A DNA stretch of 64,000 nucleotides from an uncultured Nitrososphaerota archaeon (GCA_963842885.1 CAWJIE010000003.1:384001-448000); one strand, 5' to 3'. Counted from the first letter of the stretch, positions 1-64,000 are shown. Program-made: numbers and translations. Notes: generated from the sequence alone by a model not told the origin.

Positions 1-573
1 GCCACATACGGCAATGGGTCGGTGAATTACGTTGTGCTAAGAGTGGACAGCCTTAGCCATATGGCGGCGGTATCGGAAGCGGTTTCCCAAATCCTCCAAG
101 CGTACCCAGGTTTCGCGGTCGAGTACGACCAGTCGCTCCAGATGACGCTCGAGTCTTTCGTCACCAACGCCTCTCCCGCCTACGCTCTGCTATCGGCAGC
201 CGCCATCGGGCTGGTCGTTGCGGTGGCCGCCATCCTTGCCCAGATAGTCTCCCGTAGGCGCAGGTGGGAGGTGGGGCTTCTGGCGGTCCAAGGCTGGGGG
301 AGGAACGAGGTAGCGGGCGTATATTTCGTCTACTTCCTTGTGCTCTCGTTCGTCTCCGTGGCAATCAGCTCTGTGATCTCCTTCGTTTCTATCCAAAGGG
401 TGACGGCGACTTACAGCCAGTACGGCGGGACTTTCACCATAGCTTCGCATCTGGACCCCATGGCCGTGCCACTGACCTTCGTGCTCGCCTTCATAATCTC
501 GCTGCTATCGGCCTACGTCGTGTCCAGGGGGACGAGGGGGAGGGCCTTGGACCGCACCTTCCGCGACCTCTAG
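1..573 (+). CDS. FtsX/MacB-like ABC transporter permease, C-terminal part (5' end outside window)
   Basis: Hydrophobic TM segments and an RRRWEVGLLAVQGW motif resembling the FtsX 'R..EIG.L.A.G' signature. Confidence 0.7.
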   Translation, partial: ATYGNGSVNYVVLRVDSLSHMAAVSEAVSQILQAYPGFAVEYDQSLQMTLESFVTNASPAYALLSAAAIGLVVAVAAILAQIVSRRRRWEVGLLAVQGWGRNEVAGVYFVYFLVLSFVSVAISSVISFVSIQRVTATYSQYGGTFTIASHLDPMAVPLTFVLAFIISLLSAYVVSRGTRGRALDRTFRDL

Positions 574-1862
574 TACTCCCTGAGTATCCCGTCAAGGCCC
601 AGCCTCTTCATCCTTCGGACGAAGACCAGGCCTGAAAGGCAGGCAACCACCATCATAAGTGCCAGCGCTGCGAGGACATAGTACGGATCGAGGTAGGCTG
701 TGAAGCGCACGGTCTGCCCGTACACGCTGTAAGAGGCACCGAAGGAGCCGATTAGGTAGGCTGACAAGGGGAGGGAGATGGCCAGCGCTATTCCCCCCAT
801 CACCATCAGATAGGACCAGTAGTACTGGAGCACTTCGTTCCACGACCACCCCTCCGCCAGCACTAGGCCCGCCTCCCACGACCTTCTTCCGACTACGATG
901 TACGCTACGAAGAAGACGACCGCCGCCACGGATGCAAGCGACGCCAACCCCAGGGCCTCGTAGACTGGCCCAGTCAGCCCGTTGTATGAAAGCAGGCTTG
1001 CCTTCAGCGCTTGGTTGGAAACGATCCCGAAGACTGGATAGGGCTCCAGAACGGCCTCAAGGGCAGCAACGACAGGCTGGACATCTTGCAGTGTATCGAC
1101 CTTCAGTATTACATAGTCCGCGTAGCTCTGGTCGTTGCCCAAGAAGGTCTGATTATAAAGGGTAGGTCCCATGAAGTTCTCCACATACGTGGAGTTCCAC
1201 AGGATGAAGACGTCGCCCAGCAGCGGGTTCGAGGCCGTTAGCCCGACGGCCGTGGCGTTGAATTCGGCCGTCACGTTCGGCCCGTTAAAGCATGTGAGAC
1301 AGCTGAACTCGACATCGTAGGTGCCATTGATGTGCCAGCCAGAAAGCATCTTTCCGTTGAACATCATTTCGGGCTCCGCGGAACTGGGATAGCGTCCTGA
1401 GGCCAACGTCAATAGCGAAGCGGGGAAGCCGTTGGGGCCTCCTATCATCGCCGACCGAGCAGATGAGCGCACGGAAGCAAGCGTCACGTTCTGGCCGTTG
1501 TAGACTTCCGTCACGTTGTGCTCGACGAACGTCGTGGCGTTGGTCATCACGGGCCAGACCTCCTGCACTCCGTTTATCGCAGACAGGTTCTCCACGACGC
1601 TCTTGGGCAACGACCTAGCACATTGTTCGCTCGGGAGGCAGGCCGATCCCTTGCCAGACATGACCACCACGTACGCGCCGATTCCGTTCATGTAAGAGAC
1701 CAGACCGCTGTCCAAGCTGGCGCTCGTGGATGGTATCAGCATGCCAGCCGTAAGCAGCGCCGTCAGGACGGCGACTATCATGAGCGACCACGCCGCTTCG
1801 TGCGCAATGCGCTTGACGGAGAGCCCGACTAACCTCGACCTGCGCCCTGCCAAGTGGTTCAC
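570..1862 (-). CDS. FtsX/MacB-like ABC transporter permease
   Basis: N-terminal TM, large extracellular domain, 3 C-terminal TMs, RRSWEAGLVLAEGW motif; paralog of the convergent gene at 1-573. Confidence 0.75.
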   Translation of the reverse strand: MNHLAGRRSRLVGLSVKRIAHEAAWSLMIVAVLTALLTAGMLIPSTSASLDSGLVSYMNGIGAYVVVMSGKGSACLPSEQCARSLPKSVVENLSAINGVQEVWPVMTNATTFVEHNVTEVYNGQNVTLASVRSSARSAMIGGPNGFPASLLTLASGRYPSSAEPEMMFNGKMLSGWHINGTYDVEFSCLTCFNGPNVTAEFNATAVGLTASNPLLGDVFILWNSTYVENFMGPTLYNQTFLGNDQSYADYVILKVDTLQDVQPVVAALEAVLEPYPVFGIVSNQALKASLLSYNGLTGPVYEALGLASLASVAAVVFFVAYIVVGRRSWEAGLVLAEGWSWNEVLQYYWSYLMVMGGIALAISLPLSAYLIGSFGASYSVYGQTVRFTAYLDPYYVLAALALMMVVACLSGLVFVRRMKRLGLDGILREY

Positions 1863-1954
1863 TAATGTTGCTTCATACGTCCCCTTTCCGAATTAAATGG
1901 CTGTCGAACTTCAATTACGTAACTTAGTTACATCGACCTTAGGTGCTCCTATGC

Positions 1955-2299
1955 CTACCTGCCGAGCTTGTCGTATATTCTCCGAAGGTCGGCGAGCAGG
2001 GCCTCGCCAGAGGGTGTAAGGTGGTATACGGTCTGCTCCTCCGACTTTTTGCCCTGTACGAAGCTCTTGGACCCAAGGTCGTCAAGGAAACGCTTGGCCA
2101 TGCTGAAATTGAGCCTGGCGCAGAAGGCGATCTCTCCCATTGTCATGGAGCGGTCCTGCAACAGCTCAAGGATGCAGACATAGAGGTCGAACCTTGACCT
2201 TCTGCGTCTCTGGCCGAGGAGGAAAGTGAAGCGGGGGACCTGGGACACAACGGCAGCATCTCCTCCTACGAACGCTGTCGTCAGCAAGGAAGGGTCCAT
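1955..2299 (-). CDS. winged helix-turn-helix protein (archaeal HTH_45-like)
   Basis: RRRSRFDLYVCILELL...ARLNFSMAKRFLDDL...YHLTPSGE pattern; start uncertain; forms the 3' end of the 423-aa ORF. Confidence 0.65.
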   Translation of the reverse strand: MDPSLLTTAFVGGDAAVVSQVPRFTFLLGQRRRRSRFDLYVCILELLQDRSMTMGEIAFCARLNFSMAKRFLDDLGSKSFVQGKKSEEQTVYHLTPSGEALLADLRRIYDKLGR

Positions 2300-2599
2300 G
2301 TCCTGCCATTCGTTAATGGTGTGACCATAGATGATCCCTCCGCGCACGTAATCTGTAACCGCCGTGCCATGCCACACCCCGAGGTACGCTACCTCAATCG
2401 CGGGAGACTGAAAACGAAAGGGAGGATTCCAAGAGAGAAGGGATGCTAGGCACACGAGCGGGTTCGAGGCCGATCCGACCAAAAGGCAGACGAGCATCAG
2501 ACAAGCGCATCGACGTGAGGGCACGGCTGGCATCATTATCACAAAAAGAGAGGGGACCCTATTTAGTTTGCGGGAATCGACGCAGAAATCAAGCCCGAT

Positions 2600-3226
2600 T
2601 GCATGTAGAGTGTGGGATTTGCGAAGGTTCCAGTCCAGCAACCTGACTGCCACGGCCACCGCGAGCATCGCTTTCCGTTTCGTGGACCTTTGCTGCTGGA
2701 CATATCCTCCGACAGGGTTTGCTCTCCTTCGCAAATAGAGTCGCAACAGGCTCAGGGCGATGCCCACGGCGGCAGTCCAGAACGCGACGTCGATCAGCAG
2801 TCCCGTCATGTCGAGATAGAACATCGGAAGCGAACCAGGCGGTCCAAAAGTGAAAAGCTGATGCGCCCACGCCAGGGGCCACCCGACATCGAAGTGTGCG
2901 GAGGTCAGGCTCCCCCATGACGTGGAGAGGGTCAGTGCTAACCCAGACCCAATGCTGGCGAGGACCGATCCTCCCCTCTCTGATGCGAACGCGGACGTTA
3001 TGGCGGTCAGTCCCAGCACCATTCCGATGACGTTGAGCATGGGGAGGTTGAAGGGCCAGAGAAGTGGAGCAAAGGTGAAGCCGCTTGATGGAGAGCCCAG
3101 GATGCCCACGTACGCGTCGTGCGGAATGGTAGCCACATCTGCCATGATGGACAGGATTCCGACGACGATGCAGGTGTTCCTGAAGGTCCTGCCAGACTTA
3201 ATGGCCGTGATACTTCTCGACATCAA
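2600..3226 (-). CDS. multi-pass membrane protein (3' boundary uncertain)
   Basis: Several hydrophobic segments in the 5' half of the 423-aa ORF, directly downstream of the wHTH gene ending at 3237. Confidence 0.45.
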
Positions 3227-3236
3227 TAACCGCTGT

Positions 3237-3713
3237 TCACGGTTTAACGCTCTCCTCGGAATCCGCCTTCTTCAGCATCTCGCCCAGCAGGCTTAGGAGA
3301 AGCTTGCCCTGCTGGGTCAGGCCGTACATCTTGATCGCTCCTGACTCGGCGTACACGGCCACGATGCCATACTTCTCAAGAAGGTCCAGGTCACGGTCCA
3401 CCTCCTTCCAGTCGAGACCTGTCACCTGAGCCAGCTCGGACCTGTGTTTGGGCGTGTCCATGCTCCGCAGGAGTTCGAGCCGCGATCCTGCCCCCTTCAT
3501 CTTCACCATCAGGTCGTAGACGTTGTCGTCGACGCCCGCCTTCTTCAGGGTCCGCCTGCCGTTCCTGTCGACGATGAAGGCCACGCCAACGATGGCCCAG
3601 CTCAGCGCTGCCACTGGGAAGGCTAGGGCGCCGAACTCTCCGCAGCAACTGCGGGTCGCATGGCGTGCCCAGCGCCCATGGATAGAAGGTCGATAGGTAA
3701 TAGGTGTAGCCAA
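3237..3713 (-). CDS. ArsR-like wHTH regulator with N-terminal TM segment (5' end likely frameshifted)
   Basis: TM followed by SRLELLRSM...SELAQVTGLDWKEVDRDLDLLEKYGIV...YGLTQQG. Confidence 0.65.
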   Translation of the reverse strand: MATPITYRPSIHGRWARHATRSCCGEFGALAFPVAALSWAIVGVAFIVDRNGRRTLKKAGVDDNVYDLMVKMKGAGSRLELLRSMDTPKHRSELAQVTGLDWKEVDRDLDLLEKYGIVAVYAESGAIKMYGLTQQGKLLLSLLGEMLKKADSEESVKP

Positions 3714-3866
3714 TGGCGAAAGGAGGACACGATCACGGCAACACGAACGCCGCAGCCAGAGCGACCGTTGAGAGCCTCAATACTGTGAAGATGAAATGCG
3801 CTGTTCTCCTATTAGCTTTTCCCAGACGATACTGGGAAACCTGTAAATGCCATCAGACCACCTTCA

Positions 3867-4538
3867 ATGAAGACACGGGAGACGGATGAGAACATTCAGT
3901 GGCGGACTCAAGGCCATACCTCGGCCTTCGAATTATTCAAGAAGGAGAAAAGGGAAATGCTAGCTGTGAAGAAGGCCAAGGCGTCTCTCGTCGCAGCGGC
4001 GCTAGCGGCAGCGATCCTGGTTCTCGTCTTCGCCCCCGTTGTGCCAGAGAAGGTCACCGCCGACAGGCTGAACGGGGGGCTGCTGTTGACGGACGAGATG
4101 AAGAACCCTGACGTCGGAGCCGCTCCAACGCAGATCACCCAGAGCCCTGCCTTCATGGCCGAGACCCAAGGCAGGACCTACGTATTCGAGGGAGCGGTCA
4201 GCGGTTCCATCACCTATTACACCTTTGAAAGCCTTGGGGACCACGTCGCAACTGCGTGCAATTCCATCATCTATCGAGAGGTAACTGACGTGCTGATCGT
4301 CGGCGAACCACTGGGCAACGCATCCTACATAACCAGCATGACGGAGGTCGAGACGCCCTACCTGGACTTCGGGAACATGACCTTCTCTCATTCTGGCGGC
4401 GTCACCTATCACTGCAGTCAAGAATCCATCGCGATGAAGGACGTGCCCTCTCAGGCCGTTTTCTCCTCCGTGATCTTCGCGGTCAGTGGGCTCGGAGCGG
4501 CTTACGCCCCTGGCATAGGCTACCTCTGGTTCGCTTAA
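3867..4538 (+). CDS. membrane-anchored/secreted hypothetical protein
   Basis: Signal-like hydrophobic stretch after KKAK, C-terminal hydrophobic tail, coding-like codon usage. Confidence 0.55.
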   Translation: MKTRETDENIQWRTQGHTSAFELFKKEKREMLAVKKAKASLVAAALAAAILVLVFAPVVPEKVTADRLNGGLLLTDEMKNPDVGAAPTQITQSPAFMAETQGRTYVFEGAVSGSITYYTFESLGDHVATACNSIIYREVTDVLIVGEPLGNASYITSMTEVETPYLDFGNMTFSHSGGVTYHCSQESIAMKDVPSQAVFSSVIFAVSGLGAAYAPGIGYLWFA

Positions 4539-4902
4539 TCCGCCCTACGGTGTTCGGCATTTCGGCTGCGTATTGAATCCCTCTTTCGTTGATAACGATG
4601 CCTAATCAAGGAATTAGAAAGCGAGTCCGCACCGTTGGGGATTCGTAGTTGGCTGAATACTCAACCTGTGGGCATGGGGCTGCGAAAGGGCCGTTCACCC
4701 TAGAGCAGGGGACTGTGCGCGGCTCATCCATTGCTGGACCCATAGCCAGTCATCTTCTCTCCGAACCGAACGTGAAATCGGATTCCGTCAAGCTCTGCAT
4801 CGTGACGCTGTCGGTCTTCCACGGAGGACCACCGAAAGTCTTGGGAGGACCTGTTGTTCACAGGCAAGGCGTTAAATCTCCTGCCGTTCGAAGAACGTCG
4901 CA

Positions 4903-5421
4903 ATGGATGCCAACGCCCCCGTCGACGGGTTCGACCAGTCAAGGGCGGAACTGTTCGAGACGTTAAGTCATCCCGCGCGGATGAAGATCCTCACGGCGCT
5001 GGGCGGCGGCCCTATGGGGTTCGCCGACCTGAAGAGAGTCGCGGGGATAGAGAGCAGCGGCAACATGCAGTTCCATCTTGGCAGGCTGAAGGGTCTGGTC
5101 GCCACCGTCGCTGACGGAAGCTACGTCCTCACGGATGAGGGGAAGGATGCACTACGGATGATGACCGTTTCAAGCCGCACTGGCGATTTTATACGGGTAG
5201 CGAGACGGGTATTCTTGGATCGCAAGACCTGGGCTGTCATCGCATTCTCGTTGGCATTCGGGCTAACCGCCATTTTCCTACCGATATTCCAAACCTTCGT
5301 TCTTCAGCCGTGCAACACGGGCATCTGCCTCGTGGCGTACGTCAGGGCTCATGTCTCGCTGACCTACCTGCTATTCGGCTTCGGCGGCGTCACGCTGGGC
5401 TCGTCGTATTACTTCTGGTAG
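4903..5421 (+). CDS. ArsR-family wHTH regulator with C-terminal TM segments
   Basis: SRAELFETLSHPARMKIL...FHLGRLKGLV...YVLTDEG followed by hydrophobic helices. Confidence 0.75.
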   Translation: MDANAPVDGFDQSRAELFETLSHPARMKILTALGGGPMGFADLKRVAGIESSGNMQFHLGRLKGLVATVADGSYVLTDEGKDALRMMTVSSRTGDFIRVARRVFLDRKTWAVIAFSLAFGLTAIFLPIFQTFVLQPCNTGICLVAYVRAHVSLTYLLFGFGGVTLGSSYYFW

Positions 5422-5458
5422 GACTTCGTTAACAAGGGTCGCCGATGTCGCTTCTCAC

Positions 5459-5605
5459 TCATCTTCTCCTGCTCAGCTCGTCTGTGAGCTTCAGGTAGTA
5501 GATGGCCAGCCCCAGGGAGTGACCCATCAGGAATTGTACGTAAGCGGACTTCATGGTCTTCTGGGCTCTGGTCTCGAAAAACTTCCTGAAGCCGTGGACA
5601 TTCCC
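5459..5605 (-). pseudogene. tyrosine integrase C-terminal catalytic remnant
   Basis: Own translation of the minus strand gives VHGFRKFFETRAQKTMKSAYVQFLMGHSLGLAIYYLK (HxxR, LMGH, catalytic Y region); no N-terminal part. Confidence 0.75.
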
Positions 5606-5619
5606 ATTTCTCGCAGATT

Positions 5620-6573
5620 CTATTCCTGGACGAGCAGCATTACCAAGGAGCTCTGCGAGTCCAAGATCACCCCCGCCTCAGGAGCATGGTTCGCTGCAAA
5701 GGATGGTGTGCCCTCCCCTAGTACGACCGCGCTATCTGTCCCATTAGGCCCGAAGGTGTAAAAGCTCCCCGGTGCTGCAGGATTGCTGGACATGTCTGCC
5801 ACAAAGGACGTGCTTTCCCCGTCACCGAACGAAAGCTGCACCACGGGGGAGTGGAACATGATCTTCTCATAAGAGACATTGTTGGAGTTGGAACAGAAAG
5901 TTGACGTAATGCCGGAGCTTGAGAACGAAAACACAACAACAACCAAACTTGACCTTGACGCGCCGCTGCATGCGCTAAGATTGTCTATGTCTATTGCGAC
6001 TGGAGGCCCCTGAGGGAGGGTGAGGAGCTGATACCCCAGGAAACTGAAGACTACACCATGGAACGCAAAGGACGACACGTTATAGAGAGTGTCAGCAGCC
6101 ACCGCCTTGTACCAATACGTCACGCCGCCGATCTGCACGGTATCACCCCGAGCCGATGAGGGGACCTGCCCCAACCCCGGAATGAGACCTTGCTGGGCCA
6201 TCGCGACCGATCCGATGATGACCATAATGATGACCAACACGCCGACCACAATCCTATGCCCAACGATGTACCGCCTGAGACGTCCAATCCCGGGCCTGCG
6301 AGACCGCATCTTCTCGACGGCTTCTATGATAGCCAGAGCTTCCTCTCCTTGGTGGGTGAGGGCGTAGCCTCCCTCTGGACGCTCGCAAACGAGGCCCTCC
6401 ATCTTCCCCAGGTGAAACGAAAGAAGCCCGTTGCTGGCAATTCCTGTCTTCCTCTTCAGCCCTGCGAAACCGAGAGGCTCCTCTCCCAAGGCCTCGAGAA
6501 TGCTGACCCTGCTCGGATGGCCCAGGATTTCGAACAGTTCAGCCCTAGACTTCTCCTGCCCAGAGGCGCTCAA
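5620..6573 (-). CDS. ArsR-family wHTH regulator with TM and extracellular domain
   Basis: SRAELFEILGHPSR...FHLGKMEGLV...YALTHQG, one TM (IVVGVLVIIMVIIG), Ser/Thr/Asn-rich C-terminal domain. Confidence 0.75.
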   Translation of the reverse strand: MSASGQEKSRAELFEILGHPSRVSILEALGEEPLGFAGLKRKTGIASNGLLSFHLGKMEGLVCERPEGGYALTHQGEEALAIIEAVEKMRSRRPGIGRLRRYIVGHRIVVGVLVIIMVIIGSVAMAQQGLIPGLGQVPSSARGDTVQIGGVTYWYKAVAADTLYNVSSFAFHGVVFSFLGYQLLTLPQGPPVAIDIDNLSACSGASRSSLVVVVFSFSSSGITSTFCSNSNNVSYEKIMFHSPVVQLSFGDGESTSFVADMSSNPAAPGSFYTFGPNGTDSAVVLGEGTPSFAANHAPEAGVILDSQSSLVMLLVQE

Positions 6574-6779
6574 GAAGCGTCTACGTGACTGTATCGAACC
6601 CGCCTTTAATTATCTTCCTTCCGGGCTCCTTCAAGGAGGGAGGTCAACGCGGGTTGACTTCCAGGCGTCGGGCTTCGACGCCGATGTCAACGCCTGAGGC
6701 ATTAAATCATCACAGGCCCGTCTGGAGATACGTGGGCATTGCCAAGGAAGGCGGGCCGGGCGATTACGGACCGATTTGC

Positions 6780-7935
6780 CATGGCAGAACCTCAAGCAAC
6801 ATCTCCTATGAGGTAGGAGCGCTCCTGGTCTTGGCATTGATGGCGATGGCCCCTCTGCTCCAGAGCGTCACCTTCGCTGACAACGGAGCGTCCGCGGCGT
6901 CGTCTTTCGATTCCTCCAGCTTGGCCGTCGGGGACTATGCGAACTACTCGTGGAGCAACTACTCCTTGAGCTACCTGGTGGGGTTTCACCCCGGCGGGGC
7001 GTCCGCAAGCGATTCCCTTCAATTCCTGAACACGACATGTGATCACATATGACGAGATGAAGTTTGGGTGGCGCATCGTGGCTGTCTATCAAGACACCTA
7101 CGTGGTTGACTACTCCCTGTCATTGGCAGGGATTCAGGGAACTGGGGCTTCGTTAGATTTCCAGCGTAATGTCATTGTCTCGAGGACGAACAACAGCGTC
7201 TATGACCTGAACGGCACCCTGTATGGGACATGGCCCTACTGGCTTGCGCCCAGCTACCTGTCTCTTCAGGGCAATTTCACGCCCGCCCATGGCTTTCCAG
7301 AGGGTGTCACGAACTTCACGACGGGCCAGCCCACCATCCAGTTCAATACGCCAGACGAATTCCTCAGCCTTCCCTTGGGCAACGGGATGCCTTCAAGACC
7401 CCTCAACTCAACGGACTTCCTTCGCTCGACGCTGAACATAACAGCGCTGGGGACCTTCGATACGGATAGACTGATAGTGACCTATCCCTGGGGAGTGATT
7501 ACCAACCTGACTGGCGTCTCAGGCCTTCCTAACGGCATGATGGCCATAGGGTGGGTGTCGCCGATCTGGTTGGGCATCTACGATCGCTTCAGCGGCATCA
7601 TGCTCGCGTATCAGTTTTCCACCTCATGGTTCACGGACGACATACTGTTGCACTCCTCCTTCGATGTCTGGCAGATCGGGTCCGCCAATGAAAGCCTGAT
7701 ACTGACAGCCACGAATCTACCCATAAAGGCGGACGTACCTGTCAGCCCAGGGGCGCCCGGCAGCGGATACACAACCCTTCTTGCGGCTGCGGTCGCCGTA
7801 GTAGCGGCTGTACTCTTATCGGTCGCCCTCTTTCGTCGGCGCAGGATGAAGAGGGCACAAGGCGGCCCTCAGGGGAGGAGCGCCCAAGCCCCTCCTACCC
7901 TACGACACAGCAAGCCCAGTCCTAATGGAGCCTAG
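6780..7935 (+). CDS. secreted/surface protein with C-terminal membrane anchor (frameshift near 7045; start approximate)
   Basis: Signal peptide in ORF 6585-7052, continuing in ORF 7039-7935, which ends in TM + RRRR; many N-x-S/T sites. Confidence 0.55.
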
Positions 7936-7940
7936 AGGCC

Positions 7941-9260
7941 TTGCGCCGGGCAAGCTTGCTCAGAGTCTTGGGTTTCGTGGGGCTCGGGCTGTTGCTGATG
8001 GGCTTGTCGATGCTCGCCAACGCGCATTTCGGTCCTGAGAACGCAATCTTCGGCATGGGGAGCCCGACAACAAGCCAGGGCAACACGACCGACTCTTTCA
8101 CGGTGTTCCTTAAGCCCACCGACAGGATGCTCCTGTCCTACTCCTCCAATTCCTCGAACGTGAGCTTCGATGCCTCAATCATCTCTCTGGCCACCGGTTC
8201 CACCGTGTTCCAAGAGGGCGTTCCCCCTGGCGGCAGCCTCCAGGTGTCCTTTTCGCCTTCTACAAGAGGGGCATATTTGGTCAGGGTCAATCTGTCATCT
8301 TCTTCGCCCAATCAACTGGTGACAAGTATCGTTTCGATTTACGGCGGGACCCCTTCCGACTTTGAAGCGTATGCCTACCTTCTTATCGCCCTGGGCGCGG
8401 CCATGGCCCTGTTGTGGATCGCCGGGTCCAGAAGGGCTCAAGCGGCCGGGCTCACGCACAAATCAGGTCGACAGGAATACCTCGCGGATGGTCAGCAAGG
8501 GCACCGGACCTTCTTCGTCCTGCTAAAGTGGGAGCTCATTGCAAGCAGGAAGGTGTTCTTCGGCCTGCTGGTCTTCTTCCTCATGATGTACAGCGCTGGC
8601 GGGTTCACACCGAACTATCTGAGCTCATCGATAGGTGGGATCGCCCCGACCATAGCCGACCTGTTCAATCCAACCCTCAGGCCCACGTCAGACTGGTTCA
8701 ATCTGTTCCCCATCGTGGTCGCGGTTTCGGCATACAGCTTCTCCTACGAACAGGACAAGCTCATCCTCAGGTCTCTCAAACTCAACCCAATCAGGTCCGC
8801 CACCATCTTCGCTTCGAAGGTCTGCGCCCTCCTGGCGGTGACCTTGGTCCCCATCGCGGTCGCCTTGAGCTTCACCCTCGCGCTGTACGACCCGAGGCTC
8901 TTCCTCGGAGCCCCCCTGCTTGCGTGGGGGAACCTTCCGATGTGGGTCGAAGCCTACATCCTCTACGGATTCGTCATGGTGGGGCTGTCGTTGCTGCCGG
9001 CCGTGTTCTTCGATAACGCCGTCTATGCCTTCGTCGCCCCGTTGTTTGTATCATTCCTGATTCAGACCGAAGGCTTCGGCCTGTATGGCGCGATACCCTC
9101 CGACGTATGGACCACTGTGGTAATGCAGATTCAGAGCTACCGTGACTGGGGTGCAACTCTGGGCAAGACGCTGCCTGCGGTCATCCTAGCAACGGGCATT
9201 CCTCGCCATCTCCCTGATTCTGTTCGAAATCAAGGAGGGAGAGTGACGCGAGTGGCTTGA
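7941..9260 (+). CDS. ABC-2 type transporter permease with N-terminal extracellular domain
   Basis: LLKWEL, SYEQDKLILRSLKLNPIRSATIFASK (ABC-2 E..G.....L..P..R....K pattern), multiple TMs. Confidence 0.7.
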   Translation: MRRASLLRVLGFVGLGLLLMGLSMLANAHFGPENAIFGMGSPTTSQGNTTDSFTVFLKPTDRMLLSYSSNSSNVSFDASIISLATGSTVFQEGVPPGGSLQVSFSPSTRGAYLVRVNLSSSSPNQLVTSIVSIYGGTPSDFEAYAYLLIALGAAMALLWIAGSRRAQAAGLTHKSGRQEYLADGQQGHRTFFVLLKWELIASRKVFFGLLVFFLMMYSAGGFTPNYLSSSIGGIAPTIADLFNPTLRPTSDWFNLFPIVVAVSAYSFSYEQDKLILRSLKLNPIRSATIFASKVCALLAVTLVPIAVALSFTLALYDPRLFLGAPLLAWGNLPMWVEAYILYGFVMVGLSLLPAVFFDNAVYAFVAPLFVSFLIQTEGFGLYGAIPSDVWTTVVMQIQSYRDWGATLGKTLPAVILATGIPRHLPDSVRNQGGRVTRVA

Positions 9261-9315
9261 CCCCGAGCCTCACGGGAGCCACCAACCTGGAGACACGGGA
9301 AGGCTGGCGATTGAG

Positions 9316-9995
9316 GTGAGCCATCTCAGCAAGAGGTTCGGTTTCACCCTCGCTCTGGACGACGTAAGCATTAAGCTCCCGCAAGGCAACGCGCTCCTGA
9401 TCGTCGGCCCGAACGGGAGCGGGAAGAGCACGTTGCTTAAGGTCCTGTGCGGCATCCTAAGAGCGGCCCAGAGGTTCTCTCGTTCGCGTATTGGGGGTTG
9501 ACCCCTGGAGGGAGCGACATATCCTGTTCTCCAGGGCCACGGCAGCTTTCGAAGACTATGCCTTCCCGGAGCTTGCCAGCGGGGAGGATTATCTCAAGTT
9601 CGTGGCCGAGCTTCGCTGTGTCTCCATCGACCGAAGCGTCGGAGAGATCATGGGCATAGAGGACTTCTGGTCGAAGCCTATCAGAGGCTACTCGTCAGGC
9701 ATGAAAAGGAAGCTCGCGCTCGCGCAGGCGCTGGTCGGCAGGCCGGAGCTGATCATCTTGGACGAGCCACTGGTCGCCCTAGACCGCCAGTCGAAGGACC
9801 AGCTGATCGACATATTGGCTCAGAGGAGGGCTACAGGGACGACCCTGGTCATATGCAGCCACATACTGACAGGTCTGGAGCGGATAGCCACGGAGGATGA
9901 TCGTGCTTATCAACGGAAAGATGATCTATGAGAGCGATATCTCCGATTCCAGTGCAGCGCTCGAGGAAACCTACAAGATCTTGGAAACAACGTGA
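9316..9995 (+). CDS. ABC transporter ATP-binding protein (frameshifted)
   Basis: Walker A GPNGSGKST, signature YSSGMKRK, Walker B LIILDEP and H-loop spread over three frames. Confidence 0.85.
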
Positions 9996-10329
9996 ATGTG
10001 GAGCCAACCAGACCCCTCGTCTCGCTCCCGTCTATGTGGCACTCCCACGTTTCAAATGAATCTGCTGTGGTCCAATTCGGTCAGCACGAAGCCAGAGAAC
10101 GTTATGGGTCAGCCATGGAAGGTCCGCCAATTGAGACGCTCCTCCCGCCGATGATTGGCGTATCTATCGCCGCTGGAAAAGAAACCAATATCATCAAACT
10201 GACGAGACTGGCTGGCCTTTTCGGAACCTCGGTAGTGGCGGAGAATCTTGGCTGTACCGAAGGCGCCAACGTTGCGGATGCCGCCGCCCCCCTCTTGAGG
10301 TTATTTACAATGCAGTCGTCCTGAGAGTG

Positions 10330-11240
10330 GCCATGATTCTGACATGCCGTAAACCCATGCCAACATGTCACGCTCCACTTGGTTGCGTTGTTAGGACCAA
10401 GCACCCGCGCACCCTGACCGGGTTCCACCGATACGGGACGCAAATGCACGTTGTCCATCTAATCACCATCGATGAGGTCCGCTTTCCGAGAACTCGCCTT
10501 TCCATGGCCCTGGCTGTGTCGGTTTGGCCGTATCCTGCGAAGTTATCTGAGGAGCATCGAATGCGTCACCAAAAGGCGTTGTGGGACGGGGAAAGACGTT
10601 AACTGCCATGGTCCGTTCTGGCAGGTACTCTATTACTCTTGAGTCGCTGGGACATCCGTCGACGCGCGCAGGTGGCTGAATTCGCGGAACGGATTGAGTC
10701 GAAGCACCTTTCCTTTCCTTGCCTTGCCATGGGCCACTTTCCCCCGCTGAACCGTTCCATGAACCCACGGACGAGCCCGGAATGAGCAAGGATGTGATGA
10801 TGGGCTGGCATTCGCACGGCGATGAATTGGCATGATTCGAGGGGCATCGATTCGACGAGCTCGGCGAATGTAAAACGAGGCATGTCTGACTTAGCAACGA
10901 AGCTGAACCGGGCTTGGCATGTTCGACTGGACTTCACTTGATGGGACGGGCTGGACCTAGCTTGGTAGTGGAAGAAAGCTCGTTCGGCTCACAGCTCAAT
11001 TCGGGGACGACGGTTGGCGACCTTGCGACGCACAGCCAAGACATCGGTGGACCGGGAACGTTATACTAACAGAAATGAATCAAAAAATACACAGGGAAGA
11101 CATGCAAGAATGTCCGCAATGGTATAACATCTCAACTCGGAACTCGGCTCTTGGAGCCGATCGGGCTGAGTGCACGAGCTCTATGTAATTCCGGCCACCA
11201 TACGGGCTACCGGAAAATGGGCGTCAGACATCAAACGTAA
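10330..11240. repeat. degenerate pentanucleotide-periodic non-coding tract
   Basis: ACCTT-TCCTT-TCCTT-GCCTT-GCCAT at 10706-10730; G at a fixed 5-bp phase in 23 of 31 pentamers over 10746-10900, including 11 in a row; no convincing ORF. Confidence 0.6.
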
Positions 11241-11245
11241 GGGGT

Positions 11246-11279
11246 TAAGTACATGGGGATGCACTAAGTACACGGGGAT
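11246..11279 (+). promoter_or_regulatory. 15-bp direct repeat upstream of the AAA+ ATPase gene
   Basis: TAAGTACATGGGGAT (11246-11260) and TAAGTACACGGGGAT (11265-11279). Confidence 0.5.
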
Positions 11280-11287
11280 ATCCCACG

Positions 11288-12421
11288 TACTTCGAAGAGG
11301 CCCCGAAGACGGACAGGAAGGACATGTTCGACTACTCCGAGGAGTTCCAGAAGATGACCTCCTCTCTATCGGGAGGGGCGAGGATGATCATAATAAAGGG
11401 AAGGAGGAGGACGGGCAAGACTTCTCTCCTCCTGTCCTCCCTGAACGAACTCGGGCGCCCGTACGTCGTTCTTGATGGGAGGGCCTTCTCCTCCTCCCCT
11501 CAGGTGAGGCGGGAGGAGTTCGTCAAGCTGCTCGAGGACGGCCTGAACGAGTTCCTGAGGAGGGAGAGGAGGCTGGGCGCCAAGGTGATCGATGCGCTAA
11601 AGCACGTCCAGGGCCTCGAACGAACCTCAGGTGCCATCCCCGGCCTCTCCCTTCGCTGGGGGCCCCTGCCCCGGGACGCCGTGAACGTCTCCTCCATCTT
11701 CGATGCCCTTTCAGACGAAGCGGCCAGACAGAAGACCTCCTTTATCATCGCCATAGACGAAGCGCAGGAGTTCAGGAAGGTCATGCGCTACGACCTGACG
11801 AGCGTGCTCGCGCACGCGTACGACTACTGCCCGGGACTCAAGTTCGTGGTCACCGGCTCGGAGGCGGGGATGCTCCACAAGTTCCTTAGGGTCGATGACC
11901 CCGAAGCCCCCCTCTTCGGACGGGCGATGGTCGAGATAGAGCTCTCCGGCCTGACGAAGGAGAGGAGCGTCGAGTACCTTCGGGAAGGGTTCAGGCAGGT
12001 GGGGATGGAGGTGCCTGGGGATGTGCTCGAAGGAGCCCACCTGAGGTTCGACGGGATAATAGGCTGGCTGACCTACCTCGGCTTCAGGGCCAGGGAGGAG
12101 AGGGAGCTCGACCAGAAGGTGATTGAGGAGACGGCCTCGCTGGCATCCAAGATGGCGGCCTCGGAGTTCAGGAACTTCCTGGGCCTGTACAGGTCGGAGA
12201 GGTATCGGACAGTGATGAAGAGCCTGGCTGGAGGGAGCCTTTCGTGGGCGGACCTGAAGAGGGCGATCGAGTCCAAGGAGGGGATGAGGGTCGGACAGGG
12301 GGAGGTCACTAAGGTGCTCCACAACCTCGAGGACGCCGGCTTTGTGGCGAAGGATGAGGGAGGAGCTTATTCCATCTCGGAGCCGATGATAAGAGAAGCG
12401 GCCTCGAAGGGGATCATATAG
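11288..12421 (+). CDS. archaeal AAA+/STAND-like ATPase (ATPase_2 type) with C-terminal wHTH
   Basis: In-frame YFEEAPKTDRKDMFD upstream of the ATG at 11324, Walker A GRRRTGKTS, Walker B IAIDEAQ, VTGSEAG, PLFGR, GIIGWL. Confidence 0.85.
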   Translation, partial: YFEEAPKTDRKDMFDYSEEFQKMTSSLSGGARMIIIKGRRRTGKTSLLLSSLNELGRPYVVLDGRAFSSSPQVRREEFVKLLEDGLNEFLRRERRLGAKVIDALKHVQGLERTSGAIPGLSLRWGPLPRDAVNVSSIFDALSDEAARQKTSFIIAIDEAQEFRKVMRYDLTSVLAHAYDYCPGLKFVVTGSEAGMLHKFLRVDDPEAPLFGRAMVEIELSGLTKERSVEYLREGFRQVGMEVPGDVLEGAHLRFDGIIGWLTYLGFRAREERELDQKVIEETASLASKMAASEFRNFLGLYRSERYRTVMKSLAGGSLSWADLKRAIESKEGMRVGQGEVTKVLHNLEDAGFVAKDEGGAYSISEPMIREAASKGII

Positions 12422-13119
12422 GAAGGATATGGTACATAGCCCTGCACTTGGTATATGGACATAGCGCGAGAGGGGCCGAGGCGAAGGACCCCGCCTTTAA
12501 TCTGCCATCGAGCGACAAGAGGTGGGTCCTTTTGCGTCGCTGGCGGAAGACAAGGCTCTGCATCTCCGCTGTGATGGTTCCAAGCCGGCCCGTCAATCGG
12601 TATTTAAGGCAAAGGCGCGGCCATTGAGGAGTATTTAAGGAGAAGACGATGGCGGTCGAGCTCTATTGTGAGGTTTCGAATCAGCCATAGATGGAAGACC
12701 TCGGATCTCGTCCAGAGAAGCGAAGGTGGATGCGGGATGCCAAAGGGCAGACGCGTAAACGGTTTGAAGCGATGGAACCATGCACGGCCTCCTTTTAACG
12801 CACTTTGCAGGGGCTTCCGGGGGCTCAGGAGCCGCCTTGGCCTAGATGATGAGCTTCCCTGGCGTTAGCGCGGGGAGGAATGCACGACCTCAGGCATTGC
12901 CCCTTTTCCTACGGCAGCGACAGCCATCCTGTCGGCCTAGGTAGGTCTCTAGTGTCGGTCCCATGTCATGATGTAGAGCGGGGGACGGCCATCCGGATCG
13001 AGACAGGCTCCCTAACCAGATGGAGTGCGCTATTGAGCTGGTTTGATCGTGAAGACGATGTTGGCAGTCCCGTGCATGTACGGGTTCCTTTCACCAGACT
13101 CCACTAAACTCTCGGCTCA

Positions 13120-13896
13120 ATGAGACAAAGTGCCCTCTTGAGTTATTTTGAAGATGAGACGGAGCTTAGCAGGGCCGGGGCATCCGAGCTCCGTCCCCGT
13201 CGATTTTGCTAACGCGCCCCTAGGATGAGACGGAACGCCTTTTCAGGCCGATTTGGAGATGAGACAGCGTTAGCAGGTCCAGGGCGTCAAAATTTCGGTC
13301 CCCCTTTCCTGCTAACGCGACCGTCAGATGAAACAAGATGCCATTTTGGGCCATTTGGACGATGAGACGATGTTAGCAAAACCGGGGGCGCCAGTTTCTC
13401 CTCCGTCTAGACTGCCATTGCACCCGTCGGGTGAGACGAACGGCGCTTCCAGGTCGGTTCTGAGATGGGACGATATCAGTAGTTGGAGGGAGTCGAAATT
13501 CCGTCCTCTGCGATTTGCTATAGTCACCGCTTAACGAAACAAAGCGCCCTATAGGGCCGTTTTGACGATGAAACGGGCTCTAGCAAAGCCAAGGCCTCGA
13601 AATTTTGCCCCCTCCGACTTGCTAGAGTCGCGGCTTCAATGAGACAAAGCGCCCCCTTGGGTCATTTTGGCTACGAGACGAACTCTAGCAAAACCAGGGG
13701 TGTTCGAATCGTCTCCTCCGGGCTAATAACGCATCTATCTGATGAGACGAACGGCGCTTTTAGCCCGTCCTGACAATGAGACGATGTTATTAGCCACGAG
13801 GCCTCAAAATTCCCCGCCCTCCGCGCTAATAACGCCCCCTTCCGATGAGACGGAACGCCTTTTTGGCCCATTTTAACGATGAAACGATGTTATTAG
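13120..13896. repeat. 8-unit 103-105 bp degenerate structured tandem array
   Basis: ATGARAC-like boxes at 13120/13154, 13225/13259, 13328/13362, 13431/13465, 13534/13568, 13639/13673, 13742/13776, 13845/13879 (spacing 34 then 69-71), flanked by inverted arms. Confidence 0.9.
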
Positions 13897-14492
13897 GGCC
13901 GAGGGCGGTTCGTCGCCGCCATCGCCATGTCGTCGCCCCAAGCCCAACTGGCTGGCGTTCTTATGGGGGCTCATCTGAACCACTGGTCTTCGATCACGTC
14001 CTAGAGCTCTTCTTTGAACGGTTCTTTAGTGGCAAGCGGGAGTCTCCGGTGGCGGCTCTGGTTCCGGCTCGCTCTTCGCCTGGGATAGTAGAGCTTGACG
14101 GACCTACTTCTAGCATTCGCGTTGCCGACCCTCATCGCAATGCTCTAGCTAACGTAACCGTTCAAGACCTTCCGAAACTCTACCATCTCCACTATGACAA
14201 CGGCAGAAGCATGAGGGGCGATTTAACCACCCATCTTCAGTCGAGGGGGCTGAGCGCGGAAGCTGCTTCAGGTCCTCTTCTTCCGTTGTGTTCCATCATC
14301 GGGACTTCTTGGCAAGTGTCCGGTTCGGGACCTGCAGCTAGGCTCGGGCAGCGAAATCCCCGTCCGGAAGTGAGGAGTCTAGAAGGCCAGACTTTGGCAT
14401 GTCCTTTGTCCGTCGTATCATGGAGTCTGATCTGCCAATCGACAGAGGATCTTCTCCCCAGCTCTTTTAAGTTGAGCAATGACCGAGTATAC

Positions 14493-14618
14493 ATGACAGA
14501 GAACAAAACCGATGACAAGGATTCCGACGAGGTCGAGCTGCGCGCGGCCGTCAAGGAGCGTTTTGAAATCAGAAGAGAGATAGAAGGGCTCCGGCGCGAA
14601 GTCGGGAGCCTGTCCTGA
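14493..14618 (+). CDS. small charged coiled-coil-like protein (41 aa), convergent with the integrase
   Basis: MTENKTDDKDSDEVELRAAVKERFEIRREIEGLRREVGSLS preceded by TATA-like TTTTAAG near 14465. Confidence 0.35.
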   Translation: MTENKTDDKDSDEVELRAAVKERFEIRREIEGLRREVGSLS

Positions 14619-14623
14619 CCCCG

Positions 14624-15997
14624 CTACTTGCCGAGCAGGACCCGCACGACGTCCGGCGGGATTGCCTTCCCTTCTTGCACGTACTTCGTCAATATCCGCC
14701 GGGTGCGTTCGTCGTTTTCCTCCTGCCTGGCCTCGAGCTCTTCTATCCTTCTCTGTTGCTTCATCAATTCCGGATCGGTTCCCTCTACGATCAGAGGGAG
14801 CTCCTCGTGAATCGGTGCTCCGCAGCCCCCGCAGAACTCGTTCATCCTAGGGTTCTCCCGCCGGCAGTTCGGGCAGAGGACAAACTCCGGCTGGGGCTTC
14901 TGGGTCTCGACGCCACCGTACACGTTCTCCAAGACTTCGTTGACGTCCTGTGCCGCGAGCTCGATGTACACCGCCGGCATCTTGCTTCCGGGCGCCCACC
15001 CGAACTTCCTCCTCATTATCTCCTCGTTCAGGTTGTGCTTGGCGTCTTTCGTGGCGGACATGTGCCGGAAGATGTTGGGATGCACGGGCCTCGGGATCCC
15101 CGCCACCTCGCCCAGCCGGCGCAGCGCCCTGTAGCAGGCGTCGTAGCGCCAGCGCTTGCAGACCAGCCTTCCTCGTTCGGTCATCAGCCAGAGCGGGGCC
15201 TTAGGGTCATCCCTGTATGGGTGCGTCTCAAGCCACTGCGTGAGCAGCATCCTCGACCTCTGCACCACCAGCCGTCGCCCGACCGTTTTCGTCATCTCAT
15301 CGGTGAAGTCGATCAGTACCCTGTACTCCTCCTTGCCGTTCCTGATGACCCGCTCATGCCTGATGTTGCCTATCAGGAGGCGCAGAAGCTCGCCCGGCCG
15401 GAGACCCAGCTCCTCGGCGACGGCGAGGAACGCCTTAATCATGATGTCGCTGGTCGCCCTGATGAGAGCTTCGAACTCCTCCTCCTCTATCACCGAGGGC
15501 CTCTTCTTGTCCGATTGCTTGAGGTTCGCCTTAAGCCCGTCGACCAAGTCCGGGTAGTGGTGGTCCTCCCTCCACTTCTCGTACTTTCCCTTGGGAGCCT
15601 TCAGCCACTGGTAGTATCGCTTGATCGTTATGACTATGTCGCGCTCGGTACGCGGTTCGTAGATGCCAGAGTAGAGCCACTTCTTGAGCTCGGCCACTTT
15701 CTTCTGGTTCATCCTGATCAGGGTCGTCCTGTTGTCGAACGCCCACATGGCCAGGTCCTGTAGGATGATGACGTACTTGGCCACCCTCACGTCGGATATG
15801 TTCTGGCCTATCAGGACGTCCACGAACCTCAGGATGGAGCGGCAGTCCTTCGGGCTTATCCTCCTCGGCCTTCCGGTCTTCTGCTCGATGGTGCCTTCCC
15901 GCGCTGACCGCTTGAGATGGGCGATCGCGCGCTCGATGCGCCGCTTCCCGCCAAAGATGTCGTGGTCCTCGACCTGCGCACCCGCGATTTGGTTCAT
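14624..15997 (-). CDS. tyrosine recombinase/integrase with C-terminal Zn ribbon (frame open to 16138)
   Basis: GLRPGEL (R), TKT (K), HPNIFRH, FGW, PAVY (Y), then CPNC...CGGCG and a coiled coil. Confidence 0.9.
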   Translation of the reverse strand: MNQIAGAQVEDHDIFGGKRRIERAIAHLKRSAREGTIEQKTGRPRRISPKDCRSILRFVDVLIGQNISDVRVAKYVIILQDLAMWAFDNRTTLIRMNQKKVAELKKWLYSGIYEPRTERDIVITIKRYYQWLKAPKGKYEKWREDHHYPDLVDGLKANLKQSDKKRPSVIEEEEFEALIRATSDIMIKAFLAVAEELGLRPGELLRLLIGNIRHERVIRNGKEEYRVLIDFTDEMTKTVGRRLVVQRSRMLLTQWLETHPYRDDPKAPLWLMTERGRLVCKRWRYDACYRALRRLGEVAGIPRPVHPNIFRHMSATKDAKHNLNEEIMRRKFGWAPGSKMPAVYIELAAQDVNEVLENVYGGVETQKPQPEFVLCPNCRRENPRMNEFCGGCGAPIHEELPLIVEGTDPELMKQQRRIEELEARQEENDERTRRILTKYVQEGKAIPPDVVRVLLGK

Positions 15998-16217
15998 GAT
16001 CGGGTACGGCGAATTACCTTTTAAGACGGGTAAGGGATTTGGATGTCTTCGTGGAGGCGCGCCCACCGCATTTTCACTGCTACCGGAATGCCCAGGGTTA
16101 GTCATGATGGCAGCTGCTGCCCCGCATGGCGACACCATGATGGCCCGGATTCCGCCATCTCCTTGGCAACATTCATAAGGCGATTCAGCCGAAAAATACT
16201 AGAATCGGAGAGAGGGC

Positions 16218-16751
16218 TTGACCGGAGAAGGCAAGGCGCAGAAGGTGCAGGACTCGTTGAAAGAAGTGATGCGGGGATTCCCGCAGGGCGTGACGGTGGT
16301 CACCACGAAGGCGAAGGGCAGGTTATGGGGTGTCACCGTGAGCTCGTTCACGACGGTGTCCCTCGAGCCGCCGCTCATCCTGGTGTCATTGATGAAGAAC
16401 GTCCCCACCTCGGGTGCCTTTGCGTCGGCGAGCGGCTTCACGGTGAACTTGGCAGATGACTAGAAGTCCGTTTCCGAAAGGTTCGCTGGCATGGTGCCTC
16501 TTGGAGACCGGTTCGAAGGACTGCGCTATCACTTCGCGAGCACCGGGTATCCCGTCATAGAGGGCGCCATGGGGTATTTCTACTGCAAGAGATGGAGGAA
16601 GTACGACGGCGGAGACCACTTGCTGGTACTGGGCAAGGTCATCGAAGCCAAGAGGCTCAACCACAAGCCTCCCCTGGTCAATTTCAAGCAGCAGTATGCC
16701 ACAGTGGTTCTCCCCGAAGTGGGTTCGCTCACAAAAGAGACACTCTGGTAG
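16218..16751 (+). pseudogene. flavin reductase family protein interrupted by an in-frame TAG
   Basis: FPQGVTVVTT, GVTVSSFTTVSLEPPL, GGDHLLVLG; two ORFs in the same frame separated by TAG at 16461-16463. Confidence 0.8.
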
Positions 16752-16787
16752 CACTGGACCGGCGCAGGGGGCTCCGATAGGTCTTTA

Positions 16788-17039
16788 TCACTTCAGAATC
16801 TGGTTCTGTCTCTCGGATATGCTCCTCAACTTGTCCAGATGCGGAGCCAGCTTTGACGGATCCGAAGGACCCAGGTCCTCCAAGCAGGACACATACCCGT
16901 TCATTTCGTTGAGCATCCCCTCGACCGAAGGCATGCGTCGGAAGGGGGCACCGAAAGGCCAAACCAGCTCCTGCTTGCCCTTCTGAGTGATCCCATAGCG
17001 TCTGTCGTCGTTCTTCGAGACTAGGCCCTCCTGAGTCAA
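16788..17039 (-). pseudogene. PadR-family regulator, 5'-truncated fragment
   Basis: EGLVSK...RYGITQKG wing motif with no upstream HTH; abuts the macro-domain gene. Confidence 0.5.
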
Positions 17040-17043
17040 ATCC

Positions 17044-17706
17044 TCAGGCTATCGGCATCTCGATCCTGCCGAAGTCGTCTTCATAGATTTCGTAATCGCC
17101 CTCGGAGAACAGGACGAACCTGACCTCCTTCAAGGACCTGTTGCCCTTGAGCAGGAAGTCGATGGCTGCGTCCAACGCTACGCGGGAGGCCTTTTCGATG
17201 GGATAGCCGTATGCACCGGTGGAGATGGAAGGGAAGGCGATCGACCTAATTCCGAGAGACTGGGCGGAATCCAGACAGTTCCGGTAGGCCCTCGATAACA
17301 GCTCCCCTTCGCCCTCACCGCCACCTCGCCAAACCGGGCCGACCGTGTGGATGACGTATCTAGCTGTCAGGTCCCCACCTGTTGTGACCACTACCTCACC
17401 AGTCGGGAGGCCATCGGGATACTTGGTCTTCCGGATCGCCTTGCACTCTTCCTGGACCTTGAGGCCACCCTTTCGATGGATGGCACCGTCCACTCCACCC
17501 CCACCCAACAAGCTCGAGTTGGCCGCATTTACAATGGCGTCGCAGTCTTGGTCAGTGATGTCGCCAAGGACAAGGCGAACCACGGTGTCACCTACGGTGC
17601 GCTGCAATCCACCATCGCCCAAGGCACCCTCACTAACAAACATGACTCCGCATGCGCAGACGTGAGCAGAGACATGGCCTTGAACCGTCTCCAGCCGTAC
17701 GACCAC
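17044..17706 (-). CDS. macro domain O-acetyl-ADP-ribose deacetylase (YmdB-like; true start probably later)
   Basis: GDIT, DAIVNAANSSLLGGGGVDGAIH, VIHTVGP, SIAFPSISTGAYGYP. Confidence 0.92.
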   Translation of the reverse strand: MVVRLETVQGHVSAHVCACGVMFVSEGALGDGGLQRTVGDTVVRLVLGDITDQDCDAIVNAANSSLLGGGGVDGAIHRKGGLKVQEECKAIRKTKYPDGLPTGEVVVTTGGDLTARYVIHTVGPVWRGGGEGEGELLSRAYRNCLDSAQSLGIRSIAFPSISTGAYGYPIEKASRVALDAAIDFLLKGNRSLKEVRFVLFSEGDYEIYEDDFGRIEMPIA

Positions 17707-18067
17707 TCTGACAATGCCGATGCTTATCAGGCAGACCCGGAAACCGGTTATCCTCTCATGCTTTCTCTCAACTGAAGTCTGAGGAAGCGTACGAGAGACT
17801 CTGAGCTCTACGAAGACGAATACGAAGCCATTTGGATTGAGGACTGCTATGGTTCAAGGCCGAAGACCATGCGCTTGGGGACCGTCGTGGACGCGGAAGG
17901 GTTCACTACTGAATTCGAGAGGGCCGGCAGAATACATGCGACCTGAGGGTATGATTCCCCCACTGGCCCATCAAAAGAGACGTCAGGACTGGAGAGCAGG
18001 GCAAGCCTTTGGGCGAAGGAAGCCACTTCGAGTTCCCATCGGGATCCTACAGCGAGGCCTCGGACTG

Positions 18068-18766
18068 CTACGCCGAGAGTGCACCGAACTCCTTGACGAT
18101 GTCTACGCCGTGGCTCGTTCCTATCCTGTTCGCGCCAGCTGAAGTAAGGGCCGAGAAGGACTGAGCGTCCCTGATGCCCCCTGAAGCCTTTACGCCGAGC
18201 TTCGGACCGACGACCCTGCGCATCAGGGCGACGTCATGTACAGTCGCGCCGCCCGTACCGTATCCGGTGGAGGTCTTGACGAAATCAACGCCGGCCTTCA
18301 CTGAAACCCTACAGGCCGCTTCCTTCTCTGCGTCGGTGAGATAGCAGGTCTCGATGATCGCCTTGACCAAGACGTAGCCGTCCATCCTCTTTGCGGCGCG
18401 GACCACTGCCCTGGCATCCCGAAGGACCAAATCATAGTCATGCGACTTCTCTGCGCCGATGTTCATCACCATGTCGATCTCCTCGGCTCCGTCCTTCACT
18501 GCAGCCTGAGCCTCTCTGACCTTGATCCCTGTCTTCGAGAGGCCGAAAGGGAAGGAGACCACCGAACACACCTTGACCGAGGAGCCCCTGACCTTCTCCC
18601 AGCATAGCGCCACGTGCGCGGGGTTGACTGTAACTGTGCAGAAATGGTATCTGACCGCCTCCTCGCACGCTTCCAGAATCTCCTCCTCTGCGGCGTTCGG
18701 TCGGAGGAGGGTATGATCTATGATGGAGGCAGCGCTCTCTGGCGTCCACCCGGAAGATCTCTTCAC
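18068..18766 (-). CDS. deoC: deoxyribose-phosphate aldolase
   Basis: IDHTLL, GAEEIDMV, KAIIET, DFVKTSTG, GVKASGGIR, RIGTS. Confidence 0.95.
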   Translation of the reverse strand: MKRSSGWTPESAASIIDHTLLRPNAAEEEILEACEEAVRYHFCTVTVNPAHVALCWEKVRGSSVKVCSVVSFPFGLSKTGIKVREAQAAVKDGAEEIDMVMNIGAEKSHDYDLVLRDARAVVRAAKRMDGYVLVKAIIETCYLTDAEKEAACRVSVKAGVDFVKTSTGYGTGGATVHDVALMRRVVGPKLGVKASGGIRDAQSFSALTSAGANRIGTSHGVDIVKEFGALSA

Positions 18767-18923
18767 ACCCCATGGAGGTGGCGTCAGGTTGAAAACGGTT
18801 CCTGTCGAGTTGCACAACGAGGGCATTCTAAGAAACCACTCCATGGCGAACACTCGACCAGACGCACGATCGTTGAAATGACCCGGCCCGTCGACACAAA
18901 CCACTTATACCGCGAAGTCGATA

Positions 18924-19181
18924 TTGGAATGGAAGATCACCATGAAGGTCGGCGTTTGCGGCATCTCCTGCGAAGTATGCCCTAAGATGGTCAAAGGCAC
19001 CTGCCCAAACGGTGAACAGGGCTGCGTGCCGAAACAGAACCCATTCTGCCAGATCTCCACCTGCGCCTTCAACAGCGGAGTCAGGCTCTGCTTTGAATGC
19101 GCCTACTTCCCCTGCGAATTGACGAAGACCGGGCCGATAAACTACAACTACTGTTCCTTCCTAGTGGGCAAGTCTGAGTAG
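18924..19181 (+). CDS. small Cys-rich protein (DUF3795-like)
   Basis: CGISCEVC, CPNG..GC, CQISTC, CFECAYFPC pattern. Confidence 0.65.
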   Translation: MEWKITMKVGVCGISCEVCPKMVKGTCPNGEQGCVPKQNPFCQISTCAFNSGVRLCFECAYFPCELTKTGPINYNYCSFLVGKSE

Positions 19182-19500
19182 GGGCGGGCTTTGCTGAAGC
19201 CGTGTGCCTCTCGGCGTCCCTTCGGATGTACCTAGCTGATTATTGTCGAGTTCCTGAAGAAGTAGTAGAAGGTGGCTATACCCACAGCATAGAAGCTGCT
19301 CGCCAGGAAGACTAGTCGCAACCGCCGAGCCCAACAGTTGGAGTATGGGAGGGAACTGAGGGACTTGCTGAATTCCCTTGTCGTAAATTTGTAGTCGTCC
19401 TATGCTCCTGACAGCAGACAGGACTGGTGCACGTCATCTGTCGAAATATCTTCATCATGCTGACGATGCTTATTAGACGCTAGAAAGAAGAGATGGTGGC

Positions 19501-19704
19501 ATGTTGCAGGAACTCAACAGGCGACTCGAAGCCTTGTCATACTGCAAACTTCGGATGTTTCAAGATCCGTCCGGCTTGGTGTGGTTGGAGGATTTGCGCG
19601 CGGACCCGTCGGCGCAGCCCATCAGGATAGGTTCCCTTACTGACGCCGCTGGGTACGTCGAGGCCATGGAAAGAGAAGAGCGCATGGTCGCCGTGATGAA
19701 CTAG
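19501..19704 (+). CDS. small hypothetical protein
   Basis: 67-aa ORF, ATG about 30 bp after TTATTA. Confidence 0.4.
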   Translation: MLQELNRRLEALSYCKLRMFQDPSGLVWLEDLRADPSAQPIRIGSLTDAAGYVEAMEREERMVAVMN

Positions 19705-19792
19705 GGCTGACAACTCGAAGGGAAGTCCCTCATTCCTCTCGATATTGGACAAGGACGTGACCTTCTAATGATTGTTGCGCGGTCGAGAAAGG

Positions 19793-20986
19793 TCAAGCCC
19801 GTTCCAAGACCGTCGCGAATCCCTGTCCTCCGCCGACGCAGAGCGAGGCGACTCCATACCTTTTGCCGCTGACGTGGAGCTGCCTGGCCAGAGTGCCCAC
19901 GAGCCGAGCGCCGGTGGCGCCTAGCGGATGGCCGAGCGCGATGGCGCCCCCATGGAGGTTCACCCTCTGATGGTTAATCCCTAGCTCCTTCATGGCGTAG
20001 AGGACGACCACGGCGAAGGCTTCGTTGATCTCCCACAGGTCGACCTCCTCGGGCTTTAAGCCAGCCTTGGCGAGGGCTTTGAGGCTGGCCGGCACTGGTC
20101 CCTTCCCCATCAGGCTTGGCTCCACGCCGGCCCAGCCGAACGAGATGACCTTGGCCAGCGGCGAAGCTCCATGTTCCTTGACCTTGGCTCCGGACATCAG
20201 TGCGACCAGGGAAGCTCCTGCGCTGAGCGTGGACGAGTTGCCTGCGGTAATCGTTCCTCCCTCCTTGAACACGGATGGTAGCTTCGAAAGCTGTTCCAAA
20301 GAGGGGTTCTTCCTGATGCTGAGGTCCTCCTCCACCGTAATCTCCTTCCTTCCGGACTCCACTCTGATCGGCATCATCTCGTCCTTGAACCAGCCGGCTT
20401 CGAGGGAGGTGGCCGCCTTCCTGTGCGACTCTACCGAGAATGCATCCATCGCCTCTCTCGTTATGCCGCTTTCGCTGGCCAACTTCTCGGCGGTTAGGCC
20501 CATTACGTAACCGACATTCATCTGGTACTTCATGTATTCGGGCCTCAGGATGAGCCTGGGGTTGACGGCCATGTGCGGGTTGTTCCACATGGGGACGTGC
20601 GTCATGTGTTCCATGCCGCCTGCGAGGACGACATCCGAATGACCCGTCATGATCTCGAATGAACCGGTAGAGATGGCGTTCATGGAGGAGGCGCACGCCC
20701 TGTCCAGCGCCAGCCCGGGGACGGAGACAGGGAGGCCGGCTAGGAGGATGGGGTGCCTCCCACCGTAGAGCCAATTTTCGTCGACCTGGAGGGCACAACC
20801 CGTGATCACGTCGCCGATCTCATGACCTTCGATCCCAGTCCTCTGCATGACCCTGCCGATCAGCAGTGCGAGAGCCTGATCCATCCTGACGGAGTTGAAG
20901 ACGTCCTTCTCAGGCTCAGCGGGCTTGGATTTGGAGAAAGGCGTCCTTTGAAAGTCGATGACATAGACGTCTTTCAATCCAATCAC
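19793..20986 (-). CDS. acetyl-CoA C-acyltransferase (thiolase)
   Basis: DRACASS, EINEAFA, GGAIALGHPLGATG, SLCVGGGQG. Confidence 0.95.
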   Translation of the reverse strand: MIGLKDVYVIDFQRTPFSKSKPAEPEKDVFNSVRMDQALALLIGRVMQRTGIEGHEIGDVITGCALQVDENWLYGGRHPILLAGLPVSVPGLALDRACASSMNAISTGSFEIMTGHSDVVLAGGMEHMTHVPMWNNPHMAVNPRLILRPEYMKYQMNVGYVMGLTAEKLASESGITREAMDAFSVESHRKAATSLEAGWFKDEMMPIRVESGRKEITVEEDLSIRKNPSLEQLSKLPSVFKEGGTITAGNSSTLSAGASLVALMSGAKVKEHGASPLAKVISFGWAGVEPSLMGKGPVPASLKALAKAGLKPEEVDLWEINEAFAVVVLYAMKELGINHQRVNLHGGAIALGHPLGATGARLVGTLARQLHVSGKRYGVASLCVGGGQGFATVLERA

Positions 20987-21129
20987 TTGCCCTTGAACTC
21001 CGGTTTCCGCTTCTGGAAGAAAGCGGAGATGCCTTCTATGACGTCGTCCGTGCCGAAGAGGATTCCATCACCATGGCCCATTTCGCCGGCCCCAACGACG
21101 GCCACGCTATTGATTTCCAGGCTCGACAC
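20983..21129 (-). pseudogene. 3-hydroxyacyl-CoA dehydrogenase/enoyl-CoA hydratase with large internal deletion
   Basis: INSVAVVGAGEMGHG (NAD-binding N-terminus) joined directly to GILFGTDDVIEGISAFFQKRKPEFKGK (crotonase C-terminus). Confidence 0.8.
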
Positions 21130-21283
21130 GTGGGACCCTGCTCGCTCACTGCTAATAAACGGTTCTTGAGACACGATTCCGGACCGAAGAGGCATGGGTC
21201 GAGTGAGAACGGGACGAACAGCCCCTCTTCGCCGGGCAGAATTGGGGGAACAGGATTTAAGCGTCGAATGACAACCACGATGC

Positions 21284-21941
21284 GTGACTAGGAAAGCGTT
21301 GCTGGTTGTCGACATGACAAACGACTTCCTCCTCAAGAGCTACAACCCGGGCTTGGCCTTGGAAAGCGGCATGGCCCTGGTGCCCAGGATCAGGGAGCTC
21401 CAGGAGGCGTTCCTTGATGCGGGAAACCCCGTCATCTACACGACTGACCGCCATCTGAAATCTGACTTTGAGCTGAAAAAGTGGGGGCCTCATTCAATGA
21501 AGGGCACCAAGGGTTCAGAGATAGTCAGCGGGCTCCTGACCCAAGGGCCTGTGCGTCCTGGAGAGAGATTGGAAGGAGAAGGACGTGAAGAAGATAAAGA
21601 AGGATCAGCTTCTATTCGAGGTGGAGAAGGGTACCTACAGCGGATTCACCGACAATGGAGGGAGGCCGACGGCCATGGACTCCCTGCTGGAGAAGCTGAA
21701 ATTCAAACCCGGTGACAAACTCTACGTCACGGGCCTCCATACGAACTGCTGTGACAAGCACACGGCGGCCGACGCCTGGTTCAGGGGCTACGTGCCTGTA
21801 ATGGTGAGCGACTGCACCACGGCCTTTGATGACACCGACGGCACCATGGGCATGGGCCATGATAGGGCGTTGAACTATGAGAAGTACTGGTACGAGGCCG
21901 AAGCACAGCCTTCCAAGGAAGTCTTGAAGGAACTCAAGTAG
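21284..21941 (+). CDS. isochorismatase/nicotinamidase family cysteine hydrolase (frameshifted)
   Basis: ALLVVDMTNDF, WGPH, EKGTYSGF, TGLHTNCC. Confidence 0.85.
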
Positions 21942-22066
21942 GCTTGGCAGTCAGAGAAGCAGGCTGCGGGAGTCCTTTCCGAGCTCACACTGTGAATCGT
22001 TTGAAGAAATAAGAGGGACCACCTTCAACGTGGCGGCCCCATCAGAGGGAATAATGCCGCGTCCTT

Positions 22067-23299
22067 CTAGGAGGTGGGCGCGGGCCTCGTGCCAAGGGTG
22101 ACTGAGACGTTCATCGTCTGGCCATTGCGTATTATGGTCATGGTTACAGTCTGTCCGGGGAGCGTGTTGCCTTCGAGGTACGCCGAGAGGCCGTCGCTGT
22201 TCAGGATGCGTGTGCCATTGATTGCAGTGATCACGTCTCCACCTAGCAGTATTGTGTTGCCTTCGACGGTCGCCTGCTGCGTGCCTGCCTTCAGACCCGC
22301 GCTGGCGGCGGGACCGCCGCTGACCACGCTCTCGATGAGGGAGCCGTAGGTCGTGTTGATGTTCATCGCCTGAGCCGTCGCGTAGTCCATGTCGACATCA
22401 GTGATGCCGAGGTAGGAGTGCTGCTTGTAGGTCCCGGTGGTGACCAGAGAGTTAATCTCCCTAAGGATGGTGGAAGAGGACACGGCGAACCCTATCGCGT
22501 CGGCGGCGTTACCCGATGAGTCGGTGGCGGTCGCCGTGGTTATCCCGACGACCTGGTCAGCGTAGTTCAGGAGTGGTCCGCCGGAGTTGCCCGGGTTGAT
22601 GGGGGCGCTAGTCTGAATGGCGTTGGCGATGGCATAGGGTACCGTGCTTTCGTCAATCGTGCGACCGAGTGCGCTTACGACCCCTGTGGTGACAGAGCCT
22701 GTCAGTCCGTAGGGCGCGCCCACGGCCAAGACAGGGTCACCGACGCTCAGGGTGGTCGAGGACACCATGGTCAAGGGGATGAATTCCGACGATGGCGCCT
22801 GGACGGTGAGCACCGCCAAGTCAGAGTACGGGTCGGTGCCAATGACGGTTGCCGCATATGCGTCGCCGTTGTTGAAGGTCACCGAGATGCCCGTGGCGCC
22901 GTCCACGACATGGTAGTTGGTTATGATGACATCCTCGCTAGCTCACGGTGTAGACGAACCCGGAGCCCTGTATTTCGCTCGAAGTCGTGCCGAAGATCGA
23001 TGACTGGCTCACCATCCCTGTGATGACTACCACAGAGTTCTTGACCGCCGCATAGAGATCGGAGACCGACACGTTGCCGCTAACCACGACGCTCGTGCCG
23101 GTGGTCGAGGTACCATTCCCTGTACTCTCGATTCTGAGACTGCAGCATGTTCACCTGCTGCTGCAGCTGAGGTGACCTGGCCGGTGTAGGCGACGTAGCC
23201 TATGCCTCCTCCTATGACCAGTCCCAGAGCTAGGACCAAGACGGCGACGACGACAGTGAAGTTCCTGCGAGAATGCGTAGGGGGCTCCATCATCGTCAA
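22067..23299 (-). CDS. HtrA/DegP-type serine protease with PDZ domain and N-terminal TM (frameshifted)
   Basis: DPYSDLAVL, IQTSAPINPGNSGGPL, PDZ GPAASAGL...GDVI; TM in ORF 23027-23299. Confidence 0.9.
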
Positions 23300-23581
23300 T
23301 CGAGCCTTCCTCCTAGGATTTGGGCGACTGCGGGGATCGCCCTGACATGTGCCGTTCCCAGGCCAGTGAGCGAGCGGAAGTCACTGATTGGGGCTTCACC
23401 GAACTGAAATCCAGAACCTTCAAGATTCCTCAAGTTGATCATACCCGATGTTACTAGGCCGCATAGTAGCTAACCCTTCTTAAGTGTTATGACAAAACAT
23501 GGTAGTGAACGAGAGAGGACGCGGAAATCACTGAAAAGGCTAAATAGCTACTATGGGGGTTAGTAAGAAGCGTCGATAGCG

Positions 23582-24034
23582 TTGGCCACCAAGAGAACGT
23601 ACAAGGTCTCCCGCTATAACCTGGACGGCGAGCAGTTCGAAGGTTTCCTCGGCCCTCTCGGCGCTGAGATCCTTGAGACGATTTGGGACTCGGAAGAGGA
23701 GCCGATGACCGTCAGGAAGGTCTATGAGGAGCTCAGGAAGAAGACGAAGATTGCATATACCACAGTCATGTCTACGATGGACCGCCTCTACGACAAAGGC
23801 CTCCTGGACAGGCGAGTCGAACGGGGCAAGGGCGGGGTCTTCTTCGTCTACTGGCCGAAGCTTGGAAAGAAGCATTTCGAGGAGTCGGCAGTCAGGACCG
23901 TGGTCAGCAGCCTCTTTCGCAACTTCGGGAGCACTGTCACGAATGCCCTGATTGAAGAGGTAGCTATGAACGGGGAAGACCTTCAAGCGCTTCAGAAACA
24001 GGTGGAGAGAGTAGCCTCAGAGAAGAAGAGGTGA
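23582..24034 (+). CDS. BlaI/MecI/CopY family transcriptional regulator
   Basis: LGPLGAEILETIW, IAYTTVMSTMDRLYDKGLL. Confidence 0.88.
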   Translation: MATKRTYKVSRYNLDGEQFEGFLGPLGAEILETIWDSEEEPMTVRKVYEELRKKTKIAYTTVMSTMDRLYDKGLLDRRVERGKGGVFFVYWPKLGKKHFEESAVRTVVSSLFRNFGSTVTNALIEEVAMNGEDLQALQKQVERVASEKKR

Positions 24035-24052
24035 AGATGAACGAGCGCCTCC

Positions 24053-25353
24053 ATGCTCGGCAGCATTGCCCAAGAACTTCTCCAGCCTTACGTTTACTAT
24101 GCTGCCGTGTTGACGACCGTCTGGTTCCTATGCACCAAGCTTCTTCTCAGGTCGGGGAACTTCTTCGGCCATAGGACCCGCAGCTTCCTGCTGCTAGTGC
24201 CCTTGAGCGTGCCGGCTGCGGCGGTTGTGGCCTCGTATGCGGTGAACTTCGCCAGGAATCTCGCAACGTCGCGGATGGCCGTGCAGCCCGATGTCTTCAT
24301 TCAGACGCCGGCGGCATACTTTACTTACGTGCAGCCACCGCCGGGGTTCCTTAGCATGAGCCCCTTCATGTTGACGGCCGTCATCGGCTTGGCGGCCCTA
24401 ACCGGTGGAGCTGTCGTCTTCTTTTCCATGCTACTTATTCGGCGGACGGGTCGCACGGAAGATTTTCGGCGTCGTCCTCATGGAGGAGGAGGACTATACT
24501 GAGCTGCAGGCGAAGGTCCGCCTGATGTCGTCCAAGCTGGGCATCAGGATGCCCAAGGTGGGATTGGTCGAGGATCTCAGGCCCAACGCTTTCTCCATCG
24601 GAAGGGGTAGGAGATGCGACTATCGTGTTCTCTCTTGGTATCCTGAAGGTACTGGACGGCGACGAGCTGGAGGCCGTCATCTCGCATGAGCTCTCTCACA
24701 TCAAGAACGGGGACCTGACCTTCAAGGCCTTGACCAGTGCGTTGGTGGCCATATCCTTCTTCAATCCTCTGGCCTATCTGTCGGCTTCGGCCGCGCAGAA
24801 GGAGAGGGAGATGCTCGCCGATGAACGCGGCGCGGGCGTCATCGAGAGGCCTGAAGCTCTGGTGTCGGCGCTGGTGAAGGTGGGGAGCGCACTGAAGGCC
24901 TTCCCGCCTGACGGCCGCCTTACGCGGCTTGCCGTGGCTACATTCCTCGCATCCTCCTTTGAACACAGGTCGGAGGCATTGTCCAGCCATCCCGCGATGA
25001 AGACCAGGGCCTGGAACGTGCTGGACCTGAAGTCTAGAAGCATCCTGCCGAGGCGCAGGCTCGCCGCGGTGCTTGTGGTTTCGTCGCTCATCTTCGTGGG
25101 CGGCGTAGTGGCCAGCATCTACCTGGTCGACTTGCAGGCGCAGATGCTCCAGGTCTTCCTCCCCAAGGCTCCGCTCGCCTTCAGCTATGCCTCGTACCAC
25201 GGCTTTGGTGACACGAACGCCATGGTCGCTCACTCAGTCGGGTTCGCCCATCCACATGGGTTTAGCTCCGTCTCCCCCTCCGGGGGGGTCCCGGGTCTCC
25301 GGGCGGTTCAGCTGTCGCGGTGCCATCTCCCTCACACCATCTCCCACATCTAG
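24053..25353 (+). CDS. membrane Zn metallopeptidase, M56/M48 (BlaR1/HtpX-like; frameshifted)
   Basis: TMs, PNAFS, ELEAVISHELSH (HExxH), EREMLADE, SHP..R. Confidence 0.82.
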
Positions 25354-25450
25354 GGCCGTATGCTCGGGATTGGTTCGGCCCGTTTGAACCTGATGGCTTG
25401 ACTCGCGTCACCAGAACACGAACATGGGGATGCTCACGCGAGCGGGGTGA

Positions 25451-25825
25451 CTACTCTTTGATTTCTACAGTCTGCCTTCCTTCCTCGTCGTTCCATCTGT
25501 TCACCCAGTCGGCGAAGTGCTGCAGGACGACGAGCAGGTCCTTCCCTTTGTCGGTCAGAGAGTATTCGACCCTTGGCGGAGCGGCGGGCAGGACATTTCT
25601 CTGAATTATCTGAAGGCGCTCGAGTTCGTTCAACCTGTCGGCGAGGCTCGTCGAGCTGATTCCATCGATGCGCCTCTTCAGCTCGTTGAACCTTGCTGGC
25701 TCCCTTATCCCGAGAGTGTGGATTATCGGAAGGCTCCAGGCCTTCGTCAGCTCGTTCCAAGCGGCGTGAACGGCTCTGCTGGCCTCGCACTTATCGGCTA
25801 GTTCCTGGTCAGGCTGTGCTGACAT
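25451..25825 (-). CDS. HxlR-family transcriptional regulator
   Basis: WSLPII, RFNELKRRIDGISSTSLADRLNELE, PPRVEYSLT. Confidence 0.9.
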   Translation of the reverse strand: MSAQPDQELADKCEASRAVHAAWNELTKAWSLPIIHTLGIREPARFNELKRRIDGISSTSLADRLNELERLQIIQRNVLPAAPPRVEYSLTDKGKDLLVVLQHFADWVNRWNDEEGRQTVEIKE

Positions 25826-25877
25826 AGTCAACTGCGTATTACCTACTAAGTATAAAATTACTATCAAGTATATAAAG

Positions 25878-26268
25878 ATGACTTTCCACATCAGCATCCG
25901 AAGACAGATGGAGATCCAAGATGTGAGACGTGTTTCCTTCACAGAAGAAGAGACGGAATTCCTGGCCGAGAACGGCTTGGCGAGGATCGCGACCGTCTCC
26001 AACGACATGCAGCCTCATGTTGTCCCGGTGGTATACGAGTTCGACGGCACGTCGTTCTACTTTAGCGGCTGGAACCTGGAGATGAGTCTCAAGTTCCGGA
26101 ACATCAAGCAAAACGGCAAGGTCGCGATGGTGTTTGACGACCTGCCTTCTGTCAACCCATGGCGTGCCCGAGGCCTCGAGATTCGGGGGATGGCAGAAGT
26201 GGGATACGCGAACGGGAAGCCCTACGTCAAGGTGAATCCCGTCCACCAAGCGGAGCTGGGGGCTCTAG
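25878..26268 (+). CDS. pyridoxamine 5'-phosphate oxidase-like (PPOX class) protein (3' frameshift)
   Basis: LARIATV...PHVVPV, KFRNI...KVAMVFDD, RGLEIRG. Confidence 0.8.
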
Positions 26269-26281
26269 GAGGGAAGGAAAA

Positions 26282-27248
26282 TTGGACTTATCAGGGTTTG
26301 AAGACCAGATAACTAAGGTCGTCGCCCAGCTGCAGCGCTCCGTCGTTAGCATCGACAGCGTCCGCATGGCGAGGGACTGGAGGTTCGGCACGGTCCCCCT
26401 TGAAGGGCAGGGCTCGGGCGTCATCATAAATCCCAGCGGATACATCGTGACCAACAACCACGTCATTGATGAAGCCGACAGGGTTCAGGTGACTCTGGAG
26501 GACGGGAGGACCTTTGTCGGAGAGGTCGTGGGGTCGGACCCCGCCACAGATGTCGCACTGGTTAGGGTGGACGCCACGGACCTCCCCGCTGCGAGGCTCG
26601 CCGACTCGGAGAAGCTCAAGGTGGGTCAGTTCGCCCTTGCCGTAGGGAACGCACTTGGACTGCCCGGGGCACCCACGGTGTCGCTTGGCGTCGTCAGCGC
26701 CCTCGGGAGGCCTCTCCCCGGGACTGATTTCGTGCTTGAAGGGCTCATCCAGACCGATGCCGCGATAAACCCCGGGAACAGCGGGGGGCCTCTTGCCAAC
26801 GTCGACGGCGAGGTCATCGGCATCAACACGGCGATGATACCCTTCGCCCAGGGCCTCGGATTCGCGATACCAGCCCAGACAGTCAGGATGGTGGTCGATC
26901 AGATACTCCGCAACGGAAGGGTCGTCAGGCCCTGGCTGGGGATCTCTGGATTGGACATCAATCCGGCCCTAGCGAAAGAGGTACGGCCTGCCCTCTGAAT
27001 CAGGAGTGCTTGTGGGCGACGTCTCGCGGGGGAGCCCGGCTGACCTGTGCGGCTTCAGGAGGGGTGACTTGATCGTGGCCGCAGGAGACCTCGAGGTCAG
27101 GAAGATGAAGGACCTCCTTCTTGCCCTTGCGAAGGTCGCCGTAGGTGACGGCGTGAAACTGATCGTCATGCGCAACAGCAGGAGATACGAAGTTACAGCA
27201 AGGCTAGAGGAGGCGCCTGTCCAGATGGTGGACAGGAGAAGGAGGTAG
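26282..27248 (+). CDS. HtrA/DegQ-type serine protease with PDZ domain, apparently cytoplasmic (frameshifted)
   Basis: GSGVII, TNNHV, DPATDVAL, IQTDAAINPGNSGGPL, PDZ GSPADLCG...GDLI. Confidence 0.9.
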
Positions 27249-27254
27249 GTGCAA

Positions 27255-27368
27255 ATGGCCTCGATTTTGCCGTCGTATGAGATTGATGCGCTCTACCTGC
27301 TGCTCTCCATCGCGCTCTTGGTTCTGGGCGCCGGCGCGGCCGCCATCGGGCCAGCGGTGGGGCTGTAG
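27255..27368 (+). CDS. small single-TM protein (37 aa)
   Basis: Own translation MASILPSYEIDALYLLLSIALLVLGAGAAAIGPAVGL; fills the gap between two co-oriented genes after GGAGGT. Confidence 0.45.
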   Translation: MASILPSYEIDALYLLLSIALLVLGAGAAAIGPAVGL

Positions 27369-27380
27369 GGAGAAAAGGAG

Positions 27381-28499
27381 TTGTTCGGGTTGGCCGTCAA
27401 TTTGTTGCAGCTCGCGGTCGACATCGGAGGGATCCTTGGCCTGGTGACCACGGCGTTCTTCCTCTCGTTCATGCTTTTCGGCCAGAGGCTCCAATACAGG
27501 ATGGCCTTGGGCGGCATCAGGCGCTCAGTCGAACGTCTGGACCTGATGAGCGGAAGGGTCAAGAAGGAAACGGTGGACTACCTGATCAATACTGGAGGGG
27601 CTCCAAGTAATGTGGCAGAAAGGGTGGACCAGCTTCTGGACTACATCACCATCATGCCCGTTGACCTTGACCCCTCGGGTATCGTGCCGAAGATAGAGCA
27701 CATAGCGAACACCGGCGACGAACACGTCCGTGCGGAGGTCAGGGAGTTGCTGAAAGACGCAGACCCTGTCTCCGTTTCGATCGCACAGAATCTCCTGGAG
27801 TTGTCGAGCGCCCTCAACATGATGCACAAGGTCGTCCGTCATTTCTACATAACAGGCCTGAAGACGAGGTCGTTCGCCACCTTATCTCAGCTGCAGATGG
27901 TGATGCCGCAGGTGCTTGAACAGGCCACGACTCTGGAGAGGGCCGTAGGTTCGATCAAGCTCGGGCAGCCGGTCGGCGACGGGATAGGCCCACTCGTAGC
28001 TTCGAAGTTCATCGGCAAGAAGGCGCAGGAGCCCATCGCCAGGGACACCACTCTATCGACTATCTCGTACAAGGGCAGGATCCTCTATGTCGTGAAGGCC
28101 GAAGGACCTGCGGGCTACGTCGGACAGCCAGGCGTGGCCATACAGAAGGTGGTGGAGGAAATGGGGGTCTCCCTCAACAGCATAATCATGGTCGATGCGG
28201 CGCTGAAACTCGAGGGGGAGCCGACGGGCGAGGTGGCGGAGGGGGTGGGAGCGGCGATAGGGGGGATTGGCGTCGAGAAGTTCCAGATAGAGGAGGTTGC
28301 ATCGAAACACAAGATACCGCTCTACGCCATCCTCGTCAAGGAGAGCGACCTCGAAGCCATCACCACGATGAAGCAGGAGATAGTGGATGCCATTCCGAAG
28401 GTCACGGGCATCATCTCCAAGATTATCGAGCAGAGGACCAAGGAAGGCGAGGGGGTCCTGCTTGCCGGCATCGGCAACACCTTGGGGATAGGCCAGTAA
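27381..28499 (+). CDS. DUF1512-like archaeal membrane protein
   Basis: PVDLDPSGIV, PVGDGIGPLVA, VDAALKLEGE, GVGAAIGGIGVEK, GIGNTLGIGQ. Confidence 0.75.
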   Translation: MFGLAVNLLQLAVDIGGILGLVTTAFFLSFMLFGQRLQYRMALGGIRRSVERLDLMSGRVKKETVDYLINTGGAPSNVAERVDQLLDYITIMPVDLDPSGIVPKIEHIANTGDEHVRAEVRELLKDADPVSVSIAQNLLELSSALNMMHKVVRHFYITGLKTRSFATLSQLQMVMPQVLEQATTLERAVGSIKLGQPVGDGIGPLVASKFIGKKAQEPIARDTTLSTISYKGRILYVVKAEGPAGYVGQPGVAIQKVVEEMGVSLNSIIMVDAALKLEGEPTGEVAEGVGAAIGGIGVEKFQIEEVASKHKIPLYAILVKESDLEAITTMKQEIVDAIPKVTGIISKIIEQRTKEGEGVLLAGIGNTLGIGQ

Positions 28500-28529
28500 A
28501 CTGGAGGGCCTTCCTCCAGGCTCTCGGCT

Positions 28530-29105
28530 CTAGCTCCCTATCCTCAGTTTTTCCAAGTACTTCTTCCTTAGCTTGGCCACCTTTGGGGCGATGATGATGC
28601 GGCAGTAGGGCTGATGGGGGTTCTTCTTGAAGTAGCTCTGATGGTAGTCTTCCGCAGGATAGAACGCTTGGAAAGGTTTGACCTCAGTGACCGCCTCCTT
28701 CCCCCAGATTTCCGACGTGTTGACTTCCCTCATGACCCCATCGGCGTCGGCCTTCTGCCGGTCGTCATGGTACAGGATTATGGAACGATACTGGGTGCCG
28801 ACGTCCGCCCCTTGGCGGTTGGGCGTGGTAGGATCATGCATGGTGAAGAACACATGCAGGAGCTCCCGGTATGAAATCGCGCTAGGGTCAAAGGTGACCT
28901 GCACGACCTCGGCGTGACCGGTCGCGTCGCCGCAGACCATCTCGTAAGTGGGGTTGACCACATCGCCGCCCGAGTACCCCGAGACGACTTTCTCCACGCC
29001 ACGCAGCTCGCTGAAGATGGCGTCCAAGCACCAAAAGCACCCTCCGCCTAAGGTCGCCACCTCCATGGACGACGTTGGATACCCAACACTGTCAGAGGAT
29101 CCCAT
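28530..29105 (-). CDS. msrA: peptide-methionine (S)-S-oxide reductase
   Basis: GGGCFWC, GYSGG, GHAEVV, HDPT, GTQYRS, AEDYHQ. Confidence 0.95.
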   Translation of the reverse strand: MGSSDSVGYPTSSMEVATLGGGCFWCLDAIFSELRGVEKVVSGYSGGDVVNPTYEMVCGDATGHAEVVQVTFDPSAISYRELLHVFFTMHDPTTPNRQGADVGTQYRSIILYHDDRQKADADGVMREVNTSEIWGKEAVTEVKPFQAFYPAEDYHQSYFKKNPHQPYCRIIIAPKVAKLRKKYLEKLRIGS

Positions 29106-29220
29106 TGCAATCCGCTCGAACCAAATGAACACATTTAACTTGCTAGCAAGAAAAGCGATCCCTGACATTATACATTCAGATTTAAATATCCAAATAGCGT
29201 ACCCTCCCGTTGAAGGAAAA

Positions 29221-29265
29221 GTGCCGGCAAAGAAGAAAGCTGCTAAGAAAGCCAAGAAGAAGTAA
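29221..29265 (+). CDS. 14-aa Lys/Ala-rich micro-protein (MPAKKKAAKKAKKK)
   Basis: GTG start after GAAGGA, TATA box TTTAAATA at 29181, T-run after the stop. Confidence 0.5.
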   Translation: MPAKKKAAKKAKKK

Positions 29266-30017
29266 TTGGTTTTCGCTATTCTGTGAACCGTAATTCGTGG
29301 CATCCAGCATGCGCTCTCCGTACCCTTTTTTGGAGAGCCATTAATTGACAGACTAGACGCCGCCAGCAAGCCCATGGACGGCAAGATAAGGCGAAGGGAA
29401 AGGCTGGGCGGTGACGCATGCCATGGAGAGGTTTGCGAACGGCGTAAACATTCCGTACGGGCTTGCGAGCCACTTCCTTCCGGTGGTCTTCATCCTTGGC
29501 TTCCCGCTCAGCAACCAGATGTGGAGTCGCAAGGTTGAACATGTCAAGTCTCTGTGCGACACCGTGGCCCTTGACCTCAGAGTCCATGGAGGATTAGACA
29601 AACCCGACCTTCTGTTAGCAATCAGATTTCCCTCGACTTCAGGGCTTCGTAGGTAGCGTGCGCGTTTTCCACCTGGAATACCACCCCAATCAGATCCGAG
29701 ATGGAGCTTCCCGCCATTTCGCGCAGCGCCAGCTCTACCCTCCGCCGTTAAAGAAGACGAACTCTCCGGGCAACGTGTATTTGACCTTCATGCCCAGCAC
29801 GTCCTGGTTGAAGGAGGCGGACCTAGTAAGCTCTCAACCGGGAGTATGACTTGACTCGTCTTCGCGAAACTCACAGGCCACCCGCCCAGTGGGTTTCGAA
29901 TTTGCCAGTTATGCGCGTTTAATTCCGGGGCGATGACGCTTCTAAGTCTGGAAATCCCCAGAGCTGCCGCTGGCCCACGATCAAGGACAAAGAAACCTGA
30001 TTACTGGGGCGGGTCGT

Positions 30018-31220
30018 TCAGACCTGCTTCTTCCTGCCTCTGAGAAGGACGAGGGCGAAGCTCAGAACCGCGATGACCAGGGCCACGATCACGGCGATGG
30101 TCAGCTGGAAAGTGTAGTCGTTGTTGGACGTCGCAACGGCACCTGGGCTCGCGTTCGTTGTCGTCAGAGAGGGGATCTGTGTCTGAAGAGTGGGCGTGCT
30201 TGAGCTGCTGCTCGAGAACTGCGTACTGATGAAGGCTGGAACCCCGCTGGCACTGTTCGATATTGTTCCCGAAGAAGAGGTGCCGGTGGGAGCCGACGTG
30301 ACCGTCGGCGCCACGACTCCTGTGCTCGCGTCGGACATGTACCAGTATGTCGGCTGCTGGACATGGAGCGTGATGGTAGCGCTGTTCTGCGGCGGAATGA
30401 TCAGCGCAGAGCCGCCCAGTCCAACATAGGTAGGCTGCCAATAGACCGTTACGTTGACGGTCTCTCCTCCGACGTTGACCGGAACGGTCGTCTGGTTGGT
30501 CGGCAGTTGCACCGAAATCCAATCCCAGGCGGTCACGTCGACCGGAACGCTCGGGACGGTGAGCTGGGCAACCCCGTCGGCGCCTGTCTGCGTGTACATC
30601 GTGAGGCTGGCGTCGGGCCCGTACCACCAGTACCATGCTCCCACGACTGACGCTGAAACGGAGGCATCGGCCGCAGCGGTCCCGTTGGCGAACAAGACCG
30701 TCACCGTAATCTGGGTGAGCGTTATGTTCTCAATGGGCAGCGTCTCGATGTTCAACGTCGTGGGGCCTGAGATCTGCTGGAGCTGGAAGCCGTATTCCGC
30801 TTTGGGATACTCGTAGGGAGACGGGATGACGTCTTTACCTGTCGAAGCACCGGCGGTCGATGCCGCTGATCCGGTCAGTGGCACCGGATATTGGTAGTAG
30901 CCCGTCTGGTCCATGGCTGACACGGTGAAAAGGTAGTTCCCGCTTGGCAGCTCGAAGGCCGCCGCGGGGTACATCGTCTGGGAGGACGACACCAGGAAAC
31001 CGCTGGAATTGTAGGCAGCGATTGTGAAGATGCCTTGCGTGATGTTGGTCGTCTGAGCGAAGATCTGGACGTTGTTGTAGGACGCGGCACCGAATGCCGG
31101 ACTCAGCGCAAGTCCTCCTACGCTGGCAAGGAGAACCCCCATGATCGAAATGGAAAGTAGCAGCGAGACGATCCTCTTGGCGCGATTAGGCTTGATGTTG
31201 GTCTGCATCTTGAAGTTCAT
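30018..31220 (-). CDS. surface protein with signal peptide, Ser/Thr linker and C-terminal anchor
   Basis: N-terminal signal, beta-rich body, S/T-rich stalk, TM + RGRKK. Confidence 0.75.
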   Translation of the reverse strand: MNFKMQTNIKPNRAKRIVSLLLSISIMGVLLASVGGLALSPAFGAASYNNVQIFAQTTNITQGIFTIAAYNSSGFLVSSSQTMYPAAAFELPSGNYLFTVSAMDQTGYYQYPVPLTGSAASTAGASTGKDVIPSPYEYPKAEYGFQLQQISGPTTLNIETLPIENITLTQITVTVLFANGTAAADASVSASVVGAWYWWYGPDASLTMYTQTGADGVAQLTVPSVPVDVTAWDWISVQLPTNQTTVPVNVGGETVNVTVYWQPTYVGLGGSALIIPPQNSATITLHVQQPTYWYMSDASTGVVAPTVTSAPTGTSSSGTISNSASGVPAFISTQFSSSSSSTPTLQTQIPSLTTTNASPGAVATSNNDYTFQLTIAVIVALVIAVLSFALVLLRGRKKQV

Positions 31221-31581
31221 CTACCTGTGCTATCATCTTGAGGAGGCATAGCTCTAACCCAAAGAACAGTCGTTCAAATCCGCTGAACAGTCGTACTGTC
31301 CTGCCTGAGATGGGTTTCGAGTCCCGGCGAAGTCAAGGAGGAGTGCGAAGAGCTCAGGCCGAATATGAGACGGTCAGGCGAGCTTCGCTGCGTCTCGCAG
31401 AAGGCGGCCGAACTCGCTCTCGTCAATGTCAGCGGTCGTGCAAACCTTGGCTTGGCGATCCCTTTCCGGAGCCTCCGAGCCGGCTGGGTCTCAGCTCGGC
31501 GGCGGGGACACTGAAGGCGAGGACTGGGGGTCCTGACACGCGCCAAGACTTAAATGGGGCAGCCTTTCAATCCGCCGATGA

Positions 31582-32478
31582 ATGAACGCCAAGACCCTCT
31601 TCCTGGCTACAAGGCCCTGGTCGTTCACGATGACATTTTCATCCGTCACTCTCGGGACTCTGATCGCCGCCCTGGCAGGCAGGTTCAACGCACTCTTTTA
31701 CGTCCTCACCTTGGGGGGGATGATAGCGTTCCACGCGGCCACCAACCTCCTCAACGACTTCTATGATGTGAAGCACGGCGTGGATAAGGTGGGAGCCCCT
31801 ACGACCAAGTACAGGCCACACCCGTCGGCCACCGGCCAGGAGTCCCCTTACACGATAAGGAGGTGGGCGGTCATCTTCTACCTGCTCACCATCGCTGTCG
31901 CAGGGTTTCTTTCGATTCAGGCGAGCCCATGGGTGGCGGTCCTCGTGGCCCTCGGCATCATCGGCAGCGTCCTCTACACCGCCGACCCCGTGATCCTGAA
32001 GGCAAAGGGCCTTGGCGAGGTCACCGCGTTCTTCATGTGGGGGCCGCTGGTCCCACTTGGAGCCTACCTGGTGCAGACGCGCATGTTCTCTTCATCGCCC
32101 GTGATAGCGGCCATCCCAATAGGGATCCTCGTGGCGCTGGTCCTGCTCGCCAACAACATCAGAGACACCGACTATGATGGCTCAATGGGCGTCAAGACCA
32201 TCGCGGTGCGAATGGGGAGAAAGGCCGTCACACTCTACGGAGCCCTCCTCTTCATCACCTACCTCTGCGTCCCCCTCTTCATAATTGCCAGAATCCTTCC
32301 GCTGTGGTCTGTCGTGACGTTCATCACCCTTCCTAGCGCCTGGGGCCTCTGGAAGATGTTCGCAGGGAAAGTCCCCGACAACGCCGACCCGAGGACTGCC
32401 GCGGTCGCGTTCCAGTTCGCCGTCCTATACATGGTGTCGTTCATATTGCAAATCGTGTTACCTCTCCACGTCTTCTGA
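31582..32478 (+). CDS. menA: MenA-like UbiA prenyltransferase
   Basis: ATRPWS, NLLNDFYD...GVD, GLGE, ANNIRD...D...G.KT. Confidence 0.8.
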   Translation: MNAKTLFLATRPWSFTMTFSSVTLGTLIAALAGRFNALFYVLTLGGMIAFHAATNLLNDFYDVKHGVDKVGAPTTKYRPHPSATGQESPYTIRRWAVIFYLLTIAVAGFLSIQASPWVAVLVALGIIGSVLYTADPVILKAKGLGEVTAFFMWGPLVPLGAYLVQTRMFSSSPVIAAIPIGILVALVLLANNIRDTDYDGSMGVKTIAVRMGRKAVTLYGALLFITYLCVPLFIIARILPLWSVVTFITLPSAWGLWKMFAGKVPDNADPRTAAVAFQFAVLYMVSFILQIVLPLHVF

Positions 32479-32679
32479 TGGCGATTGCGACTCCTTCTCC
32501 TATTGTTGACAGAAACGCAGGTCAGAATCGTGCGTGAAACGACGACATTTCGTCGTACAACTATTAATGACTAATATTTAGGCTAAATACTTTACACACA
32601 TAAGCATTATACGCTGTATGAGCCTGACCACGTCCGGACGGCACGGCCGCAGCGACCACCCCGTCCAAGTGATAAAGAA

Positions 32680-32979
32680 GTGACGCAAATGATAGTAGCC
32701 GAAGAAGAGACAGAGGAGTTCTGGGTGCGGGATCTCATGGAGCAGATTGCATATAGGGTGCCTGTGGGCTACGAAGCCCACGGCGTCGCGGAACGCGACA
32801 ACGAAGGCGTGGTGCAGTTCGCCTACACCGTCGTGCGGAACTGGGATGGCGAGGACCTCCCTCTGACCTACGGCTTGAAGGAGTTCATGATCGGCCAGGT
32901 GGACACCATCCTCAACGAGTGCTTCGAGCAGACGCCCTGGATTCAGGGAATCATCTACTCCGGAACACTTGTAGACTAA
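32680..32979 (+). CDS. acidic hypothetical protein
   Basis: 99-aa ORF with GC3-biased codons. Confidence 0.5.
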   Translation: MTQMIVAEEETEEFWVRDLMEQIAYRVPVGYEAHGVAERDNEGVVQFAYTVVRNWDGEDLPLTYGLKEFMIGQVDTILNECFEQTPWIQGIIYSGTLVD

Positions 32980-33012
32980 CCGGCTTGGCGTTGCGCTAGA
33001 TGGGGTCCAGCC

Positions 33013-33312
33013 TTAGTCCCTGCTTCTGTTCTTCATGATGTAGTACACAAGGAACAGTTCAACGACGACGTTCCCTACGACAAAGAGGAAGTAAGAGCGC
33101 ATATCGACCGTTGCGATGTAGAAGAGCAAGAGGGCCATGAGGACCCAGACGAAGGTGAAGTTCGCAAGGATGGTCCTGACGCCGGTGCGTACCTGCTCGC
33201 CAGCCGCTGGTCGCTTCCTTCTGCTATACAGGAATAGACTCACCACCAAGATGAAGACGATGCTGAAGCTGATGGTGATTACATAGTAGTCGAAGAGGCC
33301 CAAGGCGGTCAA
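33013..33312 (-). CDS. small 3-TM membrane protein downstream of mgtA
   Basis: Three hydrophobic helices; follows mgtA closely. Confidence 0.6.
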   Translation of the reverse strand: MTALGLFDYYVITISFSIVFILVVSLFLYSRRKRPAAGEQVRTGVRTILANFTFVWVLMALLLFYIATVDMRSYFLFVVGNVVVELFLVYYIMKNRSRD

Positions 33313-33326
33313 CTATTCTCCCTCCA

Positions 33327-35907
33327 TCAGAATCCACACACCTTGTAGAAGAAGACCTTCCCAGCGTCCACCAAAAGAAGGTATGTGGCAACCATCAGGA
33401 CCAGTAGCACCCAGTAGTTCGGAGGGAGGGCCGTGAAGCCCAAGAACGAGCCCAAGAAGGTGAAGGGAAGGATGGTGCCGAAGGCCACCGCCGAAATCGT
33501 GAGTATGGCGAGCCACTTCCCAGGCTTGCTGCGCACGAAGGGGATACGCCTAGTCCTAATCACGAATATCACGAGGACCTCCGTCCAGAACGATTCGACG
33601 AACCAGCCGCTCTGAAAGAGGGAAGCCTTCGCCGGCGTCATGGCGTTGAAGACAAATAGCATGATGCCGAAGGTCAGGAAGTCGTAGAGCGAGCTGAAAG
33701 GCCCGAAGAAGAGCGTGAACTTCCTGACGAAGCCTATGTCCCAATGCCTTGGCCACCGGGTATCTTCATCGTCCACGATATCGGAAGGCAGAGTCAGGTT
33801 GGAGATGTCGTAGAGGAGGTTCATGAAGAGGATCTGCATGGGGAGCATGGGCAGGAAGGGGAGGAAGATAGAGGCGGCCGCCGCGCTGAACATGTTGCCG
33901 AAGTTAGAGGACGTGCCCATGAGGACGTACTTTATCGTGTTACCGAAGGTCTTCCTTCCTTCGTCGATTCCCTCGGGCTAGAACCATGAGGTCCTTCTCG
34001 AGGAGCACGATTTCGGCCGCGTCCTTGGACACGTCAACGGCGGAGTCCACAGAGATGCTGGCGTCGGCTTCGTAGAGGGCGGGGGCATCGTTGACGCCGT
34101 CTCCCATGTAGCCCACCACGTGGTGGTTCTCCTTGAGGGCCTTGATGACCTCTAGCTTCTGCTCCGGGGTGACCCTCGCAAATATGTCGGCCTCTTCGAC
34201 AGCGGCCTTGAAGTCACTCCAACTCAAGTGTGTGAGCTCCGGGCCGTCCACGACCCTCCTGACGGGGAGGTTCAGGTCCTGGCAGATCTTGCGTGCCACG
34301 AGGGCGTTGTCGCCGGTAAGGATCTTCGTATCCACGCCGAGCTCCTTGAGCCTCTTGATGGCGGCCGGGGCGTCAGGCTTAGGAGGGTCGGTGAAGACGA
34401 GGAAACCGAGCAACGTGAGGGCCACTTCGTCTCTGACGGAGTACGTTTCCTTCTCTTCCACCTTCCGATATGCTACGGCAAGGAGGCGGTAGCCGGACTC
34501 GGAGTACTCTTCGAACCTCTTGTTGGCTGCGGCGATTACGTCGTCGTTGATGGGGAGGCTCGTGCCGCCGGAGTCGTAGTAGCCGCACTGGGGGATGACG
34601 GACTCGGGGGCGCCCTTCGTGACGAGGGTGATGTTGTGGTCGTCCTTCACAACGGTGGAGACCATGCGCCGCTGATAGTCGAAGGGGATTTCGTCCACCT
34701 TCGTGTAGGGCTTGGTGACGTCGCCCATGCCTCTGGCGATTGCGAACTCCCAGACGGCCACGTCCATGGGGTTCCCCGTGATTTTCTCTCCCAGCAGAGC
34801 CGGGCTGCTCAGGAGGGCATAAAGGAGGGTCCTAGGGTCGCTTTCCGCGTCCAGCGAGAAGTAGTTCCTGAGCACGATCTTCCCTTCGGTGAGCGTGCCG
34901 GTCTTGTCCGTGCAGAGCACGTCCATGTTGCCGAAGTCCTCCATGGAGACCAACCGCTTCACGATGACCCGCTTCTTGGCCATTTTGTGGGCCCCGTTGG
35001 AAAGGCATATGGTGACGATGACCGGCATCAGCTCGGGGACGAGGCCGATGGCGACGGCGAGCGCGAAGAGGAGAGACTCGAGCAGAGGATGGTTCAGGGC
35101 GGCGTTGAGGACGAAGATGGAGACGGCGAGGGCCAACGTCAGGCCGATGAGCAGGTTGCCGTACTGCTTGACACCCCTCTGGAACTCTGTCTGGGGATGG
35201 GGCCTGGCCAAGCTCTTCGAAATGTAGCCGAATTCGGTTTCCTTTCCCGTACTGGTGACGACGCCTTTGGCGCTCCCGTGCACGATGACCGTACCCGTGA
35301 AGAGGTAATTGGCCGCGCTGTGGGCGGTCGGATGGTCGACGGTGATACCCTGGGACGTCTTGCTTACTGGGAAGGACTCCCCTGTCAAGGTTGCTTCGTC
35401 GGCTTCAAGCTCCTTGACCTCCACGATGCGCATGTCCGCAGGGACGATATCACCTGTGTACACGGAAACGACGTCGCCAGGGACGAGCAGGCGGGATTCG
35501 ATTTCGCTCACCTTCCCGTCCCTCGTCACCACGGCTTTGATGGAGACCTTCCTCTGTAAGTCATCGACCAGCTTCCCTGCCTTGTATTCGTTGTAGAATC
35601 CCAGCACGACGCTCAGGCCGATTATGATCAGGATTGTTATCGCCTGTTCAGGGGAACCGACGAAAAACGACACGACGGTCGCGACCAAGAGAATCATGAA
35701 GAGAGGGTTGCCGAACTGCCGCGCAAGAATCCGTAGGGCACTGAAGCCTTGACGGGGGAGCTCGTTGTACCCGGCTGTTTCAAGCCTAGCGGACGCTTCC
35801 CCTTGGGTGAGGCCGTCCTTGCTGGTCTTCAGCGCTTCATAGACTTCGTTCGGCTGGAGAGACCAGTAGTCGGTGCGGGTGACCAGCACCTCCTTTGTGG
35901 ACTTCAT
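33327..35907 (-). CDS. mgtA: Mg2+-transporting P-type ATPase (frameshift near 33960)
   Basis: TGES, VPELMP, DKTGTLT, KGAPE, GDGVNDAP, SSNFGNMFS, FQSGWFVES. Confidence 0.88.
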
Positions 35908-35985
35908 CAGAACGCCAGACCGTTATCCCTGCCAAAGCGGAGGGGTGTATACGCCTTTCGGTAAGGGTGCGGACTAATGCTTCGA

Positions 35986-36757
35986 CTACAGAGGTTCCTT
36001 GTGCACCTCTATCATGGCGACCTCGGGGACGGCCGCCCTGACGCCGGCCTCGAACCGGCTGATTATGTCGTCGGCCTCCTTTATGCTGATGTCTGGGTTG
36101 AACCGGCACTTCATCACTACGTAGAGCTTCTCGCCGGCCCTGCGTATCTCGGGCTTGCTCATCTCCTTAATCTCAGGGAAACGTTTCTTCACGTGCTCGA
36201 TGTACCACCTTATCTCGGTGCCGGCCCCTGACCTTTCGCTCTCGACAAGGTCTTCCACGGACTCCTCGTGGATGAGGACCTCTATGATGCTGGGATCGGC
36301 CTCCTTCAGCTTCTTTTCGATCTGCTCAGAGACCTTGCTGGCCTGCCTCAGGGTGAGGTTGGCGCTCACCTCTAGGTGGAAGTCTATGCCCAGCTTCCCG
36401 TTGACCTTGTGGATGTGGATGTTGTGGGCACCTCGCGAACCGGGGACGGTCTCGGCGATCTCCTTGACAAGCTTCCATATGTGGTCCCTGTCACTCCCGG
36501 CGGGCTCCGTGCGGATGAGAGACACGGGAGTTCGGCAGGATGCCCTTCACCTCGTTCTCTATCTTCAGGGCGACCTTGTGGGTTTCCTCGTAGGTGGACT
36601 TGGAATCCAACCAGACGACCACCACCACGACGGGCTTCTTGCCTGTCAGGTCGACCCTCACCCGCCTGACGCTCAGGACGTTCCCTATGTATCGGACCTT
36701 CCTCTCGATCATCCGGGAGAGCTCGGACTGGGAACGTTCGAAGAAGGGGATAGGCAT
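35986..36757 (-). CDS. protein of tandem CDF-type dimerisation (ZT_dimer-like) domains without TMs (frameshifted)
   Basis: Three repeats ending in I/V-H-x-E-P/S-like motifs (IRTEP, IHEES, VHKEP); no TM segment. Confidence 0.6.
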
Positions 36758-36784
36758 TATCTGGACGATACTTGACTTTCCATC

Positions 36785-37643
36785 TTAGATAAACCTTGAC
36801 GGCGAAGAACGACGGCGCTGATGGTCGCGCCAGCTCACGTGCACAGCTCGCCAGCGAGGACGGTGACGGCCCTCCCTCCCAGGAAGACGCGGCGGCCTCT
36901 GACCTTCACCGACACGACCCCTCCTCTTGACGAGGCTTGATAGCCCACCATCTCCGTCTTGCCAAGACGTCGTCCCCAGAAGATGGCAAGGCAGCAGTGC
37001 GATGAGCCGGTCACCGGGTCCTCGTTGACTCCGACGGCCGGGGCGAAGAAACGCGAGATGAAGTCGTATTCCTTCGACTTGGACCGGCATGTTACGATCG
37101 TCCCCCTAGTGTCCGCCTTGGCGAGAGCCCGAAGTCAGGCTCCATCCCGCGGAGCTCCTCCTCACTTCCGACCTCGACGAGGTAATCGTCCAGGCTTCGG
37201 CCGAAGGACTTCGCCCTGACCCCCAGCGCCTCGAGCAGCCCCTCCGGCGGTTTAGACGGCGCGGCCTTCCTGGCCGGGAAGTCGAGCTCGATGAGCCCGC
37301 CGTTCCGACGCGCAGTCAGTTTCCCGCTCTTCGTATGGAACACAATGTCCTCCGCCTCCGGGACCACACCTGCCTCCCAAAGCACGTGCGCGCTGGCGAG
37401 AGTAGCATGCCCGCATAGGCTGACTTCCACTTTAGGCGTAAACCACCGCAGCCTGAACCCGCCCTCCTCCGGGCAGAGGAAAGCCGTCTCGGAGAGGTTC
37501 ATTTCGGTCCCGACGCTCTGCATCCACCTTTCCTCGGCGGGGCTGGGCAGCAGGCAGACGGCGGCGGGGTTCCCGGCGAACCTACGGTCGGAGAATGCAT
37601 CAACGTGGTACAGCTTGACGGACATGGCAACGAGAAGTGACAC
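36785..37643 (-). CDS. PhzF family isomerase (frameshifted)
   Basis: VDAFS..FAGNPAAV, NLSETAF, LRWFTP.VEVSLCGHATLA. Confidence 0.9.
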
Positions 37644-37772
37644 ATAGGGGTAGATAACGAGTGCTTTGGGAGCGCAGGCTCGGTGGGGCTAGGAGGAGCT
37701 CAAATTTCTGAGCCTGGAAAGCCTGATGCAAGGCTTAATTACTAAGGGCTTTCGCGTACGGAGAAGGCACAC

Positions 37773-39215
37773 ATGAAGTACAAGTGGACAGTGCTCACCG
37801 TGACCTCGGTTGGGGTCCTGATGTCGGGCATCGATTCCAGGATTGTCATAGTAGGACTCCCCCAGGTCGCCGCTGCTTTGGGCGCCGACGCGGAACAGGC
37901 CATATGGTTCACCCAGTCCTACACCCTGGGGAGCACCATCGCCTTATTGCTAATTGGGCGGGTCACGGACATGTTTGGCAGGGTCAAGATCTACAACATC
38001 GGCTTTGCCGTGTTCACGCTTGGGTCGGCGTTGACGAGCCTGTCGCTCAGTCCCGAGATGGTAATTATTTTCAGGTGCTTGCAGGGCCTGGGATCGGCCA
38101 TGCTCTTCACCAACAGCGTAGCTTTGATAACGGACTCGACGCCGTCCGAGGAGTTAGGCCTTTCCCTGGGCGTCAACCAGCTCTCCTTCAGGTTCGGGGC
38201 GATGGCCGGGCTGACGCTCAGCGGTATCATCCTGGCCGTCCTAGACTGGAGGGCCCTCTTCTACATCAACGTCCCTATAGGCATATTCGGGACTGTATGG
38301 GCCCACAGACGGCTGAGGGAGACGGCGCAGATGGATAGGGGGGTGCCAATCGACTGGATAGGTTTCGCCACCTTCACCATCTCCATCTCAAGCTTCCTCT
38401 TCGCTCTCACATTTGCGGCCTATGGGTTCTCAGAGGACAAGTTCGTCTTCCTGCTGAGCATCATATCCGCCGCGACCTTCCTGACTTTCGTCTACCAAGA
38501 GAGGAGGACGCCGCATCCTCTACTGGACCTCGGGCTTCTCAAGATTCGAGAGTTCACCGGCGGCGTCCTGGCGCAGCTGCTCAACGCCATCGCCTGGGGG
38601 GCCGTCATCCTCCTCCTGAGCTTATATTTCCAGCTGGTGCAGGGCATGAGCCCGTTCGACGCAGGTATCAGAATACTCCCCTTCGAGCTCCTCTTCCTGC
38701 TCTTCGGCCCTTTGAGTGGGAGATATTCAGACAGGTACGGTCCGCTGCCGTTCGCGACGACGGGCCTGGCCGTCACCAGCGTCTCCCTGCTACTCCTTTC
38801 TACCACGACGCCCTCCACCCCATATATTGACCTCGTCGTTTACATGGGACTGATGGGCGCTGGCACCGGCCTCTTCTCCTCGCCCAACATGAGCTCCATC
38901 ATGGGCTCCGTGCCCCCCAACAGAAGGGGCATCGCCTCCGCCTTCCGCGCCACCTTCTTTAACTTGGGTTTCACCATCTCGCTGAACGTGGCTATCCTGA
39001 TCATGGCCTCCATCATCCCGTACTCCGTCGTGTCTTCCATCATCTCTTCGATAAACCCCGCCGGGATATCGGTCCTCGACAGGAATCTGTTTTCAGCCGC
39101 CCTCGACCGTGCATACCTCTGGATGGCGGGCGTGAACACCGTAGCGATCCTTCCATCGCTTATGAGAGGGAAGAGGGTCGGCCGAAACACGGCCTCCTCC
39201 CCAGCGCACGAATGA
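37773..39215 (+). CDS. MFS transporter, DHA2-like
   Basis: About 14 TMs, GRVTDMFGR motif A, WRALFYINVPIG. Confidence 0.9.
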   Translation: MKYKWTVLTVTSVGVLMSGIDSRIVIVGLPQVAAALGADAEQAIWFTQSYTLGSTIALLLIGRVTDMFGRVKIYNIGFAVFTLGSALTSLSLSPEMVIIFRCLQGLGSAMLFTNSVALITDSTPSEELGLSLGVNQLSFRFGAMAGLTLSGIILAVLDWRALFYINVPIGIFGTVWAHRRLRETAQMDRGVPIDWIGFATFTISISSFLFALTFAAYGFSEDKFVFLLSIISAATFLTFVYQERRTPHPLLDLGLLKIREFTGGVLAQLLNAIAWGAVILLLSLYFQLVQGMSPFDAGIRILPFELLFLLFGPLSGRYSDRYGPLPFATTGLAVTSVSLLLLSTTTPSTPYIDLVVYMGLMGAGTGLFSSPNMSSIMGSVPPNRRGIASAFRATFFNLGFTISLNVAILIMASIIPYSVVSSIISSINPAGISVLDRNLFSAALDRAYLWMAGVNTVAILPSLMRGKRVGRNTASSPAHE

Positions 39216-39217
39216 GC

Positions 39218-39775
39218 TCAGTCGGTCTCGTCGGCTAGGGCCTTGAGCTCATCGCCGAAGCCCCATTCCTCCGCCAGGGCATCACATTCTTCCTCCCTCG
39301 TGGCGGAATCGTCCGGTGCGACGTTGTCGTTGAGCCAAGCATGGGCCAGCTCATGGGCGACCACGGCCACCCTTGACATCTCCGACAGCTGCAGCATCAT
39401 GTCCAGATAGAGCTCGATCTTCTGCACAACGACTTCATCCGTCCTGGTCTTCCCGAGCCCGAATCGGACGGTCCTTTCATATGTGATCCTTCTTGTGGGA
39501 CCCGCCAGGGAACCGCCCTCGGAAGTCTTCTTTGAAGTGATTAAGCGGAGTGTAGGGACATCCGAGGCCTCAGGAGGAAGCCTAGTCAGGGCCTCGTCCA
39601 CTGCCAGGCGAACCGCTGCGCCCCGGACATCCACTCTGACGCCGCTGAGGAGCTCCTCCTTTCGTACGGCAGACCCTCCACGATTCAACTTCACGGCGCT
39701 TTCGGGGACATGGGACTGAGCTACCCTTTTCAGCCATGCTGTCAAAACCCATGCCCGCCACCCCCTCATCACCAT
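39218..39775 (-). CDS. HExxH zincin-like hypothetical protein
   Basis: VVAHELAHAWL...EEECDALAEEWGF. Confidence 0.55.
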   Translation of the reverse strand: MVMRGWRAWVLTAWLKRVAQSHVPESAVKLNRGGSAVRKEELLSGVRVDVRGAAVRLAVDEALTRLPPEASDVPTLRLITSKKTSEGGSLAGPTRRITYERTVRFGLGKTRTDEVVVQKIELYLDMMLQLSEMSRVAVVAHELAHAWLNDNVAPDDSATREEECDALAEEWGFGDELKALADETD

Positions 39776-39950
39776 TCATGAGTATTCGGCATATGATGAA
39801 AGGCGGCTCGTCTTATATCGGGCAGCCCTCCTCTATCGAATTGGCGAATAATTCCTTGCTAATAGGGCGTCGGGAGACAAGAGCTCGGTCCAGGGGGTCG
39901 TCCGCTCCTTGGCCTTGCCTCCCAGAAGATTGCTCCGGAGGTGACGCCGA

Positions 39951-40247
39951 ATGAGCCTCAGGTTGCTCAAACCCTGGGAGAGGCGACTGTGGGCAGAGAT
40001 GGAGCATCAAGGAAAGGGGGCCGCCCAAGACTCTACGTCTGAATGGTGCTCGTTGTCCCCGCTTCAGCTGAGGGAGGAAATCGATAGGCTCAAGACGAAC
40101 TTTCACGCGAATTGGAAGCAGATAGCGTACCTCGAAGGCCACCTGCAAATCGCGGACGAACGGTTCCGCGACAGACGGCACTTCGGGGCCAGCTTTAGAG
40201 GGTACCTCGAAGCTGCAAGGACGAAGTCATTGAAAGAGTGGCTCTAG
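39951..40247 (+). CDS. hypothetical coiled-coil protein
   Basis: 98-aa ORF, co-oriented with the downstream nuclease gene. Confidence 0.4.
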   Translation: MSLRLLKPWERRLWAEMEHQGKGAAQDSTSEWCSLSPLQLREEIDRLKTNFHANWKQIAYLEGHLQIADERFRDRRHFGASFRGYLEAARTKSLKEWL

Positions 40248-40317
40248 GGAAAGGTTGGGGGTAGGAGCGGCACGGAAGGGCACTCCTTTTATCCCCAATA
40301 AACTCAGACAATATGCC

Positions 40318-40728
40318 ATGCGCCGAGGCTTGTTTGTGTCTCTGGGCACGAGTTCGGACGTGGGGGACTTCCTGGAGAAGACCGTGGCCCAGAACCTCCG
40401 GAACAGGGGGTTCACGTTGAAGACGAACAGGCGCGGGTGCGACGTAGTGGGCGAGCGCGACGGAAAGAAGGTGATAATAGAATGCAAGATGAACGTCCGC
40501 CGAAGCAACTGGTTTCAGGTCCTCAACCAGGTTCGCAGGTACAGGGAGGAGCTGAAGCCAGATGTGACCGTCCTCCTGGTGGGCAACATGCGCGTGTTCG
40601 GCCCCCTGTGGGACGCCTGCTCTCGAGAGGGCATACGCCTCCTTCCCTGCTGGTCCATCTATGACGAAGCGTTTCCATTCGTGACCTTCGACAGTGCGAA
40701 AGGGAAGCTTGAAAGGGCGGAGTCCTAG
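40318..40728 (+). CDS. PD-(D/E)XK restriction-endonuclease-like protein (Mrr-cat-like)
   Basis: LE..VA..L...GF, GCDVVG, IIECK, QV..Y. Confidence 0.65.
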   Translation: MRRGLFVSLGTSSDVGDFLEKTVAQNLRNRGFTLKTNRRGCDVVGERDGKKVIIECKMNVRRSNWFQVLNQVRRYREELKPDVTVLLVGNMRVFGPLWDACSREGIRLLPCWSIYDEAFPFVTFDSAKGKLERAES

Positions 40729-40773
40729 GCTGGAGCCTTCAATCAGAGGAATATCAAATGAGGTGGTTGTGGC

Positions 40774-41637
40774 TTACTGCTTCGGGGCTTCCTTCGCGAG
40801 CTCCATGAGCTTGAAGGCGTCCAGCTCCGCGTTCTTCAGGATGGCGGCGGCTGTGTCCTTGGTGACGTAGTTCGCCTTTGCTGCTACGGCCAGCGCCTTC
40901 GCCATGGAATCCACCAGTATGATAGTAAGGACCTCCTTGGCCGGGTATTTGGCTTCAAAGGCGACGTTGAACGCCTGCCTGGCGGAGAGGCCAATGTCGC
41001 TGACGAAGGCGTCGATGTTCAGCCTGACGTCCTTCTCGGCAATCAGGAGGCCGTTCCAGTACACCATGGTGAGCGCCATTCCAGCCTTGATGGGCTTCAT
41101 GTTCAGCTTCGACATGAGAGAGGCCAGCTTGGGGTTGATGACTTCCCCTGAGTTGGCCACGACGGTGTCCTTGGTGATCCAGATGCTCCCGGACTCGATC
41201 TTGGTAATGACCTTGGCGTCCTTGAATTCGCTCAGCACTGGGCCGGGCGGGATGCCGGTGTTGCCTGCGGGGATGAGTATCTCCTCAGTGGCGATGTCTC
41301 CTGCCTTGGCGGGGAGGTAGATCTTGCCCCTCTCGAGGAGGAGGTTGAGCTTGAAGGGGTTCATGTTGGTGAAGAGGAAGAGGTTCTGGCCCGTGAGAGA
41401 AGTGTTCAGGGACTTCAGGTTCTTCTTCTTGACCGTGTCGAGTGCCTTGGTGGCGATGCGGTTCTTCGCGACCGCCAAGACCAGCTCTCCCCTGAACTTG
41501 CGCCTCAGCTCCATTATCTGCGTGGAGCGGACCTTGTTAAGGCTGGCCAGAGCGACGACGTCGTACTTCGCCGCCAGCTCCTTAATCCTATTGAACTGCT
41601 TGACCTTGCTCTCGGGGAACTGCTTGGCTGTTGACAA
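40774..41637 (-). CDS. rplP0: 50S ribosomal protein uL10 (P0)
   Basis: VAKN, FTNMNPF, PAKAGDIA, IPAGNTGIPPGP. Confidence 0.93.
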   Translation of the reverse strand: MSTAKQFPESKVKQFNRIKELAAKYDVVALASLNKVRSTQIMELRRKFRGELVLAVAKNRIATKALDTVKKKNLKSLNTSLTGQNLFLFTNMNPFKLNLLLERGKIYLPAKAGDIATEEILIPAGNTGIPPGPVLSEFKDAKVITKIESGSIWITKDTVVANSGEVINPKLASLMSKLNMKPIKAGMALTMVYWNGLLIAEKDVRLNIDAFVSDIGLSARQAFNVAFEAKYPAKEVLTIILVDSMAKALAVAAKANYVTKDTAAAILKNAELDAFKLMELAKEAPKQ

Positions 41638-41642
41638 CCGAG

Positions 41643-42294
41643 TCAGGCTCCTGTGCCCTTGGCGATGCCGCCCATGGCGAGCTTCACACCGTACTTCTTG
41701 ACGCTCTTGATGCCGCCGGGAAGCTTCTTCTCAAGGCTCTCGAGGACGGCCAGGGCATTGGCTGCCAGCTTGTCGGTCTCCATGTCTTCAGTACCTATCT
41801 TGCATGAAACTGCGCTGTGGGCCCTCGTCCTAACGCGGACGCTGCTCCTCAGCCTTTCTATCATGGCCTCCAACGGAGAGTTCACCGTGATGGGGAGGGG
41901 CATCTTCCCTCTGGGACCCAGGATAAGGGCCGAGGGACTTGCCGACCTTGGGCATAAGGGAGGTATCCGCCAAGAAGAAGTCGCTGTCCCTGGCCAGCTT
42001 CTTGGCGTCCTTCTTGTTCGTCCCCAGCCTGTCCAGCTCGTCGGGGGCGACAATCTGTTCGACGTTGGCCTTCTTGGCCCTGAGGGCCAGATCGCCTGAA
42101 GCCAGGACGCAGACCGTGGCCTTCGTTGCGACCTTGTTGGGGAGGTTGACGACCTCGTTGATGTTGACGTCGGCTGCCTTTACCTTGTAAGGGTCCAGTA
42201 TCACGTAGAGCTCCACCGACTGGTTGAACTTGCGCTTGGTGGCCTTCGCCTTGGCTTCGTCTATCATCTTGATGAACGAATTCTTGTCCGCCAA
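41643..42294 (-). CDS. rpl1: 50S ribosomal protein uL1 (frameshifted)
   Basis: KRKFNQSVEL, DFFLA, LGPRGKMP, IGTEDM, KLAMG. Confidence 0.93.
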
Positions 42295-42300
42295 TTCTAA

Positions 42301-42792
42301 CTACCCTGACCTGCCAGGGCCTGGTCCCACTTCCCCTCCTCGACTTCCTTGAGGAACAGGCGGGGGTCCTTTCCCTCGACGGTGATGCCCATGCTGACGC
42401 AGGCGCCCAGGATCTCCCTGGAGCGCCGACTTGTAGGTCGTAGCATAGGTCTTCCCGAACTTGATCTTGGCCAGCTTGAGGAGCTGATCTACGGTGAGGT
42501 TGCCAGCGAAGGTGGCCTGAGGCGTGCCCGATCCCTTGTGGATACTGGCCTCCTTCGCGATGAGAGCGGATGTTGTGGGGAGGCCCACCTCCACTTCGAA
42601 GCTCTTCTCCTCGATGTCGACGGAGACCTTCACGGGGACGCGCATCCCCGAATAATCACCCGTCAGCTCGTTGATCCTCTTGACGACCGCCACGACGTTG
42701 ACCCCAAAAGGGCCGAGGGCAGGTCCCAGCGGCGGCCCAGCGTTGGCCTCACCACCGGTAACCAAGAGGCTGATGACCTTGTTTTCACCCAA
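42301..42792 (-). CDS. rpl11: 50S ribosomal protein uL11 (frameshifted)
   Basis: [29 protein letters not shown]. Confidence 0.93.
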
Positions 42793-42867
42793 AGCTCAAT
42801 CCCTTCTTACCGTAAGCGCACTGACTCCCTTTACACTGGCACTTAAAAGTTATCCCCGAAGGTTCCA

Positions 42868-43338
42868 CTACTTGCCGGCCGAGACCAGCTTGAGGTACCC
42901 CGCGTCTATGGTGACCTGCAGCTGGTAGGGGGCGTCGATGAGGGTGACCGTGGCCTCCTTCTTGGCCTGGTCGTACCTGACGACCTTGGCCCTCATGCCC
43001 TTGAACGGGCCTCCCGTCACCTCGACTATCTGGTCCACCTTGAGCTCCTCGATGACAGGCTTCACGGCGATGAGGCTGGCGACGTCGGAGATGGTCATGA
43101 CCCCCGGAACGTAGCTTCTCACATGCTTCACGCCCCCCACGCCGTCGCTGACAGCCTGGGCTGAGCCGGCTTCTATGAGGAGGTAACCCTTCATCTTCTC
43201 GCTATAGATGAGGGAGAGGATGGGAGTCTTCCTTGCCTCGACCCTGTTGGCCACGAGATTCACGACGTTCCTTTCCTGTCCCCCGGTGACCTTGACGACG
43301 AAGATGTGGGTCGGGGACGTCTTGACTTCTGTGGCCAC
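42868..43338 (-). CDS. spt5: transcription elongation factor Spt5/NusG
   Basis: VTGGQE, KGYLLIEA, VEVTGGPFKG (KOW). Confidence 0.92.
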   Translation of the reverse strand: MATEVKTSPTHIFVVKVTGGQERNVVNLVANRVEARKTPILSLIYSEKMKGYLLIEAGSAQAVSDGVGGVKHVRSYVPGVMTISDVASLIAVKPVIEELKVDQIVEVTGGPFKGMRAKVVRYDQAKKEATVTLIDAPYQLQVTIDAGYLKLVSAGK

Positions 43339-43340
43339 CT

Positions 43341-43562
43341 CTAGGCCACCAGCCCGAAGAGGACGGCGACTATGGCGGCCGCCTTCGGCGCGAGGAAGTT
43401 GCTGATCATCGTGGCGACGATATGTATGACAAATCCCACTCCGCCTACGACCGCGACTCCAAGGATGACGAGCTTTAGGTAGAGCATGTATTCTGTGCTG
43501 TCGCTCTTCTTGCTGTACTTCAGGGTGTTCACGAGCTCCCTGATGGAGTTGGAGATGTTCAT
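43341..43562 (-). CDS. secE: protein translocase SecE/Sec61gamma
   Basis: LKYSKK...EY...LG...VGGVGFVI; conserved position before spt5. Confidence 0.85.
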   Translation of the reverse strand: MNISNSIRELVNTLKYSKKSDSTEYMLYLKLVILGVAVVGGVGFVIHIVATMISNFLAPKAAAIVAVLFGLVA

Positions 43563-43699
43563 CGACGGAATGACAGACATTTCTCGGCATTTTAAGCGTT
43601 TTGTCGTCATGCCGAATCGGTCTTGCAGGAAGTCGATGAGAAGCGGGACTTCTGGCTGAAGATGGAATCTTTTCAAGATAGCACAATCGTGGACGAGAT

Positions 43700-43835
43700 G
43701 AGGGGAGAGCCGGTGCGGCCCTAGACGCCCTGGCTCCCGGTCTCCCGCAGAGTCGGTTTCAAGCACTTTGGCCTAGCTAGACCTCCAACCCAGCCCCAAG
43801 CGGACCGGCGGGAGACTGGGTACAGATGATGAGAC
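43700..43835 (+). ncRNA. candidate structured ncRNA (H/ACA-like hairpin)
   Basis: 13-bp stem CCCGGTCTCCCGC/GCGGGAGACTGGG (G-U compatible on + strand) followed by TACA and ATGATGA. Confidence 0.3.
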
Positions 43836-43884
43836 TGTCGAGGCGCAGGCAAAGCTTAAAGTTTGACGATGCCCGACGGAGGGG

Positions 43885-44796
43885 ATGAGAATGAAGAAGG
43901 ACTTTCTCTCGGTGGGCGACCTAAGCAAGAAAGAGATGGAGAGGCTGTTCCAGATTGCCAAAGAGCTGAAGCGGAAGCCATACGGCACGGCCCTCAAGGA
44001 CAAGACTATTGTGCTACTCTTCGAGAAGGCTTCGACGAGGACCCGCCTGAGCTTCGAGGCCGGGATCGGCCATTTGGGAGGGAGGTCCATCTATGTCGAT
44101 GCTTCGACATCTCAGCTTGCTCGTGGCGAAACGGTGGAGGACACTGGCCGGGTAATGGAACGCTTCGTGGATGGGATCGTGGCCCGCGTCTACAAACATG
44201 AGATGTTGTTAGGCTTGGCAAAGAACTCCCGGATCCCCGTCGTCAATGCCCTCTCTGACTTGGAGCATCCGTGTCAGGCAATCGCAGACCTCTTCACGGT
44301 TCTGGAGAAGGCAGGGAGCTTCAAGGATCAGAAGGTGGCCTTCATTGGTGACGGGGACAACGTCTGCAATTCGCTCATGTTGGGCTGCGCCATCTTGGGG
44401 GTGGAATTCTCGGCCGCGACTCCCCCCGGGTACAAGCCCAACGCGGAGATCCTCGCCAAGGCGAAGAAGCTGGCCGGCAGCAAGATCCAGATATTCGACG
44501 ACCCAGTCAAGGCTGTAAACGACGCCTCCTTCGTTTACACCGATGTTTTCGTGAGCATGGGCAACGAAGCCCAGAAGGAGGAGAGGCTCAAGATCTTCGT
44601 ACCCAAGTACCAAGTGACCCGCGAGCTCATGAGGCATGCGAGGAAGGAAGCACTGTTCATGCACTGTCTCCCGGCCCACAGGGGGCAGGAGGTGGCTGCC
44701 GACGTCATCGACGGCAAGAGCTCCATAGTGTTCGACCAGGCAGAGAACAGGATGCATACGCAGAATGCGCTGCTGAAGATGCTGTACTCCCGATAG
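43885..44796 (+). CDS. argF: ornithine carbamoyltransferase
   Basis: STRTR, HPCQ, GDG.NV, SMG, HCLP, QAENR. Confidence 0.95.
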   Translation: MRMKKDFLSVGDLSKKEMERLFQIAKELKRKPYGTALKDKTIVLLFEKASTRTRLSFEAGIGHLGGRSIYVDASTSQLARGETVEDTGRVMERFVDGIVARVYKHEMLLGLAKNSRIPVVNALSDLEHPCQAIADLFTVLEKAGSFKDQKVAFIGDGDNVCNSLMLGCAILGVEFSAATPPGYKPNAEILAKAKKLAGSKIQIFDDPVKAVNDASFVYTDVFVSMGNEAQKEERLKIFVPKYQVTRELMRHARKEALFMHCLPAHRGQEVAADVIDGKSSIVFDQAENRMHTQNALLKMLYSR

Positions 44797-45702
44797 CTAG
44801 CCCAATATCTTGTCGACGAGCCAGATGGAGTCGAAGGCCTGCAGGTCTTCGTACGACTGTCCGACGCCGAGATAGAGGATGGGGGTCTTGGTCACGTACG
44901 CGACGCTCACGGCGGCCCCTCCCTTCACGTCGGCGTCGGCTTTGGCTAGAATGACGGCGTCGAAACCAATCCTGTCGTGGAACTCTCGGGCCTGGTTGAT
45001 CAGGTCGTTCCCTGCGAGGGCGTCGCCTACGAAGATCTTCAGGTCGGGCTGGACCACCTTGACGACCTTGTTGAGCTCGTCCATCAGGTTCTTGGAGGTC
45101 TGCATCCTACCGGCGGTATCCACGAGGACCACGTCGTAGCCATGCTGCTTGGCGAATAGTATCGAATCACGGGCGACGGCGGCCGGGTCCGCCCCGTACC
45201 TCTGGTGGATGGACTTCAGTCCCAGGCGGGAGGCGTGGGTTTCGAGCTGCTCGATGGCCCCTGCGCGGAACGTGTCCGCCGCCGCCAGAAGGACCTTGTA
45301 CCCCCTCCCGGTCAGCCTGTGAGCGAGCTTGGCGATCGACGTCGTCTTGCCTGTGCCGTTGATGCCGAGGAAGACGATGATATAGGGCTCCTTCGCCGCG
45401 TTCCTCCTCTTGATCCTTTCCTCGAGGTCAATCCTCTCCCCCGTGGGGAAGAGCTGGAGCAGAGACGACCTGAGGGTGGAGTCGACGAGCTTCTGGAGAT
45501 CGCTTCCCCTCTCGACCCTCCTTCCGACCAGCTCCTTCTTGATGGAGGCCTCCATGAACTCCACCGCTTCGAGGGCCACTTCGCTTTCAAGGAGGGCGAC
45601 CTCGAATTCGTTGAGGGTGGAGGTCAGGTCCTCCTCCGAAAGGGTCTTGGTGGTTACGCTCTCCTTGAAACCCTCTATCGCCTTTCGGAGCTTCTCGAAC
45701 AA
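44797..45702 (-). CDS. ftsY: SRP receptor FtsY
   Basis: GINGTGKTT, AADTFRAGA, DTAGR, KGG, GVGQ.YEDL. Confidence 0.95.
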   Translation of the reverse strand: MFEKLRKAIEGFKESVTTKTLSEEDLTSTLNEFEVALLESEVALEAVEFMEASIKKELVGRRVERGSDLQKLVDSTLRSSLLQLFPTGERIDLEERIKRRNAAKEPYIIVFLGINGTGKTTSIAKLAHRLTGRGYKVLLAAADTFRAGAIEQLETHASRLGLKSIHQRYGADPAAVARDSILFAKQHGYDVVLVDTAGRMQTSKNLMDELNKVVKVVQPDLKIFVGDALAGNDLINQAREFHDRIGFDAVILAKADADVKGGAAVSVAYVTKTPILYLGVGQSYEDLQAFDSIWLVDKILG

Positions 45703-45718
45703 GGATAGGACCTTCTTC

Positions 45719-46168
45719 CTAGGTGTCGCCCGGAGGCTGGTCGGAGCTCTGGGTCCCTTCCGTCGGCGTCTGTGAGAGTTCCAGCTGTTGCTGGTAGGCC
45801 TGAAGCCTTTCGGCGACCTCCTTCTTCTGGGACGAGATCTTCCCCAGTGTGTCCTCGATCTCCTTGATCCTCTCCTTCAGGAAGGACACGGCGTCTTCAG
45901 GGGACTTCTCCAGCGCCACCCCCGACCCCACTTCCACAACGACTTTCCCCCCTCCCGTGAAGGAGACGGGCAGGTGCGCGCCTCCCCCTATGGGGACGAG
46001 GAGCTCGGCCGACTTCGTGTCCTTCAGGGCGGTCACCGAAGCCAGGGACGCCTTGTCCTCTCGATAGAGCCGGACCAATATGGACTCCCGATTGGAAAGG
46101 TCCTGATAGTACTCTTCCAGAAGCCTGAGCTGCACCGCGATGGCCTGCGCGCTTTCATCGTCACTCAA
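45719..46168 (-). CDS. pfdA: prefoldin subunit alpha
   Basis: LVPIGGG, VEVGSG..LEK; conserved position. Confidence 0.88.
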   Translation of the reverse strand: MSDDESAQAIAVQLRLLEEYYQDLSNRESILVRLYREDKASLASVTALKDTKSAELLVPIGGGAHLPVSFTGGGKVVVEVGSGVALEKSPEDAVSFLKERIKEIEDTLGKISSQKKEVAERLQAYQQQLELSQTPTEGTQSSDQPPGDT

Positions 46169-46205
46169 TTACAAGAACACCGAGATTACTGGAGGGGCTC
46201 CTATT

Positions 46206-46871
46206 CTAGACCTTAAAGGCTTTTCCCAGTATGAAGAGCTCAGGACCAGTCGTAGAAGTCCCCACGATGGCAGCCCTGCTGTTGACCAAGACTCCGGATG
46301 CGACGAAAGGGACCCCGCCGTTGATGGAGCTGACGTCACAGTCGACATGGAGGGCTCCCTTAATCCACTTTAGGTCCTCCTCGCTGGCCCTGGGGTGCAC
46401 CAGAGCTCCGCTGTTGGAAGCGGCGACGACGGCGCCCAGCTGATAGTAGCCGGCTATTCTCCCCTTCTCCACGGGGACGCCGAAGACCTCCTTGATCTGC
46501 TTGACCTCTGCGCCGGAGAACACATCGCCGACGGCCGCGCCGTAGTCGTTGACTGCCACCAGGTTGCCGACGGAGGAGTAGAGTGAATCAAGACGCTCGA
46601 CGTTGAGGCCCGTCTCCCTCTTCAGCATGATGATCTCGTCATCTTCGGCGAACCTCGAAAGGAGGAGGCCGTTGCTGTTGGCCGCCATCAGCGGTCCCAG
46701 TAAGCGGGTGCCGCCGACGCTGGCGTGCAGGAGCTTGACTCCGAGAAGAGAGGCCAGCCTCTCCGACTTCAGCTCGGAGTAGGCGACGGGCATGATGAGG
46801 ATCTTCTCGTTGGCCTTAGAGAAGATGCCTAGGTTGGGGTTCCTGTAGACATCGGAAAGATAGACACCCAA
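46206..46871 (-). CDS. eif6: translation initiation factor 6 (aIF6)
   Basis: NPNLG, ANSNG, GN...ND.G, LVHP, TTGPEL. Confidence 0.92.
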   Translation of the reverse strand: MGVYLSDVYRNPNLGIFSKANEKILIMPVAYSELKSERLASLLGVKLLHASVGGTRLLGPLMAANSNGLLLSRFAEDDEIIMLKRETGLNVERLDSLYSSVGNLVAVNDYGAAVGDVFSGAEVKQIKEVFGVPVEKGRIAGYYQLGAVVAASNSGALVHPRASEEDLKWIKGALHVDCDVSSINGGVPFVASGVLVNSRAAIVGTSTTGPELFILGKAFKV

Positions 46872-47087
46872 ACGCTAGGGACCGCCCAGACTAGAGGTAG
46901 CTTTCGTCGTCAATGGCCAGAGCTGCCGGCGAGAGTTATTTTAACGTTGACGTTGATGGTGCTGAGCCTACGCATCCACGGCGAATGACTGGAACCTCCC
47001 CCTGAAGGGCCGCAGCCCCAAGCGACAATCCAAGCTAGCGCTGGACCTTCGCGAATCAGAACGTTTTGAACGATGGACCTATTCCTT

Positions 47088-47510
47088 CTAGGCTTCGGCG
47101 GGCTGTTCCGCCTCGGCTACGGCCTTCTCCTCCGGCTTCTCTTCAAGCGCCGGGGGCTTCGTCGCCTCAACCTTGGGCTCCTCCTTCTTCTCCTCCTTTG
47201 CTTCCTTCTTCGCTTCCTTCTCCTCCTCTTCCTCTTTCTCGTCGGGGAGCTTCACGGTGACTACGCCCTCGGCGTCCTTGGTGACCTTGACGGAGATTCT
47301 CGGCAGCCTTGACCTCTTGCCTTCAGTCCAAAGCTGCTCGTTGAGCTTCTGGCTGATCTTCACTTCGTCCTCCTCGACCTTCATGTGGTGGGCGACTTGC
47401 TCCTTCAGCACGTTTACGATTCGGTCGGTGCGCCTATACCTCGGCGTGGGCTTGGCGCGCGAAAGTGAAATCGTCATCAGTTTCTCAGCCGTCTCTTCGG
47501 CTTCAGACAA
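47088..47510 (-). CDS. rpl31e: 50S ribosomal protein eL31 with acidic C-terminal extension
   Basis: TISL, R.RR, HMK, LNE.LW.G. Confidence 0.88.
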   Translation of the reverse strand: MSEAEETAEKLMTISLSRAKPTPRYRRTDRIVNVLKEQVAHHMKVEEDEVKISQKLNEQLWTEGKRSRLPRISVKVTKDAEGVVTVKLPDEKEEEEEKEAKKEAKEEKKEEPKVEATKPPALEEKPEEKAVAEAEQPAEA

Positions 47511-47523
47511 TGCTCAGTTCCCT

Positions 47524-47679
47524 CTAAATCTTCAGCTTGCGAGAACGCCAATTCCTCTGCTTGGGGTTGCGAGAAACCTTCCTGTTAGTCTTTACGACTA
47601 CCCATGTGGGGGCACTCGAGTTCTGATTAAGGGCCTTCATGAGACGTTTCTTCTCCCCAGAAGTCTTGTGGCTGCTCAT
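47524..47679 (-). CDS. rpl39e: 50S ribosomal protein eL39 (absent from ORF track)
   Basis: Own translation [51 protein letters not shown]. Confidence 0.93.
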
Positions 47680-47696
47680 CCTTCGTCCTCATTCCT

Positions 47697-47993
47697 CTAA
47701 ATATACCTGATTTTAAACTCTCTTCTAGGCTCGTCGAACCGGCCTAGCATATCCTTGAGCTCCTCGTCGGTGACGGGATGGCCCATCTTGCCGGCGGCCC
47801 CCAACTTGATAATCTGGTCCTCTATTGCCCCCGCCAAGTCGGGCTTTACCAGCTTCACGTTGTTAAGCCTGGACCTGGCCTCGGGGGTGAAGAACATTCG
47901 TAGGTACTGCTCCTTGAGCTTGGCCCTCTTCAGCTCTTCCTCTTCATCCTTGGAGTCGCCGCGTTGTGGCTTAGACATTCGTCCGACCTCCAT
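47697..47993 (-). CDS. PDCD5-like DNA-binding protein
   Basis: TPEARSRLNNVKLVKPDLA, TDEELK. Confidence 0.88.
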   Translation of the reverse strand: MEVGRMSKPQRGDSKDEEEELKRAKLKEQYLRMFFTPEARSRLNNVKLVKPDLAGAIEDQIIKLGAAGKMGHPVTDEELKDMLGRFDEPRREFKIRYI

Positions 47994-48015
47994 CGCTCCC
48001 GTCTGGGGAACTTGT

Positions 48016-48471
48016 TTAAGAAACTATCTTGCCAAGTTCCTTGTTGTCCTTGGCCATTTCCTTGAAGACCTCGGTGCTGAGCTTGTCGAGGAGCCTCCTT
48101 CCTTCGGCAGAAACGACGCGTCCTTTGGTCGTCTTCTGCAGGAAACCCGCGGCCTGGAGTTGGGCGATTACCTTCCTTATGCTGGAGCTTCCGGCATCCC
48201 TGTGATGGGCGAGGGTGTAGCCAACGGCAGTCAGGCCGCCGTATTCGGTCCTAAGATCGCTTACGCCGATGGGGCCATGGAGGTAGAGCTTCCTAAGAAC
48301 TGAAGCGGCTCTGAAGTACCACCAATCCTTGTTCTGGGGGGGTCTTTCGGCCTGGGAGCCGGTCTTGACGTATGCGGCCCAGACGGGTGGCTGCACCTGG
48401 GACACCCGCTTGAGGTGGTCGGCCAGCTTCTCGATTAGCCTGTTCGCGGGGACGTCGTAAACTGTTGGCAA
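48016..48471 (-). CDS. rps19e: 30S ribosomal protein eS19
   Basis: VYDVPA, PPVWA.YVKTG, WWY.RAAS.LRKLY. Confidence 0.95.
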   Translation of the reverse strand: MPTVYDVPANRLIEKLADHLKRVSQVQPPVWAAYVKTGSQAERPPQNKDWWYFRAASVLRKLYLHGPIGVSDLRTEYGGLTAVGYTLAHHRDAGSSSIRKVIAQLQAAGFLQKTTKGRVVSAEGRRLLDKLSTEVFKEMAKDNKELGKIVS

Positions 48472-48618
48472 ATCTACTCGTCCTCATAGTCGCCCTCAGA
48501 GACGTATTTTAAAGTTTGGCGGGCCTCTTCCTCCGCAGCCAGAGCGAATGCGGAAGTGCGGGCTTGGGAAACCTCAAGATGTCGATTCCAACTAGTTTCG
48601 TTGAGGCGAATCTCGGCG

Positions 48619-48887
48619 GTGTCTCAGACGAAGGGTGTCTCGACTCTGCAGATGGGCAACCTTCTGGCATTCCTTACTGTGGTGGTCGTCAACGCCTTGG
48701 CAGCCGCGCGCTGGTCGCCAAGAGAGACCTGGCCTATGGTTTGGTGATCGCATGGGCGCTAGCAGGGATAGCCGCGAATCAGGGAGGGCACCCCGAAGTG
48801 GCCTCCCTAGCGCAAGCGGGCGCGCCGGCCATCGCGATGGCAATCCTCTTGCTGGGGCTTGTAGGGGCAATGAAGCGTATGAAATGA
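48619..48887 (+). pseudogene. internally deleted paralog of the TspO-like gene at 57441-58229
   Basis: GVSTLQMGNLLAFLTVVVVNALA joined out of frame to RDLAYGLVIAWALAGIAANQGGHPEVA; both match the intact copy. Confidence 0.8.
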
Positions 48888-48903
48888 TGGCGGAAGGAAG
48901 GAG

Positions 48904-49213
48904 CTACTTCCTCTTTCGAGAGGGCAACGGAAGCAGCTTCTTGCGGTAAACGCCCCCACACCTGGAGCATCTGATGACGAGCCAGCCATTGCGGACCCTT
49001 ATGGTGGAGTACTTTGGCGGAGGTGAAAACTCCTTGCACTTCTTGCAAAAGAAGAGCTTCAGCTCGTAAGGGGAACGGACGCGGGAGCGCAGCCTCAGCC
49101 TCTTGGCATTGAGGGCCTGCTTCTCTGCCATCTTGGGGTCGCTTTCCAGGGAGCGGGCTGCGGCGTAACGTCCACTTCTCCACTTCCCGCCTGATGGTGG
49201 CCTTATCCGGCAA
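48904..49213 (-). CDS. rnp4: RNase P protein Rpp21/Rpr2 (frameshifted)
   Basis: K.FFCKKC...RVR...CSRCG..R; position upstream of rps19e. Confidence 0.8.
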
Positions 49214-49262
49214 GCCCTCTTCGTCGCAACGTAGAATAACCGCCGATATAAAACATGGCTGA

Positions 49263-49946
49263 ATGGCGGAGAGAAGCTTCATCCTCGTCTTGGCTGAGAC
49301 GGCCCTCGAGACGATACCGGAGGAGCTGAAGAAGCATCCGGCTGTGAAGGCCGACGTGGAGAAGAGGGGGAAGCCGGCAGGGGAGATACTCCTCGACAGG
49401 AGCCTCCATCATGCCGCGATGCTGAAGCTGAAGGACGGGGAATCGAGAGGGAGGCCGGACATAGCCTACCACGTGCTCCTGGACGTCACGTCGTCTCCCA
49501 TCTACAGGGCCGGGATGCTCGACCTCTACATGCACACAAGGGGCGACTTGGTGCTGAGCTTCTCGAAAGGGCTGAGGCCGCCGCGGTCCTACGATCGCTT
49601 CAGGAGCCTGATGGAGCAGCTCCTCAAGGAGGGAAGGGTCGGAGGGGAGGCTGACCTGATCACCGCCGGGAAGGGCTCTTTCAAGGAGGTCTTCAGGGAG
49701 GCCAGGCCCTCCGCGGTCGTCGGCCTCTCCAAGCTTGGGAAACGCATGACCCTCCCCGATGCCGTGTCTTCCGCCCGCGGGGCCAGACCATGCTTCGTGG
49801 TCGGGGGGTTCCCCTCGGGCCACTTCAGCGAGGAGATTGAGAGGACGTTCGACTCCCTGGTTTCGATAAGCCCGCAGGGGCTGGACGCCAGCCTCGTGGT
49901 CTGCCGGCTTGTCTACGAGATGGAGAGGGCCCTCGGCCTCGAATAA
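49263..49946 (+). CDS. nep1: Nep1/EMG1 rRNA pseudouridine methyltransferase
   Basis: LLDRSLH, RGRPDI, RPPRSYDRF..LMEQLL, VGGFPSG. Confidence 0.92.
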   Translation: MAERSFILVLAETALETIPEELKKHPAVKADVEKRGKPAGEILLDRSLHHAAMLKLKDGESRGRPDIAYHVLLDVTSSPIYRAGMLDLYMHTRGDLVLSFSKGLRPPRSYDRFRSLMEQLLKEGRVGGEADLITAGKGSFKEVFREARPSAVVGLSKLGKRMTLPDAVSSARGARPCFVVGGFPSGHFSEEIERTFDSLVSISPQGLDASLVVCRLVYEMERALGLE

Positions 49947-49983
49947 CGCTTATATCCACAATGAAATCTGAAATTCGCTTTGT

Positions 49984-50075
49984 GCGACAGTCGTCCAGCC
50001 TGGTCTAGGACATCAGCCCTCCATGATGTGAATCGGGGAAAGCTGGTAACACGGGTTCAAATCCCGTCTGTCGCA
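49984..50075 (+). tRNA. tRNA-Gly(TCC) with 17-nt intron at 37/38 (50024-50040)
   Basis: GCGACAG/CTGTCGC acceptor stem, GTCC/GGAC D stem, TCAGC/GCTGG anticodon stem, GGTTCAAAT T loop, BHB motif. Confidence 0.85.
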
Positions 50076-50381
50076 CCTTGATGCCCGAATTGATCTGTGT
50101 TGACAGCTGGAAGACCTTTTCAATTGATTTTTTCCCTCGGGCTATGTCCCGTCATTGACCGGCGAAAGCGTCTGCCTGGAGACGCCCGTATAGCTCCGGC
50201 TAAAGGAATTCGACGAAGCCTAGGTCGCGAAGGACCTTGAGCTGCTGCCTGATCTTCGCCTTTATGTTGCGGTTGTCAGGATGAAGCCCTCAACGACGCT
50301 CCGAACTGATATATCTTGTCAAAGGTGAACTGGGCAAACAGTCGTATGTGCGTTGGCAAGGCACGTCCCGGGATCTGCAAG

Positions 50382-50490
50382 CGTTCTCTCGCGTTCCTAT
50401 CACGTTCTACCCACGTTCTCTCCACGTTCCGTGGGCGTTCCACACTCAGTCCCATTCGTTCCTCGCCGTTCTACGACGTTCCCCACGTTC
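50382..50490. repeat. helically phased CGTTC array (10 copies)
   Basis: CGTTC at 50382, 50392, 50403, 50414, 50425, 50436, 50457, 50467, 50477, 50486. Confidence 0.8.
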
Positions 50491-50757
50491 TTTTGGCATG
50501 GCGGCAACCTTCCCTGCCATGTGCCTGCAGCGAGCTCATTAGAGGCCGAAAACAGGCTAATGACGGACAGGAAGAAAGAACTGCAGATGCGGGGATCCAG
50601 CAACAGCCACTTGGTCGACTAGGCGTCGGAGAACGTCGTCTGTTCCCCGAATCGCTATCCGACCCAGCGACCGACCCTCGACGGGGCTGCTGGCAATCGG
50701 GGACCTTGCAACACCTTCGCAGCAATTATTTAAATATAACTCATTTAAACTTATAGG

Positions 50758-51738
50758 ATGTCATATATTTCTTGGCGACCCATTTTGTCCTCTAGGAGAG
50801 AGCAGTTTCCCAGCGATCAGAACGCGCAGACGGAGCGCTGCCCACGTTGCGGCAGGCGGCCCATGGTCATCGACTCTGCCAAGGGGGAGATGGTCTGCAG
50901 CTACTGCGGATTCGTCGTCAAGGAACGCATCGAGGAGACGGGTCCGGAGTGGCGCGCCTTCTCCAAGGAGGAGAAGGATGACAGGAGCAGGGTGGGGATC
51001 CCCACTTCTCTCGCCATGCACGACTATGGCTTGGCCACGGTCATCGGTTCGGAGAACAGGGATGCCTCCGGTAAGAACCTGGCTGGCAGCGTCAGGTCGG
51101 CCATCGAGAGGCTCAGGACCTGGGACGGGAGGAGCCAGGTCCACGAACCTGTGGACAGGAACCTGCGCCAGGCCTTCAGCGAACTGGACAGGTTGGCCGA
51201 CAAGCTGAGCATCTCCGACGTCGTCGTCGAAAGGTCTGCCTACATCTACAGGAAGGCTCTGGATAAGGGCCTCGTGAGGGGAAGGAGCATCGGTGCCCTC
51301 ATCGCAGCGTCCACCTACGCCGCCTGCAGGGTGACGGAGACCCCGAGGACCTTGAAAGACGTTGCGGCTGCCAGCGGCATGAAGAAGAAGGACGTGGCCA
51401 GATGTTATCGGCTCCTCCTACGTGAGCTTGAGCTGAGGATGCCCGTGACGGACCCCGTGAAATGTGTCTCCAGGATCGCCAGCAAGTCAGGCCTTACTGA
51501 GAGGACGCAGAGGCGCGCGGTGGGCATATTGAAGAGGGCCATCGAATCCAGGACGAGCGCAGGAAAGGACCCCATGGGCCTGGCTGCGGCGGCCCTCTAC
51601 GTAGCCTGCGTGCTTGAAGGCGAGAACAAGACTCAGAAGGACATCGCCGAGGCTGCGGCTGTCACGGAAGTCACCATTAGGAATAGATACAAGGGGCTGA
51701 AGATGGCGTTGAAGATACAAGAGCCGGCGAAGGCATAG
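50758..51738 (+). CDS. tfb: transcription initiation factor B
   Basis: CPRC..CSYC Zn ribbon, GPEWRAF, RNL..A..EL, LVRGRS, GKDPMGLAAAALY, VTEVTIRNRY. Confidence 0.95.
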   Translation: MSYISWRPILSSRREQFPSDQNAQTERCPRCGRRPMVIDSAKGEMVCSYCGFVVKERIEETGPEWRAFSKEEKDDRSRVGIPTSLAMHDYGLATVIGSENRDASGKNLAGSVRSAIERLRTWDGRSQVHEPVDRNLRQAFSELDRLADKLSISDVVVERSAYIYRKALDKGLVRGRSIGALIAASTYAACRVTETPRTLKDVAAASGMKKKDVARCYRLLLRELELRMPVTDPVKCVSRIASKSGLTERTQRRAVGILKRAIESRTSAGKDPMGLAAAALYVACVLEGENKTQKDIAEAAAVTEVTIRNRYKGLKMALKIQEPAKA

Positions 51739-52194
51739 GGGTCGATCATGCCGCACGGCGACCTTTTTCACAGCTTCGAGCGGTGATGTCCCCCAAGCGA
51801 ATCAACGGGATTGGCTCGAGTCTAGATGAGACGGCCTAGCGGGGAGGCCCTAGGAACATAGGAATTGATTCGTCCTTAGAGCCAGGGATCTCCGAGAATC
51901 AAGTAGGACAGCAACCCCTATTAGCCCCGTCTTTCGGTCTAGAGTGTGGAAGAAACCGTACCCTCATGCTCCAGGCACAACATACGCATGAGACGGTCGG
52001 GTAAGGGCTTCGAATGCCCGGTTTGTGTTCAGATAGACGAACAGCAGCGAATGTCCAGAAGCCGAAGAAGACGATAGACTACGTCCAACCTTTTGTCGGA
52101 CTTTGGTCCAGCTTGGGCTCCGAGACCGGGAGGTCTGCAGGAACCCGTCGTCAGGTCGCACTACAAGAGCGAGTTCACGCGGTGAGCTGTCCAA

Positions 52195-53133
52195 TTGATT
52201 CATTCGACGGCATCCCGAAGATGCCCGAGATGTTCGGCCCAGACCTCCGTCTTCGATTCGACCAGCGGAGAGTACGTCTGTAACAGCTGTGGGTTCGTCC
52301 TTGAGGACAGGGCCCAGGAATCAGGCGTCGGATGGAGGGCCTTCTCCCCAGAAGAGAAGGACGCGTTGAGCCACACGGGAGCTCCTGAGTCGCTCTCCAG
52401 GCACGATATGGGGCTGTCTACCGTGATAGGGAACGAATACAAGGACGCCGGAGGCGCCAGGCTTTCGTCGGCGGCGAGGAACGCAGCGCAGAGGATGCGC
52501 ACGTGGGACAACCGCAGCGTATACCGGAAGCCTAAGGACAAGAACCTGATGATTGCCTTGAGCGAACTCTCTAGGTTGGTGGAGAAACTCAATGTGGGCC
52601 CAAACGTTGCAGAGCGTGCTGCCTACATCTATCGAAAGGCCCTTGAGATGAATCTCGTCAGGGGGAGGACGATAACAGGGATGGTCTCCGCTTCTCTCTA
52701 TGAAGCCTGCCGCAGCACTTCGACTCCCAGGAATCTGAAAGACGTCGCTGGCGTCAGCGACATGAAGAGGACGGACCTGGCCAGGTGCTATCGCCTCCTG
52801 TTGAGAGAGCTCAACCTGGCGATGCCCGTGGTGGACCCGTCAAGATGTGTCACACGCATCGCTAGCAAGGCTGGGATGTCCGAAAGGAACCAGAGGAAGG
52901 CGCTCGAGATCCTTGCCGCCGTAAAGGATTCGAGGGGGATGTCCGGGAAGGACCCCATGGGGCTCGCGGCTTCCGCCCTCTACCTTGCAAATACCATGAT
53001 CGAAGACGAGACTCATGTGACCCAGAGGGACGTAGCCGAGGCTGCGGGCGTGACCGAGGTGACGATAAGGAACAGGAGCAAGGGCATGCTTGAGATCATG
53101 GGCGATTTGGGCCTGAGCGCGACAGACGCATAG
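52195..53133 (+). CDS. tfb: transcription initiation factor B, second paralog
   Basis: CPRC..CNSC, WRAF, LVRGRT, GKDPMGLAASALY, VTEVTIRNR. Confidence 0.93.
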   Translation: MIHSTASRRCPRCSAQTSVFDSTSGEYVCNSCGFVLEDRAQESGVGWRAFSPEEKDALSHTGAPESLSRHDMGLSTVIGNEYKDAGGARLSSAARNAAQRMRTWDNRSVYRKPKDKNLMIALSELSRLVEKLNVGPNVAERAAYIYRKALEMNLVRGRTITGMVSASLYEACRSTSTPRNLKDVAGVSDMKRTDLARCYRLLLRELNLAMPVVDPSRCVTRIASKAGMSERNQRKALEILAAVKDSRGMSGKDPMGLAASALYLANTMIEDETHVTQRDVAEAAGVTEVTIRNRSKGMLEIMGDLGLSATDA

Positions 53134-53451
53134 GGATCGACAACACAATCAAGGCCGGCTCGTCCTGACTGTTGCCCCCCGTCGAACGATCATCGCCTGA
53201 CAGAGCTCTCCTGTGTCGGCGCGGAGTTGTCTTCGCGGCGACCATTCAAATCGAGAGACCGCCTTCACTAGACCCAGACAGGCTTGCAACACCCTAAGTC
53301 AGCCGTTTGGTTTTTCGGACCATAGACACGGCTAGGAGATGATGGTTGATGGCGGAACAAAAAACCCCTCCGCCCATTCTCGTGGTCGATTTACGTCCAT
53401 TCTAGACCCGTGGAGAGGATTTCGCCCCTCCCGCATCTACCTGTACGTAAT

Positions 53452-53790
53452 CTACTGTGTCTTCCCAGCAGGCTCGGCATCTGTCGATGCGGGAGCATCC
53501 GCCGGTTGCGATGTCGTGTTTGTCGCGGGGGAAACGATCTCGGCGCTAGCGTACCTGTTCGATACGTTAGTGATCTTAACCCTCAGCTTCTGTCCGGTCT
53601 TCGCGCCGACAACAAAGATGATGAATCCCTGTATCTTTGCGATACCGTCACCGCGTCTCGAGATCTCAGTGATCTCGACGTCGTACTCCTCGCCAGCCTT
53701 GACTGGCTTTGGAGCGAAACTGCTTGGGCCACCGAAGCTACCGTAGCTCCGCCTGGCACCGTATCCGCCGCTGCGATTTCCGTAACTCAT
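53452..53790 (-). CDS. single TRAM-domain RNA-binding protein
   Basis: PVKAGEEYDVEI...RGDGIAKIQGFIIFV. Confidence 0.9.
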   Translation of the reverse strand: MSYGNRSGGYGARRSYGSFGGPSSFAPKPVKAGEEYDVEITEISRRGDGIAKIQGFIIFVVGAKTGQKLRVKITNVSNRYASAEIVSPATNTTSQPADAPASTDAEPAGKTQ

Positions 53791-53947
53791 GTCGTATTCG
53801 TCACTAGGCGCTTATTGGCTGGTTATATTAAGCTGTTGGCTCCTCCCCTCCTTTCCTGTAAGGCAATCGGCCGACGGCGGCCCGCCTGACGGAACTCCAA
53901 CTATACACCCTTATGGCAGGACATCCGACCAGCTGACGAGGTTCCTG

Positions 53948-54418
53948 TTGGCGGACCCTGCTCCCAGAGATTCCACTTCGTCGCCTACACCGGGCAGGAA
54001 CGTCTGCTTTGAACACAGATGCATAAGCTGCTGCCAGGGGACGGCCATGGCCCTCTCCGAAGAAGACATGCGAAGGATAGAGTCGCTGGGTTACAAGGAG
54101 GAGTCCTTCGCGGTCGAATCGAAGGGGCTTGTAATCTTGAAGAACGCGCATCATCGGTGCGTCTTCCACGATGGCACCCGTTGCACCATCTACGAAGCGA
54201 GGCCCAAGGGATGCAGGCTCTATCCGGTGGCTTTCGCTGAATACTCGGGACGCGCTACGATGGACCACTTGTGCCCGTTCTGGAGTGAGTTCTCTTGCAC
54301 GCCTGAATCCGGCCGCGCATCAAGGGACCTACACCGTCTACTGATCGAGGAGGCCAGGCAACGGAAGAGGTCTCGCCTGCCGAAGTCTAAGGGCGGTCAC
54401 GACCGAGGGAATCGCTGA
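53948..54418 (+). CDS. YkgJ-family Cys-cluster (Fe-S/Zn) protein
   Basis: C...C..CC, CVF...CTIYEARP.GCRLYP. Confidence 0.85.
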   Translation: MADPAPRDSTSSPTPGRNVCFEHRCISCCQGTAMALSEEDMRRIESLGYKEESFAVESKGLVILKNAHHRCVFHDGTRCTIYEARPKGCRLYPVAFAEYSGRATMDHLCPFWSEFSCTPESGRASRDLHRLLIEEARQRKRSRLPKSKGGHDRGNR

Positions 54419-54431
54419 GCCAGGCAGTCCG

Positions 54432-54826
54432 CTAGCGCCTGTATTCGCCCTCTATGTAGTAGAGGAATGAGCCCCTATAGTGGAAGGAGCCTCCAGAGCC
54501 GTCCAGAGGGTAGACCACTAGCTCTTCCCCGACCACCTCAATTCGTAGAGATGTAGGTTGTGCTCGAACTTCCCGTACGGCGTCACGACGTGTACGGCCT
54601 TCGCCAGCCTTGGCGATCCGACGAGGTTGTCCGAGAAGTCGGAAGTCTCTTGTGAACCGCTCATGTATTCCCTCCACTTCGGGCATGAGGCCGGCTGGTC
54701 CGAGCAGTATGGAGATCCATCCTTGTAGAAAGCGCACTGCAGGAAGTATGAGCAGCGCAGGGTCCTCTCCGGGGCGCTCTCGGGTTCTCTCCTCTCGACG
54801 AACCTCTGTTTACCGCTTGGAGCCAA
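54432..54826 (-). CDS. hypothetical Cys-containing protein (probably frameshifted)
   Basis: CSY..CAF...YC....SCPKW; overlapping ORFs. Confidence 0.35.
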
Positions 54827-55000
54827 ATGATCTCAGCAGTGCAAGCAAGCATGCAAATGGTATTTTACGTTCGATGTATTCTAACGTTGCATCTGTGCGC
54901 AAAAACTATTGACATGTCGAACCTTTCACGAATGGCTATGGAGCTACCCGCTCGCAACTTGCAGAAGAATATCAAGAATCTGCCGGTGAACCAATGATTC

Positions 55001-56269
55001 CTAAGCTGTGTCGGACTTCAGGCGCTTGACTATCTCCACTACCTTGTCATAGGTGACCCTGGGCTCCTTCTCGATCTCCTCGACCACCTTCGGTATCAGG
55101 TCCACGGGGGCGCCGGCCATGACAGCAAGGTTCCTGGCGTGGAGCCTCATGTGCCCCCTGCTGATGCCTTCCGTGGCCAGGACGCGCAGGGCGGCCAGGT
55201 TCTGCGCAAGGCCGACGGAGGCCATCACGCACGCCAACTCCTGGGCAGTCTTGACCCCCAACATCCTGATGGCTGCCTTCGCGACGGGATGGGTGGAGGT
55301 GGCTCCGCCTAGGATGCCCGACGCTATGGGAAGCTCGATGCTGCCGACGATGTCGCCGTCGGCGTTCTTCTCGTACTTGGTGAGAGAGGAGTAGTGACCG
55401 CTCCTGGCTGCATAGGCGTGGGCGCCTGACTCTATGGCGCGCGTGTCGTTGCCCGTTGCGAGAGCCACCGAGGATATGCCGTTCATTATGCCCTTGTTGT
55501 GGGTGGCGCATCGGAAGGGGTCGGCCTCGGCGAAGGCGTATGCGTCAAGTATTCCCTCGACGACGTCAGGACCTCCCAGGTCATCCTTGCCGAATGTTGC
55601 CCAAGATCTGGCCAGCCTCTTCGTGGCCAAATTGGAGAGGATCCTGAGCCTCACCCTCCCGCCGATCAGGCTCTCGATGAGGGGTGCGACAGTCTCGGCC
55701 ATGGTGTTGACGGTGTTGGCTCCCATCGCGTCCCTGCAGTCGGCCGTAATCTCAGTTATCACCATCTTCCCGCGGCTGGTATCTATGACGCGCGCATCGA
55801 GGTCCACGGCTCCGCCTCCCACCTTGACCAGCGTCGGGTTCGTCTCGTTGCTGATTTCGAGTATCTTGTCGGCATGGGCCAGGACCTTATGCACGGCGGC
55901 GTAGGGGTCGGCGACGCCGACCGATTGTATCTGGGCGACCATGAGGGGCCTGCTTGCGACGGCGTGGAAGCCTCCCTTGGCCCTTGTCATCTTCGCCGCG
56001 TTGGAGGCGGCCGCGATGACGCTGGGCTCCTCGATGGCCATCGGCACGGCATACTCCTTTCCGTTGATCATGAAGTTGGTGGCTACGCCAAGAGGCAGCT
56101 GAATGGCGCCTATCACGTTCTCAATCATTCGGTCGGCGACGTCTCTCTTCAAAGCTGTCATGGAGAAGATGGAGTCGGCTTCATCGTCGGTGATCCCAGT
56201 CATCTCCTTCACCCGCCGAATCCTTTCACCCATTTCAAGCTTGTAGAGGCCAGAAAGCGAAGAGCTCAT
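55001..56269 (-). CDS. mvaA: HMG-CoA reductase, class II
   Basis: ENVIG, EEPSV.AAAS, DAMGAN, THNKGIMNG, GHM.LH. Confidence 0.92.
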   Translation of the reverse strand: MSSSLSGLYKLEMGERIRRVKEMTGITDDEADSIFSMTALKRDVADRMIENVIGAIQLPLGVATNFMINGKEYAVPMAIEEPSVIAAASNAAKMTRAKGGFHAVASRPLMVAQIQSVGVADPYAAVHKVLAHADKILEISNETNPTLVKVGGGAVDLDARVIDTSRGKMVITEITADCRDAMGANTVNTMAETVAPLIESLIGGRVRLRILSNLATKRLARSWATFGKDDLGGPDVVEGILDAYAFAEADPFRCATHNKGIMNGISSVALATGNDTRAIESGAHAYAARSGHYSSLTKYEKNADGDIVGSIELPIASGILGGATSTHPVAKAAIRMLGVKTAQELACVMASVGLAQNLAALRVLATEGISRGHMRLHARNLAVMAGAPVDLIPKVVEEIEKEPRVTYDKVVEIVKRLKSDTA

Positions 56270-56400
56270 TCGAAGTGTCGTTTAACCATACGTCAGTGGC
56301 GAGTACATAAACCATGTGAGAAGAGCGCCAATCGTTCGTCAGTCGATGGGTCATGGCCGAAAAGGTTTAAATCGTTTCTCAAGAGGAGCTTAACGAAGAA

Positions 56401-56498
56401 GGGCCGGTCGTCTAGCCTGGTCTTGGACGTCGCTCTGACTCGCGTTGTCGACGCGCAGAAGACGGCGAAGATCACAGGTTCAAATCCTGTCCGGCCCA
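56401..56498 (+). tRNA. tRNA-Val(GAC) with 22-nt intron at non-canonical 36/37 position (56440-56461)
   Basis: GGGCCGG/CCGGCCC acceptor stem, TCGCT/GGCGA anticodon stem, GGTTCAAAT; intron helices TCTG/CAGA and CGCGT/ACGCG. Confidence 0.8.
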
Positions 56499-56780
56499 TT
56501 GCAGGTCATATCCAGTGCGTGCCCTGATTCCGAACTTCAAGACCTCAAGTTGAGTCGCCTTGGAACCGCCCTCAGCCTTGCTGGCGTCTTCTCCTCCCTG
56601 ATTAGGGAATCCAGGATATTGGAGGTCCGAGTGTGATGCTGAAAACAGAAAGATGCATCTCCGAGTGTTCGCCTATCGGATGCTGCCGGCAAAGAACCTC
56701 ACGGATTGACGTCCCAGATCCCCATACTAGCTGGCTGCCTTAATCGGCCTCTTCCTTGAGCCTAGTTCGAAAGGAATCAT

Positions 56781-57293
56781 CTAGGGAGGAACTTCCACGG
56801 CGACCTCATTCCTACGCAAGAACCAAGGGGTGAAGGGAGCGTTGTACCTCATGGAGAACACCTCGCCTCTGATTCCAATCCCCGCATTCTGCAGCTCACC
56901 CAGCATTTCCTTGGATCTGGCATCGAAGACACCCTTGCTCCATCTTCCGGAGAACCTGAGGACGGCCAAATTCCTGGCAGGGATCTCCACAATCTTGACG
57001 CGCTCATCAACGGGCACGGGCGTTGTCTCGACTGTGTAGGATTCAGGCATGACGAAGGCTATCGATCCTCCGCCCGAGAGGACCGGCGCGGTCATCGGAA
57101 TCTTCTCCGAAAGGACAGGAGCGGTCATTGCGACCTTTGCCTTCTGGCTGTTCTCGCCGGTGATGAACCTGAACAGCAGGTTGAAGCCACCGTCTCCGTA
57201 ACCGTCCACCCTGGCAATTACCATTCGCGGGTAACTTCTGATTTCCACCTTCCCTAGCTTCTTCACGACTCTGTAGCCCAGTGTCTCTACCAT
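56781..57293 (-). CDS. SOUL heme-binding protein
   Basis: EIRSYP, GF.LF.FI.G.N, MTAPV, YNAPFTP..RRNEV. Confidence 0.88.
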   Translation of the reverse strand: MVETLGYRVVKKLGKVEIRSYPRMVIARVDGYGDGGFNLLFRFITGENSQKAKVAMTAPVLSEKIPMTAPVLSGGGSIAFVMPESYTVETTPVPVDERVKIVEIPARNLAVLRFSGRWSKGVFDARSKEMLGELQNAGIGIRGEVFSMRYNAPFTPWFLRRNEVAVEVPP

Positions 57294-57440
57294 TTGGAAT
57301 CGCGATGGCCAATCTGAATGTTCGGCACCATATAATCTCGCTGAATTATCCGTAGCTTCGGCGCCCTTGCAGGCTGGCTCGCGGGCATGGGAATCCTTAG
57401 ATATTCATCCCAGCATGTTCGGTCTTGAGGAAGCTGACTG

Positions 57441-58229
57441 ATGTCTCTAAAGAGAGGTGTTTCGGCTCTGCAGATGGGCAATGCTTTAGCGTTTGTCGCG
57501 GTGGTCGTCGTTAACGCCCTGGCGGGCGGCACCAAGCTGTTGAATGGTAGGAACACCGCTGACGTGTCCGCTGCCTATCCGACGCTTATCACACCGGCTG
57601 GTTTCACCTTCTCAATCTGGGGCGTAATCTACGTGCTGCTGTTCGCCTTCATCTTCTTCCAACTGGTGCCGCGGCACAGGGAGGACTCGTTCAATGGGCG
57701 GGTAAGCTACTTGTTCATACTGAGCAGCGTGTTCAACATCGCGTGGCTGTTCCTTTGGCAGTACGACTACATCGTGGCGTCAGTCCCACTGATCTTTGGG
57801 CTGTTGGCGTCGTTGATTGCCATCTATCTCCGTTTGGATGTGGGCAGGTCGAAGGCGCCTCGCGGCGAGAAGATCTGGGTCCATCTGCCGTTCAGCGTCT
57901 ACCTTGGCTGGATTACGATAGCTTCCATTGCGGATGTCTCGTCCGCCCTAGTTTCATTGAATTGGGGTGGTTGGGGGATCGCTCCAGCCGCTTGGGCTGA
58001 GCTCGTCATCGTCGTAGCACTAATCATCACACTTGCGGTGTTGGGCACCAGGAGAGACATTGCCTATGGCCTGGTCGTCGTCTGGGCTCTTGCAGGGATA
58101 ACGGCGAACCAGGGCGGGCATCCCCAAGTGGCCTTGGCCACAGAGGCTTCCGCAGCCATCGTAGCTGCAGCGATTCTGGTCGTCGCTTTCATTAGATTCG
58201 CCCGGGGTCCTACGAAGCCATCGGTATAG
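57441..58229 (+). CDS. TspO/MBR-like tryptophan-rich membrane protein
   Basis: TPAGFTFSIWGVIY, NIAWLFLW, PFSVYLGWITIA. Confidence 0.8.
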   Translation: MSLKRGVSALQMGNALAFVAVVVVNALAGGTKLLNGRNTADVSAAYPTLITPAGFTFSIWGVIYVLLFAFIFFQLVPRHREDSFNGRVSYLFILSSVFNIAWLFLWQYDYIVASVPLIFGLLASLIAIYLRLDVGRSKAPRGEKIWVHLPFSVYLGWITIASIADVSSALVSLNWGGWGIAPAAWAELVIVVALIITLAVLGTRRDIAYGLVVVWALAGITANQGGHPQVALATEASAAIVAAAILVVAFIRFARGPTKPSV

Positions 58230-58387
58230 GGCGGAGGACGGGGCCCCTACATCACCAATCCGTCGCGGTAGTTCAGCCCGCTGCTGCGCTGGAATGATCC
58301 TGCCGCGTAGCGTAGAGGATGACCGGCGCGATCGCCACGGCGATGGATGAAGGCCAGAAGAGCCCGTCGGCGCGCCGACGACGCTTT

Positions 58388-58948
58388 CTACTTCTTCCTC
58401 TGGGCCAACAGGTAACCCAGTCCGCCAAGGATGGCGCCTGCCACAGCCATCACTATGAAGTAGCCGACCGGGTTTATCAGCTGGCTGAGTATCTGAACGT
58501 GTATCTGTCCCGTCGTGAGGCCTCCGCCTCCGCTCGAAACCGGGGCTTGGGCCACTCCAGCCGTGTAGCCCCCCCACATGAGCAGGAAGCAGGCTCCGGC
58601 GACCCCTACGTTCATCAGTATTATGTGAGCCCAAGCCAGATAGGAGGTTAACTCGCTGTAAACCTTGCCCAGGACAGATTCGATGTAGAAGTAGAAGATC
58701 GCCGTAACGGCGACCGCCACTACTCCGACCAGAACATATGACATGTAGCCGACGAAGAACCATGTGCCAGCTCCCCCTCCCGAGATGACCTTGGAAGGGC
58801 CATAGGTCAGGTACGGATCGATTATGAAGAGCGTCCACAGCACCGCAAGGAAACCCTGTAAGATAGAGGCCCAGATGAACCTCCCAGCCCATTTACCACG
58901 CACTAAAGTTGAAGCCGCCATGTCCCTGTCGCGGCTGAAGCGACTCAT
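58388..58948 (-). CDS. 4-TM membrane protein
   Basis: Four hydrophobic helices and a basic C-terminus. Confidence 0.65.
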   Translation of the reverse strand: MSRFSRDRDMAASTLVRGKWAGRFIWASILQGFLAVLWTLFIIDPYLTYGPSKVISGGGAGTWFFVGYMSYVLVGVVAVAVTAIFYFYIESVLGKVYSELTSYLAWAHIILMNVGVAGACFLLMWGGYTAGVAQAPVSSGGGGLTTGQIHVQILSQLINPVGYFIVMAVAGAILGGLGYLLAQRKK

Positions 58949-59079
58949 TTCATATAAAAGCTACACACCAAATCCAACCCTACCTCCGACGGAAGACGGT
59001 CCGGACAGATCTTGATCGGGCACCCTGGCTTGAAAAAGTAGAAATAGACGGCGTCCACCGAAGTCTCGGCTGAACGAAG

Positions 59080-59661
59080 ATGGAGGAGAGAGATCGACGA
59101 ATCCTCGAATGCCTAGCAGACAGGAAGACGGCGGCCTCGGCGGAGATCGCGGCCTCCCTGGGCATGGACCTGAAGAGCGTCAACGAGAGCTTCAACGTCC
59201 TGTACGCCGCGGGTCTCCTGCAGTTCGCTGACAGGACGGGGTTCCTGAGCAGCAGGAACGAGTTCATACTGGCTAGGATAACCGAACAGGGGATATTGGC
59301 TGCGCATCAGAGCCGCACCCAGTCCGGGGCCCCTCCTGGCGGTCAAGGCGGAACACGCCCGGCCGCGGGGGAAGGGAACGTCGCCGCCGGAGCTGACCAG
59401 GTGCAGGCTACCCTGCAGAGAAACGCAGGCGACTTCCTCGGAGATATCTTGAGCCTGATTGATTCGAGGCCTGACATCAGTGACTACGAAAGAGGCGACC
59501 TGAAGAAGAAGGTGGAGGACCTCGGGGAGGCCATTTCAAAGGAGGATAAAGCGAAAGCGGACCAGATTCAGAGCTGGATGTCGAAGTACGCCCCTTGGAT
59601 CGCCTCTTCTCTTGCGACCCCTGAGGCCCAGGAAGCCATCAAGAAAGCAGTCAGTCCCTAG
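59080..59661 (+). CDS. wHTH-domain protein with helical C-terminal domain
   Basis: DRRILECL...AEIAASLG...L..AGLL...ITEQG. Confidence 0.6.
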   Translation: MEERDRRILECLADRKTAASAEIAASLGMDLKSVNESFNVLYAAGLLQFADRTGFLSSRNEFILARITEQGILAAHQSRTQSGAPPGGQGGTRPAAGEGNVAAGADQVQATLQRNAGDFLGDILSLIDSRPDISDYERGDLKKKVEDLGEAISKEDKAKADQIQSWMSKYAPWIASSLATPEAQEAIKKAVSP

Positions 59662-59735
59662 GGTCGAGGCTAATCAGGCTTCCATAGTTCTCTGCGCGTA
59701 GCTCTGTCCAGCCTCCTTCACAAGGGCGGCCGGCT

Positions 59736-60146
59736 CTAGCTCTGTTGCCCACTGGCTGTTGGATGGTCTCCGCTGCCCCCGGGCTTGGGCTTCTTGATCA
59801 CCATCTTCAGCTTCGCGTCCGTCGGGGGGTACATCTGGGTCTGGGACAGTCTCAGCTGATAGGTCCCGGCGACATCAACGGGGTACACGAAATGCAGCTT
59901 GGAAGAAGGCGGAGGGCTCAGGACAGGCTCATGGACCGCGCCGCTGGGATCCTTCCTGAAGAGGTGCGCCATTACGTTCACGACCGACGAGGCCGACACC
60001 TCCAGGACCATCCCGGGCTGAAGCTCCTCCGGCACCCTCATGATATAGGAGGACTGCCAGGCTGGCGGACGCGGAGGCACCACTTGCATTAGTTTCACCA
60101 ATTGCTCGTAGACTACTTCTTCGTACTCGACTGGAGCGGCTGCCAA
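59736..60146 (-). CDS. hypothetical protein
   Basis: 136-aa ORF with GC3-biased codons, beta-rich (AGTYQLRL). Confidence 0.5.
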   Translation of the reverse strand: MAAAPVEYEEVVYEQLVKLMQVVPPRPPAWQSSYIMRVPEELQPGMVLEVSASSVVNVMAHLFRKDPSGAVHEPVLSPPPSSKLHFVYPVDVAGTYQLRLSQTQMYPPTDAKLKMVIKKPKPGGSGDHPTASGQQS

Positions 60147-60227
60147 TGACCCTAACCCCTCAGACTTCGCCTGGCTTGCGAGGAATATTAGGCTTTCGAC
60201 GAGCTTCCCTGCGCCCCACGGAAGCGA

Positions 60228-62225
60228 TCAGAACCGCCAAGAGAGCCACCCCTGCCGACACAGCGACCCCGATGGGGAACCAGTCGGTCGTTCAGGTGGT
60301 TCGCGTCCGCGGGGGGAAGGGAGGCCCCCGCCGACCCGCTGGTGCGTCACTTCTGCCAACGTCGTCCTATTCTTGGGTGCTAATTGCCACCAAGAGGACG
60401 CATATATCTTCAAAGCTTCGGTCAAGCGACCAAGCGTGCTGTCCTCCTTCGTCTGGAGCATGACGAAGGCACCGGATGCGACGATCAAGGCAGCCGCCAC
60501 GATCACGACGATGTCGAGCACGTTGATCGCGAAGGAGCCCTGAACGCTCATGGGCGAGCTCACTGGTATGGGTTGAGGTCCAGTTCCGCTCAGTGCCCCA
60601 GACCAGCCTTCGAACGAATACAGGAAAGAGGGGGCCGGCGCGAGGGACACCGTGGCGCCGCTCGGGACGTAGATCGTCCCGTTCGTGCCAGATGCGACGG
60701 ATCCGGATGTGGAACCATAGGTGTAGCTCACCGATCCCCCATCACTGGCCGCGATGGTCAGGCCGGGGTAGAACTCGGCGACCTCCGTGATGGGCGAGGA
60801 AACCGTCAAGGAAGCGCTACCACCAGTCCCCGTGTAGGAGCCCGTCCCCGTGTAGGAGCCCGTCCCCGTGCCCTCCCATCCGGCTAACTCCCATCCTGGG
60901 GATGGTAAGGCGGTGAGGGTGAGCGGAGCGCCCACGCCGTACCAGCCGCCCGAAGAAGAGACACTCCCCCCATCCGAGGAACTTGGCGCGACGGTGACCG
61001 AGAACTGTTGGTAATAGGTGACGGAGATGAGCGTTGAAGACGAGACCGTCCCAGCAGCTGAGCTGTTGTCCGCCATCCACCGCACTGTAGAGTTTGAGCC
61101 TACTAGAGGGTTGGTCACGGACCACGATTGACCGGAGTCCACCCAGGAGTCCACGGGAGAGCCTGTGAGCGTCGCAGAGAAGGAGCCGCCGAACTGTTCC
61201 GCCGTCAATGTCGGAGAGGAGGGGCTCCCTCCACCGGCCAAAGCATATTCCAGCTTGAAATCGTATTGGTGATAGAAGTTAATCGTCAGGTTCGCTCTTG
61301 GAGAGGCATTCCCGACTGAACTCGGCGTCATCCACCTTTCGGAGGCTCCGGAGCCGCCCAACAGACCAGTGACCGACCACGACGAGCCAACATCGAGCCA
61401 GAGGGACTGGGGCGCTTGGTTCAAGCTGACAGATGAAGAGGTGCCGAGGCTCACGTAGGTCAGCTGGGGTGGCGACGGTGTCCCCTCGCCAACCACCGAG
61501 TAGGAAAAGGAGCCCTCGAACTGCTCGGTGAAATTGAGAACCACGGATGCCTGCGGAGAGTCGACGAGCAATACCCCCGAGGACTGGTTCGCGGCATATC
61601 TAGTCCCTTCCCCCACCGATGAAGGAGGCACGGTCCAATTGTATTGTCCGTAAGGCAGGTTTGCCTGAGCGACAAAAGAGCTCTGGCTCGAAGAGAAGCT
61701 CTGGCCGTTGAGGATGACTGACCAGGCCGTACCGCTGGGCAGGCCGTCTTCGGCGAATGAGACGGTCTCATTTCCTGGTTCTGTGATGGGCCTGTAGGTC
61801 ACGAGGAATTGGACGGTATTGCTCGTCACCTCGGTCGTGTCCATGATAGACGTGACGGCGCGAAACACGCCATCCATGGGGATGTATAATTGGTACAAGT
61901 ATCCCCCTGTATCGTTCGATTGCAACCTGAAGTTCGACCAGCTGCCGTCGGGCCAGGTGAGGGTGAGGAGGATGCCGGCTACACGTCCAGGTGTCAACAC
62001 GCCTTCGAAGGTGATCGTATCGTAGACGTGAACCGAAGTGCTGTTGATGCCAAGGGTAAGGGTTTCGTTCGAAGGCTGAGCCTGCGGAGGTTTGGCGATC
62101 TCGGCCCGAGCGACCTGAGCGCGGATGGCGCCAAGGTTGGAGGCGAAGGGGCCCGGCTGGCCAAGGACGCCTCCGATCAGGAAGAGGGCGCTAGCCAACA
62201 CCAAGTACCGATAGAAGGTATGCAA
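60228..62225 (-). CDS. large surface protein with beta-sandwich/InlB-B-like repeats and TM anchor (3' end frameshifted)
   Basis: Signal peptide, F.E.GLPSGT.WSV.LNG, repeated WVDSG.SWSV, F.GW.G motifs, TM. Confidence 0.7.
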   Translation of the reverse strand: MHTFYRYLVLASALFLIGGVLGQPGPFASNLGAIRAQVARAEIAKPPQAQPSNETLTLGINSTSVHVYDTITFEGVLTPGRVAGILLTLTWPDGSWSNFRLQSNDTGGYLYQLYIPMDGVFRAVTSIMDTTEVTSNTVQFLVTYRPITEPGNETVSFAEDGLPSGTAWSVILNGQSFSSSQSSFVAQANLPYGQYNWTVPPSSVGEGTRYAANQSSGVLLVDSPQASVVLNFTEQFEGSFSYSVVGEGTPSPPQLTYVSLGTSSSVSLNQAPQSLWLDVGSSWSVTGLLGGSGASERWMTPSSVGNASPRANLTINFYHQYDFKLEYALAGGGSPSSPTLTAEQFGGSFSATLTGSPVDSWVDSGQSWSVTNPLVGSNSTVRWMADNSSAAGTVSSSTLISVTYYQQFSVTVAPSSSDGGSVSSSGGWYGVGAPLTLTALPSPGWELAGWEGTGTGSYTGTGSYTGTGGSASLTVSSPITEVAEFYPGLTIAASDGGSVSYTYGSTSGSVASGTNGTIYVPSGATVSLAPAPSFLYSFEGWSGALSGTGPQPIPVSSPMSVQGSFAINVLDIVVIVAAALIVASGAFVMLQTKEDSTLGRLTEALKIYASSWWQLAPKNRTTLAEVTHQRVGGGLPSPRGREPPERPTGSPSGSLCRQGWLSWRF
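60826..60870. repeat. in-frame 18-bp tandem duplication (GTGSYT x2.5)
   Basis: GTCCCCGTGTAGGAGCCC repeated perfectly. Confidence 0.8.
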
Positions 62226-62652
62226 GGATCACCACTTGGAAGTAGATTAGGCCGGCATAAAAACCCAGAAGGTAGAGCATGGAGGTCTTGGAGCCGCTGG
62301 CAGCTGCCACGTGCTGTTTGGTCGGGCACCCTCCGGCGAGGACTGAGAAGAGCCCGAAGCCTATTCCGCCTATGAAGATCAGTAACATCGTATCAAGCGT
62401 GAGGCCCGGGGTATTGAGCAGTGAGAGGAAGTTGCCTTCGTTAGGGCTGAAGGACTTCAGGACGACGAACCCAATAAGGGCACCCACGAACATCCCCAGG
62501 ACCGTCTTCAGCAGGTAGGTGTCCTTGAAGAGGTAGAAGTCCCTGTAGCCGGAGATGGAGCAAGCCTTCGAGCGCTGCCACAAGTAGCCTATGATCCCGC
62601 CGGCGATCAGCGTCGCGACGTTGATCTCTAGTCCCGTGCTTTCACCCTCCAT
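62191..62652 (-). CDS. YeeE/YedE sulfur (thiosulfate) transporter half
   Basis: QRSKACSISGYRD, LAGGCP. Confidence 0.8.
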   Translation of the reverse strand: MEGESTGLEINVATLIAGGIIGYLWQRSKACSISGYRDFYLFKDTYLLKTVLGMFVGALIGFVVLKSFSPNEGNFLSLLNTPGLTLDTMLLIFIGGIGFGLFSVLAGGCPTKQHVAAASGSKTSMLYLLGFYAGLIYFQVVILAYLLSVLGVG

Positions 62653-63110
62653 TTGACATAGCGGCAGGCGAGGACCACCCCTATGAGGATCCCGACCAGC
62701 CCGGGCACGGCCAGGAGGTTCCCGTACGCCAGCAACATGATCGCCCTGACCGAGCAGAAGCCCATGAGCATGCCGAAGTTGGCTACCGCGAAGCCGTATA
62801 CCACAGGGGAGGCGCGGTCAGGGACCGACCTGAGCCGCAGCTCCTTCTTCTGGTATGCCGAGAGGGCCGCCCCGAACACGATGCCAACATAGGTCAGCAC
62901 AGGGATGACGAGGGAGTAATTCGAGAGAAAGAAGTTGGTGCCGAAAAGCTTGTTGAAGACGAAGTCGATCATGTCCCTCGGGTGAGATATGCCGCAGATG
63001 CCGAAGGCCTCGGGGACGTCCATCGCCAGGATCCCCACCGCGATCGCGGCCCAGAGGCCGGTGGCGAGGCCTGCAATCAGGGGGGTGATCCTAAAGGGCT
63101 TCGAAAGCTC
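62628..63110 (-). CDS. YeeE/YedE-like sulfur transporter half (start uncertain)
   Basis: AFGICGISHPRD, G.V.GA.LSA...E, GFCSVR. Confidence 0.7.
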   Translation of the reverse strand, partial: ELSKPFRITPLIAGLATGLWAAIAVGILAMDVPEAFGICGISHPRDMIDFVFNKLFGTNFFLSNYSLVIPVLTYVGIVFGAALSAYQKKELRLRSVPDRASPVVYGFAVANFGMLMGFCSVRAIMLLAYGNLLAVPGLVGILIGVVLACRYVKWRVKARD

Positions 63111-63636
63111 AACCGCCCCCCATCATCAGCTGGAGTAACGAGATCGTGCCCTTTCCGTGGCACTTGGGGCACGGGAGTGTCACCGTCGTGTTGCTGGCCT
63201 GGAAAACTGCAGCGGAGAAGGACAGCGTCGGGAGGACGGGAACGTTGTTGATGGCGACCTGGGCAGGGTACTGTGCGTGGGCGACGAAATTCGAAGCATT
63301 GGCAGGGACCACAAAGGTATAGAAAGTCTTGGAGATGAGGGACCCGGTTTCGCTGTAGCTGGTGTTAAGGAGGACGGACGCGTTGATTGGGACCGTGGCG
63401 ACATTGGAGAAGGTGAAGGTCAGGTTGGTCGTGTACACCGCATACGTGCCGCATCCCAGTCGCACGGTGCCAACCACCAGCGTGCTCAAGTCCACGAGCC
63501 TGATATTCTCCATCCCCACGACGCTTAGGTTAACCACCCCTGTCCCGTGGCACTCAGGGCATTGCACTGGGTAGACCGCGGGGACCGCTATCATGACGGC
63601 AAGTATCGTGAAGAGCGAGAAGAGCTTGAGGCTCAA
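63109..63636 (-). CDS. secreted protein with two CxxCHGxG motifs
   Basis: Signal peptide, CPECHGTG near the N-terminus and CPKCHGKG near the C-terminus. Confidence 0.6.
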   Translation of the reverse strand: MSLKLFSLFTILAVMIAVPAVYPVQCPECHGTGVVNLSVVGMENIRLVDLSTLVVGTVRLGCGTYAVYTTNLTFTFSNVATVPINASVLLNTSYSETGSLISKTFYTFVVPANASNFVAHAQYPAQVAINNVPVLPTLSFSAAVFQASNTTVTLPCPKCHGKGTISLLQLMMGGG

Positions 63637-64000
63637 GGCGATCCCTCCGCCAGCTTCACGATTCTCCGTGGAAAATCGTAGACGAGTTTGTAACTACCAA
63701 GGAGGCTTTGGCCTATTACGAAATCGACACCGAGGTTCTCGGTCAGGTCCTGAGCCGCCGTCAGAACGTTCTTCACGACGAACTTGCCCACTTCGATCTT
63801 GTCGATCGTAATGAAAGGAACTTTGATCAAGTAATGGGGCGTGATTATCTTCGTGTTCACGTTGGGTGCTTCCGGAATGTAGAACGCGTTGTAGCCCAAG
63901 TCGGTGGCATCGCTTCTCTGGATCAGGCAGAGCTCCGACGCCGTATCGATGACCGCCCGCAGTTCACGCACGCCCTTGGGGCCATGAATCCTGACGAAGA
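63633..64000 (-). CDS. retropepsin-like aspartyl protease (5' end outside window)
   Basis: AVIDTASE and FVIGQSLL motifs. Confidence 0.7.
   Translation of the reverse strand, partial: FVRIHGPKGVRELRAVIDTASELCLIQRSDATDLGYNAFYIPEAPNVNTKIITPHYLIKVPFITIDKIEVGKFVVKNVLTAAQDLTENLGVDFVIGQSLLGSYKLVYDFPRRIVKLAEGSP

Follow-up and report, generated by a model that had tools for sequence, protein, structure and literature searches.

A tandem array of co-varying stem-loop units in an uncultured Nitrososphaerota archaeon: a probable TIGR-like RNA array, orphaned and divergent, or else an RNA system of an undescribed, ParB-linked kind

We analysed a stretch of 64,000 nucleotides (hereafter the window, with positions counted from its first letter) from the 2.03 Mb, 87% complete assembly of an uncultured Nitrososphaerota archaeon. 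Positions 11129 to 16158 of the window are missing from five related genomes, which align with it up to about 11128 and resume at about 16159; within the roughly 5 kb between, the relatives match only a piece of the array described below (in the congener G004) and a 112-bp piece (in G002). Given this gap in the alignments, we treat a predicted ATPase, the array, a gene remnant and an integrase as one island, which is probably a decayed integrated element. A search of its edges for att-like direct repeats found none longer than 10 bp, the longest common word being 10 bp. The left part of the island holds an ATPase of archaeal type whose C-terminus carries an MCM_C winged helix (11324–12421, plus strand; PF01637, E = 2.3e-12; PF21100, E = 5.5e-11), which is not found beside the other two arrays that we report. 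This ATPase also has weak matches to the PADLOC candidate systems PDC-S27 and PDC-S01. At the right edge, just ahead of the point where synteny with the relatives resumes (about 16159), sits a tyrosine recombinase of 504 aa with a C-terminal zinc ribbon (14624–16138, minus strand; PF00589, E = 3.3e-10), whose match to a XerA-like model (E = 1.3e-13) is far below the cut-off. An earlier note, made from the sequence of the window, had placed this integrase 0.7 kb from the array, and it does lie there.

The array itself spans 13087–13914 and consists of eight units of 103–105 bp arranged head to tail, or of nine when a decayed unit ahead of them is counted; its final unit stops at about 13914 rather than at 13896, where the earlier note had ended it. 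Each unit carries two copies of a heptamer box. Box 1 (GATGAGAC-like) was located by a heptamer scan together with reading of the sequence at 13120, 13225, 13328, 13431, 13534, 13639, 13742 and 13845, the copy at 13431 being a variant, GTGAGAC, that was read from the sequence. Box 2 begins exactly 34 bp after box 1 in 8 of 8 units, and the next box 1 follows box 2 after 69 or 71 bp. A pattern of three successive boxes matches the window four times and none of 100 shuffles of it. The eight units with paired boxes 34 bp apart that the earlier note had described are borne out by both the sequence and the box scan.

All units are read on the plus strand. Unit 1 (13087–13190; boxes at 13120 and 13154) has a partly decayed stem and scores 79.6 bits with our covariance model, a score that holds by construction, as the model was built from the array's own units. 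Unit 2 (13192–13294; boxes at 13225 and 13259) is closed by the arms TGCTAACGC/GCGTTAGCA (I20) and unit 3 (13295–13397; boxes at 13328 and 13362) by TGCTAAC/GTTAGCA with CCCCC/GGGGG outside them (I4). Unit 4 (13398–13500) is partly decayed, with GTGAGAC as its first box and ATGGGAC at 13465 as its second. Unit 5 (13501–13604; boxes at 13534 and 13568) contains the inner palindrome GCCCTATAGGGC (I17), and the remaining three again have distinct arms: TTGCTAGAGT/ACTCTAGCAA (I18) in unit 6 (13605–13708; boxes at 13639 and 13673), GGCTAATAAC/GTTATTAGCC (I3) in unit 7 (13709–13811; boxes at 13742 and 13776) and the 20-nt arms CCGCCCTCCGCGCTAATAAC/GTTATTAGGGCCGAGGGCGG (I2) in unit 8 (13812–13914; boxes at 13845 and 13879). 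The five arm pairs quoted in the earlier note (I20, I4, I18, I3 and I2) were all recovered at the coordinates it gave, as was the palindrome at 13546 (I17). Ahead of unit 1 and in register with the array, a decayed unit 0 lies at 12989–13085, with a weak score of 6.3 bits (E = 0.78, filters off); it falls in repeat family D5 and shows a box-2-like TGAAGAC at 13050 followed by GATGTTGGCA.

Tandem Repeats Finder reported no repeat over the array, because its units are merely about 70% alike. Near-identical repeats with unique spacers, as in CRISPR, are absent from the array, and so is any invariant repeat of 24 nt or more, in agreement with the earlier note, which had set CRISPR aside. That note had also regarded the array as non-coding, and we found no ORF of more than 68 aa across it. 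An Rfam search of positions 11000–16000 at E ≤ 10 returned four chance-level hits and no known family for the array.

Aligning 13 units from three loci (the window and two further arrays described below) revealed a common anatomy. On the plus strand, a unit begins with a C-rich clamp, followed by an arm with a conserved CTA(A) core and by a segment of 8–9 nt ahead of box 1 (segment A), which is unpaired and variable, with a mean pairwise identity of 0.40 and distinct sequences in 12 of the 13 units. An inner hairpin with a T-rich loop lies between the boxes. The 8 nt ahead of box 2 (segment B) are semi-conserved, AUUUUGAC- or ATTTTGAC-like (identity 0.59; 11 of 13 units distinct), and pair with bases 3' of box 1. 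Box 2 is followed by the second arm, a G-rich clamp and an A/T-rich linker, TCRAAATTY. Mean pairwise identity over the 13 units reaches 0.83 for box 1 (GATGAGAC) and 0.81 for box 2, and both segments end in a conserved GA as their last two bases. The same succession of an 8–9 nt segment and GATGAGAC, present twice and 34 nt apart, is found in all eight units of the window and in four good units elsewhere. Searching the archaeon's own genome for targets of the two segments gave four hits at two mismatches and none better, which is about what chance would give. A reading of the boxes as K-turns, attempted by eye, was rejected, as it would require a bulge of 2 nt and as the units do not conserve CUGA.

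The arms run outward into the clamps, C-rich on the 5' side and G-rich on the 3' side, and extend up to 20 nt with 90% complementarity (I2). We scored a structure composed of the clamp (P1), the arm (P2) and the inner hairpin (P3). In the eight units of the window, 83.0% of cells are paired, as against 75.0 ± 1.8% after column shuffling (0 of 500 shuffles reach the observed value), although these shuffle statistics, like the binomial p value that we obtained (0.0016), overstate independence because the units are related by duplication. Sliding the 3' partners by one to three columns drops pairing in these units to 32.7–51.5%, and the 13 units from three loci behave likewise (80.4% paired as against 33.6–48.3% slid). 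Changes on both sides of a pair occur in 11 of 22 pairs among the window's units and in 12 of 23 pairs over the larger set. The earlier note's claim that fixed spacing goes together with arms that change while remaining complementary is therefore upheld, with 80–83% of cells paired in register and 33–52% out of it.

The mismatches that remain are unevenly distributed between the strands. Among non-Watson–Crick cells read on the plus strand, 48 are G–T and 21 are A–C, and the excess is retained when the lower inner helix is left out (35 versus 17). A site bound as duplex DNA would give no such bias, and we conclude from the excess that the fold belongs to the plus strand, whether in RNA or in single-stranded DNA, in line with the single-stranded fold suggested earlier. 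Folding energies computed per unit are similar for the two strands and pick out neither. Where neighbouring units have common arms, the arm of one can also pair with that of the next (I10, I21 and I6). Where the arm sequence switches from one unit to the next, as read from the unit sequences, pairing survives within the unit only, and it is therefore the within-unit hairpin that has been kept. The array is under selection for a plus-strand fold.

We then asked how widely such units occur. On the archaeon's own genome, the covariance model matched the array in the window and nothing else. Among 61 relatives at E ≤ 0.1, it matched G000, G004 and G017, the last at a chance-level 20.9 bits, and searches of all 36 genomes in the order and of 151 in the class returned the same G000 and G004. 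The congener G004 is the only other genome with real units, two of them good and one decayed. In public data, the pattern ATGARACN{27}ATGARACN{62,64}RTGARAC occurs at 24 loci in genome contigs, none of which passes the covariance model, and at no locus in viral contigs, where a second pattern, ATGARACN{27}ATGARACGAT, occurs at 21 loci and again none passes. Metagenome contigs contain at least 118 stretches with the first pattern; among the 80 loci listed, one is real (L064), with two units of 77 bits each. Another locus, L110, is an unrelated 37-bp satellite. The earlier note had proposed looking for homologous arrays with a covariance model, and these do exist, in one congener and one metagenome contig among the matches listed, but they are rare among the genomes and listed loci covered. 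The arms of G004 (CTACTAAAA/TTTTAGT-type) and those of L064 differ again from the ones in the window and still pair.

Closer to the window, contigs of four soil, peat and freshwater metagenomes (from four studies) carry the array at about 90–97% identity with a different content of units. One of these contigs joins 12819 to 13500 and skips 680 bp, and three have a joint between 13370 and 13710 at which 30 different letters, a new arm among them, are found. Among the sequencing runs listed for this sequence none is an RNA run, and a stretch of the array that lacks cover in some runs is not taken as missing there. Two contigs, from two metagenomes, depart from the sequence of the window at about 14209, short of the integrase, and the integrase adjoins the array in one of the three loci. 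The link between array and integrase that the earlier note had entertained is not supported by these comparisons.

A different gene, which we term ORF A, is the sole conserved neighbour of the arrays, and a second gene, ORF B, lies upstream of it. The array of L064 stops 17 nt ahead of the stop codon of ORF A (264 aa, minus strand), ORF B precedes ORF A in an operon-like arrangement with 14 nt between them, and the contig ends inside ORF B; both genes are coded on the strand opposite to the one on which the array folds. In G004, an ORF A homologue that lacks the N-terminus abuts the array, and there is no ORF B. The window retains a 3'-end remnant of ORF A with no intact frame (13897–14069, minus strand), detected with blastn and tblastx: blastn aligns L022 8037–8318 with positions 13740–14024 at 65%, and tblastx reaches 13977–14069; about 130–170 nt resemble the 3' end of ORF A. 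No copy of ORF A was found elsewhere in the window's genome at E ≤ 1, and ORF B is absent from that genome.

Both genes resemble ParB-family proteins, at scores below the cut-offs. Residues 29–137 of full-length ORF B homologues match TIGR00180 (E = 2.8e-8), RepB (5.6e-8) and Noc (1.9e-7), all below cut-off, as well as Pfam ParB_N at E = 0.066; one homologue, P0001, scores 33.8 bits against TIGR00180, where the cut-off is 58.45. These homologues have 458–464 aa, with a P/Q-rich linker and a zinc ribbon C-terminal to this region. For ORF A, a profile search of 1.84 billion representatives gave three hits, namely its own cluster, a spurious chlorophyll-binding protein and P0010, which matches its N-terminal half at E = 8.2e-5 over the whole library and itself reaches 22.0 bits against the ParB HTH domain (cut-off 22.6). 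Altogether, 5.8 billion proteins contain three homologues of ORF B (P0001, P0002 and P0003, on contigs of 5.8, 3.6 and 5.7 kb) and five of ORF A. An ORF A query against the phylum matched 0 of 401 genomes in a run without a positive control, and neither ORF nor the integrase was found in viral contigs with single sequences or alignments. PADLOC returned nothing for either ORF, and PHROGs nothing for ORF A and one unnamed family at the zinc-ribbon region of ORF B. Nothing usable came from the PDB, whether queried by sequence or by profile, or from the two Atlas searches. AlphaFold2 models had mean pLDDT values of 35.4 (ORF B) and 44.2 (ORF A), unusable for a fold search. No signal of a Nop domain was seen in either protein in Pfam, NCBIfam, PDB or Atlas.

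These features invite comparison with TIGR-Tas systems and the tigRNA arrays of TasA/TasR. As described by Faure et al. in 2025 (PMC12045711), TIGR-Tas comprises tandem stem-loop arrays beside dual-repeat arrays; the flanks of the stem-loops are variable and consistently palindromic, each hairpin holds box C, a spacer and box D twice with a linker between, and cutting in the linkers gives single stem-loop RNAs. The partner of these arrays is a Nop-domain protein, and a parB-like gene, tasParB, shares operons with tasA, the arrays being placed upstream, downstream or in between (PMC12045711). The preprint of Xu et al. from 2026 (bioRxiv 10.64898/2026.09.09.750476) adds that stems diverge inside one array, that the loop may form a secondary hairpin and that no non-viral hosts of TIGR arrays are known besides CPR bacteria; it also gives the rule applied by TIGRFinder, which is CNA-N9-YG twice, at most 15 nt apart, with a motif set of CCA, CGA, CTA or CAA, then N9, then TG or CG. 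So far, most reports of TIGR-Tas come from phages, archaeal viruses and CPR bacteria.

The units share with TIGR stem-loop arrays their tandem hairpins, stems that vary within an array yet pair, a short conserved motif pattern occurring twice per hairpin, an inner loop that can be a hairpin, short linkers, the setting of a mobile element and a parB-like gene in the locus, this last feature being found in L064 only; the gene is absent from the window's genome. Five of 13 units carry CCA-N9-TG (or CG) where the second interval is expected and, at that register, on the plus strand only. Unlike in TIGR arrays, however, GCR stands in place of CNA at the first box C position, about 20 nt separate the intervals where the published finder allows at most 15, an 8-mer (GAUGAGAC) forms the conserved box, the second 'spacer' varies little and is paired, the units measure 103–105 nt, and the host is an archaeal chromosome in which the protein genes have decayed; the strict TIGRFinder motifs are found at both intervals in 0 of 13 units. 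A search for Nop-domain (Tas) genes with PF01798 returned one housekeeping Nop5 in the archaeon's own genome, a canonical gene that marks the organism as an archaeon, and one each in four of five relatives, a result to be read with the facts that L064 ends inside ORF B and that Tas proteins are remote from PF01798. The earlier note had called the array its best candidate for an undescribed system. That holds in part: stem-loop arrays with variable palindromic stems and parB-like neighbours were published in 2025–2026 (PMC12045711; bioRxiv 10.64898/2026.09.09.750476), but the strict TIGR motifs and a Nop-domain gene were not found here. The array family may already be catalogued in the TIGR literature.

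The array is probably an orphaned, divergent TIGR-like RNA array or else part of an undescribed ParB-linked RNA system. We lean towards the former, in which stem-loop RNAs of a TIGR-like design, brought by a mobile element, form an array that has been orphaned, and give it a little less than an even chance. In its favour are the co-varying stems, the strand bias, the variable segment A beside conserved boxes, the likeness to published stem-loop arrays, the ParB-like neighbours and the mobile, shifting context; against it stand the semi-variable, paired segment B, the conserved GA closing both segments, the coding strand of ORF A and ORF B in L064, which is not the one that folds, and the lack of genomic targets beyond chance. 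Under this reading, a mobile element would have brought in a set of genes for small structured RNAs, transcribed from the plus strand, which now stand orphaned in a decayed island of about 5 kb. Each unit of about 95 nt would form a long closing stem (clamp and arm) that is free to vary as long as it pairs, and that opens into an internal loop presenting two identical GAUGAGAC boxes with the central hairpin between them; the precursor would be cut in the TCRAAATTY linkers. The layout of a unit could then be read as that of a tigRNA, that is, stem, box C, spacer A, box D, loop or hairpin, box C, spacer B, box D and stem. By analogy with TIGR, a symmetric protein dimer would grip both boxes, and the segments ahead of the boxes may pair with a nucleic-acid target. 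We class the array as one that may work like a TIGR stem-loop array, rather than as a proven member of that family, because the strict box motifs and a Nop-domain gene are not found in the available sequence.

The same fold, strand bias and turnover also underlie a rival reading, which we consider doubtful, though worth serious attention: the array may belong to an undescribed system in which ORF B and ORF A take the place of a Nop-domain protein as partners. The units would then be ligands, guides or decoys of a ParB-like complex and their likeness to TIGR convergent. Put more fully, a new archaeal mobile-element system, which we think improbable though not far-fetched, would have two ParB-family proteins, one with a ParB/Srx-type N-domain and a zinc ribbon and the other with a ParB HTH, in place of a Nop-domain or Cas protein; these would use tandem stem-loop RNAs, each carrying a variable 8–9 nt segment, and its arrays could outlive the protein genes in the chromosomes of hosts. 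Such a system would account for ORF A as the only conserved neighbour with ORF B upstream, neither with a Nop domain, for the failure of all 13 units to show the strict TIGR motifs and for the tiny size of the two families (three and five members among the 5.8 billion proteins). It is weakened by the persistence of arrays in two genomes where ORF B is missing and ORF A is not intact, and by the end of L064 inside ORF B, which leaves room for an upstream effector gene. We know of no ParB-family protein that uses an RNA array. A ParB-like neighbour is also what a DNA element would predict: in parA–parB–parS and sopABC, the parB gene lies next to the centromere array, and in sopC of F and parS of P1, as in L064, a repeat array with short boxes in fixed phase directly follows a ParB-family gene. 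The 16 GATGAGAC boxes, phased at 104 bp (about 10 helical turns), could accordingly serve as iterons or as a kind of centromere to which the adjacent ParB-like proteins bind, as suggested by the ParB/RepB-like gene pair that ends at the array in L064 and by boxes that are the best conserved parts of the unit at fixed spacing. We judge this unlikely. Whereas sopC and parS consist of near-identical duplex sites, the arms here co-vary and G–T cells dominate one strand, and binding to a duplex leaves both the compensatory changes in arms and clamps and the 48:21 G–T excess unexplained. Moreover, the arms are about 55 bp apart, beyond the reach of one HTH dimer, no ParA-type gene is seen in the available 2.2 kb, and pairing has been retained in the two genomes without ORF B or an intact ORF A.

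Folded single-strand recombination sites of the neighbouring tyrosine recombinase, similar to attC but lacking cassettes, would explain why the island edge, 0.7 kb from the array, holds an integrase, why two stems are split by an unpaired spacer and why unit content varies between populations, and some arms do contain ..AAC/GTT... The core sites of attC read RYYYAAC/GTTRRRY and bound gene cassettes. Here AAC/GTT is not conserved across units and no cassettes are seen, the two direct boxes have no counterpart in attC, the recombinase scores 13.1 bits with the integron-integrase model (cut-off 265), and the integrase is beside only one of three arrays, with contigs of two metagenomes diverging before it, all of which makes this reading very improbable. 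Both DNA-level readings, as a centromere or as integrase sites, are thus less likely than the two leading RNA readings. Of the three candidates that the earlier note had put forward, a processed small-RNA array fits best, integrase sites are unsupported by the neighbourhoods, and an iteron or partition array gains a ParB-like neighbour but leaves unexplained both the strand-specific pairing and the survival of the array where those genes are gone. Among known RNAs, archaeal box C/D sRNAs carry box C (RUGAUGA) and box D (CUGA), with C'/D' and guides of about 12 nt. The GAUGA of our boxes resembles the core of box C, and both have two copies per unit and a closing stem, but CUGA is missing from the required places and, by reading of the sequences, not conserved across units, and the 12-nt guide spacing is absent; no Rfam C/D family matches the array, the sole C/D hit lying at 12842–12889 with 14.4 bits against a threshold of 37. 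The last alternative, to which we assign the slightest chance, is that the units are template RNAs of a UG27-like reverse transcriptase, with a main hairpin, an asymmetric internal loop and motifs bracketing a central stem. As described in a preprint (bioRxiv 10.64898/2026.09.22.753630), UG27 arrays from bacteriophages have units of 135–167 nt and need a reverse transcriptase and two accessory genes. That unit plan fits ours closely, with structure conserved while sequence varies, loop motifs that bracket a central stem and gain or loss of single units between related loci; the array described here is nevertheless archaeal, its units are 30–60 nt shorter at 103–105 nt, and neither a reverse transcriptase nor the accessory genes are seen, no reverse transcriptase being among the ORFs scanned beside the three arrays.

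If the array is of the TIGR kind, it would extend the range of these systems to a soil and peat archaeon, and it would represent a divergent set of boxes (GCR/CCR ... UG within GAUGAGAC) with a 20-nt inner hairpin that the published finder would miss. It would further mean that arrays can outlast their decayed protein genes as orphans. If instead the ParB-like proteins are the partners, the loci would define a new class of RNA–protein system. In either case, the three loci, with units of about 100 nt, two small genes and a clear prediction of the strand that is read, offer a compact and testable case.

Upstream of the hairpin array lies a TATA-like TTTTAA (window 12793-12798), which we infer could be a candidate array promoter; one metagenome variant carries a deletion from 12819 to 13500 that starts just downstream of this motif. 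To the right of the array, a 112-bp piece (window 14161-14272) is 90% identical to positions 1086-1197 of contig C100 in the related genome G002, with surroundings that show no similarity. Contigs of two metagenomes depart from the window sequence at ~14209, that is, within the same piece, which may be a mobile-DNA junction. Further right, a small ORF of 41 codons (window 14493-14618) with many charged residues lies in convergent orientation to the integrase gene and forms the end of a long, spurious-looking frame (13845-14618); another TTTTAA is found ~30 bp upstream of this small ORF.

Among the candidate defence families of PADLOC, PDC-S27 (E value of 4.2e-9) and PDC-S01 weakly match the ATPase of the island (window 11324-12421). 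Between this island and the gene for an ABC-2 permease, a 146-aa ORF (window 9491-9931) matches the ATPase domain of ABC transporters solely in that domain's C-terminal part (profile positions 91-136 of 137), and may represent a truncated or frameshifted gene. The sole tRNA of the window is a tRNA-Gly(TCC) at 49984-50077, whose length of 94 nt suggests that it contains an intron.

Outside the window, we rejected a weak match of the covariance model built from the array units to positions 1500-2100 of the metagenome contig L110, as the sequence there is a tandem satellite of 37-bp repeats (..CATGAGACTATACTGCACTAACG..) that is not related to the array. In the congener genome G004, 4 kb upstream of its array, an ORF of 212 aa (positions 3275-3913 of contig L022) encodes an HNH domain followed by a CFI-box-CTERM domain (E value of 1.5e-22), and this HNH domain most closely resembles those of IscB and Cas9d (E value of about 2e-8).
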